A stretch of DNA of 64,000 bases from Dehalococcoidia bacterium (GCA_022827095.1 JAJDTP010000006.1:19514-83513); one strand, 5' to 3'; positions 1 through 64,000 are shown, numbered from the stretch's first letter. The notes: a model not told the origin generated them from the letters alone. Translations and numbers: made by a program.

Positions 1-600
1 GACGGCCATGTGGTACGTGGGAAACCCGTCGGACTTGACCAGAACGAAATCGTCGGTGAGGTCGTTCTGCCATTCGACGTGGCCGCGTATGGAGTCCTCC
101 ACGGAAGTGACGCCGGTCTGGGGCATGGCGAAGCGCAGGACGGAGGGGACGCCCTCCGCCTCTTTGACGCCTCGCTCTGCATCGGACAGGTACCGGCAAT
201 GGCTGTCGTAGCCCTGCCGTTGCTTGTTGCGGGCCTGCTCCTTGCGCAACTCCGCCACGCGCTCCGGCGGGCAGTAGCAGCGATACGCGTTGCCCGAAGC
301 GATCAGTCTTTCGGCGGCATCGTGGTAGCGCTGCAGCCGCTCGGACTGGAAGTAGGGACCGTAGGGGCCGCCGACCCGGGGGCCCTCGTCCCAGTCGATT
401 CCGAGCCATTCCAGCCCGTCCAAAATGTGATCGACCGCGCCTTCGGTGATGCGACCCTGGTCGGTGTCCTCCACCCGAACAACAAACTGGCCGCCGTTGC
501 GACGGGCGAACAGCCAGTTGAACATGGCGGTGCGGATATTGCCGATGTGTGGGTTGCCGGTGGGGCTGGGCGCGTAACGAACGCGAACGGGCGCGGACAC
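1..600 (-). CDS. gltX: Glutamate--tRNA ligase, N-terminal part (runs off the window start)
   Basis: Not in the ORF track. Manual translation from GTG at 600 (GAGGAGG RBS upstream) gives VRVRYAPSPTGNPHIGNIRTAMFNWLFAR...RVEDTD...WLGIDWDEGP...YFQSER...AYRCYC...DDFVLVKSDGFPTYHMAV. Confidence 0.95.
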   Translation of the reverse strand, partial: MSAPVRVRYAPSPTGNPHIGNIRTAMFNWLFARRNGGQFVVRVEDTDQGRITEGAVDHILDGLEWLGIDWDEGPRVGGPYGPYFQSERLQRYHDAAERLIASGNAYRCYCPPERVAELRKEQARNKQRQGYDSHCRYLSDAERGVKEAEGVPSVLRFAMPQTGVTSVEDSIRGHVEWQNDLTDDFVLVKSDGFPTYHMAV

Positions 601-718
601 GGCGGTTGGCCTCCTCGTATCGCCGTCCCGGTGGATTCAGCGGCCGTGGGGACGGATCGGTTTGTTCACATGCCGGATGCCGCGGTGTGGCCCGCAGGCA
701 GGCGGTGTCATTTGTTGA

Positions 719-2413
719 TCAGGTGTCTCGTTGGCTGATGCGAGCCCAGGTGTCGCGGAGGGTGGTGGTGCGGTTGAACACCGGGGCGCCGGGTCGCGAA
801 TCGGTGTCGGCGCAGAAGTAGCCCAACCGCTCGAACTGTAGACGGTCGCCTGCTTCCGTCGTAGCCAGCGTGGGTTCGCCCATGGCGGTGACCGTTTCCA
901 GGGAGTCGTGGTTGATCAGGTCCAGGAAATCGGTTTCGCTTCCGGCGGGATCGGATTCCGTGAAAAGGTTGTCGTAGAGGCGGACTTCCAGGGGCACGGC
1001 GTGAGCGGCCGAGACCCAGTGGATGGTTCCCTGGACCCGACGGCCGTCGGGCGCGTTGCCGCCGCGGCTGTCGGGATCATAGGTGCAATGAACCTCGACG
1101 ATTTCACCCTGCGCATCCTTCACAACGTCGGTGCAGGTGATGAGGCAGGCGTAGCGCAGGCGAACCTCCCGGCCCGGCGCCAGGCGGTAGAACCGGCGGG
1201 GAGGGTCTTCCATGAAGTCATCCCGCTCGATATACACTTCACGACCGAAGGGAACCTGTCGCGTGCCCATGGTTTCGTCTTCGGGGTTGTTGATGGCCTG
1301 GAACTCCTCGCTGCTGTCTTCCGGATAGTTGGTGATCACCAGCTTTAACGGTCGCAGCACGGCCATGCGACGGGGAGCCCGGCGGTTGAGGTCCTCGCGC
1401 AGGCAGTGTTCGAGCAACGCGAGTTCGGTCATGCTGTTGCGTCGGGCCACGCCGACGCGCTCGCACATATCGCGGATCGACTCGGGAGTGTAGCCGCGGC
1501 GGCGGAGGGCGCTCAGTGTCGGCATGCGTGGATCGTCCCAGCCGGCGACGTGGCCCTCTTCAACCAGTTGCCGCAAACGGCGCTTGCTCATCACCGTATG
1601 GGTCAGGTTGAGCCGGGCGAACTCGATCTGTCGGCTGCGGTAGATGCCCAGCACCTCCTGGCACCAATCGTACAGCGGCCGGTGATCCTCGAACTCCAGG
1701 GTGCACAGGGAGTGAGTGATCTCCTCGATGGAATCCGACAATGAGTGGGCGTAGTCGTACATCGGGTAGATGCACCAGTCGTCCCCGGTGCGGTGGTGCT
1801 CGGCGTGGCGGATGCGATATAGGACGGGGTCGCGCATGTTGAGGTTAGGCGACGCCATGTCGATCTTGGCGCGCAGGACGTACTCGCCATCGGCGAACTC
1901 GCCGGCGCGCATCCGACGGAAGATGTCCAGGCTCTCCTCGGGCGGGCGGTCGCGATCGGGGCTCTTCTTGCCGGGCTCGGTGAGGGTGCCACGGAAGTCC
2001 CGGATTTCATCGGCGGTGAGGCTGTCCACGTAGGCGTTGCCGTCGCGGATGAGTTGCTCCGCGTACTCATACAACTGCTCAAAATAGTCGGAGGCGTAGC
2101 AGAGGTTTTCGCCCCAATCGAAGCCCAGCCATTTCACGTCGGCGAGGATCGATTCGACGTACTCGATGTCCTCGCGGGTCGGGTTGGTGTCGTCGAACCG
2201 CATGTGGCAGCGGGCGCCCTGGTACTGCTCGCCGACGCCGAAGTTGAGGCAGATCGACTTGGCGTGACCGATGTGGAGATAGCCGTTGGGCTCGGGCGGG
2301 AACCGGGTGACCACACGGCCGTCGTAGGCGCCGGCGGCCTGGTCCTCATTGATGATGGCGCGAATGAAATCGGAGGGAATATCCCCGGCTGGGGTGGGTG
2401 TGTTAGCGGTCAT
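719..2413 (-). CDS. glnS: Glutamine--tRNA ligase
   Basis: [18 protein letters not shown] (HIGH), [20 protein letters not shown] (KMSKS-like), GWDDPRMPT and QFERLGYF motifs. Confidence 0.96.
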
Positions 2414-2538
2414 GTTCGGGTTGCCTGTTGTGCGGAGTTCGAGGTGCGGTGACGGATACCGTCAAATTATAGCGCACCATCGGGAACGCTAAACATGGGG
2501 TCTAATGTCTCATTGGCGCCCAGTTCGCGGCGGGCAAA

Positions 2539-2650
2539 CGCCAGGATCAGGATTTACGGAATTTTATGATTTGGCAGGATTGGGAGATCTCCATCACAGA
2601 ACGGTTCCAATCCTGATAATCCCCAAATCTTGAAAATCCGGATTCTGACA
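2539..2650. repeat. Imperfect inverted repeat built from CAGGAT/ATCCTG units (MITE/REP-like)
   Basis: Left arm 2539-2583 (CAGGATCAGGATTT...GCAGGATTGG) pairs imperfectly with right arm 2607-2650 (CCAATCCTGATAATCCCCAAATCTTGAAAATCCGGATTCTGACA). AT-rich relative to its surroundings. Confidence 0.7.
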
Positions 2651-2677
2651 GTTTACGCAAGTGGGACGCATGAGAGT

Positions 2678-3643
2678 CTAACGATTGTTCCCTGGTCGCC
2701 CGTGCAGCGTTTCCAGGACCGACGACAGGTCGCCCGGAAGATCGGCGCAATGCTCCATCCACGCGCCGGTGACGGGATGGTGGAAGCCCAGCCGTGTGGC
2801 ATGCAAAAACTGCCGGTTTATCAAGGTGCTGGCTTTGCCGTACACGGCGTCGCCCAGCAGCGGGTAGCCCTGATACGCCAGGTGAACGCGGATCTGGTGG
2901 GTTCGACCCGTTTCGAGAACGAGATTGAGCCGGGTATGCCCCGGTAACTCTTCGAGGGTTTCGTAGTGGGTACGCGCGGCGCGGCCGCCGGCGTCCACGG
3001 CCATCTTCTGACGGTGGCGCGGGTCCCGGGCGATGGGGGCGTCGATGGTTCCGGACTCCGGAGTGACCAGGCCCACGGACACGGCCAGATATTCCTTGCG
3101 GAACTGGCGATCATTCAGCTGCTCGGTGAGGCCCTGGTGGGCAATCTGCGTTTTGGCTACCACCATCAAACCGGAGGTATCGAGGTCGAGGCGGTGCACG
3201 ATGCCGGGCCGCAGCTCGCCGCCAATGCCGCGGATGTCAGGGCACCGGGCAAGCAGGGCGTTGACCAGGGTGCCGTCGGGGTGGCCCGGCCCCGGATGGA
3301 CGGGCAGGCCCGCCGGCTTGTCCACCACGATCAGGTGCTCGTCCTCGTAAATGGCAGAAACCCGTATGTCCTGCGGGATCAGGTCTTCGGGAGAGCGGGC
3401 CGGCGGGACGTATACGGTAATGGCGTCCCGGGGCCGGACGCGCTGGGAGGGACGGGCGACGTCGCCATTCACGGTGATCAGGCCCTCGGCGGCCAAGGCC
3501 TGGAGGCGGCTTCGGGAAAGGCCGGCGGCAGACAGTTCCGGCAGTTGAGCCAGCCAGGCGTCTAACCTTGATCGTTGAGGTTCCGCGCTAACGACGAACT
3601 CGTACCGGACGCCTGTATCGGATCGGTCTTCACGGGCGCTCAT
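2678..3643 (-). CDS. rluD: RluA/RluD-family pseudouridine synthase with N-terminal S4 domain
   Basis: RLDAWL S4 start, VDKPAGLPVHP, HRLDLDTSG (catalytic Asp), GRTHQIRVH and GDAVYG. Confidence 0.9.
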   Translation of the reverse strand: MSAREDRSDTGVRYEFVVSAEPQRSRLDAWLAQLPELSAAGLSRSRLQALAAEGLITVNGDVARPSQRVRPRDAITVYVPPARSPEDLIPQDIRVSAIYEDEHLIVVDKPAGLPVHPGPGHPDGTLVNALLARCPDIRGIGGELRPGIVHRLDLDTSGLMVVAKTQIAHQGLTEQLNDRQFRKEYLAVSVGLVTPESGTIDAPIARDPRHRQKMAVDAGGRAARTHYETLEELPGHTRLNLVLETGRTHQIRVHLAYQGYPLLGDAVYGKASTLINRQFLHATRLGFHHPVTGAWMEHCADLPGDLSSVLETLHGRPGNNR

Positions 3644-3657
3644 CGTGCATTTCCTGG

Positions 3658-4266
3658 CTATCCGAGAATCCGTTCGCGGACACCGCAGTCGGCGCAGCGG
3701 GCGCCGTTGGGCAGGCTGATCATCGCGCCGTCGCAGATCGGGCAGGCGGCGTAAGCGGAGGCGCCGGCAGGTTCCGGTTCCGTAGGCGGGGCCTGGTCAC
3801 GGTTCAAGACCAGCACCCACGCCAGGATCGCCAGGCCGACGACTATTGACGAGTCGGCGAGGTTGAACACCGGCCACGGTCCGATGTCGATAAAGTCGGT
3901 GACGTGACCCTGCCAGATGCGGTCCACCAGGTTGCCCAGCGCGCCGCCCAGCATCAGTGCGATGCTGGTTCGCATCAGGAGGCCGGGCCGTTCCTGGGTG
4001 CGGTAGATGTATGCCAGCACCGCGACGCCGACCAGGGAGACGATCAGCAGCGGAATGTTGTTGCCCTGGAACAGTCCGAAGGCGCTACCGGTGTTCTGTA
4101 CGTGGGTGAAGCGGAAGAAACCGTAGGCCGGCCAGGAGTAATGCCACTCCAGGGTTTGGCGCACCACGAACTTGGTAAGCTGGTCCAGCGCGAGAGCCAA
4201 CGCCGCCAGTTGCAGCAGGGTCCAATCCCGATAGATCGGAGTGCGATCTCTCCGCGGCCGGGACAT
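3658..4266 (-). CDS. lspA: Lipoprotein signal peptidase II with a C-terminal CxxC..CxxC extension
   Basis: DQLTK, NTGSAFG, GGALGNLVDR, VTDFID and FNLAD motifs. Lies upstream of rluD, a common arrangement. Confidence 0.92.
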   Translation of the reverse strand: MSRPRRDRTPIYRDWTLLQLAALALALDQLTKFVVRQTLEWHYSWPAYGFFRFTHVQNTGSAFGLFQGNNIPLLIVSLVGVAVLAYIYRTQERPGLLMRTSIALMLGGALGNLVDRIWQGHVTDFIDIGPWPVFNLADSSIVVGLAILAWVLVLNRDQAPPTEPEPAGASAYAACPICDGAMISLPNGARCADCGVRERILG

Positions 4267-4269
4267 GGA

Positions 4270-4914
4270 CTACGGCGTGGCCAGATGGTCCACGAAGAAT
4301 TGCACCACCTTTTCGGCCATCTGATGCTCCTGCCCCACCCAGAAGTGGTCCGCCCCGGCCACCACGTGATAATCGGCGGGAGGGTCGAACTTGCCCAGTT
4401 GAGCGTCTACGCCGTCGGAGTTGACCAGACGGTCGCGGTCGCCGGTAATAATCATGCGGGGCGTCTTGTCCTTCTGAAGCGGACTGTCGGTTATCGCCTC
4501 GAGAGACGGCGCAACCAGCGCAATGGCCAGGGGCTTCTTGTACAACTGCTTGTGCGAGCAAATCACCCGCGTGCTGAACGAATAGCCGCCGAGGCCGATC
4601 CGGTCGTCGTTGACATCGGGAAGCGCGCCCAGGAAGTCCATCGCCACAAGGGTTTCCTCGTGCTCCTTCTCGCCCTGGGCGTGCTGGCCCTGGCTGTTGC
4701 CGACGCCGCGGAAGTTGAACCGCAGCGAGGCGATGCCGGCGTCGGCCAAGCCGAAGGTCACGGCAACCACCACGTTGTTGTCCATGCTGCCGCCGTGCAG
4801 GGGATGGGGGTGGCACATCACCACGCCGGGAAACGGCCCCTCACCGTCCGGCAAAGCGATGATGCCTTCGAAGGTCATGCCTTTCGCTATGAAACTGACC
4901 GCGCTCTGTCGCAT
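4270..4914 (-). CDS. Alpha/beta-fold hydrolase
   Basis: Start re-called at ATG 4914 (GGAGG upstream). HPHPLHGGSMDNNVV, RFNFRGVGNSQG, GYSFS nucleophile elbow, GDRD and ADHF. Confidence 0.85.
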   Translation of the reverse strand: MRQSAVSFIAKGMTFEGIIALPDGEGPFPGVVMCHPHPLHGGSMDNNVVVAVTFGLADAGIASLRFNFRGVGNSQGQHAQGEKEHEETLVAMDFLGALPDVNDDRIGLGGYSFSTRVICSHKQLYKKPLAIALVAPSLEAITDSPLQKDKTPRMIITGDRDRLVNSDGVDAQLGKFDPPADYHVVAGADHFWVGQEHQMAEKVVQFFVDHLATP

Positions 4915-5077
4915 GTTGCCGCCTCCGGCCGGGTTTGTGCTGGCCTTGCAAGTGGAAACATGATAGCAGGTTACCGTGATTGATGGCCCGGAAGTCGTGA
5001 TGGCTGGTTGTGCTAGAATGGCGCTGGCCCGAGATTCTCGAGGCCAAACCGGGATTTCTACCGATTCAGGAGGCTTC

Positions 5078-6136
5078 ATGGCTGTGATCGACCTGCGCAG
5101 CGACACCATTACCCACCCCACCGACGAGATGCGCCGGGCGATGGCCGAAGCCGAGGTGGGCGACGACGTGTTCGGGGAAGACCCCTCGATCAACGCGCTG
5201 CAGGAACGCGCCGCCGGAATGTTGGGCCAGGAGGCCGGGCTGCTGACCGCCAGCGGCACCATGAGCAACCTGATCGCCGCCCTGACCTGGTGCAGCCGCG
5301 GCGACGAGATGATCATGGGCCAGGAAGCCCACATGTTCTGGAACGAGTCAGGAGGGCCGACCGCGTTGTCCGGCGCGCAGGTCCGCCTCGTGCCCAACGA
5401 GGCCAACGGTCGGATCTCAGCGGAATCGGTGTCGGGCGCGATCCGCGACGCCTCCAACATCCACGTTCCGGCCACAACGCTGGTCTGCCTGGAGAACACG
5501 CACAACCGTTGCAGCGGCGGCGTGATGACTCCGCAGGACACTCGGGAGGTGGTGCACGTCGCCCACGCCGCCGGCGCGGCGGTGCACTTGGACGGCGCGC
5601 GGATCTTCAATGCCGCGGTGGCCCTGGAGGTACCAGCATCCGAGCTGACCAAGGACGTGGACGACGTGAGCTTCTGCCTCTCCAAGGCACTGTCGTGTCC
5701 GGTGGGTTCGGTGCTGTGCGGCTCCCAGGAGTTCATCACGCGGGCGCGTAAGTGGCGCAAGATGGTGGGCGGCGGTATGCGCCAGGCCGGCGTGCTGGCC
5801 GCGGCCGGCCTAGTGGCCCTGGATACGATGGTTGAGAGGCTGGCCGACGACCACGCCAACGCGCGCCGTTTGGCCGCCGGTCTTGCCGACATCGATGGGC
5901 TGACCGTCGACCCGGACAGCATCCACACCAACATCGTCATTTTCGAGGTAAATCGGGATAAGGTCGGCGAGGCCCGCGAGGTTATTGCGGCACTGCGCGA
6001 AGACGGGGTGCTGGTCAGCCACAGCCGCGAGCAGTCGCTGCGCATGGTCACTCACCGCCACATTTCCTCGGCCGACGTGGACGAAGCGTTGTCGCGGGTC
6101 AACGGGACCGTGCGCCGCCTGGCCGCCACTAGTTAG
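5078..6136 (+). CDS. ltaE: Low-specificity L-threonine aldolase (PLP)
   Basis: IDLRSDT, VGDDVFGEDP, SGTMSN, ENTHN, HLDGARIFNA, SKAL and GGGMRQAG. AGGAGG RBS before ATG 5078. Confidence 0.93.
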   Translation: MAVIDLRSDTITHPTDEMRRAMAEAEVGDDVFGEDPSINALQERAAGMLGQEAGLLTASGTMSNLIAALTWCSRGDEMIMGQEAHMFWNESGGPTALSGAQVRLVPNEANGRISAESVSGAIRDASNIHVPATTLVCLENTHNRCSGGVMTPQDTREVVHVAHAAGAAVHLDGARIFNAAVALEVPASELTKDVDDVSFCLSKALSCPVGSVLCGSQEFITRARKWRKMVGGGMRQAGVLAAAGLVALDTMVERLADDHANARRLAAGLADIDGLTVDPDSIHTNIVIFEVNRDKVGEAREVIAALREDGVLVSHSREQSLRMVTHRHISSADVDEALSRVNGTVRRLAATS

Positions 6137-6145
6137 AGGTGCGGT

Positions 6146-6736
6146 ATGGCTGAGTTCGCTATCAACCGCGAGACCACCGCGCTGCTGATCGCCGATTTCT
6201 ACGCCGAGGCGATGGGCAATCTGCCCCACGCCGTGGAGCGCGGGGTGGTGGCGCGAACGGTTGGTCTTCAGGCGGCGGCCCGTGAGGCCGGCCTGATGGT
6301 CTGCTATTGCGCCACGGTGTTCCGTCCCGGGTATCCCGAGATCAGCCCGCGGAACAAGACGTTCAGCGTGCGCAAAGCCTCGGGTCAGCCGGCGGTGTTT
6401 GATCCGGTGTCGCTGATCCATCCTGACGTGCGACCCCGGGACGACGAGGTGGTGGTGGGCAAGCATCGGGTCAACGCGCTCTTTGGAACCGGCCTGGACG
6501 TGGCGCTCACCGGGAACAATATCGACACCATCATCCTGCTGGGCTACGCGACCAGCGGCGTGGTGCTGTCCACCACCCGGTTTGCCGCGGATCGAGACTA
6601 TCGGCTGTACATCGTCGAGGACTGCTGCGCCGACAGCGAACCTGACGTGCACGATTTTCTAATCGGCCGGATCCTGAACCGTCAGACGGACATCGTGTCG
6701 GCTGACGAGGCGGTTGCGGCGATTCGCGCTGCGTGA
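6146..6736 (+). CDS. Isochorismatase/cysteine hydrolase family protein
   Basis: TALLIAD, VVGKHRVNAL, GYATSGVVLST (usual catalytic Cys absent) and DCCAD. Confidence 0.85.
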   Translation: MAEFAINRETTALLIADFYAEAMGNLPHAVERGVVARTVGLQAAAREAGLMVCYCATVFRPGYPEISPRNKTFSVRKASGQPAVFDPVSLIHPDVRPRDDEVVVGKHRVNALFGTGLDVALTGNNIDTIILLGYATSGVVLSTTRFAADRDYRLYIVEDCCADSEPDVHDFLIGRILNRQTDIVSADEAVAAIRAA

Positions 6737-6791
6737 GACCGGAGGGATGCCGGCTCACGTCGATCGTCGACGCTTGAGCTGATCGTGCCTC

Positions 6792-7721
6792 ATGCTCCGG
6801 CAATCCGCATCGCCCACCGCCGATATCAGCGTAGCCATCGACTCACGCCCGCTGTACGCCGGGGACGCCATAGATGCTGAGGTCCTCGTAACCCCTCATC
6901 TTTCGTTCCAGGCGGCGCTGGGGGTACTCCGGTTGTCGCGGATTGAACTGATGCGGGTGGATTCGGCGCGCGACGCGGTGCCGCAGATGATGCTGCCCAG
7001 CGGACGGGGTCGCCGGAATCCCGGCGGGCCGGCGCATATTGACGAGATATTCGCGGAAGACGTGACGATGGAAGGCGGGGTGCCGCAACGCTATCCGGTA
7101 CGGCTGCGGCTGCCGGACGCGGCGCCGCCCACCGTGAAGGGCAAGTACGCTCGCATCTCGTGGGAGTTGTCGGCGACGATACTGACCAGGGCCGACTGGT
7201 TGCCCACGAATGACGGATGGCTGGCGAATATAGCCCGGGGCCGGGCGGCGCAGTGCCAGCAGGAACTGGTGGTGTTCAGCCGGTCCGACGTTGACCCGAT
7301 GGATGGGTTGCCGTTACTTGATGAGCTGCCGGCCAGCAGGTCCTTTCGCAACGTCACCATGGGCCTGTCGCTGGACGCAGCGAACGCAGCCAACGGCGGA
7401 ACCGTAACGGGCAGCGTCTCGATTGCCGCCCGAACGGCGCTAAAGGCGCGCGAACTGCGCGTCGAGCTGATGCGGTGGGAACGTTCGGGGAGCAAGCAGG
7501 CGCGGGTTATCGAGCACAGCGAGGTGCTGCAGCGTCCGGCGATCCTGGCCGCTGACCAGGAAACCGACTGGGCTTTCCGGCTCACAGTGCCCGACCCCTT
7601 GATGCCCTCGGTGTTGGCCAACCACACCTTCGTCGGCTGGCAGGTGAGGGCGGTCATCGACCGGAAGCTGCGCCCGAACCAATCGGTATCGCAACTGCTG
7701 CACGTGTATACATCGCCCTGA
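6792..7721 (+). CDS. Arrestin-like/SpoOM-type tandem beta-sandwich protein
   Basis: Two similar halves, each ending in an LPxxxPPT/PSV..G..ISW.L.A-type motif (RLPDAAPPTVKGKYARISWELSA and TVPDPLMPSVLANHTFVGWQVRA). Confidence 0.55.
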   Translation: MLRQSASPTADISVAIDSRPLYAGDAIDAEVLVTPHLSFQAALGVLRLSRIELMRVDSARDAVPQMMLPSGRGRRNPGGPAHIDEIFAEDVTMEGGVPQRYPVRLRLPDAAPPTVKGKYARISWELSATILTRADWLPTNDGWLANIARGRAAQCQQELVVFSRSDVDPMDGLPLLDELPASRSFRNVTMGLSLDAANAANGGTVTGSVSIAARTALKARELRVELMRWERSGSKQARVIEHSEVLQRPAILAADQETDWAFRLTVPDPLMPSVLANHTFVGWQVRAVIDRKLRPNQSVSQLLHVYTSP

Positions 7722-7805
7722 TCCCCAGGCGACTCGGCTGTTCTGATCGTCCCGCCCTCGGGCTGGCGGCCGGCTCGCCCTATCCGAGGGTACAGCCGTT
7801 CGCCG

Positions 7806-9158
7806 TCAGCGGCCGTCACCCCACCACCGGCGCAATCGTTCGGCGATGGCGGCTTCGGAACCCTGGTCCGAGGGTTCGTAGTACTTGCGGTCGGACAACT
7901 CCGGCGGCAGGTATTCCTGCGACTCGAAGTGTCCTTCGTAGTCGTGGCCGTACTTGTAGCCCGCGCCATAGCCCATGCCACGCATCAGGCCGGTTACGGC
8001 GTTGCGCAGGTGGAGCGGGACGGGTTCGTGAGGACGGCCGCGCACGTCGTCCAGCGCGCGCTCCAGCGCCAGGTAGGCCGCGTTGCTCTTAGGGGAAGTC
8101 GCAAGGTAGACCGTTGCCTCGGCCAGGGGGATGCGACCCTCGGGCAGACCGATGAAGTGGACCGCCTGCTGCGCCGCCACCGCCACGGGCAACGCGCCGG
8201 GATTAGCGAGGCCGATGTCCTCGGTAGCCAGGATCACCAGTCGGCGGGCGATGAACATGGGGTCTTCTCCCGCCTCCAGCATGCGTGCGAGCCAGTAGAG
8301 AGCGCCATCGGGGGATGAGCCGCGAACCGACTTGATGAAGGCGGAGATCGTGTCGTAGTGGCTGTCGCCGGCCTTGTCGTATTGCGGAGTTCGGCGTTGC
8401 AGGGCATCGGCGATGCCGTCCATGGTGACGTGGCGCCGGCCGTCCGCGTCGGGCTCTGCGGCGATCACGGCCATCTCTAGAGCGTTCAACGCCACCCGCG
8501 CGTCGCCGTTGGCGATGTTGACCAGGTGGGCCAGCGCGTCCGGTTCCAGCTGTGGGGATAGCGTCGCCAGGCCGCGACCTTCATCTTGTAACGCCCGGGT
8601 GATGATGACACCCACCGCGTCGTCATCCAGCGCGTTCAGGGTGAATACGCGGCAACGGGACAGCAGCGGAGCGTTGACTTCGAAGGATGGATTCTCGGTG
8701 GTGGCGCCGATGAAGGTGACCGTTCCGTCTTCAACGTGGGGCAGGATCACGTCCTGCTGCGCCTTGTTGAAGCGATGGATCTCGTCGACGAACAGGATCG
8801 TGGACTGCTGGTAGAGGGCCTGGCGTTCCTGGGCTCCGGCCACCGCCCTGCGCAAATCGGCCACTCCGGCGGACACGGCGCTGACGGGTTCGAAGTAGGC
8901 GCGAGTAACGGTGGCGATCAGGCGGGCCAGTGTGGTCTTGCCCGAGCCTGGAGGCCCCCATAACAGAATGGATGGCACCCGGTCGATTTCGATGGCACGG
9001 CGGAGGACCCGATCTTCGCCAAGGATGTGCGCCTGCCCGACGAATTCATCGAAGGTGGCGGGTCGCATCCGCTCTGCCAGCGGGGCCGTTTCCCGGGCCA
9101 ATTGCTCGCGCCCGTGCTCGAACAGCCCGCCGGAGTTGTGCCGGCCAGTCATCGTCAA
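7806..9158 (-). CDS. rarA: Replication-associated recombination protein A (AAA+ ATPase)
   Basis: PLAERMRP, GPPGSGKTT, FVDEIHRFNKAQQD, GATTENPSF, HYDTISAFIKSVRGS, EDIGLA and PKSN. Confidence 0.96.
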   Translation of the reverse strand: MTMTGRHNSGGLFEHGREQLARETAPLAERMRPATFDEFVGQAHILGEDRVLRRAIEIDRVPSILLWGPPGSGKTTLARLIATVTRAYFEPVSAVSAGVADLRRAVAGAQERQALYQQSTILFVDEIHRFNKAQQDVILPHVEDGTVTFIGATTENPSFEVNAPLLSRCRVFTLNALDDDAVGVIITRALQDEGRGLATLSPQLEPDALAHLVNIANGDARVALNALEMAVIAAEPDADGRRHVTMDGIADALQRRTPQYDKAGDSHYDTISAFIKSVRGSSPDGALYWLARMLEAGEDPMFIARRLVILATEDIGLANPGALPVAVAAQQAVHFIGLPEGRIPLAEATVYLATSPKSNAAYLALERALDDVRGRPHEPVPLHLRNAVTGLMRGMGYGAGYKYGHDYEGHFESQEYLPPELSDRKYYEPSDQGSEAAIAERLRRWWGDGR

Positions 9159-10171
9159 TCCTGGAAGTGCGGCATCACCTCTTCGGCGAACAGCCGCATC
9201 GACCGCCCGACTTCCTCATTGCTCAACATGCCGCCGATGTTGAACCAGCACATGATCTCTTGGGGATCGTAAATCTCCCTGAAGTAAGTCAGCCGTTCGG
9301 CAACCTGCTCGGGCGTGCCAATCGCGCCCAGTTCGTTATACAGGTCGTCATAGTCGATCTGAAAAGCCCGGCCGGAGCCCCGCGAATTGTTCTGCATGCT
9401 GCGGAGGGTACCCAGGTAGTTGTTCACCGTTGGCGCGAACCCGGCTTTGGCCTCTTCCGGCGTTTCCCCGACGTACACGGGCACGTTTACCACCACCTTC
9501 ACTGCCGACGGATCATGCCCGTGCTTGACCAGCGTATCGCGGTAGTTCGCCAGCCCATCGCTGACGCCCTGCACGGTGATGATCAATGGCGTCACGAGGA
9601 TGCTGTGACCGAGGCTGCCCACCAGAGGGAAGGTGTCGGCGCCGTTGGACGCGACGTACACCGGCGGGTGCGGTTGCTGGATCGGCTTCGGCTCCAATCG
9701 GATGCCGTGGGCCTGGTAGAACTGGCCGTCGTAGTCCAATTGCTCTTCTTTCCACGCCCGCAGAGCCAGGTCCAGCCCTTCGACGAAACGGTCATTGCGC
9801 TCTTCGATGGGGATGCCGTACCCGCGATAGTGGTTGGGATTGGAGCCGCGCCCAATGCCGAAAACGGCCCGCCCGCCCGACAGCACGTCCAGGGTCGCGA
9901 CTTCTTCAGCGATGCGCAACGGGTGATGCAAGGGCAGCAGATTGACCGCGGTACCGAGCATGATCCGCTCGGTGGTTTGCGACAGAGCGGACGCCATCAG
10001 GAGCGGCGCCGGCATCACCGAAAAGCTGCGGGCGAAATGCAGTTCGGCCAGCCAGGCCATGTCGTAGCCCAGTTGGTCCGCCAGTTGCACCTGCGCCATC
10101 ACGTCCGCGTAACGGTCGGCGGGAGTTTGGCCCTCGCTGCAGGGGATTTGGTAAAAGACACCGAACTGCAT
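9155..10171 (-). CDS. Luciferase-like (LLM) flavin-dependent monooxygenase
   Basis: AWLAELHF, LGTAVNLLPLHHPLRIAEEVATLDVLSGGR..FGIGRG and PKPIQQPHPP. Its stop overlaps the rarA start (ATGA). Confidence 0.9.
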   Translation of the reverse strand: MQFGVFYQIPCSEGQTPADRYADVMAQVQLADQLGYDMAWLAELHFARSFSVMPAPLLMASALSQTTERIMLGTAVNLLPLHHPLRIAEEVATLDVLSGGRAVFGIGRGSNPNHYRGYGIPIEERNDRFVEGLDLALRAWKEEQLDYDGQFYQAHGIRLEPKPIQQPHPPVYVASNGADTFPLVGSLGHSILVTPLIITVQGVSDGLANYRDTLVKHGHDPSAVKVVVNVPVYVGETPEEAKAGFAPTVNNYLGTLRSMQNNSRGSGRAFQIDYDDLYNELGAIGTPEQVAERLTYFREIYDPQEIMCWFNIGGMLSNEEVGRSMRLFAEEVMPHFQD

Positions 10172-10228
10172 ACTGTCACTCTCCGACAGGTTGATCTCGC
10201 TGTACCGCTTCCGCGATGGCGTCGCGGT

Positions 10229-10591
10229 TTACGTCTTGCCGTGGTCAACCTCGTCAGGCGCCGGCTCTTTGAAGGGTTCGCCCCGCGCTTCGGCTTGGTC
10301 TCGACGCTGGATCCATTCCCGCCAGCGCTGGTTGGCTTCCTCGCGGGCTTGGCGGCGTGTTCGCTCTTGCCATATTCCTGCCAGTACCATTCTCATTACC
10401 TCCATGAGCGGCCAAGTCGCCGCTAGCGCCCAGGCCACGATTTGCCCGCCGTCGTCAAAGACCATCTCCGCGGTCAGTTGCCACGTTTCCGGCCGGTGAT
10501 TGTGTGTAATCAACAGTAGGTCAATGGCAATTGCCGCTGCTATCGCCAAGTAGAACGCAGTGAAGGCCTGGGCGGCCCGTTCCGGCGGCAC
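10229..10591 (-). CDS. Hypothetical two-TM membrane protein with charged C-terminal tail
   Basis: Two hydrophobic segments followed by WREWIQRRDQAEARGEPFKEPAP. Fills the gap between pccB and the LLM gene on the same strand. Start is uncertain. Confidence 0.65.
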   Translation of the reverse strand: MPPERAAQAFTAFYLAIAAAIAIDLLLITHNHRPETWQLTAEMVFDDGGQIVAWALAATWPLMEVMRMVLAGIWQERTRRQAREEANQRWREWIQRRDQAEARGEPFKEPAPDEVDHGKT

Positions 10592-10649
10592 GCTGGGTAT
10601 GGCGATCCACCCTGGCCCATTGTTTCACTCTCTTGCCACCGTGCTCTCA

Positions 10650-12218
10650 TTATAGCGGGATGTTACCGTGCTTCTTGGCCGGCAAAGTGTCCCGCTTGTT
10701 TTGCAGCATTTCCAGGGCGCGGATGACGGTTGCGCGTGTGCTGGCCGGATCGATCACATCGTCCAGGTAGCCGCGGTTGGCGGCCACATAGGGGTTGGTG
10801 AATCGCTCCTGGTAATCGGCGATTAGCTCGGCGCGGCGGGCGTCAGGGTCGTCGGCGTTGCTGATCTCCTCCCGGTAAATGATGTTCACTGCGCCGTCCG
10901 GGCCCATGACGGCGATTTCGGCGCTGGGCCAGGCGAGGTTCACGTCCGAGCGCAGGTGCTTGCTGCTCATGACGATATATGCGCCGCCGTAGGCCTTGCG
11001 GGTGATCAGCGCTACCTTGGGCACGGTGGCCTCCGCGTAGGCGTAGATAAGCTTCGCGCCGTGGCGGATGATGCCGCCGTATTCCTGCTCTGTCCCCGGC
11101 ATGAAGCCCGGCACGTCCACCAGCGTTACCAGCGGCACGTTGAAGCAGTCGCAGAACCGCACGAAGCGAGCTGCCTTGGCCGACGCGTTGATGTCCAGCA
11201 CGCCGGCCAGGTACGCCGGCTGGTTGCCGACCAACCCCACGGTGCGGCCGGCCATCCTGGCGAAACCGACTACCACGTTGGGGGCGTATCCGGCCTGGAC
11301 TTCCATGAAGTCCTCGTCGTCGACGATGTGGTAGATGATCTCTCGAATGTCGTAGGGGCGGTTGGGCTCGGCCGGCACGATGCCGCGCAGGGCTTCGTCG
11401 GCGCGGTCAACCGGATCGCCGGAGCGGTAGCCGGGCGGGTCGTCCAGGTTGTTGAGCGGCAGGAACGAGATCAGACGGCGCAGTTCCTCGAGGCACTCCT
11501 CCTCGGAATCGGCAACGAAGTGCGCCACGCCGCTGCGGGCCGCGTGGGCGTCGGCGCCGCCAAGCTGTTCGTGGGTCACGTCTTCCCCGGTGACCGCACG
11601 CACCACGTCGGGGCCGGTGATGTACATCTGGCCGGTTCCCCGCACCATGAAGATAAAGTCGGTGATGGCCGGCGAGTAGACTGCGCCGCCGGCGGAAGGG
11701 CCCATGATGACCGAGATCTGCGGCACCACGCCGGAGTACATGGTGTTGCGCAGGAAGATGTCGCCGTAGGCGGCCAGGCTCAGCGCCCCTTCCTGGATGC
11801 GGGCGCCGCCGGAGTCGCAGATGCCGATCATGGGACAGCCAGTTTTTGCGGCCAGGTCCATGACCTTGCAGATCTTCTGGCCCACCACCTCGGAAAGCGA
11901 TCCCCCGAACACCGTGAAGTCCTGGGCGTAGGCGAAGACCTGGCGGCCGTCGATGTTGCCGTAGCCGGTGACCACGGCGTCGCCGAGGAAGGTGCGATCA
12001 GCCAATCCGAAGTCGGTGGTGCGGTGGGTGACGAAGCGGTCGATCTCGGTGAACGTGCCGTCATCCATCAGGGCTTCCAACCGCTCCCTAGCGGTCATCT
12101 TGCCCCGCTGGTGCTGCTGGTCGATGCGACGCTGGCCGCCGCCGAGGGCGGCCTGGTCTTGCAGCCGGAGCAGGTTTTCCAAACCCGGATCGGTCATGGC
12201 TTCTTCTGGTGTGGACAA
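10650..12218 (-). CDS. pccB: Acyl-CoA (propionyl/methylmalonyl-CoA) carboxylase, carboxyltransferase subunit
   Basis: [53 protein letters not shown] and KKHGNIPL. Confidence 0.92.
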
Positions 12219-12337
12219 TTCCGGCCTCCGTGGACGATGCTATCGAGACGCTCGGCGTGGCGGCAAACCCGAGCGTCGGTACGTGCCCTCTTGGGCGGAT
12301 AAGTATAATGGTTCCGGTAATCCCGCGCCTTTCCGAA

Positions 12338-13228
12338 ATGGAGAACGATTTGACTGCATGCCAACAGTCCTCGCGACGCAAAGCGCCCAAGCTCATCGTG
12401 GCTGGGGGCGAACCGCTGGTTTGGGGCCGGCGGACCTACGTGATGGGCATTATCAACCTGGCGCCAGACTCTTTCTCCGGGGACGGGCTGGCCGGGGATG
12501 TATCCGCAGCGGTTGAACTGGCGCGTCGGATGGAGGACGACGGCGCGGACATGCTGGACGTGGGCGCGGAGTCGACGCGGCCGGGCAGTACGCCGGTGTC
12601 CGCGTCAGCCGAGGCGGACCTGCTGCTGCCGGCGCTGGAGGCCGTCTGCCGCGCCGTGCAAATTCCGGTGAGCGTGGACACCTACAAGGCCCCGGTGGCG
12701 CGGCGGGCGATAAGGGCGGGAGCATCCATCGTCAACGATGTTTGGGGTCTGCTTGCCGACGGCAATATGGCGCGGGTAATCGCGGACGCCGGCGTTCCGG
12801 CAATCCTGATGCACAACCAGCGGGAGGCGGAATACGACGACCTGGTTCCCGATGTGATATCCGGACTCCGCCGGATCGCCGGTATAGCCGGCGCTGCCGG
12901 TATCGCCGATCACAATGTGATCCTTGACCCCGGCATCGGTTTCGGCAAGACCGCCGACCACAACCTGGAGCTGCTGCGGCGACTGCCGGAGCTACAGGAA
13001 CTCGGCTACCCGATGCTGCTGGGGGTCTCGCGAAAGTTGACCATTGGCCGCGTGCTGGGATTGCCCACGGATGACCGGGTGGAGGGCACCGCGGCGGCGG
13101 TGGCCCTGAGCATCGCTGGCGGCGCGGAAATCGTAAGGGTGCACGACGTAAGACAAATGGTGCGGGTGGCCCGCATGACCGACGCCATTGTGCGCGACTG
13201 GAGGCCTGACGGATGGCCGAGCCGATAA
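12338..13228 (+). CDS. folP: Dihydropteroate synthase
   Basis: VMGIINLAPDSFSGDG, DVGAESTRPG, SVDTYK, DPGIGFGK, SRK and RVHDV. Start re-called downstream of a TATAAT at 12304. Confidence 0.95.
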   Translation: MENDLTACQQSSRRKAPKLIVAGGEPLVWGRRTYVMGIINLAPDSFSGDGLAGDVSAAVELARRMEDDGADMLDVGAESTRPGSTPVSASAEADLLLPALEAVCRAVQIPVSVDTYKAPVARRAIRAGASIVNDVWGLLADGNMARVIADAGVPAILMHNQREAEYDDLVPDVISGLRRIAGIAGAAGIADHNVILDPGIGFGKTADHNLELLRRLPELQELGYPMLLGVSRKLTIGRVLGLPTDDRVEGTAAAVALSIAGGAEIVRVHDVRQMVRVARMTDAIVRDWRPDGWPSR

Positions 13229-13728
13229 CAACCTACCTGTGCCTCGGTGGAAACCTGGGCGACCGCATGGCGGCACTGACCCAGGCGTTGCAACTCCTCA
13301 ATTCGACGGTAGGTATGCGCCGAACTGGGTGTTCATCGGTGTACGAGACCGAGCCGTGGGCGGTGGCGGATCAGCCCAACTTCCTCAATCTGGTGGCCGC
13401 CTACGAGACCACGCTGTCGCCGGAAGAACTGCTGGCGGCGTGCAAGTCCGTAGAGGCGGAGGTTGGCCGCGTCGAGTCCTACCGCTGGGGGCCGAGGCTG
13501 ATCGACGTGGATATCCTGCTGTACGGCGACCAAGTAGTGGATTCGTCAGAACCGGACTTGCAGATACCGCACCCGCGCATGGCGCAGCGGGCGTTCGTGC
13601 TGGTGCCGCTGGCGGAGATTGCGCCGGATTTGGCCGTGCCGCCGCAGGGCAATACCGTGCGGCGGCTGCTGTATGAAGTGGCCGGACAGGAGGGTGTAGT
13701 ACGGTGGGGGAGCCCGCCCCCACCGTGA
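13213..13728 (+). CDS. folK: 2-amino-4-hydroxy-6-hydroxymethyldihydropteridine diphosphokinase
   Basis: YLCLGGNLGDR, SSVYETEP, FLN, RWGPRLIDVDIL and IPHPRM..RAFVLVPL. Confidence 0.95.
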   Translation: MAEPITTYLCLGGNLGDRMAALTQALQLLNSTVGMRRTGCSSVYETEPWAVADQPNFLNLVAAYETTLSPEELLAACKSVEAEVGRVESYRWGPRLIDVDILLYGDQVVDSSEPDLQIPHPRMAQRAFVLVPLAEIAPDLAVPPQGNTVRRLLYEVAGQEGVVRWGSPPPP

Positions 13729-13739
13729 AGCCTCACTCG

Positions 13740-16100
13740 TCAGTTGGCGCAGAACTGCAAACCAAGGGCGTCGAAGTCGTTGTCCGCAACCCCTTGCAGG
13801 GCAAGCGGGACGCAGCCGGTCAGCTGGTTGCCGGCGAGGCGGCTTATTTCCAAGTTGACCAAGTTCCCCAACTCCGACGGTATCGGGCCGGTCAACTGGT
13901 TGCTATTGAGGTACAACCGCTCCAGGCTGTTAAGGCTGCCCAGCCAGGCAGGAACGGGCCCGGTCAGCTGGTTGCCCCACAGGTATAGACGCGTCAGCTT
14001 GGTGAGGTTCTGCAACTCAGATGGTATGGGCCCGGTCAGCTGGTTCCCGCCCAGGTTCAGGTCATCCAGGTTGGTCAGATTGCCTAGCCAAGTAGGCAAG
14101 TCTCCGGTCAACTGGGTTTCGTTGAGATCAAACCGACGCAGATTGGATAGGTTGCCCAGCCAGATAGGAATAGGTCCGGTCAAATGGTTATCGTTGAGGC
14201 GCAAAGTTTGCAGGTTGGAGAGGTTGCCTAGCCGGGAGGGTATCGGCCCATCCAACTGGTTGCCATTGAGGCGCAACGCTTGCAGGTTGGAGAGGTTGCC
14301 CAGCTGGGACGGTATCGTCCCGGTCAACTCGTTGTTGTTTAGACGCAGGTCGGCTAGGTTGGTGAGGCTGCTTAGGGAAGAGGGTATCTCTCCCCGCAAC
14401 CGGTTGTCGCCAAGTTGCAACCGTTCCAGGTTGTTCAAGTTGCCCAGCCAAGCCGGAATGGAGCCGGTCAGTTGGTTCCCCCACAGGTGTAGGTAGATCA
14501 GATTGGAAAGGCGGCTCAGGTCATCCGGTATTGGTCCTTCAAGGTCGTTGCCGCCGAGGGACAGCGTCTCCAACTTGGAGAGGTTCCCCAGGGAGGGAGG
14601 CAAGATCCCGGTCAATTGATTCCGGCCGAGGGACAGGTTCGTCAGGTTGGTGAGACGCACTAGCTCTGGCGGTATCGTCCCGGTCAACTCGTTGCTGCTT
14701 AGGCGTAGGTCGGTCAGGTTGGAGAGGCTGCCCAGTTGGGATGGTATCTGGCCGGTCAACTGGTTCTCATAAAGGTATAGGAGTTCAAGATTGGAGAGGT
14801 TGCCCAGCGTCGTTGGAATTAGCCCGGTGAGTTGGTTGCGACTGAGGATTAGCCGTTTCAGGTTGTCGAGGTTGCCCAGTTGGGATGGTATTTGGCCGGT
14901 CAACTGGTTCTCATAGAGGTATAGGAGTTCAAGATTGGATAGATTGCCCAGCGTCGTTGGAATCGCCCCGGTCAGTTGGTTGCGGCTGAGGCTGAGCCGT
15001 TTCAATCTGGGAAGTTCCCCCAACTCCGCCGGTATCTCTCCTGTAAATTGGTTGCCGGACAGCCACAGCTCCTCCAGGTTTGACAGTTCGCCGAGCCAAG
15101 CAGGTACAGGGCCAGTCAGTTGGTTTCCCCAAAGGGATAGGTCAGTCAGATTGGGAAGACTGGTGAACTCTCGAGGTATCGGGCCTTGGAGATTGTTCAT
15201 TCTGAGAGCCAATGCGGTAACCTGTCCGTTGGCATCGGTGATGACTCCGTGCCACTCCCGCATTGGCCGGTCACTTAGCCAGTTGGAACTGTCCGTCCAA
15301 TTCGCCCCGCCCGTGGCGTTAAAGATGGTGACCAAGGCCGCTCGGTCTGCAGACGAATCCATGGCCGCGCAACTGCTGCCATACATTTGATCTATGCTTT
15401 GGAGCCACGACTGGAACGTGCTATCGACGGGCGCGCAGAGTGCCGGGTTATTGTAAAAAGCGAGATACTCCAGCGCAGTAAGCCGAATCATATCTTGCGG
15501 TAGTGTACCGGTAAGTTCGTTCCTCCACAGGCGTAGTTCCTTCAAGTTAGTGAGGTTGCCCAGCTCCGGCGGTATCGCACCCTGAAGGTTGTTTTCTCCC
15601 ATATCTAGTTCGGTGACCCGGCCATTGTCGTCGGTGGTTACGCCGTGCCACTCCCCAATGGGTTGGTCGCTGAGCCATCCGTCGTTGTTCGTCCAGTTGG
15701 GGCCGTCCGTGGCGTTGTAGAGGGCGACCAGCACATCCCGGTCGGTTGCTGACGGCGCGGGAGCAGTGGCGGCTGGGGTGGTTGGCGCGGGAGCAGTGGC
15801 GGCTGGGGTGGTTGGCGCGGGAGCAGTGGCGGCTGGGGTGGTTGGCGCGGGAGCAGTGGCGGCTGGGGTGGTTGGCGTGGGAGCAGTGGCGGCCGGAGTG
15901 GTTGGCGTGGGAGCAGTGGCGGCCGGAGTGGTTGGCGTGGGAGCAGTGGCGGCCGGAGTGGTTGGCACAGAGGCTTCAGGTTCGTTGCCTCCGCAAGCGA
16001 CGACCACGGTCATCAGCAGGGCAACGGCGGCAACGGCCAGGATCGTCCGCCACGACAGAGGTGCTATAGCCAACGGGCCGGATCTGCTTGATTTGCGCAT
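13740..16100 (-). CDS. Secreted lipoprotein with roughly 20 plant-type 24-aa leucine-rich repeats, two N-cap domains and a Pro/Thr/Ala linker
   Basis: Lipobox VVVAC-GG. Repeats follow LxxLxLxxNQLTGxIPxxLGxLxx. The cap DRxxLVxxxNATxGxNWTxxxxWLSDxPxxEWHGVxTDxNGxVT occurs twice. Confidence 0.92.
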   Translation of the reverse strand: MRKSSRSGPLAIAPLSWRTILAVAAVALLMTVVVACGGNEPEASVPTTPAATAPTPTTPAATAPTPTTPAATAPTPTTPAATAPAPTTPAATAPAPTTPAATAPAPTTPAATAPAPSATDRDVLVALYNATDGPNWTNNDGWLSDQPIGEWHGVTTDDNGRVTELDMGENNLQGAIPPELGNLTNLKELRLWRNELTGTLPQDMIRLTALEYLAFYNNPALCAPVDSTFQSWLQSIDQMYGSSCAAMDSSADRAALVTIFNATGGANWTDSSNWLSDRPMREWHGVITDANGQVTALALRMNNLQGPIPREFTSLPNLTDLSLWGNQLTGPVPAWLGELSNLEELWLSGNQFTGEIPAELGELPRLKRLSLSRNQLTGAIPTTLGNLSNLELLYLYENQLTGQIPSQLGNLDNLKRLILSRNQLTGLIPTTLGNLSNLELLYLYENQLTGQIPSQLGSLSNLTDLRLSSNELTGTIPPELVRLTNLTNLSLGRNQLTGILPPSLGNLSKLETLSLGGNDLEGPIPDDLSRLSNLIYLHLWGNQLTGSIPAWLGNLNNLERLQLGDNRLRGEIPSSLSSLTNLADLRLNNNELTGTIPSQLGNLSNLQALRLNGNQLDGPIPSRLGNLSNLQTLRLNDNHLTGPIPIWLGNLSNLRRFDLNETQLTGDLPTWLGNLTNLDDLNLGGNQLTGPIPSELQNLTKLTRLYLWGNQLTGPVPAWLGSLNSLERLYLNSNQLTGPIPSELGNLVNLEISRLAGNQLTGCVPLALQGVADNDFDALGLQFCAN
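14729..15004. repeat. Near-identical tandem duplication with 144-bp period (two LRR units) inside the LRR gene
   Basis: TGCCCAGTTGGGATGGTATYTGGCCGGTCAACTGGTTCTCATA starts at both 14729 and 14873. Confidence 0.85.
15751..15966. repeat. 30-bp tandem repeat x7 encoding PTTPAATAP(T/A)
   Basis: Unit GTTGGCGYGGGAGCAGTGGCGGCYGGRGTG: four copies of one variant followed by three of another. Confidence 0.95.
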
Positions 16101-16200
16101 AGAACCTCCCTCGTGCCTGATATTTGCACGGCTGGCGGTATCTCAGAAAACAGCATCCGCCGGCCTGCCTTGCATTTTCCTATGACATGGTGTTTACAGG

Positions 16201-16420
16201 CCGGCGCAGCGTCAACCATGAGGTAGTGGGTGGTTTGGGGCACGGCGTCCTAAGAAATGACCACCTCGCCGGGGTTTGGCGCGTCACAAAGTTCGACGTT
16301 GGTGATAGGTGGAACGCTGCCCTAGGCCTCTGCCGGCGGTGCGCCGACAACGACAACGCTTACGAGGGAGATCAAGATGGCGGCGGGGAATGGTGCAGCG
16401 AGAAAATTCAAGGATTTCAT
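16201..16420 (-). pseudogene. Pseudogene fragment of a secreted fibronectin-III-like protein
   Basis: From ATG 16420 (GAGGGA RBS): MKSLNFLAAPFPAAILISLVSVVVVGAPPAEA*GSVPPITNVELCDAPNPGEVVIS*DAVPQTTHY. Signal peptide ends in AEA. The two in-frame TAG codons fall where Q (CAG) and W (TGG) would fit. Confidence 0.65.
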
Positions 16421-16573
16421 TTATTCCCTCAGTGTCTAGTGGAACAGATGCCTGGTACACGCCTCAGTGTATGTCACCGCCGGCACAGTCAGTCATATAC
16501 TGTAGGCTATGAACTTGATCAGACGGTAGTACACCGAGCCGTCGAGTTCGAATATAGTTTGGATATTGTCGTT

Positions 16574-16828
16574 CTAGCTGTTTTCACGACAGATTTCGAG
16601 ATGTCGTTGAATATCATCCATGTCCATGCTACCGGTGTCCAGTTCGTGTTGGAGGAAATCTCGGTAGTCACTGACGGATCTAAATCCTTCTGCATTTTTC
16701 AGGTAGTCCCCTTGCCACTTCCAGTTGCAGTTGGCAAGGTCCTTGACCGGATCTCCACCGATCCCGCCACAAGACAATGCCGCTCCAATGACCAAGGCGC
16801 CGATGACTGGAATGGCGATTTTGAGCAT
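16574..16828 (-). CDS. Small hypothetical lipoprotein (84 aa)
   Basis: GGAGG RBS, then MLKIAIPVIGALVIGAALSC-GG (lipobox-like). Lower GC than neighbouring genes. Confidence 0.6.
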   Translation of the reverse strand: MLKIAIPVIGALVIGAALSCGGIGGDPVKDLANCNWKWQGDYLKNAEGFRSVSDYRDFLQHELDTGSMDMDDIQRHLEICRENS

Positions 16829-17288
16829 TTTCTTCCTCCCCGGCCAATCGCTCCCGGCCAATCGCTTGCCGTTCCAACGGATTACGCTGGTTATTGGCTG
16901 ATGATTGTATAGATTTCATAGGCTAATGTGGCTGGATGAATGAAACCTTTTTCGCACACCCAATGTGATTGGTAGGAGCCTCTTGTTGCCTGTGGAAAGT
17001 ACCATATATATGGCACGATATCCATAGACGATTGTCTATGAAACGAGAAAACTGCGGACATCTTGACCGTGGGGTAAAATTGACGCGCGCTACCGGTCCG
17101 TCCGGTACAGGTAGCGGATGTCCCAGAGGCCGAAGAGCGTGGCGGTGGTGTTGCCGAAGACGTTGCGCACGGCGGCGATGCGCTCGTCCTGGACTGTGCA
17201 GATGCAATTAATTCTGCAATTATCAGTATCCAAAAGTCCGGCGGCCATTATAATCAGAGGGTCAACCCGCTACCCAGGAGGCGTTACC

Positions 17289-18920
17289 ATGTCCATCACC
17301 CAACTCACCCGCAGCGCCGTGTACGGCCAGAATGGCATGGTCTGCTCGAACTCGCCCCTGGCGGGGGCAGCCGGACTCCGTGTCATGCAGGATGGCGGGA
17401 ATGCCTTCGACGCCGCCCTGGCGGTTGCGGCCGTGGAATGCGTTACCCTGGTGCCAGTTTGCGGCCTGGGCGGCGATTCGTTCATCCTGGCCTACGACGC
17501 CAAGAGCGGCCGGGTCACCAACATCAACAGCAGCGGGGTTGCCGCGTCGGGCGCTGATGCCGAACACTACCGCAGCCAGGGCCTGGCCTTGATGCCCATA
17601 CAGGGGCCGCACTCGATATCCGTGCCCGGAGAGGCCGCCGCGTGGGAGACCATGCACCGCAGTTTCGGCACTATGCCCTTTGCGGACCTGCTGGCCCCTG
17701 CCATCCAGTACGCGGATCGAGGGTTCCCGGTGTCGCCTCGCATCGCGCGGTCTTTCGCCGGAAACGCCGAGTTACTGGGACGTTTCGCGGCCACCGCCGA
17801 CATCTACCTGACCAACGGCGGGCGGTCGCCCCGAGTCGGTGAGGTCCTGGTCAACGGCGATTTGGCGAACACGATGCGCGCTGTTGCCGAGGGTGGCGCC
17901 GACGCTTTCTACCGCAGCGACATCGCTGCGAAGATGGTTGAGGGGCTGAACAATGCCGGCGGGTTGTTCACCGAGGCCGATTTCGCCGGCCATTACGCCG
18001 ACGTGGGCGACGCGATCACCACCACGTACCGCGAGCACACCGTGTACCAGACCCGCCCGCCGTCCCAGGGGTTCCTGCTGCTGGAGATGCTGAACATCGT
18101 CAGCGGTCACGACCTGTCGTCGATGACGCCGAACTCGGCGGACTCGATACACCTGCTGGTGGAAGCGAAGAAGATCGCGTACTCGGACCGCAATCGTCTC
18201 GCCGGCGACCCGAACTTCGTTGACTGGCCGCTGGACGGCCTGCTGTCGTCAGAGTACGCCGACCTGCGCCGCGAGCAGATCCATCCCTTCCAGGCCGGCG
18301 ATGAAGTCCGCCCCCTGGTTCCGGTGAACGGCCACGGCGACACCACGTATTTCTGCGTCGCTGACGGCGAGGGCAATGCGGTCAGCTGGATCCACAGCCT
18401 GTCCAACGGGTTCGGTTCGGGCGTCGTCGCTCCTGGCACCGGCGTGCTGTTCAACAACCGTGCCGGGCGTGGATTTAGCCTGGAACCGGACCATCCCAAC
18501 GTCATTGCCCCGGGCAAGCGGACCATGCACACGCTGAACTGCTACCTGACCACGGTGGGCGGTGAGGTGTCCATTGTCGGTGGTACGCCCGGCGGGGATG
18601 TCCAGCCGCAGGTGGGGATCCAGATGCTGACCAAGTTGATTGACGGGGGGCTGCAACCCCAGGACGCCGTTGAATCGCCGCGTTGGCACAGTTTCCCCGG
18701 CACCGACCCGGCGACGATCAACCGCGCCGGTGAGCTCAGAGTAGAGATGGGCATGCCGGACGACACGATCCGGGACCTGGGTCGGATGGGGCACAACGTG
18801 GTGCAGAACCCGCTGGGTTCCTACCACGGCGTGGTGCAACTCATCGTGCGGGACCGGCGCCGTGGCGTGCTGGCGGGAGCCTCCGACCCGCGGGGAGATG
18901 GCCAGTCCGTGGCCTATTGA
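17289..18920 (+). CDS. ggt: Gamma-glutamyltransferase family (Ntn hydrolase), no signal peptide
   Basis: GGNAFDAA, GLGGDSF, VPG, PPSQG, GDTTYF (nucleophile Thr), GFGSG, PGKR, GTPGG and SDPRGDG. AGGAG RBS before ATG 17289. Confidence 0.92.
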   Translation: MSITQLTRSAVYGQNGMVCSNSPLAGAAGLRVMQDGGNAFDAALAVAAVECVTLVPVCGLGGDSFILAYDAKSGRVTNINSSGVAASGADAEHYRSQGLALMPIQGPHSISVPGEAAAWETMHRSFGTMPFADLLAPAIQYADRGFPVSPRIARSFAGNAELLGRFAATADIYLTNGGRSPRVGEVLVNGDLANTMRAVAEGGADAFYRSDIAAKMVEGLNNAGGLFTEADFAGHYADVGDAITTTYREHTVYQTRPPSQGFLLLEMLNIVSGHDLSSMTPNSADSIHLLVEAKKIAYSDRNRLAGDPNFVDWPLDGLLSSEYADLRREQIHPFQAGDEVRPLVPVNGHGDTTYFCVADGEGNAVSWIHSLSNGFGSGVVAPGTGVLFNNRAGRGFSLEPDHPNVIAPGKRTMHTLNCYLTTVGGEVSIVGGTPGGDVQPQVGIQMLTKLIDGGLQPQDAVESPRWHSFPGTDPATINRAGELRVEMGMPDDTIRDLGRMGHNVVQNPLGSYHGVVQLIVRDRRRGVLAGASDPRGDGQSVAY

Positions 18921-19121
18921 TGTCCCGCAAGCGCGGGCTTGAGACTCCTTCTCTCGGCTAGGCGGGCGGGCCTCTACGCTCTGGTCTCGGGCTGCTGCCG
19001 GCGCTTCCCTACTCGGTGGGTTTGCCGGATCTACGACTCTAATTGGTCGCCAGAATACTGGCGGGCCGGCTTCCGGAGAAACAGCCGACCGGGTTTTGGA
19101 CGCAGTACTGAAACGTCCAGT

Positions 19122-19655
19122 TCACTCCTCTGGAAAGTAGTAGATCGCCGGCAGGCCGCGGTACCGCTCGTCGAAGTCCATGCCGTAACCCACGACGAAG
19201 TGGTTGGGGATGGTGAACCCGACGTAGTCGTACTGGACCTCAACCGCCCGACGGTCCGGTTTGTCCAGAAGGGTGCAATAGCGCAATGAGGCGGGTTCCA
19301 GGCCGCTGATGTAGTTTTTCACGGCCACGCAGGTATATCCGGTGTCCGCGATGTCGTCCACGATGAGCACATGCTGGCCGCCTAGATGGCTGGGATCTAA
19401 AGTGCCGGTCAGCCTGACGTCGCCGGAGGATTGGGTGCCGCCGCCGTAGCTGCTGGCCCGCACGAATTCGAGGCGATGTACTTCGGCCTGCAAAACCCGC
19501 AACAGGTCCGCGGTGAAGATCGCCGCGCCCTTGAGGACGCACACGATTACCATGCCGGTGGTCGCGTAGTCGCGGTCGATTTCGCGGGCCAGCGTGGCAA
19601 CGCCGGCCCGAAGCTCGTCTTCGGGGATCAGGACGGCCAGGCCGTCACGTCGCAT
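19122..19655 (-). CDS. hpt: Hypoxanthine phosphoribosyltransferase
   Basis: VLKGA, ASSYG, VLIVDDIADTGYT (PRPP loop), LLDKP and FVVGYGMD..ERYRGLP. Confidence 0.94.
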   Translation of the reverse strand: MRRDGLAVLIPEDELRAGVATLAREIDRDYATTGMVIVCVLKGAAIFTADLLRVLQAEVHRLEFVRASSYGGGTQSSGDVRLTGTLDPSHLGGQHVLIVDDIADTGYTCVAVKNYISGLEPASLRYCTLLDKPDRRAVEVQYDYVGFTIPNHFVVGYGMDFDERYRGLPAIYYFPEE

Positions 19656-19683
19656 CGCGGTGGCCCCGGAACCGAAGGGTGGA

Positions 19684-21729
<2,046 letters not shown>

Positions 21730-21889
21730 TTACTGTAACGCAGTACAACAATATCCAGTATGGACACCCTTAGCATTATACCAAATCTGTCGTTCCTTTG
21801 CCATGACGCAGACGTCAGCAATTCACGGATTTTAGGAAATCCGCCAAAGATTTTGGACGATTTCGGGGCGGGTTCGGACCGCTTTCGTA

Positions 21890-22348
21890 TCAGTCGGACA
21901 GTGCCTCGCCGCCTCCTTCGCCGGCGGGCGGATAGTACCAGTCTCCAGAGAGCAGGCTGGAGATCGCCAACCGCATGGGTTCGAACAGGGGTAGGGGCGG
22001 ATCGCGCAACGGAAACCAACCGTATTCACAGAAGGAGCCGTCACCGGCCTGGGGAACGGGGTCCTGGTCGCCGATATCGCCCAGGAACTCCACGTCCACA
22101 TAGTGACGGTCGTAAGCAACAATGTTGCTCAGGCAAAGCACGCGAAGCTCGCCCACCTCCACTCCCAACTCTTCGTGGGCCTCCCGGCGGGCGCACTGCT
22201 CCAGCGTTTCTCCGAACTCGAGATGGCCGCCCGCCGAGCCCCAGGTCGCCTCGCCGTGGGCTCCCTGCCGCTGCGCCAGGAAGACCTTGCCGCCCCTGAC
22301 GAATACCACTCCCACACCCACCAGCGGCCTGTCTGCCTGCGTACTCAC
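21890..22348 (-). CDS. Nudix hydrolase (MutT/NUDT15-like)
   Basis: Nudix box GGHLEFGETLEQCARREAHEELG, plus RPLVGVGV and PLPLFEP. Confidence 0.88.
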   Translation of the reverse strand: MSTQADRPLVGVGVVFVRGGKVFLAQRQGAHGEATWGSAGGHLEFGETLEQCARREAHEELGVEVGELRVLCLSNIVAYDRHYVDVEFLGDIGDQDPVPQAGDGSFCEYGWFPLRDPPLPLFEPMRLAISSLLSGDWYYPPAGEGGGEALSD

Positions 22349-22540
22349 GGCCTCAGTATAGCACGGGGTCAAGGACGCCCCAGCGTCGAGTACACCTGGG
22401 TTCCCACGCGTACCTTTTTGGTGATCGTCAGGAGGGAAGAGAGGTGGTGATCTCGTTGCTCACAAGCGTCCGATGTCCCGACCAGATTGCCACGCTATGC
22501 CCCTCAAGCGTACCCACTTTCAAAAATCAGCGGGACGTTT

Positions 22541-22577
22541 TACCGGGATAAACAGGATGAACGGGATGGACAGGATG
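22541..22577. repeat. CAGGAT-type short repeat (9-nt period)
   Basis: GGGATAAACAGGATGAACGGGATGGACAGGATG closely matches the copy at 27274-27303. Confidence 0.7.
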
Positions 22578-22775
22578 ATTCCAGTTTGGGCTTGACCGGC
22601 GACGGTCTCAACCCGGCACCCGCTCATCCGATATTGAGCGGGTGCCGCAGGTGACGAGATTGCCACCCCCGCATCAAGTGTGGGGTCGCTATAACGATTC
22701 GAGTGAAACTGGATACGCGTGAGGACAGCTACGGCGTTGACGCGGTTCGGGGCTACGCATAGACTGGTAGTGCTT

Positions 22776-23480
22776 ATGTCACGCATTTTTGACTTACACA
22801 TCCATACGACCAAAGGCAGCTCCGATTCCAGCCTGACGCCCGAAGAACTCATCCTGGAGGCAGAACGTCTGGGACTGCGTGGCTTGTGCATCACCGAACA
22901 TTCCGGTCCATGGGACCGGCACGAATTCGCGGCCTTTGCCGCCCTGCACAACGTCGTGCTCATCCGCGCCATGGAAGCCGACACCGACATGGGTCACATC
23001 CTGGCTTTCGGCGTGGACCGGTACCAAAGTGGGTTCAACCGCGCGGAGGAGCTCAGCAAAGCGGCCCACGCCGTTGGCGGCTTCGTCGTGTCGGCGCACC
23101 CGTTCCGGGGTGTCCTGGGGCGACATCAGCGAACCCGCCCTCTACTCTATCCCGACCCCAAGGAGCCGATCCCGCAGGATGTCGACACTGCTATGACGCA
23201 TCCGGTGTTCCAGTTGACGGACGCCATCGAGGTTGCCAACGGCGGCACGTCTGACGAGGAAAATCGCTTTGCGGCCGACGTCGCCCAACGGTTGAACCTG
23301 CCGGTGACCGGTGGCAGCGACGCTCACAGCCACCACGGGCTGGGCAAATTCGTGACCGAATTCCCCGACGAAATCTTTGACGAGGCCCAGTTTCTCGCGG
23401 CGCTGCATCGCCGGGACTTCCGCCCGTTGGAAGGGCTGAGGCAGGGATCCTTGCGGCCGTACCGCCTGCGCTCAACGTAG
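22776..23480 (+). CDS. PHP-domain metal-dependent phosphoesterase
   Basis: DLHIHT, ITEH, GHILA, SAHPF and GGSDAH metal-binding motifs. Confidence 0.88.
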   Translation: MSRIFDLHIHTTKGSSDSSLTPEELILEAERLGLRGLCITEHSGPWDRHEFAAFAALHNVVLIRAMEADTDMGHILAFGVDRYQSGFNRAEELSKAAHAVGGFVVSAHPFRGVLGRHQRTRPLLYPDPKEPIPQDVDTAMTHPVFQLTDAIEVANGGTSDEENRFAADVAQRLNLPVTGGSDAHSHHGLGKFVTEFPDEIFDEAQFLAALHRRDFRPLEGLRQGSLRPYRLRST

Positions 23481-23512
23481 GCTCGGTTTCGCGCCGAGAG
23501 CAGTTCATCGCG

Positions 23513-26356
23513 ATGACTCAGACGCTGTTGCCCAAAAGTGACATATTCGAGCGCGACTTCGTCTGCGTCGATCTGGAAACCACCGGGCTTCAAGCGCAAT
23601 CCGATGCCATTATCGAGATTGGAGCCGTCAAGTTCCGGGGTGGCGAGATCACCGAGCGATACCAGACCTTCGTGAATCCGGGTCGCCAGATCCCCACGTT
23701 CATCCAGCAATTGACCTCCATCAGCCCCGCTCAAATAGAGCGAGCGCCACGGTTCCAGCAGGTGGCCGCGCAGTTCGCCGGTTTCGTGGGTGATCTGCCC
23801 ATCGTGGGGCACAACATTGCCTTTGACCTGGGATTTCTGTCATCGCACGGTCTCCACCTGACCAACCGGAGTTACAACACCTGGGACTTGGCGTCGATAT
23901 TCCTGCCCACGCTGCCCGAATACAACCTCAGCGCTCTCGCCCGGCATTTGGCCCTCGACCACAACCAGGCCCATCGCGCCGTGGCCGACGCGGAAACTAC
24001 CGCGCTGGTTTTCCATGAGCTATTGAAACTGGGCGCTTCGTACCCGTCGGCGAAAGTCGCGTTTATCGCCCGCGCTGCCCGCGCCGCTAACGCCTCGGTT
24101 GCGGAACTGCTCGAGGCGATCGTGCCTCATGCCCCCGGCGCCAACGCCGCTCCCGGAAGCAACGGCGCTGTGGGACTGACCGGGTTGAACCTGGATAGCA
24201 TTGCCAGGCGGATGTCGCATGATGCGGGCGACCAAACGGCCAGCGCCGTCCGGCGTGAGCTCACCGAGCAACAGGTCGAGGACCTTCTGGCGCCCCACGG
24301 CGTTTTCGCAAGCTCTTTCCCTGGGTTTGAAAACAGGCCCCAACAGGCCGAGATGCTCAAGGCGGTTACCCGCGCCATCTACCAGGGCCGGAAGCTGATC
24401 GTGGAAGGCGGCACTGGTATCGGCAAGAGCATCGCATATCTTCTCCCCGCGATTCTTTACTCCGCCACCCACGGACATCGGGTGGTGATTTCCACCAACA
24501 CCATCAGCCTGCAGGAACAGCTGATGGATAAGGACATTCCGGCGGTGATCTCCATCCTGGAAGAGGCCGGCGTCCTCGAACCAGGAGCGGTTCGCGCGGC
24601 TCAACTCAAAGGTCGATCCAACTACGTGTGTCTGCGCCGGTGGACCAGCCTGGGCACATCGGACACTTTGTCCGAGGACGAGGCCCGGGTGCTGGGCAAA
24701 ACCGCAGTCTGGCTGGACGATACCGTAGATGGCGACCGCACCGATCTCAACCTGAACTTCGGAGACCATCGAGCCTGGTTGCGGGTGTGCGCCGACAACC
24801 AGGGCGTGTGCCAGTCGTTCCGCGGCGGCGCGCCCTGCTTCCTGCGCCAGGCCCGCCAGCGAGCCGAAGCGGCCAACATCCTGGTGGTGAACCATGCCCT
24901 CCTGCTGGCGGACCTTGCCGTCGGTGGCACGGTGTTGCAGGACTACCAGCACCTCATAGTCGACGAAGCCCACCACCTGGAGGAAGAAGCAAGCCGGCAG
25001 TTGGGTTTTGAGATGGCCGAGGACGATCTAGCCCAGGAAATGGACGCCGTTTACCGCTTGTTCCGGCACCTGACCGGCATCGCCAACCAGTCGCCCTACG
25101 ACGAAAACCTCGGACGCGCCCGGGACGCTCTAACCAACGCCACGGCCAGTTGCAACCAGGCCCTGCAGGCGTGGCAACAGCTGTGGGCGGCGATCACCAG
25201 CCTCTATCAATCACACACCCGCGGCGACAACGACCGTCAGCCGGTCTCCCTGGAGCCCTCGGTGCGGCAGAGCCGGGAATGGGGCGCCGCCGCCCTCGAA
25301 TGGGAATCGTTCTCAACCTTTATGGCCGACGGCGTGAACCGCCTGAACGACGTCTGGAGGCTGGTGGACCAGGGGATATTCGATCTCTCTGACGACAGCC
25401 AGGGAAACGAACTGATCAGCGCGGTAGACATGGTCTCCGAGTTCAACGACCGTCTGTCATCCGTCTTCGGTCGTTATGATGAGGAACGGATCCAATGGAT
25501 CGACATGGTGCGGCGCAACATCACGCTGCACTCCACCCCGTTGTCGGTCGGCCCTATCCTGTCTGAGAAGCTGTTCCAACAGAAAGAGACGGTGGTTTTG
25601 ACCAGCGCGACCCTGGCTACGGACAGCAACTTTGGTTTCCTGCGGCAACGCCTCGGCTTCCCCGACGACTGCGACGAACTGCTGGTCGACAGCCCGTTCA
25701 ACTACCGGCGCAATACCTTGCTCATGGTGCCCGATGACCTCCCCGATCCGCGTCGCGGCGCCGACCACGCCCGCGGGACGGCCCAGGTGATCCTCAACAT
25801 GGCGCAGGCATTGGACGGACACGTCATGGCGCTGTTCACTTCCCACAGTGCGCTGCGAGACGCATCCTTCCACGTCCGTGGGCCCTTGCGCGCGTCGGGT
25901 ATCAACGTTCTGGCCCAGGGGATCGACGGCACGCCGCGACAACTGGTTGACCGGCTGCACGCCGACCCGCGCGCCGTCCTGCTCGGCACCGCCAGTTTCT
26001 GGGAGGGTGTCGACATGGAATCGGGCATCCTGCGCGGGTTGCTGCTGTGCCGCCTGCCCTTCCCGGTTCCTACGGATCCCATCGTCAAGGCCCGGGGTAA
26101 CTTGTTCAACAATCCGTTCAACGAATACCAGGTGCCGTCCGCCGTCCTCCGTTTCCGCCAGGGGTTCGGCCGGCTGATCCGCAACAAAGTGGATCGGGGC
26201 GCCGTAGTCATACTGGACCGCCGTATCCAAACGGCAAACTACGGTGACCGCTTCCTGAACGCGCTGCCCCCCTGCACGGTCGAAAGATCCAGCGTCAACA
26301 CCGTCGGCGATCAGGCCGCCCGTTGGCTGCAACTCGACCGCCCTCGAACCGGCTAA
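23513..26356 (+). CDS. dinG: DinG-family helicase with N-terminal DnaQ-like 3'-5' exonuclease
   Basis: Exonuclease: VDLETTG, HNIAFD, HRAVADA. Helicase: RPQQ, GTGIGKS, STNTISLQEQL, KGRSNYVC, VNHALL, DEAH, TSATL, SFWEGVD, RLPF and QGFGRLIR. Confidence 0.93.
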   Translation: MTQTLLPKSDIFERDFVCVDLETTGLQAQSDAIIEIGAVKFRGGEITERYQTFVNPGRQIPTFIQQLTSISPAQIERAPRFQQVAAQFAGFVGDLPIVGHNIAFDLGFLSSHGLHLTNRSYNTWDLASIFLPTLPEYNLSALARHLALDHNQAHRAVADAETTALVFHELLKLGASYPSAKVAFIARAARAANASVAELLEAIVPHAPGANAAPGSNGAVGLTGLNLDSIARRMSHDAGDQTASAVRRELTEQQVEDLLAPHGVFASSFPGFENRPQQAEMLKAVTRAIYQGRKLIVEGGTGIGKSIAYLLPAILYSATHGHRVVISTNTISLQEQLMDKDIPAVISILEEAGVLEPGAVRAAQLKGRSNYVCLRRWTSLGTSDTLSEDEARVLGKTAVWLDDTVDGDRTDLNLNFGDHRAWLRVCADNQGVCQSFRGGAPCFLRQARQRAEAANILVVNHALLLADLAVGGTVLQDYQHLIVDEAHHLEEEASRQLGFEMAEDDLAQEMDAVYRLFRHLTGIANQSPYDENLGRARDALTNATASCNQALQAWQQLWAAITSLYQSHTRGDNDRQPVSLEPSVRQSREWGAAALEWESFSTFMADGVNRLNDVWRLVDQGIFDLSDDSQGNELISAVDMVSEFNDRLSSVFGRYDEERIQWIDMVRRNITLHSTPLSVGPILSEKLFQQKETVVLTSATLATDSNFGFLRQRLGFPDDCDELLVDSPFNYRRNTLLMVPDDLPDPRRGADHARGTAQVILNMAQALDGHVMALFTSHSALRDASFHVRGPLRASGINVLAQGIDGTPRQLVDRLHADPRAVLLGTASFWEGVDMESGILRGLLLCRLPFPVPTDPIVKARGNLFNNPFNEYQVPSAVLRFRQGFGRLIRNKVDRGAVVILDRRIQTANYGDRFLNALPPCTVERSSVNTVGDQAARWLQLDRPRTG

Positions 26357-26383
26357 CCAACGTTTCCGGGTGCGGGTCAAGGA

Positions 26384-27265
26384 TTGGCGGTGCTGGAACA
26401 GACGGGGCAACTGACGATAGACCAGCCCTTTGACCTGGCGGAGAGCCTCGAAAGCGGGCAGGCCCATCGCTGGAAGAATCTGGGGGAAGACTGGTATTCG
26501 GGCGTGTTGGGCCAGTGGCTCATTCACATCCGACAGACGGCAGGAGGAGTGGAATATAGCGCCGCCGGCTCTGGCGATGCCGTGGACCCGGGCGCGCTGT
26601 CGGACTTGCTGCGGTCTTATTTCCGTCTCGACGACGACATCTGCGCCATATACGACGACATTTGCCGAGACCGGCGGGTCGCGGAAATGGTGGCCCGTTA
26701 TCCGGGGCTGCGAATTTTGCGCCAGGATCCCTGGGAGTGCACGGTGGCGTTCATCTGCTCCGCCACGTCCAACATCCCTCGCATCCACCAGAACATGGAG
26801 GCCATGGCGGACAGCCTGGGAAACCCGCTGGAACTGGACGGGGAAGTCCGGCACACTTTCGCGTCCGCCGAACAACTGGCCTCCGCCGGAGAAGGGTTTC
26901 TTCGAGAGTTGGGCCTGGGGTTCCGCGCTCCCTATGTAGTCGCGGCTGCGCAACGCGTCTGCGACGGTGAGCTGGACCTGGAGGAACTGATCCGCCTGCC
27001 CTATCCGGAAACCAAGTCCAGGCTCATGGAGTGCTACGGCATCGGCGCCAAGATCGCCGACTGCATCGCGGTGTTCTCGTTGGAAAAGTTGCAGGCGTTT
27101 CCGGTGGACGTATGGGTGCGCCGTGCCTTGGCGGAATGGTATTTCCCCATGCAGAAAAAGCCGCCAGACCGAGCGATGGTGGAATGGGCGCAGGACCACT
27201 TCGGCCAATACGCGGGCTACTCCCAGCAGTACCTTTTCCACGGCCGCCGTCGGGAGGGGCGGTAG
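26384..27265 (+). CDS. 8-oxoguanine DNA glycosylase (OGG1/HhH-GPD family), copy 1
   Basis: LESGQAHRW, GLRILRQDPWE, FICS, LGLGFRA and GIGAKIADC...AFPVDVWV...YAGYSQQYLF. Confidence 0.9.
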   Translation: MAVLEQTGQLTIDQPFDLAESLESGQAHRWKNLGEDWYSGVLGQWLIHIRQTAGGVEYSAAGSGDAVDPGALSDLLRSYFRLDDDICAIYDDICRDRRVAEMVARYPGLRILRQDPWECTVAFICSATSNIPRIHQNMEAMADSLGNPLELDGEVRHTFASAEQLASAGEGFLRELGLGFRAPYVVAAAQRVCDGELDLEELIRLPYPETKSRLMECYGIGAKIADCIAVFSLEKLQAFPVDVWVRRALAEWYFPMQKKPPDRAMVEWAQDHFGQYAGYSQQYLFHGRRREGR

Positions 27266-27273
27266 AGAATGTA

Positions 27274-27303
27274 TTTACATGGATAAACAGGATGAACAGG
27301 ATG
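27274..27303. repeat. CAGGAT-type short repeat between the two OGG1 genes
   Basis: TTTACATGGATAAACAGGATGAACAGGATG lies directly after the stop codon of copy 1. Confidence 0.7.
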
Positions 27304-27348
27304 TTGTGAAAGGCTGGATGCACGGCAGTCGGAGTTCGGAGGAACGTG

Positions 27349-28536
27349 ATGGCGCAGGAACTGGAAATTGAGCAGCCGTTTGACCTAGAACTCAGCCTGA
27401 CAATGGGGCAGGCGTTTCGCTGGCAGGAACTGACGCCGGATTTCTATGGTGACGGTCACAAGTGGTTCTCGGGTGTACTAGGCGAAAACCTGATCCACAT
27501 CAGCCAAGTTGGTGGTCTCAACGGCCCGGTTAGGTATCGGATAGGCGGCCCGGACGGGGAACGATCTGCCACCGTCGCAGACAACGATATGCTGCGCTGC
27601 TACTTCCGCGAGGATGACGACATCGCGGCCATATACGCCGACATCAGCAGCCAAGACGATCATATCGCTGAGTTGGTGCGAAAATATCCCGGGATGCGCG
27701 TGCTGAGGCAAGAACCTTGGGAATGTTTGGTGTCATACATCTGCTCAAGAAGTAACAAAATCCCAAACATCAAGCAGTGTGTGTCTGAGATTGCCACGCT
27801 GAGCCGTCAAACGATGAATCTGGGCGATGACGAACGACCTGCTTTCCCAACACCAGAACGGATATTGGAAGTCAAACTTGAGGCATTGATTGAGCTAGAG
27901 TTTGCAGGCAGGTTCAACCGTGACTTCCCATCGGTAATATTCGCCGCCGCACAGCGGGTTCATGATGGCCGGCTGGATTTTGACGAGATGAAATCATTGC
28001 CTTATTCAGTAGCTAAACAGAGTTTGATGCAAGGAAAAAGGCAAGGTCGTAAAGTTCCCAACGGAATCGGTGCCAAAATTGCCGACTGTGTTGCGTTGAT
28101 GTCGTTGGACAAATTGGCAGCGTTCCCGGTGGACACGCACATTAGAAAGCTAGTGAACGAGCGGTGGTTTGGCTGGGAAAAGCCTCCCTCCGACACTAGA
28201 ATCTTGCGCTGGGCGCAAGACTGCTTTGGACTCAATGCAGGCTACGCTGGCCAGTTTATATTTTGTGACCGGTCACAGGTCGGGAATCGCACTGCATCCA
28301 GTACATCACGGAGGGAGGTCCAAGATACGGTAAAGACCAGAAGCCGTAGTTTTGAAGATCACCGGGCTCGTCAGTGTCCATTTTGCGGTGCTCCACCGGG
28401 TAGCCATTGCAAAACTCCGGGAGGACATTACCTGCTCCAAGGACATAAAGATCGCCGTTCGCGAGCACGGAGAACAATCAGAAACGCACGCCGCCGCCGA
28501 TCACCCGGTAGTGCTGTACGTCGGCGGCTTCGATAA
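27349..28536 (+). CDS. 8-oxoguanine DNA glycosylase, copy 2, with C-terminal zinc-finger-like extension
   Basis: MGQAFRW, GMRVLRQEPWE, GIGAKIADC...AFPVDTHI and AGYAGQFIF, then tail CPFCGAPPGSHCKTPGGHYLLQGHKDR. Overlaps the pduX 3' end by 59 bp. Confidence 0.82.
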   Translation: MAQELEIEQPFDLELSLTMGQAFRWQELTPDFYGDGHKWFSGVLGENLIHISQVGGLNGPVRYRIGGPDGERSATVADNDMLRCYFREDDDIAAIYADISSQDDHIAELVRKYPGMRVLRQEPWECLVSYICSRSNKIPNIKQCVSEIATLSRQTMNLGDDERPAFPTPERILEVKLEALIELEFAGRFNRDFPSVIFAAAQRVHDGRLDFDEMKSLPYSVAKQSLMQGKRQGRKVPNGIGAKIADCVALMSLDKLAAFPVDTHIRKLVNERWFGWEKPPSDTRILRWAQDCFGLNAGYAGQFIFCDRSQVGNRTASSTSRREVQDTVKTRSRSFEDHRARQCPFCGAPPGSHCKTPGGHYLLQGHKDRRSRARRTIRNARRRRSPGSAVRRRLR

Positions 28537-29383
28537 ATTCCTCCAGGGCCAGCCGGTACGCCGGCTTGCTCTGTCGTTTCCGCGCATCTAACAGGATACC
28601 GACCACGGTTCCGCTGTGGGCCACATTGACGCCCACCGCGCCGATTTCAGCAGCGAAGTCTGACGCCTTTTGCACCCACGGGCCGGTGTCATCCGGCCGT
28701 CCTACTTGCGCCGAGATGGTGGCGCCCCGGCCAACCAGCTCAGGATCGCAGCGGCGGATGCCTTCGCGCACCAACTCCAGGGCCTCGGTGGTGGCATCGG
28801 CGACTGACCGCCAGTGCTCTTCACGATCGACCCGGTTGAACTCCAGCGTATCTACCTGACCGCCGCGGTCGATAACGATTACCTCCATTGGAGGAGGAGC
28901 GCCTAGAAGTTCGAGGACTCTGCCGCGACGATGATCGAACATGGCGATGCCGGGAAACATCACGCCGTCGGTCGGCTCTACCCCCAGCGCGATCTTTGCA
29001 ATGGCATCCGGCGACAAATCGACACCCGCGGCCTTGCCTGTCGCGCACACCGCGGCCGTGATGTCCGCGCTGCTGCTGCCCATGCCTTTGCCCACCGGCA
29101 TCGGGTTTGCCACCGTGACGTCGACAACGATGCCGGGCATTCCGAGGCAATGGCTGAGTCGGGCCAACGTGTCAGCCACGGCTTGGCGGGCTTTTGGCAG
29201 GTGGTCGATTCCTCGTATATGCTCGCCGGGCTGATCTGATCTGGAGACGGTGACCGTCGCTCGCGAGAATTGGTTGATCGGGCAGGTCACCAGGAAGTCT
29301 ACGTCCCCGGTCATTCCCTGCACCAGTTCGCCGCAGGTTCCCGGCGCCAGCACCGAAGCCGTTCCCAACGTGTAGTCAGCCAT
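28478..29383 (-). CDS. pduX: L-threonine kinase (GHMP family, cobalamin synthesis)
   Basis: APGTCGELVQG, PVGKGMGSSSADI, EPTDG and GVNVAHSGTVVG. Downstream of cobU. Confidence 0.88.
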   Translation of the reverse strand: MADYTLGTASVLAPGTCGELVQGMTGDVDFLVTCPINQFSRATVTVSRSDQPGEHIRGIDHLPKARQAVADTLARLSHCLGMPGIVVDVTVANPMPVGKGMGSSSADITAAVCATGKAAGVDLSPDAIAKIALGVEPTDGVMFPGIAMFDHRRGRVLELLGAPPPMEVIVIDRGGQVDTLEFNRVDREEHWRSVADATTEALELVREGIRRCDPELVGRGATISAQVGRPDDTGPWVQKASDFAAEIGAVGVNVAHSGTVVGILLDARKRQSKPAYRLALEEFIEAADVQHYRVIGGGVRF

Positions 29384-29412
29384 TGCGTCGCCCTGCGCCG
29401 GCCCACCGCTGG

Positions 29413-29982
29413 TCAGCGGGCGGTTCCCGTGGGCTTGATCGGAACGGGCAACCCGGCCACTACCATGGTGACCTGGTCCGCTTCCTCCGCCATCGCCTGG
29501 TTGACCGTTCCCAGCAGATCCTGGAACTGGCGGCCCATCGCGGTCGTCGCAACCAAGGAATGGCCGATTTCGCTGCTGACTACCACTGCCTGGCTATCGA
29601 TCTCCCGAATGTATTCAGCAAGCCGCCGCGCCGCGCCCACGATGCGGGCTTCCAATTCCGACCGCGGCGTGCCCTCGTGCTCCAGCATCAGATTCGACAC
29701 CCAAACGTCCATTGAGTCGAGCAGCAGGACGGTGGGAGGGTCCATGGCGCGCGACTGATCCTGCAGCGCGCCAACTGGGTTCAGGGGAGCTTCAAGGGTT
29801 TGCCAATTTTGGGGTCGCCGCTGCTGGTGTCGTTGGATGCGCTCCTCCATCTCCGCGTCAACGGCGATACCCGTGGCCACGTACAGGGCTGGCTCGCGTC
29901 CGGCAATTTCGGCTGCCAGACGTTCCGCGTAAGCGCTTTTACCCGACCGAATGCCGCCCAATACCAGGTGTATCGAGCTCAT
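29413..29982 (-). CDS. cobU: Bifunctional adenosylcobinamide kinase/guanylyltransferase
   Basis: LVLGGIRSGKSAYAE, YVATG, RHQQRRP..W.TLE, VSSEIG and VVAGLP. Start re-called at ATG 29982, overlapping the cobQ stop. Confidence 0.92.
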   Translation of the reverse strand: MSSIHLVLGGIRSGKSAYAERLAAEIAGREPALYVATGIAVDAEMEERIQRHQQRRPQNWQTLEAPLNPVGALQDQSRAMDPPTVLLLDSMDVWVSNLMLEHEGTPRSELEARIVGAARRLAEYIREIDSQAVVVSSEIGHSLVATTAMGRQFQDLLGTVNQAMAEEADQVTMVVAGLPVPIKPTGTAR

Positions 29983-31544
29983 AGCGCCGGCGTCAGCCCC
30001 GCCATGTCGTATACCAGGTCCATGCGCAGGCTGTCCCGCACCCAATCGGCGAGCCGGTCGTACTCCCGGTCACGCGCCACGTCGACCCCCTCGGGCAACC
30101 CGACGCCTTTCCGACGGGCCAATTCGCCCAGGATGGCCCGTCTGACGCCGGCGTTGTGGAACAGCCCGTGGATGTACGTTCCCATCACGCGCCCGCTGGC
30201 GTCCAGCGCTCCATCGAACGCCGTCTCCGGGGTGACGGCGGTATCGGCCCGGTCAACCACAGTGAACGGCGGTATAGCGCCTTCACCCGTGGTTCGCCCC
30301 ATGTGTATCTCGTAGCCAACCACCGTTTCACCGTCGGCGCCCGACATCAGGTGGCCGCGTGTGGACGCCTCTTGCCGGACGGTAGCCTCGACCCGGTGGG
30401 TTTCCTTGGTTCCGGCGAAGGTGGTTACTAGGGGGAGCAGCCCGAGGCCGTCCGCAGCCCCGATCGAAGACTCGATGCGATCCGGGTCCAGCAGGGTTTT
30501 GCCCAGCATCTGGTAGCCGCCGCAGATGCCGATGATCGCGGAGCCGTGCTCCACAGCCCCCGAGACGGCCCGGGACAATCCCTGCTGTTCCATCCACATC
30601 AGATCGGGAATGGTTGTCTTGCTGCCCGGGAGGATCACCAGATCCGGCCGACCCAGTCGGTCGCCGCTCTGGACGTACCGGAGTGAGACCCCCGGCTCCC
30701 GCGCCAGCGGGTCGAAGTCGTCGAAGTTTGAAATGTGGGGGACCTGCACCACCGCCACGTCCAGCACGTCAGGGGAGGATGCGTGAGGCGGCGTAATGTC
30801 CAGCGCCACCGAATCCTCTTCGGGAATGTGTATGTCCCGGAAGTGATGAACCACGCCGACCACGGGTTTGTTCGTGTAGTTTTCCAGCCAGGTCAACCCA
30901 TCGGTCAAGAGCGAGACGTCCCCGCGGAACTTGTTGATCAACAGGCCCTTGACCCGATCTCGCTCCGCATCGTCCAGCAGTTGCAGTGTACCCACCAACG
31001 ACGCGAACACGCCGCCCCGGTCGATGTCTCCGCACAGAAGCACCGGCGCGTTGGCATGGAGCGCGACCCGCATGTTGACGATCTCGGTCGCTTTCAGGTT
31101 GATCTCGGCCGGGCTGCCCGCCCCCTCGATGACCACCACGTCGTGCTGGCTGCGCAAAACGTCCAGCGAGTTGGAAACCGACTCCCACAGTGTGGCTTTC
31201 AGGTCGAAGTAGTCACGAGCGCGGGCAGAGGTCAGGGGGCGGCCCATCAGCACCACCTGGGCGTGGCTGTCCGCCTCCGGTTTGAGCAGGACCGGGTTCA
31301 TCTCGATGCGCGCTTCGACGCCGGCGGCCTCGGCTTGGACAGCCTGGGCGCGGCCGATTTCGCCGCCATCCGGCGTGACGTATGAGTTGTTGGACATGTT
31401 CTGCGCCTTGAACGGCGCGACGCGCAGCCCGTCCTGTCGGAATATGCGACAAAGCGCCGATACCAGCACGCTCTTGCCCACGTGGGAGGCCGTGCCTTGC
31501 ACCATTATCACTCGGCCGGCCGGGGGGGTGTTTTGTGTTGTCAT
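29979..31544 (-). CDS. cobQ: Cobyric acid synthase
   Basis: VQGTASHVGKS, PFKAQNMSNNS, EGAGSPAEINL, DIDRGG, INKFRGD, ISNFDDFDPL, GICGGYQMLG, GYEIHMG and GTYIHG. Confidence 0.96.
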   Translation of the reverse strand: MTTQNTPPAGRVIMVQGTASHVGKSVLVSALCRIFRQDGLRVAPFKAQNMSNNSYVTPDGGEIGRAQAVQAEAAGVEARIEMNPVLLKPEADSHAQVVLMGRPLTSARARDYFDLKATLWESVSNSLDVLRSQHDVVVIEGAGSPAEINLKATEIVNMRVALHANAPVLLCGDIDRGGVFASLVGTLQLLDDAERDRVKGLLINKFRGDVSLLTDGLTWLENYTNKPVVGVVHHFRDIHIPEEDSVALDITPPHASSPDVLDVAVVQVPHISNFDDFDPLAREPGVSLRYVQSGDRLGRPDLVILPGSKTTIPDLMWMEQQGLSRAVSGAVEHGSAIIGICGGYQMLGKTLLDPDRIESSIGAADGLGLLPLVTTFAGTKETHRVEATVRQEASTRGHLMSGADGETVVGYEIHMGRTTGEGAIPPFTVVDRADTAVTPETAFDGALDASGRVMGTYIHGLFHNAGVRRAILGELARRKGVGLPEGVDVARDREYDRLADWVRDSLRMDLVYDMAGLTPAL

Positions 31545-31796
31545 CGTAGTGATTTCGACTCGCTCAATTGCCCGTGCATCGACCCTGGGATACTCGGCAT
31601 TAAACCACAGTTTTCGTGACGGCGACCGCTAATCGGGGCCGTCCACTTCGCCCTGTGCCATCTGATCCCTGTTTGACCCGCGCCGCCGATGAACGGCGCG
31701 GGTCGCCCTCCGTTGCTTATTGGGATGTTGGATGCTACCGTTACGCGCGTGCGCTCGAAATTGATCCCGCGGCCCATGGGTACGACGGCTCCCTGG

Positions 31797-33161
31797 ATGC
31801 CGGTGTTCCTCCACTGGTGCCTTGCTGTCGCGGCGGTAGTTGTGCTGCTGGTCGCGGTGGCGTGCGCGGCAAATCCGCGTGACAACGCGAATAATGAAGC
31901 TCCTATGCATATCAACCGCATTGCATACATCGACAACGACGGCCAACTGGTAACCTCTGATCCTGACGGTTCGGGACGCAGCCTGCTGACGACCGGCGCG
32001 GTTGCTCGCGCTGGCGGCATCCTGGCCCAGCCCCAGCGCCGTGAGGCCATGTACAGCTGGCCCGTGTGGTCTCCGGATGCGTCCCGTATCGCCGTTTCTC
32101 TCCTGCGGGGCGAATCTCCCAGCGACGCTCAGATCAGCCTGCACACGCTGGAATCTTCCACCGGCGTCGGCGGAGCGGCCTTTGTGAACGAGGCTCCGCT
32201 GACCATCGCGGAGGGTACCCCTCACTATGTCCAATGGTCTCCCGACGGGCAAAAATTGGGAATCACGGCGGCAACCCCGGAGGGGCTGACCCTGTTCCTC
32301 GTGGATGCCACCGCCGCACCCCAGTCCGGGCCGCCCCGCGAACCATTGGCGGTGCAACGTGGCGCGCCGCTGTATTTCGACTGGGCTCCCGACAGCGCTT
32401 CGCTGGCGGTGCACAGCAACGAGGACGTGCTGCTGGTTCGGCCGGACTACGACGCCCGGCAGTTCAGTGTCCAGCCATTGGCCCAATCACGTTCGTTCCG
32501 GACGCCGGCCTGGTCTCCCGACGGCAGCCGGCTGGCCTGGTCCGCCCCTGGGGGAGATAGCGAAGCGCTGTGGGTGGGACGACCAGACCAAGCCGATGAC
32601 GCCGCCCTCAGGCTGGCGGAAGTCGAAGGCGCGTGCGCGTTCCTGTGGTCGGCCAATGGCGACGTTATCGCCGTGGCGGATCGGCAGATCGCCGGTTCAC
32701 CTGCCTACCGCCGTCTGCGCCTGTTGGCCGTCGACGGCAGCGTCGAGCGGACCGTCAAGGAGGACGATTGGGTTCTCGGATTCTTTTGGGAGCCCCGGGG
32801 AGATCGCCTGGCCTGGGTGGCCCTGAACCCTGAAGAGCGCACCATGGAGTGGAGAATCGCGGAGGGTTTGACCTCGGATGACGCCGGCGACGAGACCGAT
32901 GCCGCTCTCGGTGGGTTCCGATTCTCGCCCAGCGGGGAAACGTTCCTGATGCTGGCGTTCTTCGACCAGTACGCCCGGAGCCACTCGCCGTGGGCTCCGG
33001 ACGGATCGGCCCTGGTCGTAACCGGAACGCAACAGTACTTGTCCGAGCGGCGCAATGGCAGCAGCGGTGGCGGCTCCCGCGTGTACGTCGTGGAAACCGG
33101 CGGCGGCGGGCAACTGCACGACATCGCCAACGGCAGCATGGCAGTTTGGTCATCCCAATAG
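31797..33161 (+). CDS. TolB-like beta-propeller lipoprotein (PD40-type repeats)
   Basis: Hydrophobic leader ending LVAVAC. Repeated PxWSPDG-type motifs (PVWSPDA, VQWSPDG, FDWAPDS, PAWSPDG, SPWAPDG). Start uncertain (31689-31797). Confidence 0.78.
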   Translation: MPVFLHWCLAVAAVVVLLVAVACAANPRDNANNEAPMHINRIAYIDNDGQLVTSDPDGSGRSLLTTGAVARAGGILAQPQRREAMYSWPVWSPDASRIAVSLLRGESPSDAQISLHTLESSTGVGGAAFVNEAPLTIAEGTPHYVQWSPDGQKLGITAATPEGLTLFLVDATAAPQSGPPREPLAVQRGAPLYFDWAPDSASLAVHSNEDVLLVRPDYDARQFSVQPLAQSRSFRTPAWSPDGSRLAWSAPGGDSEALWVGRPDQADDAALRLAEVEGACAFLWSANGDVIAVADRQIAGSPAYRRLRLLAVDGSVERTVKEDDWVLGFFWEPRGDRLAWVALNPEERTMEWRIAEGLTSDDAGDETDAALGGFRFSPSGETFLMLAFFDQYARSHSPWAPDGSALVVTGTQQYLSERRNGSSGGGSRVYVVETGGGGQLHDIANGSMAVWSSQ

Positions 33162-33197
33162 GCCGGCTCAGACGTATCCACTTCAGGACAGCGAAAA

Positions 33198-33297
33198 GTC
33201 AGAAGCAGCAGGATTATCAGGATTGAATTCGTACCATCCAAAGTACCTGTGTCCTGCCCATCGCGCCAATTCGGTGCATTCTCAGATTCTGGCGACG
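33198..33297. repeat. Degenerate copy of the CAGGAT inverted-repeat element
   Basis: GTCAGAA...GGATTATCAGGATTG matches the reverse complement of the right arm at 2607-2650. Ends in GATTCTGGC. Confidence 0.55.
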
Positions 33298-33362
33298 ATG
33301 ATGTAAAAATTATCCCGGGGGTACAAATACAAATGTTGCGTGCGAACGCCATTCGCTTAATC

Positions 33363-34202
33363 ATGGAACGCCGTTGGCATTGGTGGGGCATTACGATTGC
33401 GTTGTGCGTCGGTCTGCTGGCGGCGGCGTGCGGCGGCTCTGACCCTCCGGCCGCTGCGTCAGAACCGGCCGCCGCTCCCGCTGCCCAGCCGGCTGCCGGA
33501 CAGCCAACGCCCACCCCCACACCGCCGCCGGATCCGGCGGCCCTGCTGGTGGAGACGGCCGAGAACCTCCGGCAGGCGCAGTCTTTCAACTTTGTGGTCG
33601 AGCACGAAGCCGGCAGCATCTACGTGAGTACGGTTCAGGCCAAGGCCACTGTTGCCAAAGGCGGCTGGAACGCCGAGCAGGGCGCGCAAATGACCGTTGA
33701 CGCCTACCTCGTTTCCGGCCCCGATGCCCCTACTGAGGACGGCACCTACGTCGAACTGCGCATGGCGGTAACTCCCGACAGCTATTTCCTTACCGACCCC
33801 CTGTCCGGCTACTGGACCAAGCGCCCCTTTTCCAGCATTTCCATCCCCATCACGGAGCTGAACGACATTGTCGCTGTTGCCGCCGACTCTATCGACAACC
33901 CCGTCCTCGCCGGGGAGGAAGAAATCGACGGCAAAAGCGCCTACAAGATTACCGGCGACGCTCCGGCGACCGTAATGGACTGGTTGCTGCTTTTCCCAGT
34001 GGAAGGCCAGCGGGTAGATGTGGAAGTCTGGACGGATACCGAGGAGAAAATTCTTCGCCAAGCCCGCATCATAGGCCCCATCGGGGAATTCGACGACGCC
34101 GATACCGTGCGTAAAGTAACGGTGAGCGACTACAATGCCACCGTTGAGATTGAAATCCCCGGGCCCGACGACTATCTTGACCTCTCCAATATCCAGCAGT
34201 AA
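33363..34202 (+). CDS. LppX/LprAFG-family (LolA-like fold) lipoprotein
   Basis: Lipobox LLAAAC-GG, a Pro/Ala linker, then a beta-rich domain with YFLTDPLSGYW, GEEEIDGKSAYKITG, VEVWTD and VTVSDYNATVEIEIP, the typical pattern for this family. Confidence 0.72.
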   Translation: MERRWHWWGITIALCVGLLAAACGGSDPPAAASEPAAAPAAQPAAGQPTPTPTPPPDPAALLVETAENLRQAQSFNFVVEHEAGSIYVSTVQAKATVAKGGWNAEQGAQMTVDAYLVSGPDAPTEDGTYVELRMAVTPDSYFLTDPLSGYWTKRPFSSISIPITELNDIVAVAADSIDNPVLAGEEEIDGKSAYKITGDAPATVMDWLLLFPVEGQRVDVEVWTDTEEKILRQARIIGPIGEFDDADTVRKVTVSDYNATVEIEIPGPDDYLDLSNIQQ

Positions 34203-34244
34203 CCGGCGACCCTTTCCCACTCCCGCCGTCCCTGTACCGTACCT

Positions 34245-35804
34245 ATGTTAAGCCGACTGCAACGGCACGGGCTCCCTCCCTGGGTGATGGTAGCGGCCAT
34301 CGCCACCGGCACCTTTATCACCGCCCTGGACCAGACGGTCGTGGTAACGGCGCTGCCGGCGGTAATGGCTGATTTGAAAATCCAGCTGGCCCGGTTGGAG
34401 GCGGTCATCTGGGTGGTGACCGCCTACCTGCTGGGCTACACCGTGGCGATGCCGTTGCTGGGCCGGTTGGCCGACGTTTATGGCTATACCCGCATCTACC
34501 AGTACTCCCTTCTGGTTTTCTGTGTCGGAACAACTCTGGTCGCCCTGTCCGGGGAATGGGGTTGGCTGAACGACCAGATTGACCCGCTGGACCAGATAGT
34601 CATTGCGCGGGTGGTGCAGGCCATCGGTGGGGGCGGCACGGTGCCCATCAGCCTGGCCATCGCGGCGGCGCTGGTCTCGCCGGAGAAACGGGGGCTGGCC
34701 CTGGGCATCGTCGCCGGCGCCGCCGAGGCGGGCAGTATGCTGGGGCCGGCCTACGGCGGCGCCATCATCGAAATCTGGAGCTGGCGAGGCATATTCTGGC
34801 TCAACGTGCCCCAGGCCGCCATTATTGCCGCAGCCCTGCTGTTCCTGCCCAACCAGCGGTTCGCCGACGCCCGCATGGATTACCGCGGCGCAATCGTGCT
34901 CACGATTGCCCTGGTGCTGCTCTCCCTGGCGGTAGCCCACGAGGGCCTGTTCCGGCTGTCGTCCTGGACGCCTTACTGGTTGCTGGTGGGCTTTTTGGTC
35001 AGCACAGGAGCGTTGGTGCTGCTGCAACGGCGGACGGTGCAGCCGCTGTTGTCCGGCGCCCTGTTCCGGGCCTGGGCTTTCGTGATGGCCAACATCGCCC
35101 AGTTGCTGGTGGGGATTGCCCTCATAGTCGCCATGGCTGCCATGGTGATTATGGCCAACACGGTGATGGACGTGCCGGAGCGTCCGGTGGACTCGCTGAC
35201 CGCGGCGCTGTGGCTACTGCGGATGACGGGGACGATCCCGATATTCTCCGTGGTCGGCGGCCTGCTGCTGCGCTGGATTGACGCTCGCTGGGTCACCGTA
35301 CCGGGGCTGGCGCTGATTGCCATCGGAATGTTCCAGGTGGGCGGCTGGCCACTGCTGGGACTGCCCGGCTGGCCAGTGGGAATCAGCGACCCGAAGCTGA
35401 CCATTGACATGGTAATCGCCGGCGTCGGGTTCGGCCTGGTCATCGCCCCGCTGATGCACCGGGCGATCCTGTCGGCCCCGTTGGATTACCGGGCGGTATC
35501 GGCGTCAATGATCGTGGTGGCGCGGATGCTGGGGATGACGCTGGGAATGGCCGCATTGTCGGCATGGGGTGTCAACGAACTGCTGACCATCTTTGACGAA
35601 ACGGTGGCCCTGCCGTCCGCCGAGCGGCGGGAAGTGATCAGTCACGCCAGCCTGGACCTGTTCCACAGCTTCTTCCGCGCCGCCGGCATCATCGCCATCC
35701 TGGCCATCGTCCCGGCAACGCTGATGCGCGCCAGCCCGATGGAACGGGCGGAGCTGACCGGAACAACCCCCGCCGCGGAAATGGCCGCGGGCGACGGGTC
35801 GTAG
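34245..35804 (+). CDS. 14-TM MFS transporter resembling mycobacterial P55/Rv1410c
   Basis: ALDQTVVVT, WVVTAYLLGYTVAMPLLGRLAD, EAGSMLGPAYG, WRGIFWLNVP, AGVGFGLVIAPL and VVARMLGMTLGMAALSAWG. Confidence 0.85.
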   Translation: MLSRLQRHGLPPWVMVAAIATGTFITALDQTVVVTALPAVMADLKIQLARLEAVIWVVTAYLLGYTVAMPLLGRLADVYGYTRIYQYSLLVFCVGTTLVALSGEWGWLNDQIDPLDQIVIARVVQAIGGGGTVPISLAIAAALVSPEKRGLALGIVAGAAEAGSMLGPAYGGAIIEIWSWRGIFWLNVPQAAIIAAALLFLPNQRFADARMDYRGAIVLTIALVLLSLAVAHEGLFRLSSWTPYWLLVGFLVSTGALVLLQRRTVQPLLSGALFRAWAFVMANIAQLLVGIALIVAMAAMVIMANTVMDVPERPVDSLTAALWLLRMTGTIPIFSVVGGLLLRWIDARWVTVPGLALIAIGMFQVGGWPLLGLPGWPVGISDPKLTIDMVIAGVGFGLVIAPLMHRAILSAPLDYRAVSASMIVVARMLGMTLGMAALSAWGVNELLTIFDETVALPSAERREVISHASLDLFHSFFRAAGIIAILAIVPATLMRASPMERAELTGTTPAAEMAAGDGS

Positions 35805-35869
35805 CCCCGCGAGTACACCTGCGCCCCAGACTGCCCGCATTGCACCTGACCCAACAGGAGGTGACCAAC

Positions 35870-36664
35870 ATGATCCGAATGGGCGCAACAGGTTCCCCGG
35901 CACACCTCGACCTTTGCCGCGCGCTGGAAACGGTGTTCCGCCGCAACGGCGTTGAGTTCGATTGGGTGCTCTATTCCGGCTACGACGAGATGGTGGACGC
36001 CTTTACGCGCGGGGAAATTAACCTGGCGTGGAACGGCCCGCTGTCTCACGTCAAGATGCGCCGCGCCCTGCCTGATGGAGCGCCCGTGCTGGCTGTGCGC
36101 GATGTCGACATCGGTTTCACCACCAGGTTTATCACCCGCGCCGATTCCTCGATTGACACCGTGGAAGACCTGCCCGGTACTCGCTTCGCTTTCGCCGCCC
36201 GGGACTCGGTCGAAGCCGGTCTCCTGCCCGTCTATTTCCTCAAGCAGATGGGCATCCATCCGAACCGCGCGCTGGCATCCGCCGATTTCTATGACCAGCG
36301 CGACCAGCAGCACAGTTCCGACCAGGTTGACGTGGCCCTCCAGGTCTTGAACCGTGCTTACGACGCGGGAGCCATCAGTGCCCGGTCATTTGAAACCCTG
36401 AGCGAGCGGCATGGCATCAACACCGACGAACTGAAAGTGTTCTGGAGCAGCCCCGGCTACAGCCACTGCTGTTTCACCGCCCGACCCGAAGTGGATCCTG
36501 CTGAGGCCGCTCAGGTGACGGCGGCGTTGGTGTCGGTGGACGATAGCGACGAGGTCGGGCGGGCGGTGCTCAAGGCCGAAGCCTGCGACCGGATAATGCC
36601 CGGTATCGAAGACGGATGGGACCTGGTCGAGGCGGCAGCGTTACAGGAAGGGCTGATCTGGTAA
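35870..36664 (+). CDS. PhnD/SsuA-type substrate-binding-fold protein without signal peptide
   Basis: LYSGYDEMVDA, INLAWNGPL, DLPGTRFAFAARDS..G.LP, DAGAI and PGYSHCCFT. AGGAGG RBS before ATG 35870. Confidence 0.75.
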   Translation: MIRMGATGSPAHLDLCRALETVFRRNGVEFDWVLYSGYDEMVDAFTRGEINLAWNGPLSHVKMRRALPDGAPVLAVRDVDIGFTTRFITRADSSIDTVEDLPGTRFAFAARDSVEAGLLPVYFLKQMGIHPNRALASADFYDQRDQQHSSDQVDVALQVLNRAYDAGAISARSFETLSERHGINTDELKVFWSSPGYSHCCFTARPEVDPAEAAQVTAALVSVDDSDEVGRAVLKAEACDRIMPGIEDGWDLVEAAALQEGLIW

Positions 36665-36732
36665 CCGTGTTGCCCCGGCTATATCCCTGCGCTATGCTGA
36701 TCGCACGGCACAGTTCAGAGGGGGATGTCGGG

Positions 36733-37095
36733 ATGCAAACTCAAAATCAACTGAAAACCGCTCAGGACTACCTGGACGCTGCCGACCGGGAGTTTGAGAA
36801 CGGCGACGCGCTGGCGGCTACTGAAAACCTGCGGGCGGCAATGATCCATGCTCTCAAGACCGTCGCCTCCAAAAAGGGCTGGGATTATGACGGCGATGAC
36901 CTCTACCCGGTGGTGGAGAAAATTGCCAAAATGGATGAGCAGGTCGGCGATATTCTGCTGAGTTCATACGCTGCTGTAGAAGGCTATACCGAGAAGGTTC
37001 ACTATGGCCGTTTCGTCTGGGAGGACGGCGACAGTCATCGTATGCTTCGGGTGGTCCGGGAGTTCGTCAGCGAAGTGCAGCGTCTGACGGAGTGA
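36733..37095 (+). CDS. PaREP1/HEPN-like small helical protein, copy A
   Basis: AQDYLDAADREFENGD..AATENL.AAM.HALK.VA.KKGW...VREFV pattern. Confidence 0.65.
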   Translation: MQTQNQLKTAQDYLDAADREFENGDALAATENLRAAMIHALKTVASKKGWDYDGDDLYPVVEKIAKMDEQVGDILLSSYAAVEGYTEKVHYGRFVWEDGDSHRMLRVVREFVSEVQRLTE

Positions 37096-37099
37096 CCCG

Positions 37100-37486
37100 A
37101 TGACTACTCCAACGTTGCCGCTGCGAGAACACGTTGAGCTAGCGCCTGAATTGCTGGACGAAGCGGATGTTGAGTTTGCCGGCGGTAAAACGCTGAAAGG
37201 GGCGGAAATGCTATGGGGCGCGGTCGCTCACGCTTTGATAGCCGTCGCCTTGCGAAACGGATGGCCTTACGATAGTCACGGCGCCCTGAAGAGGGTTGCC
37301 AAGCGACTGCCTAACGTTCCCGGCGCGTGCCATTGGCTCACCGAATTTGACGTTATGGAACGGTTTCACAACCATTTCTACCACGGCCAAATGAGTGACG
37401 GCAGGATAGCCAGATACCGGCCAAGAGCGCGCGGTTTCGTCGCCCGCCTCCTTGCCGTGGCCAACGAACCCCGTTTGAGGAGCTGA
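37100..37486 (+). CDS. PaREP1/HEPN-like small helical protein, copy B
   Basis: ELLDEADVEFAGG...GAEMLWGAVAHALIAVA..NGW..DSH and FHNHFYHG. Confidence 0.72.
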   Translation: MTTPTLPLREHVELAPELLDEADVEFAGGKTLKGAEMLWGAVAHALIAVALRNGWPYDSHGALKRVAKRLPNVPGACHWLTEFDVMERFHNHFYHGQMSDGRIARYRPRARGFVARLLAVANEPRLRS

Positions 37487-37490
37487 CAAC

Positions 37491-38393
37491 TTGGCTGAAA
37501 AAATCGGTTTCATCGGCCTGGGGCGCATGGGCCTGCCCATGTCTTACAACCTGCTGCATGCGGGCTACGACCTGACGGTTCATAACCGTAGCCAGGAGAA
37601 GGTGCGCCAGATTACTGACGCCGGGGCTACGGCCGCGACTTCCACTGTGGAGGTCATGGCCGATTGCGACATCGTGCTGGCCTGCCTGCCCGATGTGGCG
37701 ACCTGCGAGTCGGTCCTCCTCGGAGACGATGGCGCCCTGCCCAACGCTCGTGCCGGGCAGATCATTGTCGACCACAGCACCGTGGGTGCCGCGACCTCGA
37801 AGGCCTGTGCCGAAGCCGCCGAAAAGCGCGGAGCAATGTTCCTCGATGCCCCAATCAGCGGCGGCACCGAGCGTGCCACCGACGGCACCCTGACCATCAT
37901 GGTCGGCGGCCCGGCCGAAGCTTACGCGGCAGCCCAGCCTCTGTTCGATGTTATGGGCGCAGTAGTGCGGCATGTGGGTCCCACGGGCTCCGGCACCGCC
38001 GCCAAGCTGGTTAACCAACTGCTGGTCGGCGTGCACATGGTCGCCGCCGCCGAGGCGATGCTGCTGGGGGCGAAGTCGGGCGCCGACCCGGCGCTGGTTT
38101 TCGAGCTGGTCAATTCGGGGTGGGGTCAGAGCTTCCTTCTGGGACGAAACGCCCCGGCCATGCTTGACCGTGACTTCGAAGGGATCCGCACTCAACTGCG
38201 GGTGTTCCTCAAGGACCTGGGGCTCATCCAGGAGATGGCCCGCGACCTGGAGACACCGATCGCCGCCGGTGATCTGGCCTACCGTCTGCTGTCAGAAGCG
38301 GTTGAGCAGGGACTGGGAGACCTGGATAGCGCGGCCATCGTATTGCCGATGGAAAAGGAAGCCGGGTTCCAGGTACGGCGGAAAGACGCCTGA
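37491..38393 (+). CDS. NAD(P)-dependent beta-hydroxyacid dehydrogenase (3-hydroxyisobutyrate/tartronate semialdehyde reductase family)
   Basis: IGFIGLGRMG, DHST, FLDAPISGG, GTLTIMVGG, KLVNQ and KDL. Confidence 0.9.
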   Translation: MAEKIGFIGLGRMGLPMSYNLLHAGYDLTVHNRSQEKVRQITDAGATAATSTVEVMADCDIVLACLPDVATCESVLLGDDGALPNARAGQIIVDHSTVGAATSKACAEAAEKRGAMFLDAPISGGTERATDGTLTIMVGGPAEAYAAAQPLFDVMGAVVRHVGPTGSGTAAKLVNQLLVGVHMVAAAEAMLLGAKSGADPALVFELVNSGWGQSFLLGRNAPAMLDRDFEGIRTQLRVFLKDLGLIQEMARDLETPIAAGDLAYRLLSEAVEQGLGDLDSAAIVLPMEKEAGFQVRRKDA

Positions 38394-38437
38394 CTTACAT
38401 CGATGCACAGCATTGACAGGATGAATTGGGAGTTCTG

Positions 38438-39352
38438 ATGATGGCAGACGAAATGATCGTCTATTTCAACGGTGAAATGACCCCCGGCAGCCAGGTTGCG
38501 CTGTCAATTTACGACCGCGGCTTCCTGTACGGTGACGCGGTGTTCGACGCGACCCGCACCTTTGGCGGCAAGACCTTCCGGCTGGACCGCCACATCGACC
38601 GCCTTTACAACTCCCTCCGCTACTTGCGCATCGACGTTGGCATGAGCAAGGAGGAGATGACGGACGCCACGGAGGCCGTGGTTGCTCACAATCACCCGAT
38701 GCTTCCGGCCGGCCAGGACATGTGGGTCATGCAGCGGATCAGTCGCGGTGTGGAAGGAGCGGACCGGGCCGGGGGTAATCGACCCACCATCATCATCGAG
38801 AGCCATGCCATACCCTTCGCCGCCCGCGCTCCGCTGTACCGGGACGGCGCCCGCATCAGCACCCCGTCGGTGGCCCGCATCCCTCCCCGGTTCCTCAGTC
38901 CCCGCGCCAAGACCCACAACTACCTCAATCTCATCATGGGCGAGTTGGAGGTGCATGGCGAAGACCCGGACGCGTGGGCCATCCTGCTGGACGAATTCGG
39001 CAACCTCACCGAGGGTCGCGGCAGCAACGTCTTCCTGGTCAAGGACGGCGCGGTGATGACGCCCAAGTCCCAGTACGTGCTGGAAGGTGTAACCCGCAAC
39101 CAGACCCTGGAACTGGCCGACGGTTTGGGTCTCGCTACCGCCGAATGCGACATAGACCTGTACGATGCTTACACCGCCGATGAAGCGTTCCTGACCTCCA
39201 CCAGCCTGTGCATCTGCCCGGTGTCCGCGGTCAACGGTGCCACAGTTGGCGACGGAAGCGTCCCGGGCCCGGTGACCGAGCGCCTGATGACCGCGTTCAG
39301 CGATCTCGTTGGCATGGACTTCGCCGAACAGTACCTGGCGCATTTGGGGTAA
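38438..39352 (+). CDS. PLP-dependent aminotransferase class IV (branched-chain/D-amino acid type)
   Basis: DRGFLYGDAVFD, HIDRL, AKTHNYL (PLP Lys), EGRGSNVF, LEGVTR and ADEAFLTST. Confidence 0.9.
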   Translation: MMADEMIVYFNGEMTPGSQVALSIYDRGFLYGDAVFDATRTFGGKTFRLDRHIDRLYNSLRYLRIDVGMSKEEMTDATEAVVAHNHPMLPAGQDMWVMQRISRGVEGADRAGGNRPTIIIESHAIPFAARAPLYRDGARISTPSVARIPPRFLSPRAKTHNYLNLIMGELEVHGEDPDAWAILLDEFGNLTEGRGSNVFLVKDGAVMTPKSQYVLEGVTRNQTLELADGLGLATAECDIDLYDAYTADEAFLTSTSLCICPVSAVNGATVGDGSVPGPVTERLMTAFSDLVGMDFAEQYLAHLG

Positions 39353-40189
39353 TCTGTGCATTCTGGTACAAACCGACCCTGCCTGTCCTGTGTCGGCTGG
39401 GAGGCATCATGACTAGCAGATTTACCGCCACCCCGGCGCCGGCGACGCCTCCGGCCATCGCCAAGTTCCCTGAGTTTCCGCCCCGTGCCGACATGATGAA
39501 CAGCCGTCATCTTCACGACCAGGGACACCAGCCCGCTCTGCGCCGGCATCTGGGCAACCCGGACACTACTCTGGTGCTGAGCGAAGTTCCCGTATCCTGG
39601 GATGTGCCCCGGAGCCGGGCCGGCGTGAGGATTCCCGACCTGATCATCGCTTTCAATGTTCGGCGCGCCCATATCTTGGCCCAGGACGGTTACGCCATCA
39701 ATGAACAGGGCAAGCCGCCCGATTTCGTGCTGGAAATCGCTTCGGACACCACCGCCGCCAACGATGAAAACGCCAAGTGGTTTGATTACGCCAACTTCGG
39801 GGTGACCGAGTGCTGGCTTTTCGACCCGGACTGGGGCAAACGCTACGCCGCTGGGCTGATTGGCTGGACGCTGGTCAACGGGCGCTATGAGCCTATTTCC
39901 ATACACCGGCACGCGGCGGATATGTACTATGGCGACAGCCGGGTTCTGGGGTTGCAGGTATGCTGGGAACATGGGCAACTCCGCTGGTATGACCCGGCGG
40001 GCCAACGTTACCTGGACACCTTCGATAGCCTGGCCGACGAGAGGGACGCCGCCGTGGCCGAGGCACAACGGCTGCGGCATGAAATCGAGCGGCTGCGGGA
40101 GGACCGGGAGTAGCAAAGCGTCGAAGCAGGCGATGGAGCGGAGGATGGCGGCGTTCAGCGGTCTCGTCGGCATGGACTTCGCCGAACAG
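39293..40189 (+). repeat. Direct repeat of the aminotransferase 3' end flanking the Uma2 gene (39293-39331 and 40151-40189)
   Basis: GCGTTCAGCGRTCTCGTYGGCATGGACTTCGCCGAACAG is 37/39 identical between copies, with weaker similarity extending on both sides. Confidence 0.9.
39409..40113 (+). CDS. Uma2-family (DUF820) PD-(D/E)xK endonuclease-like protein
   Basis: IPDLIIAF, GKPPDFVLEIAS, K..DYA..GVTECWLFDP, LRWYDP and a coiled-coil tail. GGAGG RBS. Confidence 0.85.
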   Translation: MTSRFTATPAPATPPAIAKFPEFPPRADMMNSRHLHDQGHQPALRRHLGNPDTTLVLSEVPVSWDVPRSRAGVRIPDLIIAFNVRRAHILAQDGYAINEQGKPPDFVLEIASDTTAANDENAKWFDYANFGVTECWLFDPDWGKRYAAGLIGWTLVNGRYEPISIHRHAADMYYGDSRVLGLQVCWEHGQLRWYDPAGQRYLDTFDSLADERDAAVAEAQRLRHEIERLREDRE

Positions 40190-40219
40190 CACTGGGATCA
40201 CCTGACCCAAATAATTCTG

Positions 40220-40302
40220 CACGGATGAGCAAGATATGCGGGATGGTATTTGATTTACGATACATCAACCAAATCCCGTCCATCCTGTATATCCATGCTA
40301 AC
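40220..40302. repeat. CAGGAT-type imperfect inverted repeat
   Basis: Right arm ATCCCGTCCATCCTGTATATCCATG is the reverse complement of a CATGGATATACAGGATGGACGGGAT unit resembling 27274-27303. Left arm is degenerate. Confidence 0.65.
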
Positions 40303-40328
40303 GCTCCCCTCTCCAAAGGAGGCACAAT

Positions 40329-41246
40329 ATGCCCGAATATCTGCCCGGAATCGTAGAACCCGACCAGGAAGCACAGCAACTCGCCACCGACTTCGTGTTC
40401 ACCGAGGGGCCGCTGTGGCACCCAGACGGCTACTGGCTGTTTGTGGACCTGAGGCGCGAGCCGCCCGTCATCCACCGTATGTCGCCTGCCGGCGGAGCGC
40501 CCGAAATCATCCGCGAGCCCAGCGGCGGCACCAACGGCATGACCCTGGACTTGCAAGGCCGCCTGCTCATGTGCGAGGGCGACAACCGCCGCATCACGCG
40601 CATGGAATCGGACGGCACCATCAACGTGGTGGCCGACCGGTGGGATGGCAAGCGGTTCCACCGGCCCAATGACATCGTGTGTCGCAGCGACGGCAGCATC
40701 TACTTCACCAACCCCAGCGGGCGCGTTCCGGAAGCCGAGCAGGAGATTGAGTGGCCCGGCACCATCCACCGCATTGCTCCGGACGGAACCGTGGACATGT
40801 CCGCCCACGACATCGACTTCCCCAACGGCATCGCTTTCTCCCCCGACGAGTCGGTTCTTTACGTGTCCAACACCCGCAAGCTTGGCGAACGACCCGACCA
40901 GTATTGGGACGGCGAGGTCAAGCAGAACCAGTTCATCCAGGCCTATGACGTGGCGGCCGATGGCTCACTGAGCAACAGTCGCATGTTCGGTAGCATGGCC
41001 TCCGCCGAGGACGGGGTGCCGGACGGCATGAAAGTGGATGCGGAAGGCCGGGTGTACTGCACCGGTTCCGGCGGCGTGTGGGTCTTCTCACCGGCCGGCG
41101 AGCATCTGGGCATCATCAGGGTACCGGAGATACCGGCCAACTGCTCCTTCGGCGGCCCTGACTTCAGAACCATGCTATTCACGGCACGCACCTCGGTGTA
41201 CAGCCTGCGCATGACCACGCCGGGCAATCCGTTGCCCCGAGCGTAG
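40329..41246 (+). CDS. SMP-30/gluconolactonase family protein
   Basis: FTEGPLW, NGM, RPND, PNGIAFSPDE, PDGMKVD and PANCSFGG. Confidence 0.9.
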   Translation: MPEYLPGIVEPDQEAQQLATDFVFTEGPLWHPDGYWLFVDLRREPPVIHRMSPAGGAPEIIREPSGGTNGMTLDLQGRLLMCEGDNRRITRMESDGTINVVADRWDGKRFHRPNDIVCRSDGSIYFTNPSGRVPEAEQEIEWPGTIHRIAPDGTVDMSAHDIDFPNGIAFSPDESVLYVSNTRKLGERPDQYWDGEVKQNQFIQAYDVAADGSLSNSRMFGSMASAEDGVPDGMKVDAEGRVYCTGSGGVWVFSPAGEHLGIIRVPEIPANCSFGGPDFRTMLFTARTSVYSLRMTTPGNPLPRA

Positions 41247-41263
41247 GTTCCGCAACCCACCGC

Positions 41264-41290
41264 GTCATTCCCACGAGAGCGGGAATCCAG
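41264..41290. repeat. GTCATTCCC-N8-GGGAATCCA palindrome (REP/dRS3-like)
   Basis: ATTCCC ACGAGAGC GGGAAT at 41267-41286. Confidence 0.75.
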
Positions 41291-41309
41291 GAACCAGGCA
41301 GGGAAACCA

Positions 41310-42461
41310 ATGCGCGAGTTTGACGCAATAGTGATCGGTGTCGGCGGCATGGGGAGTGCCGCCGTCTATCACCTGGCCCGTCGCGGCTGGAAGGTGCTGG
41401 GGCTGGAGCAGTACGACATCCCCAACGAGATGGGCTCCTCCCACGGCGTCAGCCGGATGATCCGCCTGGCCTACCACGAGGACCCATCCTATGTGCCGTT
41501 GCTCTACCGGGCCTACGAACTCTGGCATCAACTGGAGAACGTGGCCGGGGAAAAACTGCTGGTTACCACCGGCTGCGTGCGGGGAGGCGTCGGGGCCAGC
41601 CAACTGCTTGAGGGATCTCTGGAAACGGTGACGCAGCATCACCTGCCGTACCGGATGCTCAGCGGCCCGGAGGTGAACCGGGAGTGGCCGGGTTATCAAC
41701 TGCCCGAAGAAGCCGAAATGCTCTACGAGCAGCAGGGCGGTTTCGTGCTTTCCGAGCGGTGCATCGTGGGGCACGTTTCGGCGGCCCTGGAAATCGGCGC
41801 CGAGGTACACGGCCGCGAGGCCGCGCTCAGCTGGGAACCCACCGCCGGCGGGGGCGTGGTCGTGACAACCGACAAAGATACCTACTCGGCGCGGCGCCTG
41901 GTGGTCACCGCCGGAGCCTGGGCCGGCAAGGTGGCGCCCGAAGTCGCCGCCCACGCCGTTCCGGAGCGGCAGGTGCTGGGATGGTTTGCACCCTATCGCC
42001 CGGAGCTTTTCCGCCCAGAGAATTTCCCATGCTTCGGCATGGAGGTTGAGGAAGGTCGTTTCTACGGCTTCCCGTCCTACGGGATACCCGGCTTCAAGCT
42101 GGGCATGTTCAACCACTTCCGCGAGCAGGTGGACCCCGACACCATGGACCGGGAACCCAACGCCCGGGACGAGGCCGCACTCCGGCAGTTCACCGAGCGT
42201 TACTTCCCGGAAGCAGCCGGCCCGACCCTCGCGCTGAAGACCTGCATGTTCACCAACACCCCTGACGAGCACTTCATCATCGACACGCTACCCGATCATC
42301 CTCAGGTCTCCGTGGCCGCCGGGTTCTCCGGGCACGGGTTCAAATTCACCAGCGTGATAGGCGAAATTATGGCCGACCTGGCGGAGCATGGCCAGACTGA
42401 CCACGACATCGGGCTTTTCCGGCTGGGCCGGTTTTCCCAACTCGTCTCTGACGGCGCATAG
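41310..42461 (+). CDS. solA: Monomeric sarcosine oxidase / N-methyltryptophan oxidase family flavoenzyme
   Basis: VIGVGGMGS, GSSHGVSRMIR, TAGAW, CMFTNTPDEHFIID (Cys for covalent flavin) and GFSGHGFKF. Confidence 0.85.
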   Translation: MREFDAIVIGVGGMGSAAVYHLARRGWKVLGLEQYDIPNEMGSSHGVSRMIRLAYHEDPSYVPLLYRAYELWHQLENVAGEKLLVTTGCVRGGVGASQLLEGSLETVTQHHLPYRMLSGPEVNREWPGYQLPEEAEMLYEQQGGFVLSERCIVGHVSAALEIGAEVHGREAALSWEPTAGGGVVVTTDKDTYSARRLVVTAGAWAGKVAPEVAAHAVPERQVLGWFAPYRPELFRPENFPCFGMEVEEGRFYGFPSYGIPGFKLGMFNHFREQVDPDTMDREPNARDEAALRQFTERYFPEAAGPTLALKTCMFTNTPDEHFIIDTLPDHPQVSVAAGFSGHGFKFTSVIGEIMADLAEHGQTDHDIGLFRLGRFSQLVSDGA

Positions 42462-42474
42462 CCAGGACGGCGAG

Positions 42475-43275
42475 ATGGAAAACCCCTTTGCCAACCCGTT
42501 TCCGGGCATGAACCCCTATCTGGAATCCAGGCGGATCTGGCCGGAGGTCCACAACAATATCATCCACGAGATGTTCCGTTTTCTGCGCCGCACTTTGCCG
42601 TTCCGGTACACGGTCATCATGGACGAGCGTGTCGGCATCGGCAACGACCCCTCTCGCGACGCTCCGGCGCGGTACGCCGAACCTGACCTTTCGATCAGAG
42701 GCGGCGGTGTGCATGAGCGTGGCGCCGCTACCTACCTGGCGGAAGGCCGAGTAACCGCCAGGCTCCCCCTGGATGACGAAACAACTCGGGAGATGTTCAT
42801 CACCATTGGCGAACGGGACCACGAAGACCCGGTAACCATTGTGGAGTTGCTGTCGCCCAGCAACAAGATCTTAAGTGGACACGGGCGCAGCCAGTATCTG
42901 GACAAGCGCGAGCGAGTGATTTTCAGCCCCACACACCTGGTGGAGATTGACCTCATTCGCCGCGGCCGGCCCATGCCGGTGGAAGGTTACGATGGCAACG
43001 CGCCTTACCGGCATCTGATCAGCCGATCGCAGACGCGCCCGGAAGTGGACTTGTATCCGTTCCGCCTGCAAACTCCCATCCCTGACGTTCCGGTACCGTT
43101 GCTGGAGGGCGACGAAGATGCGGTGGTTCCGCTGGGCGTATTGGTGGATGACATGTACGAGCAGGATTACTACTCCAACTACGTCGACTACAACAGCGAC
43201 CCGGAAGGAATCTTGTCCGAAGAAGACCGACAATGGATCGACCAACTGTTGCGGGAGAAAGGGTTCCGCCGCTGA
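42475..43275 (+). CDS. DUF4058-family protein (PD-(D/E)xK-like)
   Basis: NPFPGMNPYLE..WPEVH, EPD, IVELLSPSNK, YLDKR, HLVEIDLIR.G and PVPL. Confidence 0.85.
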   Translation: MENPFANPFPGMNPYLESRRIWPEVHNNIIHEMFRFLRRTLPFRYTVIMDERVGIGNDPSRDAPARYAEPDLSIRGGGVHERGAATYLAEGRVTARLPLDDETTREMFITIGERDHEDPVTIVELLSPSNKILSGHGRSQYLDKRERVIFSPTHLVEIDLIRRGRPMPVEGYDGNAPYRHLISRSQTRPEVDLYPFRLQTPIPDVPVPLLEGDEDAVVPLGVLVDDMYEQDYYSNYVDYNSDPEGILSEEDRQWIDQLLREKGFRR

Positions 43276-43308
43276 ACCACGTTCACCCCTTGGCCAAGGA
43301 ACACCATT

Positions 43309-44484
43309 ATGAAAATCACCGATGTTGAGGCCATCGCGCTGGTCTGGCCCGCACCCGACCGCGAATACTGGACGGCCCTCCGACCCATCGGACGCGTGAG
43401 CGAACTGCTGGTTCGCGTCCATACTGATGCTGGCTACTACGGCATTGGCGAGGCTCATGGCGCCGGACAGGGGTTCGCTGGCATCTACCGCCAGGACAGC
43501 GACGGAGCCATACACGCCGATGGCGCCTCCCGGGCCGTGGTCGATCTGCTCAAGCCGATGCTCCTAGGCCGGGATCCTGTTGACCACGAACAGCTTTGGG
43601 ACGAGATGTTCGGGTTGTGCCATCAAATCGGCTGGGCCGCGTCCGGGTTCGGCCGCCCGCAGATACTCACTGCCTTGGCGGCGGTGGATATCGCCCTTTG
43701 GGACATCAAGGGCAAAGCCGCCGACCTGCCGGTGTACAAATTGCTCGGTGGCCACTCGAACACCGCACCGTGCTACGTCACCGGCGGGTACTACCAGGAG
43801 GGAAAAACGGTTCACGATCTGGTACGGGAGTGTGAGTCGTACATCGAAATGGGTTACGAGGCCATCAAGCTGAAGATCGGCCACGTCAGCCTCGCCGAGG
43901 ACTACGAGCGGGTCAGCGCCGTTCGCAACTCAGTGGGCGAGGATATTGACATAATGGTCGACGTCAACGAAGGATGGGACGTCGACACCGCCATTCGAGG
44001 CGCGAGTATGCTGGAGCCGCTCAACATCCGCTGGCTGGAGGAGCCGGTTCACTGGTACGACCGGGTCGAGGGCTTGGGCAAGGTGGCCGCCTCGACCGCC
44101 ATCCCCATCGCGTCGGGCGAAAACGCGGTGACGCGCTGGGACGCCCGGGATCTCATCCGGCGGGGCGGGGTGCGCGTCATGCAGTACGACAGCACTCGCA
44201 ACGGCGGCGTGACCGAGTGTTTGCGCATCGCCGGCTTGTGCGCAGCCGAGAACGTGCGGCTGGCTCCCCATCATGATCCCCAGGTGCACGGTCACCTGGT
44301 GGCTGGCCTGTCGGTCGGCGAAATCTGCGAGACCTTCCCCTCGGCGGATCGCGACCCGATTTGGGACGAGCTCTTCACCGTACGGCCTGAGATCGTCGCC
44401 GGCAAGATAACGTTGTCGGATCGCCCGGGCTGGGGGATTGAGCTGGACGAGCGGACCCTGGAACGGCGGGGCGCCTGGGCGTAA
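43309..44484 (+). CDS. Mandelate racemase/muconate lactonizing enzyme (enolase superfamily)
   Basis: VDIALWDIKGK, KLKIG, MVDVNE, WLEEP, ASGE and APH. Confidence 0.9.
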   Translation: MKITDVEAIALVWPAPDREYWTALRPIGRVSELLVRVHTDAGYYGIGEAHGAGQGFAGIYRQDSDGAIHADGASRAVVDLLKPMLLGRDPVDHEQLWDEMFGLCHQIGWAASGFGRPQILTALAAVDIALWDIKGKAADLPVYKLLGGHSNTAPCYVTGGYYQEGKTVHDLVRECESYIEMGYEAIKLKIGHVSLAEDYERVSAVRNSVGEDIDIMVDVNEGWDVDTAIRGASMLEPLNIRWLEEPVHWYDRVEGLGKVAASTAIPIASGENAVTRWDARDLIRRGGVRVMQYDSTRNGGVTECLRIAGLCAAENVRLAPHHDPQVHGHLVAGLSVGEICETFPSADRDPIWDELFTVRPEIVAGKITLSDRPGWGIELDERTLERRGAWA

Positions 44485-44485
44485 C

Positions 44486-44860
44486 GTGATCTGGTTGTTG
44501 GTGGCGGTCGGTGGCGCCGCGGGTTCGGTGCTGCGCTTTGGCGCAGGTCGGCTGGCAGCCCAATATTTCGGGGCGGACACGGTAGTGGGGACATTTGCGG
44601 TCAATGTTATCGGGTCATTCGCCCTGGGCGTGCTGGCTACAATTTTCATCGCGCGAGCAGATTGGCCGCTGGAACTGCGCGCCATGCTTGCTGTGGGTTT
44701 GCTTGGCGGTTTCACTACCTTTTCCACCCTGGCCTACGACGGGGTCAGGCTCATGTCCGGAGGCGAGCTTGGTCGCGCCGGCATTTCCATTGCGGCCAAC
44801 CTGGCAGTCGGCCTGGCGGCCGCCTACGCCGGCGTATTGGTAGGCCGCAGCGTATCTTGA
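44486..44860 (+). CDS. crcB: Fluoride channel Fluc/CrcB
   Basis: GGAAGSVLR, GTFAVNVIGS and GLLGGFTTFSTL. Four TM segments. Confidence 0.92.
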   Translation: MIWLLVAVGGAAGSVLRFGAGRLAAQYFGADTVVGTFAVNVIGSFALGVLATIFIARADWPLELRAMLAVGLLGGFTTFSTLAYDGVRLMSGGELGRAGISIAANLAVGLAAAYAGVLVGRSVS

Positions 44861-44933
44861 AATCGTTGCGCAACTTAGTGAGCCTTGGAACCCCATGCAA
44901 AGCGGTTGGGCCATCCGTCGCGGCAGCTCTATG

Positions 44934-44963
44934 TTGAGTATTGTGCGGAGTGTCCGCTATAAT
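44934..44963 (+). promoter_or_regulatory. Putative sigma70 promoter of dnaJ
   Basis: TTGAGT (44934), 18-nt spacer, TATAAT (44958), about 30 nt upstream of the dnaJ ATG. Confidence 0.5.
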
Positions 44964-44992
44964 CTATTCAAACCGTGAATTGTTAGAAAGCT

Positions 44993-46252
44993 ATGCCCGT
45001 AGACTATTACGAGACCCTCGGCGTTGACCGGGGTGCCAACGAAGAGGATATCCGTCGCGCTTTCCGAAGGAAGGCGATGGAATTCCACCCCGACCGGAAT
45101 AAAACCCCCGGCGCTGAGGATAAGTTCAAGGAGATCAATGAGGCGTATCAGGTCCTCAGCGACCAGGAGAAGCGCACCCGCTATGACCGTTTCGGGCACG
45201 CTGGCGTAAACGGCGGCAGCGAACGTGGATTTGACGGTTTCGATCCCTTCGGCGGCTTCGGCGACATTTTCGATACCTTTTTCGGGGGTGGTGGGCGCGC
45301 CGCCAACCAAGCGCGCAGCGGGGAGGACATCAGCCAACGGGTCAACCTGACTTTCGAAGAGGCCGTATTCGGTTGCGACAAGGACATCGAGATCAATCGA
45401 GTAGAGCCTTGCCACCACTGTTCCGGAGCGGGAAATGAGCCTGGCACCGCGATAAATACGTGCCGGACGTGCAATGGCAGCGGCCAGGTGCGTCGCGCTC
45501 AACGCAGCGTATTCGGCCAGTTTGCCGTTACCACTCCTTGTTCCAGTTGCAATGGCAATGGCCGGTCCATAGAAACTCCCTGCTCCAATTGCCGCGCCCG
45601 CGGGTTCGAACGGCGTCGCCGGACCCGCACGGTTACCATCCCCGCCGGCGTCGACAACGGCATGCAGGTCCGCATTACCGGGGAGGGTGACGCTGGTTCC
45701 AACGGCGGCCCGCCCGGGAACCTTTACGTCCAGGTGCGTGTCCGAGAGCACCCGTTGTTCGTGCGCGATGATTCCGACCTCGTGTACCAAACATCGCTCA
45801 ATATGGCTGAAGCGGCCCTGGGAACAACCATGCCGATCCCCACGCTGGAAGGCGACGACGTCGACCTTGAGATTCCGGCCGGGACCCAGGCCGGCAGCGA
45901 GTTCCGGGTTCGCGCGCGAGGCGTCCCCCGGATCCGGCGCGATGGCAGGCCCACTGACCGCCGCGGAGACATCAGAGTCCTGGTGGGTGTGGACATTCCC
46001 TCCAAGTTGAACAAGTACCAGCGCAAACTGGTGGAGGACCTGGCCTATTCGCTGGCCAACAACGGCAAAAGGCCGCCCGCGCCTCCACGGAAGAAACGCG
46101 CCAGCAGCCGGGAAACGGCTGAGCAGGCGGCCGAACAGCCGGAAGAAGCGGCCGTTGACCCCAGCGCCGAGATCCAAGAGCCACAACAGGACGACAAGCA
46201 GCGGGGTCTTTTTGACCGTATCAAGGACACTCTGACCCCGGGCGGCGAATAG
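44993..46252 (+). CDS. dnaJ: Chaperone DnaJ
   Basis: J domain with HPD, G/F region, four CxxCxGxG-type zinc repeats and IPAGVD. Extended acidic C-terminus. Confidence 0.96.
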   Translation: MPVDYYETLGVDRGANEEDIRRAFRRKAMEFHPDRNKTPGAEDKFKEINEAYQVLSDQEKRTRYDRFGHAGVNGGSERGFDGFDPFGGFGDIFDTFFGGGGRAANQARSGEDISQRVNLTFEEAVFGCDKDIEINRVEPCHHCSGAGNEPGTAINTCRTCNGSGQVRRAQRSVFGQFAVTTPCSSCNGNGRSIETPCSNCRARGFERRRRTRTVTIPAGVDNGMQVRITGEGDAGSNGGPPGNLYVQVRVREHPLFVRDDSDLVYQTSLNMAEAALGTTMPIPTLEGDDVDLEIPAGTQAGSEFRVRARGVPRIRRDGRPTDRRGDIRVLVGVDIPSKLNKYQRKLVEDLAYSLANNGKRPPAPPRKKRASSRETAEQAAEQPEEAAVDPSAEIQEPQQDDKQRGLFDRIKDTLTPGGE

Positions 46253-46308
46253 TCGGGCCCGCTCGGCGGCCCGATGTCGCGCTCCCTCCACTTTACGCTG
46301 ACGCTGCG

Positions 46309-47169
46309 ATGTCCTGGCACGAACTGAGCATCAACGTTCCCTTCGAATACGTGGAGCCCGTGTCTTACCTCTTTGAGCGGTATGGATACGGGTTGAGCGT
46401 TGAGACCAAGCCCGGCGAGCATGCGGTGCTGCGGTCGTATCTCCCCAGTCTTTCCCGGCAGCGGCTGGCCCACATCGAGGTGGGTATCAAGTTGGCGTCC
46501 AGCGTTGCGGACCTGGGCGAGTTGCAGATCCGACCCCTGGATGATAACGAGGACTGGCGCGACAACTGGAAGCAGCACTTTACGCTGCTGCGTGTCGGTC
46601 AGAATTTGGTGATCAAGCCTTCCTGGATCGACTACGAAGCCCAGCCCGACGATGTCCTAGTGGAGCTGGACCCGGGATTGGCTTTCGGTACGGGATATCA
46701 TCCGACAACTTATTCCTGCCTGGAGGCCCTGGAAGAGATGATTCGTCCCGGCAGCACGGTTCTTGACGTGGGAACCGGCTCGGGAATACTCACCATCGCC
46801 GCGGCCAAGCTGGGCGCAACACGGATCACCGCGGTGGACATCGACGGACACGCGGTACGCGCCGCCCAGCGCAATTTCCGTCGCACCGGCATCGCGGAGC
46901 GAGTCAACGCTCAGTCGGGCAGCATCCCCAGCGCCGCGACCCGAGGCGAGAAATACGACATCGCCGTGGCCAACATCAGCGCCCGGGGCATCCGACTGGT
47001 CTCGCCGGCGATCCCCGAGCTTCTCGCCGATGACGGCGTGTTCATCGCATCCGGGATTATTGTGGATCAGCACGACGAAGCGGCTTCGGCGATCAACGAG
47101 GCCGGGTTGGTCATCGGCGAAATTCGACAAAAGGAAGACTGGATCACCATCCTGAGTGGACATCACTAG
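46309..47169 (+). CDS. prmA: Ribosomal protein L11 methyltransferase
   Basis: EDW...WK, LDPGLAFGTGYHPTT, VLDVGTGSGIL, VANI and SGII. Follows dnaJ. Confidence 0.94.
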   Translation: MSWHELSINVPFEYVEPVSYLFERYGYGLSVETKPGEHAVLRSYLPSLSRQRLAHIEVGIKLASSVADLGELQIRPLDDNEDWRDNWKQHFTLLRVGQNLVIKPSWIDYEAQPDDVLVELDPGLAFGTGYHPTTYSCLEALEEMIRPGSTVLDVGTGSGILTIAAAKLGATRITAVDIDGHAVRAAQRNFRRTGIAERVNAQSGSIPSAATRGEKYDIAVANISARGIRLVSPAIPELLADDGVFIASGIIVDQHDEAASAINEAGLVIGEIRQKEDWITILSGHH

Positions 47170-47185
47170 TCCGCGGACTTCGGTA

Positions 47186-48205
47186 ATGGAAACTGTCACG
47201 CTGGATCGCTTTGAACTCGTCGGCCCGCTGGGCAGCGGCGCCGACTACGATGTGCGCGCCGCGGTGGATCGGGAGACTGGTGAACCCGTGGTGCTGAAGC
47301 GGCCGTCTCCTCAGACGGTTAGTCGTCAAATGCACGGACCCGTCGAAGAGCGGACGGCTAGAGCCCTTGAGGCTTACGAGCGGGCAGGCCAATATTCCTC
47401 GGTTGTGCCTCGCGTGATCGGCGTTACCGAAGTGACCCTTCACGACGCGTATTTTGGCGAAGACCTGGGTCAACCCTACTTGGTGAGAGTAGAGGAACGC
47501 GCAGCGGGCATTCCCCTGGTGGGAGACCCCAGGAGCCGTATCCTGCGGGTACCCATCGGTTTGGGCCAAAACCTCTTCGCCCTGCACCCGCTTGCGCTGC
47601 CCGACGGGGTCGCTGATTGGCCCGTCCAGTCGCAACTGCTGGAGGCCCAGGAAATTTACGCCGATGCCGGGTACGCGCTGCTGGATCTCGGTCCGCACAA
47701 CGTGTTCTATTCCCCGGGCACCGGCCGGATCTCGCTGGTGGACGCAACCGCACTGGTCGGACACGGCGTAGAACGAGCCCAAGGCAACCGCGGCCCCCAG
47801 GACGTCCACGATTTCTACATCGAAATGGCGAAGTTCTACTTGGCTCCGCACCTGCCGCCCACCGATGCGGCGGGCTACTTCGACCCTTACAACCAGCGCC
47901 CGGTCATATCGATCGAGGACGAGTGCGACAGCTTGATAGGCGCGTTCAGGTCCGCGGACGATGCGTTGCGCGACGCCACGACAGCGTGCGTGGGCAAGGT
48001 GCGACAACGCGGGTATGCATCCGTAGCCGATTTTGCATCGGACTTGCGCGAATGCCTGCGGCTGATTACCATCCGAAACGAGCAGATGCCGGAGCCGCAG
48101 ACCGCTTTGGAAGCATGGCGCACCGCGTTGCACCGGCTCTCCGAGGACCACTGGACCCGTTACCAATTCGATGCGAATACCGAGCTGGCCGCGATGGCCG
48201 GCTGA
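47186..48205 (+). CDS. Atypical Hanks-type Ser/Thr kinase-like protein (no TM)
   Basis: LGSGADYDV (Gly loop), VVLKR (beta3 Lys), LLDLGPHNV (catalytic loop), LVDAT (DFG position) and PQDV (alphaF Asp). Confidence 0.7.
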   Translation: METVTLDRFELVGPLGSGADYDVRAAVDRETGEPVVLKRPSPQTVSRQMHGPVEERTARALEAYERAGQYSSVVPRVIGVTEVTLHDAYFGEDLGQPYLVRVEERAAGIPLVGDPRSRILRVPIGLGQNLFALHPLALPDGVADWPVQSQLLEAQEIYADAGYALLDLGPHNVFYSPGTGRISLVDATALVGHGVERAQGNRGPQDVHDFYIEMAKFYLAPHLPPTDAAGYFDPYNQRPVISIEDECDSLIGAFRSADDALRDATTACVGKVRQRGYASVADFASDLRECLRLITIRNEQMPEPQTALEAWRTALHRLSEDHWTRYQFDANTELAAMAG

Positions 48206-48242
48206 TTGCCCCTAACCGACCTCTTGCGAGGATGCAGGAACT

Positions 48243-48923
48243 ATGCTCACCAGTTCGTTGGCTATTCTTCACGATAACGCCGCCCACGGAGAGGACAACT
48301 ATCTGACCCGCGATTTGGGCGACGGCAACTTCCTGGACGTGGTCCTGGACGGTGTCACCGGTCACGGTGGCGACGAGGCCAGCGGTTCCGTTGCCGATGC
48401 CCTGAACGCGATCGACATCGCCGGCCCAGAGGACATAGTTGCCGTCCTGGACGAGCAGAACTCCGAGTTCCACCAGGTAGGTGGAGGGCGTTTCCTGCTG
48501 ACCACTGCCTCGGCAGCACTGTATCTGGGCGGTCAACTCCACATCATCTCTGCGGGAGACAGCCCCATCTACGTGATCCGCCCGGACGGATACGAACAAT
48601 ACAGCGGCCGTATGGGCGGGTTGATCCGCCTTGGCGTCTCCAAGGCCATAGGCGCGGAAGCGACCCTTTCGGTGTTCCAAACCACTATTGATCTGTCGCC
48701 CGAGGACCGCCTGGTTTGCTGCACTGACGGTGTCAGCGACAACCTGCTTGGCGACGAACTGATGGAAATAGTGCGTGGTTCCGCCAACGCCGAGGATGCT
48801 TCGGGTCGGGTCAAGGAATTGGTCGACCAGCACATCGAGCAGGGGCGGGACATCCGGTTCCGCGGCGGCAGGTTCCGCCACGACGACGAGACGGCGATTT
48901 TCCGATTTTTTGCAGAGAGCTAA
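48243..48923 (+). CDS. PP2C/PPM-family protein phosphatase
   Basis: GEDN, VVLDGVTGHGG, TTAS, AGDS, CTDGVSD and DDET motifs. Confidence 0.85.
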   Translation: MLTSSLAILHDNAAHGEDNYLTRDLGDGNFLDVVLDGVTGHGGDEASGSVADALNAIDIAGPEDIVAVLDEQNSEFHQVGGGRFLLTTASAALYLGGQLHIISAGDSPIYVIRPDGYEQYSGRMGGLIRLGVSKAIGAEATLSVFQTTIDLSPEDRLVCCTDGVSDNLLGDELMEIVRGSANAEDASGRVKELVDQHIEQGRDIRFRGGRFRHDDETAIFRFFAES

Positions 48924-49106
48924 CCGGGACAATTTGGTCGATTCACTTCATCGATTGCCCGCGGCTGGCGATTAGCGACTGCCAAAAGGCACTTGGATTC
49001 CGCGTGTGTTAGACTGTCTGGCAGTTTGACGCAGGTTGGCCTCGTTAATTTCCGGTCCCGGTTTTGAGGGATTTGCGCGCTGGGGCGGGCCTCAAGGAGT
49101 ACACAA

Positions 49107-50219
<1,113 letters not shown>

Positions 50220-50272
50220 CCGCCGCCACGTTCCGGCTTTACTGCTCAGGGGTCGAATGAGGGGAGTCGGCT

Positions 50273-51427
50273 ATGAAAATAGCCATGGTCTCCCCTTACG
50301 ATTTCGGGTGGCCGGGAGGCGTCAACGCCCACGTGACCCAGCTGTCGGCCGAACTGCGGCAGCGTGGGCACGAAGTGACGGTTATCGCACCGCAAACGTC
50401 GGCCGGTGACGAACGGCGGTGCGGGCATTCCGACGGTTTTATTCCCATGGGCCGGTCCGTTCCGCTGTCAGCGGGTGGTTCCACAGCCCGGGTGACCCTT
50501 TCGTGGTGGTTGTGGCCCCGGATCAGACAGCTGATGGCTCGGGAGCAATTCGATCTGGTGCACGTACACGAGCCTTTGGCGCCCATTCTGCCCCTGATGA
50601 TACTTCAGCATTCGAGGGCGGTGAACGTGGGGACATTTCACGCGTTTTCGGACAAGCAGCAGTTGTACCGGTGGTCGCGTTTTGCGCTGCGGTCGTGGCA
50701 CAGTCGATTGCACGGCCGGATTGCAGTTTCCGAGGCGGCGCGGACATTTGTGGCGCCGCATTTCCCGCAGCGGGCGTACCGCGTGATCCCCAACGGTATC
50801 GACTACCAACGTTTTGCCGGCGCCATGCCTTTCCCGGAGTTGCGAGACGGCAAGAAGAACGTCCTGTTTGTCGGGCGCAAGGACGAACGAAAGGGCCTGC
50901 GTTACCTGTTGGAGGCGTGCCTGCTCTTGCTCGAACGCAGGCGCGACGTTCGTCTGATAGTCGTGGGTCCTGGGGAACCGGACCGGATGTGTTCGTCTTT
51001 GATAAGCGCGATAAACGATTCGGGTCGGGACCTGTTGAGACTGGCGGGGTCGGTTTCCGATGACGACCTGCCCCGCTATTACGCCAGCGCCGATGTCTTT
51101 TGCAGCCCGGCCACCGGAGGAGAGAGTTTCGGGATAGTGTTGTTGGAAGCGATGGCCGCCGGCGCTCCGGTGGTCGCGTCGGATATTGACGGGTATCGCG
51201 ACGTGGTGACCGGCCAAATGAATGGACTGCTCGTGTCGCCGCGCGAACCTTCGGCCATCGCCGACGCCATCGCCCGCTTGATCGATAACCCCGACCTGGC
51301 CAAACGATTGTCAGGAGGCGGCAAACAAGTGGCGCACGACCACCGCTGGCAACACGTGGCGGCGGAAGTCGAAGACTATTACCAATATTGCATTGAGGAG
51401 GCCAACCACGGTGGCAATGCCCGGTAG
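50273..51427 (+). CDS. GT4 glycosyltransferase resembling phosphatidylinositol mannosyltransferase PimA
   Basis: MKIAMVSPY..PGGV..HV, HVHEP, GTFH, IPNGID, ERKG and GGESFGIVLLEAMAAG. Confidence 0.8.
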   Translation: MKIAMVSPYDFGWPGGVNAHVTQLSAELRQRGHEVTVIAPQTSAGDERRCGHSDGFIPMGRSVPLSAGGSTARVTLSWWLWPRIRQLMAREQFDLVHVHEPLAPILPLMILQHSRAVNVGTFHAFSDKQQLYRWSRFALRSWHSRLHGRIAVSEAARTFVAPHFPQRAYRVIPNGIDYQRFAGAMPFPELRDGKKNVLFVGRKDERKGLRYLLEACLLLLERRRDVRLIVVGPGEPDRMCSSLISAINDSGRDLLRLAGSVSDDDLPRYYASADVFCSPATGGESFGIVLLEAMAAGAPVVASDIDGYRDVVTGQMNGLLVSPREPSAIADAIARLIDNPDLAKRLSGGGKQVAHDHRWQHVAAEVEDYYQYCIEEANHGGNAR

Positions 51428-52052
51428 AGAGGAACTGCGCGCGGCAATGCTGCGCTACGTAGAGTTGCCCGGGGCGCGTGCTCTGCACGCGGTAGGACTG
51501 ACTCCCAACGCGATAACCATATTCGGTTTCGTGGTGTGCGTGGCCGGGGCGGCATTGGTTGCCCTGGGTTGGCCCCTGTACGGCGGGATCGTGTTCCTGG
51601 CCGGAAGCATTCTGGATCTGTTCGACGGCGGGCTGGCGCGTCTCACGGGCCGGGCTTCCCCGTTCGGCGCCCTGCTCGACTCCGTCTTCGACCGGTTGGG
51701 AGAGGCTGCGCTATTCGTCGGGTTGGGGCTGTATTACCTGCTGTCGGATTTGTCCGCCACGTTCATGATCGTGAGCGTTCTTTCGGTCTTGTGCGGGCTG
51801 GTGTTCTCCCAGGGCGTCTCCTACTTGCGCGCCCGCGGCGAGGGCCTGGGCGCCTTCACCAGGTCCGGCATCATGACCCGGACCGAGCGCGTGGCGATCC
51901 TTGGCATCGGACTGATCGCCGAGGGGTTGGCTCCCGTCCCGATCATGGTATGGGTGCTGTGGGTGATCGCCGCGGTGTCCTGCTTCACCCTATTCCAGCG
52001 GATGTTCACCATACGGGGCATCCTGGAACGCCAGGCGGAGGAAAACGGTTAG
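51411..52052 (+). CDS. CDP-alcohol phosphatidyltransferase (phosphatidylinositol-phosphate synthase type)
   Basis: TPNAIT, DLFDGGLAR..G..SPFGALLDSVFDR, SYLRARGE and RTER. Confidence 0.88.
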   Translation: MAMPGREELRAAMLRYVELPGARALHAVGLTPNAITIFGFVVCVAGAALVALGWPLYGGIVFLAGSILDLFDGGLARLTGRASPFGALLDSVFDRLGEAALFVGLGLYYLLSDLSATFMIVSVLSVLCGLVFSQGVSYLRARGEGLGAFTRSGIMTRTERVAILGIGLIAEGLAPVPIMVWVLWVIAAVSCFTLFQRMFTIRGILERQAEENG

Positions 52053-52096
52053 CCGTGGTAACATGGCGGCCACGTTTACGGTTGGAGGTACTCAAG

Positions 52097-52999
52097 ATGG
52101 CGTCACATTCCATGGGACTGTCGCTGCACGATGCTGCGCGGCAGGTTGGTGTTCCCTTTACGGTGGAGAACGAACCGCAGGACCGGCACGTCAAGGTCAA
52201 TGGCCTGAACCTCCACTACCTGGAATGGGGCGATCCGAATTCGCCAACTATTGTGATGCTGCACGGCATTCAGCAACAGGCTCACAGCTGGGATTTCATC
52301 AGCCTGCCGCTGTCGGTGGACTACCGCGTAATCGCCGTAGACCAGCGAGGCCACGGCGACAGCGATTGGTCGCCGAACGAGGACTATTCCACCGACGCCT
52401 ATGTCGGCGACGTTGGGGCGTTGGTCTCGTCTCTGGGTCTTCAGGACTTCCATCTGATTGGCCATTCCATGGGCGGGCGGAACAGCCTGGCCTGGGCATC
52501 AGGCAATCCCGGGCGGTTGAAGTCGTTGACCATAGTTGACACAGGGCCGGAAACGCAGCGGCGCGGATCCAACCGCATTCAGGCGTTCCGCGAACTGCCT
52601 GATGAGCTGGATACCCTGGAGGAGTTCGCCCAGCGCGTCATGGAGTACACCGGCCGCAGCCGCGAACAGACGCTGGGCGCGTTGAAGTACAGCATCCGGC
52701 AGCGCGAAGACGGCAAGTGGACTTGGAAGTACGACAAAGTGATACGCCGCCGCGGCTTCCGCGCACCGGCCTGGACCCCCGAGCAACTCTGGGCCGGCTG
52801 GCGCAGGATAGATTGCCCGGCGCTGGTGGTGCGAGGCGACCGCAGCGACATTTTCGCCGATGAGACGATGATGCGGATGGCCGAGGAGCACCATGACTGC
52901 ACGACGGTCACCGTCGCCAATGCGGGGCACCTGGTTCAGGGAGACAACCCCCCGGACTTTCTCAAGGCCGTGAAAGGCCTGCTGGGCCGATTCGCGTGA
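52097..52999 (+). CDS. Alpha/beta-fold hydrolase
   Basis: LHG, DQRGHGDS, GHSMGG and AGH. Start re-called at ATG 52097 (GGAGG RBS). Confidence 0.88.
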   Translation: MASHSMGLSLHDAARQVGVPFTVENEPQDRHVKVNGLNLHYLEWGDPNSPTIVMLHGIQQQAHSWDFISLPLSVDYRVIAVDQRGHGDSDWSPNEDYSTDAYVGDVGALVSSLGLQDFHLIGHSMGGRNSLAWASGNPGRLKSLTIVDTGPETQRRGSNRIQAFRELPDELDTLEEFAQRVMEYTGRSREQTLGALKYSIRQREDGKWTWKYDKVIRRRGFRAPAWTPEQLWAGWRRIDCPALVVRGDRSDIFADETMMRMAEEHHDCTTVTVANAGHLVQGDNPPDFLKAVKGLLGRFA

Positions 53000-53024
53000 T
53001 TCGATCTGGGTTCGGACAATCGAT

Positions 53025-53053
53025 GGGGCGGTCACCTGGCCGCCCCCTTCTTT
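53025..53053 (+). terminator. Probable intrinsic terminator between convergent genes
   Basis: GGGGCGGTCA/TGGCCGCCCC hairpin followed by CTTCTTT. Confidence 0.5.
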
Positions 53054-53090
53054 GATGATCCTGGAGTGCGGTTCGCCGAGATACCGAGCG

Positions 53091-54338
53091 TCAGAACCCC
53101 AGCACGTGAGGCAGTAACTCGCCAAGACCGTACCCAAGGGCGGCCGAAACGGCGCCGATGCCCAGGATCTCCAGACCCTGCATGATAGGGGATTTTCGCA
53201 CCAGCCGGCCCTTCGCCAGTCCCAGCGCGAACAGCCCAGTCAGTGATAGCCCTACCGACAAGGCGATAGCGGTCGGCCCGACGGTCAGGAACAGGAAGGG
53301 GATGATCGGCAAGATCGCCGCCGCGCCGAACGATACGCACATCACCGCCGCGTCTTTAAGCGGATTACCGCTAAAGTCCGGGCTGATCCCCAGCTTCTTT
53401 TCCAGCAACGTGTTAAGCCAAAGCGTGTCGCTGCTCGAGATTTCGTTGGCCAGGTGGATCGCTTCGTCGTAGGTCTTGCCCTCACGCTGGAACAGTATCA
53501 CCAACTCCGCCAGTTCCTCGGCCGGCCGGTCTTCCAGGTCGTTGATCTGGCGAGTGATTGCATCCTGGCGCACGTCCTCCTCGGCCCGGGAGCCCAGGTA
53601 GGCGCCAGCCCCCATGCTGATCATCCCGGCCGCTGCGGCCGCCAGCCCGGCCACGAGTACCGTCCCGGTGCTGCCTACGGCGATGGCTACGGAGGTGGTC
53701 AGGGCCACCGTGCTGATGATCCCGTCCTGGGCTCCGAACACCACCTCCCTCAACCGCCCCAGGTTCGCGACGTGGAATGGTTCCTTGTCCAGGGCCAACG
53801 CGGCGTCGATGTAGGTTTCGAGGTCCAGGGGCAGCGCTGGAGCCTCGCCGGAACTGGTCGCCAACGGATCGATCGCGCTCGGCGCGACGGAGGACGTAAC
53901 AACCGATGGCTCCGCGCCATTGGCGGCGGATATCTGCAGCCGGGACAGCGCGTCCGAAAAGGCTATCTGGTGGTCCTTTTCCTGCTCCATCGCACCCGTG
54001 AAGGCCGCCACCGCGTCGTCGCGTTCGTCAGCGACGGCGTCGTTGATCATGCGCGGGTAGGTCCGTGTGTATTCCCTAGTTTCACCCGCGATAACATTGC
54101 TCAGGTTGACCGGCGTGCTCTCGATCGCCCCGGCAACCCTGAGGTAGCTCAAGCCGTGGAGGGTTTCGGCGCGGGCGACCTCCTCGAAAACCTCGGCGAT
54201 CTCCGGATGCCCCTCATCGCGCGCCTGTTGCGCGTACGCAGTGTAGGTGAGATGGGCGACAGCCTCGGCGACGATGGCCTGCCAGAGGTTTCGGTCGGTG
54301 TTGGAAACGTCGGTCATCGAGTTGGGTGAAAATGACAT
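53091..54338 (-). CDS. Rubrerythrin (ferritin-like di-iron)-VIT1/CCC1 fusion, MbfA-like iron exporter
   Basis: N-terminal EAVAHLTY..A...EG..EIA..F...A..ETLH and ETREY..YP...EKDH. C-terminal LREVVFGAQDG, GMISMGAGAYL and EKKLG plus TM helices. Confidence 0.82.
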   Translation of the reverse strand: MSFSPNSMTDVSNTDRNLWQAIVAEAVAHLTYTAYAQQARDEGHPEIAEVFEEVARAETLHGLSYLRVAGAIESTPVNLSNVIAGETREYTRTYPRMINDAVADERDDAVAAFTGAMEQEKDHQIAFSDALSRLQISAANGAEPSVVTSSVAPSAIDPLATSSGEAPALPLDLETYIDAALALDKEPFHVANLGRLREVVFGAQDGIISTVALTTSVAIAVGSTGTVLVAGLAAAAAGMISMGAGAYLGSRAEEDVRQDAITRQINDLEDRPAEELAELVILFQREGKTYDEAIHLANEISSSDTLWLNTLLEKKLGISPDFSGNPLKDAAVMCVSFGAAAILPIIPFLFLTVGPTAIALSVGLSLTGLFALGLAKGRLVRKSPIMQGLEILGIGAVSAALGYGLGELLPHVLGF

Positions 54339-54432
54339 CAACTGCTACCTCGTATCGGGTCTTGGTGATCGTAAGGCTATCGTCGGGAACGGCTATCTCC
54401 GCCCCGATATAAGATGCGGCCGCGCCTACGGA

Positions 54433-54828
54433 CTATAGCCGGGGAGACGCGTGATGGGCGATGCACAGCCAGTCACCGCCGGATCTGACGAAAATATTCG
54501 TAGCCAGGACGCCGAACCCCTGGGCCTGCCCTTCGACCACGCTGGTAATGCTCTCAATGCAGGTGACGATCCCGCAATTGCCCTCCAGGGCGATGTTGAC
54601 GTAATGGATGTTGAAGTGCATCAACGCGGCGCCGTTGAAAATGCCCTGCCACGACCGCCGGATATCCGGCCAGCCCACGATGGGCTGCCAGCCGGGGTGG
54701 ACGCACAGGGCGCGGTCGGACTGCTCCCAGACGGCGTCCATCTGCTCCATGTCCAGAGAGCCGAAGGCGTCGTAGAAACGCTGGTTGGCGTCCCGCAGTG
54801 ACAGCAGGCTGGCGTCGTCAGGCAGCAT
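54433..54828 (-). CDS. SnoaL/NTF2-like protein
   Basis: ANQRFYDAF, CVHPGW..I.G..IRRSW and ATNIF...W..IAHHAS. Confidence 0.85.
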   Translation of the reverse strand: MLPDDASLLSLRDANQRFYDAFGSLDMEQMDAVWEQSDRALCVHPGWQPIVGWPDIRRSWQGIFNGAALMHFNIHYVNIALEGNCGIVTCIESITSVVEGQAQGFGVLATNIFVRSGGDWLCIAHHASPRL

Positions 54829-54866
54829 TGGGAATGGGTGGGCTCGCGTCGCGATGGGGCGGCGGA

Positions 54867-55712
54867 TCAGGCCAGGAGCTTGCTGGCGAAATCATCCAGT
54901 TGGCGCAGAGCGTTGTCGCGGGGCGCGCTTTCGGCAAATACCATGGCGCGGGTGGCGCCGGCTTCCTCGTAGGCCTTTAGGATTTCCGGGTCGGCCGGCT
55001 GTCCGAACACGGACACTTCGATCTCGTGGGGGTCGCGGCCGGCTTCCTGGGCCAGGCGGACGATCTCCTCGCGGCGCTCCTTCAATTGCTCCGGCGAAAT
55101 GCGATTGGGCATCCAGCCGTCACCCCAAGCCACCACCCGGCGCGCCACGTTGGGCGCGTTGCCGCCGATGAGCACGGGCGGATGCGGCTTCTGCACCGGC
55201 TTGGGCGACGAGTAGATCGGCGGGAAATCGATATGCCGGCCGTGGAACTCGCCGGCCTCTTTGGTCCACAGCTCCTTCATGGCTTCGATGGACTCGCGGG
55301 TATAGCCGATCCGCTGCGAGAAATCGATACCGAACAGCTCGGTCTCCTCGCGCAGCCAGCCCGTGCCGATGCCGAACAGGAACCGCCCGTTGCTGAAATG
55401 GTCCAGGGTGGCGATCTCCTTGGCCAGAAGTATGGGATTGCGTTCCGGCACCAGGCAGATGCCAGTGCCCAGCTTGAGCGTCGATGTGACGGCCGACGCG
55501 CGGCCCAGGGCCACGAAGGGGTCGACGCACTCGTAGTACATCTGCGGTATGACGCCGTCTGGCGACCCGGGCCACGGGGTCTTGGGCCCGGCCGGAATCG
55601 CGGGATGTTCCGGCACCCACAGCGATTCGAACCCGTGGGCTTCGCAGGCCTGGGCCAACTCGGCTACGTCGATGGACGACTGGGTGACGAACATTGCGAT
55701 GCCGATATCCAT
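54867..55712 (-). CDS. LLM-class (probably F420-dependent) oxidoreductase
   Basis: GFESLWVPEH, DPFVAL, LGTGI, LAKEIATLD..S.GR..FGIG.GW and PKPVQKPHPPVLIGG. Confidence 0.88.
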   Translation of the reverse strand: MDIGIAMFVTQSSIDVAELAQACEAHGFESLWVPEHPAIPAGPKTPWPGSPDGVIPQMYYECVDPFVALGRASAVTSTLKLGTGICLVPERNPILLAKEIATLDHFSNGRFLFGIGTGWLREETELFGIDFSQRIGYTRESIEAMKELWTKEAGEFHGRHIDFPPIYSSPKPVQKPHPPVLIGGNAPNVARRVVAWGDGWMPNRISPEQLKERREEIVRLAQEAGRDPHEIEVSVFGQPADPEILKAYEEAGATRAMVFAESAPRDNALRQLDDFASKLLA

Positions 55713-55768
55713 GAAACAGTCCTCAGAGAAGTAGGGTGAAGGGAATGTCCCCGTGAGTCCATTATAGC

Positions 55769-55796
55769 GTAGGGGCGAATGTGCATTCGCCCCTAC
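55769..55796. repeat. GTAG-type REP palindrome (may double as terminator)
   Basis: GTAGGGGCGAATG TG CATTCGCCCCTAC, with perfect 13-bp arms. Confidence 0.8.
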
Positions 55797-55820
55797 CGAA
55801 GTTTCCGGGTGTCGCTGACG

Positions 55821-56438
55821 TTATGCGTGCGGCGAGAAGCTGGCGGGCACCAGTACCTTGGTCTGCTGGTTGACCAGGAACTCCCGGGTTGGCGGGGGCC
55901 AGTGCGGCGTGGCGGAGGCCTCGGCGCGGATCTTGTCGCGCTGGGCCAAGTCCTCGTAGGGCCAGATGTGGACCCACTTGTTCAGCCCGCCGATGTCGCT
56001 GTACAGGCCGGCGGCCAGTGGGGAGAACTTTTCGCGGTGCTCGATGGCGGCGGACCAGATGTCCAGCACTTTGGGCATGGCGCCGTTCTGGTACTCGTAG
56101 ATGCGCATCTCGTAGACGTTGCCCTGCTTCTGTCCGCCGCCCATGGGACGCATGAAGGGCGCCGGATAATAGATCTCCGACTCCATGTGCATGATGGTGC
56201 TCTGGCTGTCCGGCGGCCAGTTGGGGTCCTTGCCGGCAGCGGCGCGGACTTCGTTGCGCTCGTCCAGGCTCTCGTAGGGCCAGATGTGGATCACCTGGTT
56301 CAGGGGGCCGATTTCCGTGTGGAAGAATGCGGCCAACTTGGAATACTTTTCCCGGTGCGGCAGGGCCTTTTCGAATGCCTCTTCGAAGATGGGCACGCCG
56401 CCGGGCTTCAGGTCGTAGGTGCGGACTTCATAAATCAT
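55821..56438 (-). CDS. Tandem NIPSNAP-domain protein
   Basis: IYEVRTY...EIGPLNQVIHIWPYESLDER and VYEMRIY...DIGGLNKWVHIWPYEDLAQR. Confidence 0.88.
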   Translation of the reverse strand: MIYEVRTYDLKPGGVPIFEEAFEKALPHREKYSKLAAFFHTEIGPLNQVIHIWPYESLDERNEVRAAAGKDPNWPPDSQSTIMHMESEIYYPAPFMRPMGGGQKQGNVYEMRIYEYQNGAMPKVLDIWSAAIEHREKFSPLAAGLYSDIGGLNKWVHIWPYEDLAQRDKIRAEASATPHWPPPTREFLVNQQTKVLVPASFSPHA

Positions 56439-56578
56439 CGGCCGTGGCTCCTGAAAGGCGGGGGATGGGTTATACGCGTACCCACGGCTGGGCCGTGGCA
56501 CGCGGAAAGTCTAGCAGACGCCCGGAAACCGGGCAACACGGGCTGGGCGCTCGTAACTGTTCAGACTTGTGGGGGAAG

Positions 56579-56686
56579 TGTCATTGCGAGGCGCTTGCGC
56601 CGTGGCAATCTCGATGCCATAGCAGCAACGTCTGCCCCGAAGGACTCCCCTGCGCCGACGAGATTGCCGCGCTGCGCTCGCAATGA
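56579..56686. repeat. Nested palindromic element TGTCATTGCGAG...GGCAATCTCG...CGAGATTGCC...CTCGCAATGA
   Basis: Outer arms TCATTGCGAG/CTCGCAATGA and inner arms GGCAATCTCG/CGAGATTGCC. Degenerate relatives near 22445-22495 and 22655. Confidence 0.8.
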
Positions 56687-56721
56687 TTACCTCCTGAATT
56701 CTGAACAGTTACCAGCACTCC

Positions 56722-57162
56722 CTATGGTGCCAACATCACAAAGGGATGCACGGGTAAGTTGCGTAGCGCCCAGAAGGCGATGATGGCAACCAATACTCCC
56801 CAGGCAATCTGCGGTGGCATGACCCACGTGGGTAACCATGCTTTGACCCAGAATCGGGCCACGCGGTCTCCAACTGCTACAGCCAAGAACGGCAGCACCA
56901 CAACGGTCAACGGGTTGTAGCCGAATGCGCCGGGGAGGTCGCCGTGCAGCAGGCGGTGAACGGCCCGTAACGACCCGCAACCAGGGCAATAGCAGCCGGT
57001 CAGGTAGAGGAATGGGCAGGGCGGGTAGTTCCCGGCGACCCTGGGGTCGACGAAATACACCGCGCCAACGCCAATCGCGGCCAGTAAGCCCAACGCGAAC
57101 CATGCCGTCCGGTTACTCCGCGTCCATGGCAACAGCCCCTTTTTGCTGTCCAGTACATCCAC
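56722..57162 (-). CDS. DUF2752-family membrane protein
   Basis: PPCPF..LTG.YCPGCGSLRA...LLHGD...A..YN and LRNLP. Confidence 0.85.
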   Translation of the reverse strand: MDVLDSKKGLLPWTRSNRTAWFALGLLAAIGVGAVYFVDPRVAGNYPPCPFLYLTGCYCPGCGSLRAVHRLLHGDLPGAFGYNPLTVVVLPFLAVAVGDRVARFWVKAWLPTWVMPPQIAWGVLVAIIAFWALRNLPVHPFVMLAP

Positions 57163-57177
57163 GTCGGAAGGCTGCCA

Positions 57178-57465
57178 TCAGAAAAAGAGGCGGGAAAGGA
57201 GACCGGAAAGGAGGCCGGCGCCGATGCCAAACGGCAGGACCGCGCTCAAGTACAGTACTGTCCCTACCAGGGCTATGCCAAACGAAGTCCAGTTTAGGAT
57301 GCGGGCCGTCCTGGCCGCGGACTCAGCGCCCACGAAGTCACCGGAACGCTGTCGCGCCAAGCCAATGGCGGAAAAAACTATGGCCGCCATCCCGAGAGGC
57401 AGGCAGCAAAGTACCGTGACCAAGATGGCAAATACCAAATTGAGGGTGTGGTTGGACCCAGACAC
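57178..57465 (-). CDS. CD225/dispanin-family membrane protein
   Basis: LVFAILVTVLCCLPLGMAAIVFS...GD..GA..AA..A. Adjacent to DUF2752, a usual pairing. Confidence 0.8.
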   Translation of the reverse strand: MSGSNHTLNLVFAILVTVLCCLPLGMAAIVFSAIGLARQRSGDFVGAESAARTARILNWTSFGIALVGTVLYLSAVLPFGIGAGLLSGLLSRLFF

Positions 57466-57583
57466 AGGGGGCCGTCACTAGGGGATGTTAGCGGTGGACG
57501 ATTGTAGCATCGCCCGGTGCTATAATCGCGCCACTGAGTGTTTTCCTACGCAAATCAAGAACAAAATTAGGAGGTTTCGCACC

Positions 57584-58951
57584 ATGGGCGCAACTGAAAT
57601 GGTGGCAAAGTGGATCGTGGAAACGACGTATGAGGACATCCCGCCGGACGCTATACGTGTCGCCAACGAGTCCTGCTTCGACGTGATCGGCGTCATCCTG
57701 GCCGGCTCCACGCAGAAGGTAGGCGACATCATCCGCAACTACGCTGGCGACTTGGGGGGCAACGAAGAGGCGACCATCCTGGCCACCGGCGAACGGACTT
57801 CCGCGGTAAACGCGGCGCTGGTCAACGGCACTATGGGCCACGCCCTGGACTACGATGACTTCGGCGGCTTCGGACATCCGACGGTTGCGATTTTTCCCGC
57901 GCTGCTGGCCCTGGGCGAGACCATCGGCGCCACCGGTCGAGACCTCATGGAGGCGTACGTCGTGGGTTGCGAGGTCGGGCTGGCCGTCGACTACGCCACC
58001 CACTACCACACCCAGCAGATGCACCGGGGTTTCCACAGCACCGCCATCCTCGGCCGGCTGGCGGCGGCGGCGGCGTGCGCGAAGTTGCTCAAGCTGGACG
58101 AGGAGCAGACCACCATGGCGCTGGGAATGGCCGGGTCCATGGCGGGCGGCGTGATTCACAACTTCGGCACCATGACCAAGCCCCTGCACGCTGGCATGAC
58201 GTGCCGCGACGGCGTTATGGCCGCGCAGTTGGCCCAGCGCGGCTTCACCGCCGGTGACCAGATCCTGGAGCATCCGGTCGGGTTCACTGCCACCGTGATT
58301 GGCGACGAGCATACGGATTTGGAAGCCGCCGCCGAAAAACTGGGCAAGCCGTTCCACGTTCAGGACGCGTTGATGATCAAGAAGTACCCGTCCTGCGGCG
58401 GCAACCACGCCATGCTTGACAGCGTCTTCGGCCTGATGCGCGAGTATGAGTTCGGTCATGCAGACGTTGAGAACGCCGAGATCGTTCAGTCCTACGCCTC
58501 TACGGTAATGCTCTACGAAGAGCCGGAAACCGATCTCAAAGGCAAATTCAGCGCCAAGTACAACATGGCGGCCGCCCTGGTCGACGGTCAGATCGGCATC
58601 GAAACTTTCACCGACGAAAAGGTGGCGGATGCCGACGTCGTGGACATGATGGAGCGGGTCAATATCCGCGTACAGTCCAAGTTCGAGCGCGGCGGCGGCA
58701 CGGTGTCCAAGGGCGTGCCCATCCGCGTGACCCTCAAGGACGGGCGCGTCATCGAGCACGAGACGCCGCGCGGCCAGATCCTGGGCAGCCAGGCCAACCC
58801 CTGGGGAATGGAAAACATCGCCGGCAAGTTCCGCGACAACGTCGGCCTCGTGCTGTCCGATGACCGCGTCGACGCTGCCGTTCAGCAGTGGCAGGACGTG
58901 ACCCAGGTTAGCGACGTGGGTGCCGCGATACGCGATACGCTGATCCGGTAG
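57584..58951 (+). CDS. MmgE/PrpD-family protein
   Basis: AALVNGTMGHALDYDD, GHP, GFHST, FGTMTKPLHAG, KKYPSC and KFS. GGAGG RBS. Confidence 0.9.
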   Translation: MGATEMVAKWIVETTYEDIPPDAIRVANESCFDVIGVILAGSTQKVGDIIRNYAGDLGGNEEATILATGERTSAVNAALVNGTMGHALDYDDFGGFGHPTVAIFPALLALGETIGATGRDLMEAYVVGCEVGLAVDYATHYHTQQMHRGFHSTAILGRLAAAAACAKLLKLDEEQTTMALGMAGSMAGGVIHNFGTMTKPLHAGMTCRDGVMAAQLAQRGFTAGDQILEHPVGFTATVIGDEHTDLEAAAEKLGKPFHVQDALMIKKYPSCGGNHAMLDSVFGLMREYEFGHADVENAEIVQSYASTVMLYEEPETDLKGKFSAKYNMAAALVDGQIGIETFTDEKVADADVVDMMERVNIRVQSKFERGGGTVSKGVPIRVTLKDGRVIEHETPRGQILGSQANPWGMENIAGKFRDNVGLVLSDDRVDAAVQQWQDVTQVSDVGAAIRDTLIR

Positions 58952-58975
58952 CCGTCTCAGAACTTGCGACAATCG

Positions 58976-59005
58976 AAGGGGGCGAGCCCGGTGCTCGCCC
59001 CCTTT
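58976..59005. terminator. Bidirectional intrinsic terminator between convergent prpD-like and amt genes
   Basis: AAGGGGGCGAGC CCGGT GCTCGCCCCCTT T hairpin. Confidence 0.75.
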
Positions 59006-59032
59006 GTGTGATGCTGTCCACAAACGTGGTTT

Positions 59033-60421
<1,389 letters not shown>

Positions 60422-60602
60422 CTTTATGCTCCGTTTTCGAGCGCCAAGCTCGCCGCGTTGCATCGACAGGCTGCCGGTTATGAAGTGCAGCTCCGATCTG
60501 GCGTATCGGCCCACTCCTTCGTATGGCACGAATGGGCCTGCTCCCGATGCCGGGAGAAAGTTGCGTCCTATGAGCGCTGCGTCCCGAGCAAGGGGACGCG
60601 GC

Positions 60603-61040
60603 TTACGGTTCCAATCGTATGGAGTCCCCGACCTTGATGTCCCCACCTTGCAGGACGACGGTGAGGATGCCGCGCTTGCCGAATATCTCCGATTGCAAGC
60701 CTGGAATTAGAGCGTCCATCTTTTGGCACGGCTCGCAATCGCCCGTCACTTCCAGGGTGACGTGATCATCCTCGTCGCCGATGAAAAAGACGTGACCCTG
60801 ACGAGCTTCCGAAAGGTCCATGCCAGTTACCGTGATGTTTTCCTTTATCTGCCCCGGTTCCAGCCCGTAGTGATCGAGGGTTTCTTTGTCCATGACCAGG
60901 ACTTGCCGGAGATTTCGCGGGTTGCGGCTTCGGTCGCCGTCCAACCCTTCGGCCGAAACGGCCCGCGCCTCTTCCACCGGGTCCGACGGGGTGCCCTTCA
61001 CGCGGGCGATGTGCAGGTTCACTATGGTGCCGGATTGCAT
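60603..61040 (-). CDS. MOSC-domain protein
   Basis: GLDGD, RQVL, ENIT..G, CEPC, RG and G.IKVGD. Confidence 0.85.
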   Translation of the reverse strand: MQSGTIVNLHIARVKGTPSDPVEEARAVSAEGLDGDRSRNPRNLRQVLVMDKETLDHYGLEPGQIKENITVTGMDLSEARQGHVFFIGDEDDHVTLEVTGDCEPCQKMDALIPGLQSEIFGKRGILTVVLQGGDIKVGDSIRLEP

Positions 61041-61223
61041 GGCATGGCTCCTCGTTATCAGGCCGGGCCCGGCCTTCGTATCTGCGGTTGGCGGATAGAC
61101 GGGATTTTAGAATATGGCCGGGCTGTTGGCAAACGCGGTTTTGCCGCATGTCCGAACCATTGGGTAGAATGCACGTCAATCCGTTCGCCCCGGCGTTTTC
61201 CGGGGCGCTGTGAGGCGTTTGAT

Positions 61224-62075
61224 ATGGCTTACGAGTTCATCAAGACCGAAGTCGTGGACGGCGTGCTGGTGATGACCATGCACGACCCGCCCACGCGCAA
61301 CGCGCTGGGTCCGGATATGGCCGCCGAAATGTTCGAGCGGCTGGACGAGTTCGAAAATAACCCGGAAGAGCGGGTGCTGCTGCTCACCGGGACGGAGCCG
61401 TCCTTCTGCTCCGGCGCCAACGTGCGTGGTTTCCGCCAGCGCATCGAAGAGCGGGAAGGCGAAGCGGAGCCTGAACCCCTGACCTGGGGAAAGATGGAAT
61501 ATATGAAAGGTCGCTCGCGCCGGGCCGAGAGCGGCCCGCGGGTAAACTTCGTGCCGCTCCGCATCCATGACCTGCAGAAGCCGTCCATCGCGGTGGTCAA
61601 CGGCCCGGCGGCCGGGGTAGGGTGCGGACTCGCCCTGTCCTGCGACATCCGGGTTGTCGGGGACAGCGGGCGTCTCTCCGAGCGGTTCGTGCTCAACGGT
61701 CTGATACCCGGCGATGGCAGTTGCTGGCAATTGCCCAAGCTGATCGGCACTAGCAACACCCTCTTGCTCCAGTACACCGGGGACTGGATGGGCGGCGAGG
61801 ACGCCGTGCGCATCGGCCTGGCGAGCAAGTGCTTCCCTGACGATCAGCTGATGGAAGGGTCCATGGAGCTGGCGACTCGCATCGCCAAAGGTCCGACCGT
61901 CGCCCACTCGCTTACCAAATATTTGGTGCACGAGAGCATGGACCTCACGTTCCACGAGGCGCTGGAACTGGCCTCGGCGGCCCAGGAGCACGTGCGCCGC
62001 ACCGAGGATCACAAAATCGCGGTGCAGTGGTTCCTGGACAAGAACCGCGGTATGCCCCCGTTCGTGGGACGCTGA
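61224..62075 (+). CDS. Enoyl-CoA hydratase/isomerase family protein
   Basis: RNAL, FCSGANV, KPSIAVVNGPAAGVGCGLALSCDIR, GLIPGDG and TEDH. Start re-called at ATG 61224. Confidence 0.9.
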   Translation: MAYEFIKTEVVDGVLVMTMHDPPTRNALGPDMAAEMFERLDEFENNPEERVLLLTGTEPSFCSGANVRGFRQRIEEREGEAEPEPLTWGKMEYMKGRSRRAESGPRVNFVPLRIHDLQKPSIAVVNGPAAGVGCGLALSCDIRVVGDSGRLSERFVLNGLIPGDGSCWQLPKLIGTSNTLLLQYTGDWMGGEDAVRIGLASKCFPDDQLMEGSMELATRIAKGPTVAHSLTKYLVHESMDLTFHEALELASAAQEHVRRTEDHKIAVQWFLDKNRGMPPFVGR

Positions 62076-62126
62076 ACGGCCGGCGGCCTGCGCTGCGGCA
62101 ACTGCGAATTTTTCGTCAGGTTGCCC

Positions 62127-62155
62127 TTGACGATTGGGGCCGCAGGCGATATAGT
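62127..62155 (+). promoter_or_regulatory. Sigma70-type promoter of the 23S rRNA transcript
   Basis: TTGACG (62127), 17-nt spacer, TATAGT (62150). Followed by GACCTTAAAAACTGAATA (~62243), resembling an rrn leader/boxA element. Confidence 0.75.
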
Positions 62156-62312
62156 GTCGTCCCACTGACTGAGATGCGGGCGCCCTCCAGCGAGGGATCC
62201 CGGCCACCGGCGGAAACGCCGTCGAGGCAACATACGGTTGGTGACCTTAAAAACTGAATAGGAAATTTGAACTGTAAGAACCGAGTCTTAGGAATTTGAA
62301 GTTCCTAGCGTG

Positions 62313-64000
<1,688 letters not shown>

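Follow-up and report, generated by a model that had tools for sequence, protein, structure and literature searches.

An LprG-Rv1410/P55-type lipoprotein and transporter gene pair in a Dehalococcoidia bacterium, and its wide distribution in Chloroflexota

A gene pair from a Dehalococcoidia bacterium, encoding an LprG-like lipoprotein and an Rv1410/P55-type DHA2 MFS transporter, is a true relative of the mycobacterial LprG-Rv1410/P55 pair. It lies within a stretch of 64,000 nucleotides, referred to below as the window. LprG-Rv1410 is studied as a system of the mycobacterial envelope and of virulence. As the two-gene unit was found to be common across Chloroflexota, the pair of the window is regarded as an ordinary member of this known system, which has an unexpectedly wide distribution. 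It probably functions as a unit of the LprG-Rv1410/P55 kind, in which a membrane lipid is handed over to a tethered carrier in a proton-driven manner. For the mycobacterial field, such units provide non-pathogenic and very distant homologues for the comparison of mechanisms.

The lipoprotein gene (33363..34202, 279 residues) and the MFS gene (34245..35804, 519 residues, 14 TM helices; MFS_1 E-value 8.3e-36) are both on the plus strand. The stop codon of the former ends at 34202 and the ATG of the latter is at 34245, which confirms the spacing of 42 bp given in the initial annotation. The third plus-strand ORF described there, encoding a PD40 β-propeller putative lipoprotein (31797..33161, the ORF also being open from 31689; Pfam PD40 E-value 6.6e-9), is present as well. 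A scan of the locus for promoters and terminators gave results at chance level and is uninformative on the existence of an operon. The window also contains lspA, the gene of the lipoprotein signal peptidase.

The lipoprotein ORF, taken from 33249 to 34202, matches the LppX_LprAFG family (PF07161) with a modest score of 36.1 bits (E-value 7.8e-9), above the cut-off of 24 bits. Translation likely starts at the ATG at 33333 or 33363, with the GTG at 33249 as an alternative. The N-terminus comprises a signal peptide, a lipobox (...GLLAAAC) and a Pro/Ala-rich linker, followed by a LolA-like domain (residues ~55–279). The lipobox was read by eye from its pattern, and C23 is taken to be its cysteine; this residue is at least 90% conserved in 128 homologues (alignment A1). 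When the lipoprotein sequence alone was searched against the PDB, only a weak match to LprF was obtained (E-value 0.11). The profile built from the 128 homologues matched LprG with an E-value of 9.5e-22 (80.6 bits), followed by LprF (4.4e-18) and LppX (1.8e-9). An AlphaFold model was obtained with a mean pLDDT of 88.1. Its best Foldseek matches are the LprG entries 3mh9, 3mha and 4zra, with TM-scores (target) of 0.75–0.78; the top nine matches are all LprG, LprF or LppX, and LolA and RseB proteins come after. This proximity of the model to LprG bears out a LolA-like fold. As in LprG (Rv1411c) and its paralogues LprF, LppX and LprA (PF07161), a lipobox is combined with a LolA-like half-barrel. 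The best fold matches include LprG entries with bound PIM and with triacylglyceride, and the gene is also directly upstream of that of an MFS. The protein differs from LprG by its sequence, only 17–20% identical in the structural alignment, and by its longer Pro/Ala-rich linker of ~30 residues.

The MFS is closest to MHAS2168, a homologue of Rv1410 (PDB 8pnl), with an E-value of 1.1e-50 and 176 bits in the PDB sequence search, compared with 55–61 bits for QacA, EfpA and EmrB. The identity with MHAS2168 is ~30% over almost the full length. The four MFS motifs quoted in the initial annotation are present and align residue for residue with MHAS2168, and the homology of the pair to LprG-P55, which had been proposed from these motifs and the gene order, is upheld for both proteins. 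The AlphaFold model of the MFS (pLDDT 90.7, pTM 0.90) displays 14 TM helices, with two linker helices (213–231 and 242–263) between TM6 and TM7, that is, the architecture of 12 core helices plus TMA and TMB. Foldseek returned 8pnl first (E-values 5e-22 to 8e-22), with TM-scores nearly matched by other DHA2 pumps.

Residues D29, R122, Q125, E161, N187 and R427 are present in the MFS. E161 and R427, carried by model helices 146–177 and 413–453, align with the ion lock formed by a glutamate of TM5 and an arginine of TM11 (E147/R417 in Rv1410, E157/R426 in MHAS2168). D29 in TM1 corresponds to D22 of Rv1410 and is accompanied by its partners R122, Q125 and N187, a feature that is unspecific, since the Asp and the Arg are found in most other DHA2 rows of the alignment. 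D22, E147 and R417 (Rv1410 numbering) are required for function, according to Remm et al. (2023, PMC10576003). The conservation of D29, E161 and R427 therefore indicates that residues required for the function of Rv1410 are kept in the MFS of the window.

In the model, helices 413–453 and 458–492, connected by a loop of four residues, form a periplasmic extension of TM11 and TM12. The TM11 motif is separated from the hydrophobic part of TM12 by 35 residues, with 33–48 in 37 Chloroflexota rows and 44 in a mycobacterial-type anchor pair (L133), a spacing that is not discriminating by length alone, as it ranges from 13 to 74 in other DHA2 rows. DSSP assigned only single bridge residues in the model, near positions 368 and 373 in the TM9–TM10 loop. 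The likeness to MHAS2168/Rv1410 (8pnl) thus comprises the 14-helix DHA2 fold, the Glu-Arg ion lock, the TM1 Asp with its Arg/Gln/Asn network, the extended TM11 and TM12, and the LprG-type gene upstream. A difference lies in the host, which belongs to the Dehalococcoidia (Chloroflexota) and is without sign of a classical outer membrane.

It is unlikely that the MFS is a DHA2 pump for the efflux of drugs or xenobiotics, with the lipoprotein as an accessory factor and lipids not being the physiological substrate. In NCBIfam, the MFS is assigned to the DHA2 EmrB subfamily alone (TIGR00711), with 126 bits, below the cut-off of 230, and has weak matches to many resistance pumps; a relative is labelled 'EmrB/QacA subfamily drug resistance transporter' by one source. 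EmrB, QacA and EfpA share the 14-helix fold (TM-score target 0.79–0.84), the TM1 Asp and the TM4 Arg. In early work, Rv1410 itself was taken for a drug efflux pump, and its overexpression led to resistance to aminoglycosides and tetracycline (PMC6519032). However, the ion-lock Glu occurs in 47 of the 53 Rv1410-like rows (34/37 from Chloroflexota, 13/16 from Actinomycetota) and in none of the 15 other DHA2 rows. The position is occupied by Ile in E. coli EmrB and by other residues in the remaining non-paired DHA2 rows. The ion pair was also reported to be absent from 46 characterised MFS transporters by Remm et al. (PMC10576003). An obligate upstream partner with a lipid-carrier fold further argues against a drug pump, and the neighbouring ORFs that were scanned had no Pfam match to a partner of the membrane-fusion or TolC type. 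None of EmrB, QacA and EfpA is known to have a LolA-like lipoprotein partner.

The phylogenetic tree was built with 68 MFS rows, 53 Rv1410-like and 15 other DHA2. After removal of four long rows, the Rv1410-like group (53 rows) was split from the 11 other DHA2 rows with an SH-aLRT support of 99; the same split was recovered with all 68 rows, with a support of only 50. For 40 rows of the Rv1410-like group, pairing with the lipoprotein was confirmed. The MFS of the window groups with lipoprotein-paired MFS, in a clade of 23 rows all from Chloroflexota, and not beside the mycobacterial rows. In the anchor pair L133, of the mycobacterial type, the MFS scores 646 bits against 8pnl and the lipoprotein 336 bits against LprG. 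The bit score to 8pnl, the ion-lock Glu and the tree all place the MFS apart from the generic EmrB/QacA pumps, grouping with which had been named in the initial annotation as evidence against its proposal.

The complex of the lipoprotein with the MFS was predicted with a score of 0.43, the best of three controls reaching 0.00. Among 157 solved complexes, 116 score at least this high, as do 2 of 215 mismatched pairs; only 18 of the 157, and both mismatched pairs, do so with a score of 0.60 or less. At least 93% of the contacts agree between runs, and the pLDDT of the partner is at least 77. The predicted complex weakly supports a partnership of the two proteins.

In the Chloroflexota sample, PF07161 was detected in 158 of 401 genomes (~4/10), a larger share than in the Actinomycetota sample (36/301), with the Rv1410-type pump nearly always adjoining. 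Among the matches listed, an MFS is encoded directly downstream in 103 of 150 PF07161 rows. The genes were paired in all 20 loci that were fetched and in a further five out of five, in 12/12 loci of named Chloroflexus genomes and in 77/80 loci of Acidimicrobiia. Conservation of the pair, which had been asked for, is therefore found across Chloroflexota and Acidimicrobiia, where the MFS usually adjoins the lipoprotein on its downstream side. Fusions of the lipoprotein with the MFS, suspected from long open frames, were rejected, as separate adjacent ORFs were present in the five loci fetched. Conversely, 63 loci were fetched by their MFS (L016, L018–L079); 60 had a candidate upstream ORF, and 59 of these were scanned (L030 was left out). 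PF07161 was found in the upstream ORF of only two (L016 and L019). The 27–34% identical matches from Acidimicrobiales, Streptosporangiaceae and others are consequently generic DHA2 pumps, and were used as outgroups. A third partner or a cargo-making enzyme was searched for among 76 neighbour ORFs of 20 loci, and no Pfam family occurred in more than two loci. The label 'LppX_LprAFG lipoprotein [Chloroflexota bacterium]' is already in use in databases; within the literature collection searched, no paper was found that names LprG or Rv1410 together with Chloroflex*.

From the homology to the mycobacterial system we infer lipid transport, its direction and its possible cargo as follows. The MFS would reside in the cytoplasmic membrane, where the proton gradient would drive the extraction of a hydrophobic, probably multi-acylated lipid. 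The lipid would enter the small hydrophobic central cavity of the MFS, with D29 in TM1 and the ion lock E161-R427 providing the proton coupling. Extended on the periplasmic side, TM11 and TM12 may then direct the lipid upward, to the pocket of the lipoprotein. With its acylated cysteine and the Pro/Ala-rich linker, the lipoprotein would be anchored on the outer side of this membrane, from where it would carry the lipid to the envelope beyond or present it there. Among the possible cargoes, one candidate is a phosphatidylinositol-based glycolipid.

Such a glycolipid could plausibly originate from a cluster of ino1, pimA and phosphatidylinositol-phosphate (PIP) synthase genes, which the initial annotation had reported and which is indeed present ~13 kb downstream of the pair (49107–52052, plus strand). 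The ino1 product (49107–50219; Inos-1-P_synth) matches TIGR03450 with 500 bits, under the curated cut-off of 638. The PimA-like GT4 (50273–51427) matches the PimA structures 4n9w and 2gej over the full length with 210 bits, the next match having 78 bits. The PIP synthase (51393–52052; CDP-OH_P_transf) matches NF045883 with 138 bits, under the curated cut-off of 170. PimA-like genes are present in 290 of the 401 Chloroflexota genomes. The co-occurrence of pimA with the lipoprotein, which had been suggested as a check, was not observed: both are present in 120 genomes, the lipoprotein only in 38, PimA only in 170 and neither in 73, so that there is no association (odds ratio 1.36, p 0.21). A search of the genome for a WS/DGAT triacylglycerol synthase gave no match and is uninformative, as the controls were silent too.

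The proposal of an uncharacterised outer lipid layer supplied by the module, with PI mannosides from the ino1-pimA-PIP synthase cluster as cargo, is improbable. LprG was solved with PIM bound (title of entry 3mha), and ino1, the PimA homologue and a PIP synthase are encoded in the window. In PMC13319060, Chloroflexus aggregans and Ca. Viridilinea mediisalina are described as diderm-like in cryo-tomograms, with diderm marker genes missing, and a lipid-containing outer layer in some Chloroflexota is treated as an open question. The consistent pairing in Chloroflexus loci fits such a layer. Against this proposal stand the lack of association between PimA-like genes and PF07161, and the 38 lipoprotein-only genomes, which include G231, whose pair has 76–96% identical named relatives in Chloroflexus. 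In addition, no match to Omp85/BamA, LpxC or GT87 (PimE/MptA type) was found in the genome of the window, which comes from an uncultured lineage and is 97.65% complete. Acidimicrobiia, which are not known to have a mycomembrane or an outer lipid layer, likewise often carry the pair. As the pair occurs in about four out of ten sampled Chloroflexota genomes and in Acidimicrobiia, the module alone does not imply a second lipid layer, and the outer layer that the initial annotation saw hinted at by it is not supported.

The pair nevertheless provides a concrete gene target for the question of the Chloroflexota outer layers. There is a small chance that the LprG-MFS pair arose not in mycobacteria but as an old module of Chloroflexota and Actinomycetota exporting acylated lipids or PI-glycolipids from the cytoplasmic membrane. 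In Chloroflexota it would then build the lipid part of the non-canonical outer layers observed in cryo-tomograms, among others in Chloroflexus, where every named genome has the pair. From this module the system of the mycomembrane would have specialised later.

The β-propeller gene ends ~170–200 bases upstream of the pair. Its product had been called a TolB-like lipoprotein; the PD40 repeats are confirmed, but identity with TolB is rejected, as the TIGR02800 equivalog scores 29 bits for a cut-off of 343 and the best PDB match to TolB (E-value 1e-3) covers only ~35 residues. No Tol-Pal family was matched by Pfam in the ORFs scanned beside the propeller. Read from M37 (31797), the N-terminus contains ...LLVAVAC, which presumably fits the lipobox pattern. 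The propeller is a neighbour of the lipoprotein-MFS module and a putative lipoprotein: it was found in none of 21 other loci (pairs L019 and L111–L130), and is encoded upstream of the pair in all 16 close relatives (L001–L016, 37–95% identity).

The LppX_LprAFG lipoprotein gene and the major facilitator superfamily (MFS) gene downstream of it are a genuine, well-conserved pair of the LprG-Rv1410 type, Rv1410 (P55) being the mycobacterial MFS partner of LprG. As described in the initial annotation, three open reading frames (ORFs) follow one another on the + strand of the window. The first (31689 or 31797-33161) encodes a β-propeller protein matching Pfam PD40, the N-terminus of which resembles a lipoprotein signal if the start is at 31797. 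The second (33249-34202) matches PF07161 (LppX_LprAFG) with 36.1 bits, the cut-off being 24; its probable starts are the ATG codons at 33333 or 33363, and the signal peptide ends in LLAAAC. The third (34245-35804) encodes a protein of 519 residues matching the MFS in Pfam, and its ATG is separated from the lipoprotein stop codon by 42 bases. Cobalamin genes are found by family matches upstream of the three ORFs on the opposite strand, and a phosphonate-binding or Rv1680-like binding protein downstream of the MFS gene (35840-36664). The window also encodes the lipoprotein signal peptidase II LspA (3658-4266, - strand; Peptidase_A8, E 1.4e-36), which agrees with the processing of two predicted lipoproteins. 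The assignment to Chloroflexota was borne out by the closest relatives of the MFS protein (L001-L015, 83-98% identical), which by title come from metagenome-assembled genomes of Dehalococcoidia or Chloroflexi.

Among solved structures, the best match of the MFS protein is 8pnl, the 'putative triacylglyceride transporter' MHAS2168, a homologue of Rv1410 (E 1.1e-50, 176 bits, residues 16-459); QacA, EfpA and EmrB come next with 55-61 bits. The four motifs that had been likened to those of Rv1410 align with MHAS2168. Remm et al. 2023 (PMC10576003) describe the Rv1410 family as DHA2 proteins that carry a TMA/TMB hairpin and in which TM11 and TM12 extend roughly 20 Å into the periplasm. In their account, a glutamate and an arginine (E147 and R417 in Rv1410) act as an ion lock that shuts a very hydrophobic cavity, and an aspartate of TM1 (D22) makes bonds to Arg, Gln and Asn residues. 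The Glu-Arg pair is reported there to be missing from 46 characterised MFS transporters. The aligned equivalents in the window protein are D29, R122, Q125, E161, N187 and R427. Within the Rv1410-like group of a 68-row alignment, 34 of 37 Chloroflexota rows and 13 of 16 Actinomycetota rows carry the ion-lock glutamate; none of the 15 remaining DHA2 rows does. The TM1 aspartate and the arginine residues are general among DHA2 pumps. The six Rv1410-like rows without the glutamate have a threonine in its place and keep the arginine. These rows (L111, L112 and L128 from Chloroflexota; L143, L144 and L146 of Acidimicrobiia type) fall in one subclade that includes the Chloroflexus-type rows, and proton coupling may be different in this subclade of lipoprotein-paired transporters.

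The AlphaFold model of the MFS protein, obtained with an alignment of 142 rows, consists of 14 helices (pLDDT 90.7, pTM 0.90). TM11 (413-453) and TM12 (458-492) are joined by four residues, and as modelled must form a helical hairpin reaching past the membrane; a TM9-TM10 hairpin is a mere hint. A Foldseek search with the model returned 8pnl first (E 5e-22 to 8e-22, TM-score 0.83-0.86). The fold by itself is not discriminating, since other DHA2 pumps (E about 1e-15) reach similar TM-scores.

Quick trees were built to place the protein relative to other DHA2 pumps. The 68 rows comprised an Rv1410-like set, consisting of the window protein, three close relatives, 13 database homologues of unseen gene context, and 20 Chloroflexota and 16 Actinomycetota proteins with a verified upstream lipoprotein gene (one of the latter, L140, from genome G489 flagged unpublished, also enters the residue counts), and an outgroup of E. 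coli EmrB, three paralogues from the source genome and 11 unpaired DHA2 proteins. One branch gathers all 53 Rv1410-like rows, but its support is held down to 50 by three very long rows that join nearby; when four long rows (L018, L030, L034, L046) are omitted, the same split has an SH-aLRT of 99. The window MFS protein thus stands on the Rv1410-like side rather than with generic drug pumps, as had been anticipated. The clade is anchored by L133, an actinobacterial locus with, by sequence, a mycobacterial-type pair (646 bits between its MFS protein and 8pnl, 336 bits between its lipoprotein and LprG of M. tuberculosis). The window protein belongs to an all-Chloroflexota clade of 23 rows (support 98). 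Rows of the two phyla interleave, with four label changes, so that transfers or an ancient paralogy form part of their history. The source genome encodes a single Rv1410-like transporter, that of the window; its three other DHA2 paralogues are closer to EmrB.

Searched as a single sequence, the lipoprotein finds only LprF in the PDB, weakly. A profile from 128 homologues matches LprG (E 9.5e-22), LprF (4.4e-18) and LppX (1.8e-9). In the model (pLDDT 88.1), about 55 residues of disordered linker precede a sheet-plus-helices domain (residues about 55-279). The fold is LolA-like: the best matches are LprG entries (TM-score on the target 0.75-0.78), including by title those with PIM (3mha) and triacylglyceride (4zra) bound, followed by LprF, LppX and, further down, LolA-family proteins. 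The complex predicted between the MFS protein and the lipoprotein domain scored 0.43, the best of three controls 0.00, with at least 93% contact agreement between runs and a partner pLDDT of at least 77. Of 157 solved complexes, 116 reach the mark for such predictions, as do 2 of 215 mismatched pairs; at 0.60 or under, only 18 of the 157 reach it, together with both mismatches. The prediction thus weakly backs a contact between the two proteins. At one locus (L178:6446-9475, - strand), the MFS gene is immediately preceded by an open frame of 1009 residues, the final 236 of which form the LprG-like domain; this frame may encode a multidomain lipoprotein or have been called too long.

The interest of the pair lies in its wide spread in Chloroflexota. 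PF07161 is found in 158 of 401 sampled genomes of this phylum (153 over the cut-off), in 36 of 301 sampled Actinomycetota genomes (32 over the cut-off) and in 0 of 14 control genomes. Among the Chloroflexota matches listed, an MFS gene lies directly downstream on the same strand for at least 103 of 150, in at least 98 of 137 genomes; 103 is a lower bound, as 47 lipoprotein and 192 MFS matches lie beyond those listed. All 20 Chloroflexota loci fetched are paired, including three that seemed unpaired at first, in one of which the lipoprotein had been missed by Pfam. Five further loci (5/5) carry the two genes as separate ORFs. With a more sensitive profile, the lipoprotein is detected in 118 of 301 genomes of the window's class and 10 of 17 of its order. 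The strongest Chloroflexota matches have Chloroflexus species as named relatives, and the MFS gene is downstream in 12 of 12 such loci. In Actinomycetota, it is downstream in 16 of 31 fetched loci, among which fall all matches of at least 65 bits. In the Acidimicrobiia/Ilumatobacter clade, the lipoprotein gene precedes the MFS gene in 77 of 80 loci, the other three having no upstream DNA. The genome counts for PF07161 and for PimA (below) include genomes flagged unpublished (G038, G145, G173, G227, G272, G344, G489), and no claim depends solely on these. Relatives carry the database names 'LppX_LprAFG lipoprotein [Chloroflexota bacterium]' and 'MFS transporter'. A full-text search found no literature linking LprG or Rv1410 with Chloroflex*, and the papers containing 'LprAFG' are mycobacterial by title.

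The PD40 gene precedes the pair in 16 of 16 close relatives and 0 of 21 other pairs, and the binding-protein gene follows it in only 5 of the 16. Among 76 neighbouring ORFs from 20 loci, no Pfam family recurs in more than two loci. What is conserved is therefore the gene pair. In a relative with 98% identity (L014:5001-6561), two overlapping ORFs of 345 and 263 residues take the place of a single MFS gene, owing either to a frameshift or to an assembly error. In the Chloroflexota family f42, the paired MFS ORF has 944-956 residues (L113:2084-4918 and L114:2019-4889, both - strand), the extra C-terminal stretch of roughly 340-430 residues having no Pfam match; a 391-residue ORF, also without Pfam match, follows the MFS gene in L113, L114 and L121. 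Unpaired actinobacterial DHA2 pumps (L038, L040, L044, L047, L048, L052 and about 30 further loci) are 27-30% identical to the window protein and are preceded by an ORF of 170-220 residues without Pfam match; this ORF may not be a real gene, or may encode a partner not described so far.

Regarding the cargo, family and PDB matches identify inositol-3-phosphate synthase (ino1), a PimA-like GT4 glycosyltransferase and phosphatidylinositol-phosphate synthase at 49107-52052, on the + strand. PimA enzymes are the best solved relatives of the GT4 protein (210 bits over the full length; next match 78 bits). With these three genes, the organism can probably make phosphatidylinositol (PI) and a PI-mannoside. 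PimA-like genes, 44-51% identical over their full length, were detected in 290 of the 401 Chloroflexota genomes sampled, among them all 9 genomes of one Dehalococcoidia family with small genomes (f5), so that the ability to make PI-mannosides may be common across the phylum. The one publication joining Chloroflexota, phosphatidylinositol and mannoside concerns actinobacteria, judging by title and the start of the abstract. The initial annotation proposed that this cluster could supply the cargo of the pair, and an association with pimA was looked for across Chloroflexota. It was not found: 120 genomes have both PF07161 and PimA-like genes, 38 only the former, 170 only the latter and 73 neither (odds ratio 1.36, p 0.21, related genomes not being independent). 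PIM is hypothesized as a cargo. No match to WS/DGAT was obtained in the source genome, the controls being silent too.

The initial annotation also saw in the pair the hint of an outer lipid layer. Omp85, LpxC and GT87 have no match in the source genome (97.65% complete), and the controls did match. Chloroflexota are described as considered monoderm and devoid of BAM and LPS genes (PMC13319060), and diderm-like tomograms of Chloroflexus aggregans and Ca. Viridilinea mediisalina are reported in the same source. These tomograms keep alive, for the phylum, the idea that the pair builds a lipid-containing part of non-canonical outer layers; nothing here ties it to the source cell, for which an outer lipid layer is a hypothesis that the pair does not by itself imply.

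Other genes were observed in the window. A protein of 786 residues consisting nearly entirely of leucine-rich repeats (LRR_8, E 1.6e-57) is encoded at 13740-16100 (- strand) in a stretch of lower GC content (0.58-0.59), and an Arrestin_N match lies in the frame 6792-7721. At 36616-37486 (+ strand), the gene of a HEPN-domain protein (159 residues) is followed after 5 bases by an ORF of 128 residues without Pfam match. Uma2-family and DUF4058 genes are present at 39208-40113 and 42388-43275.
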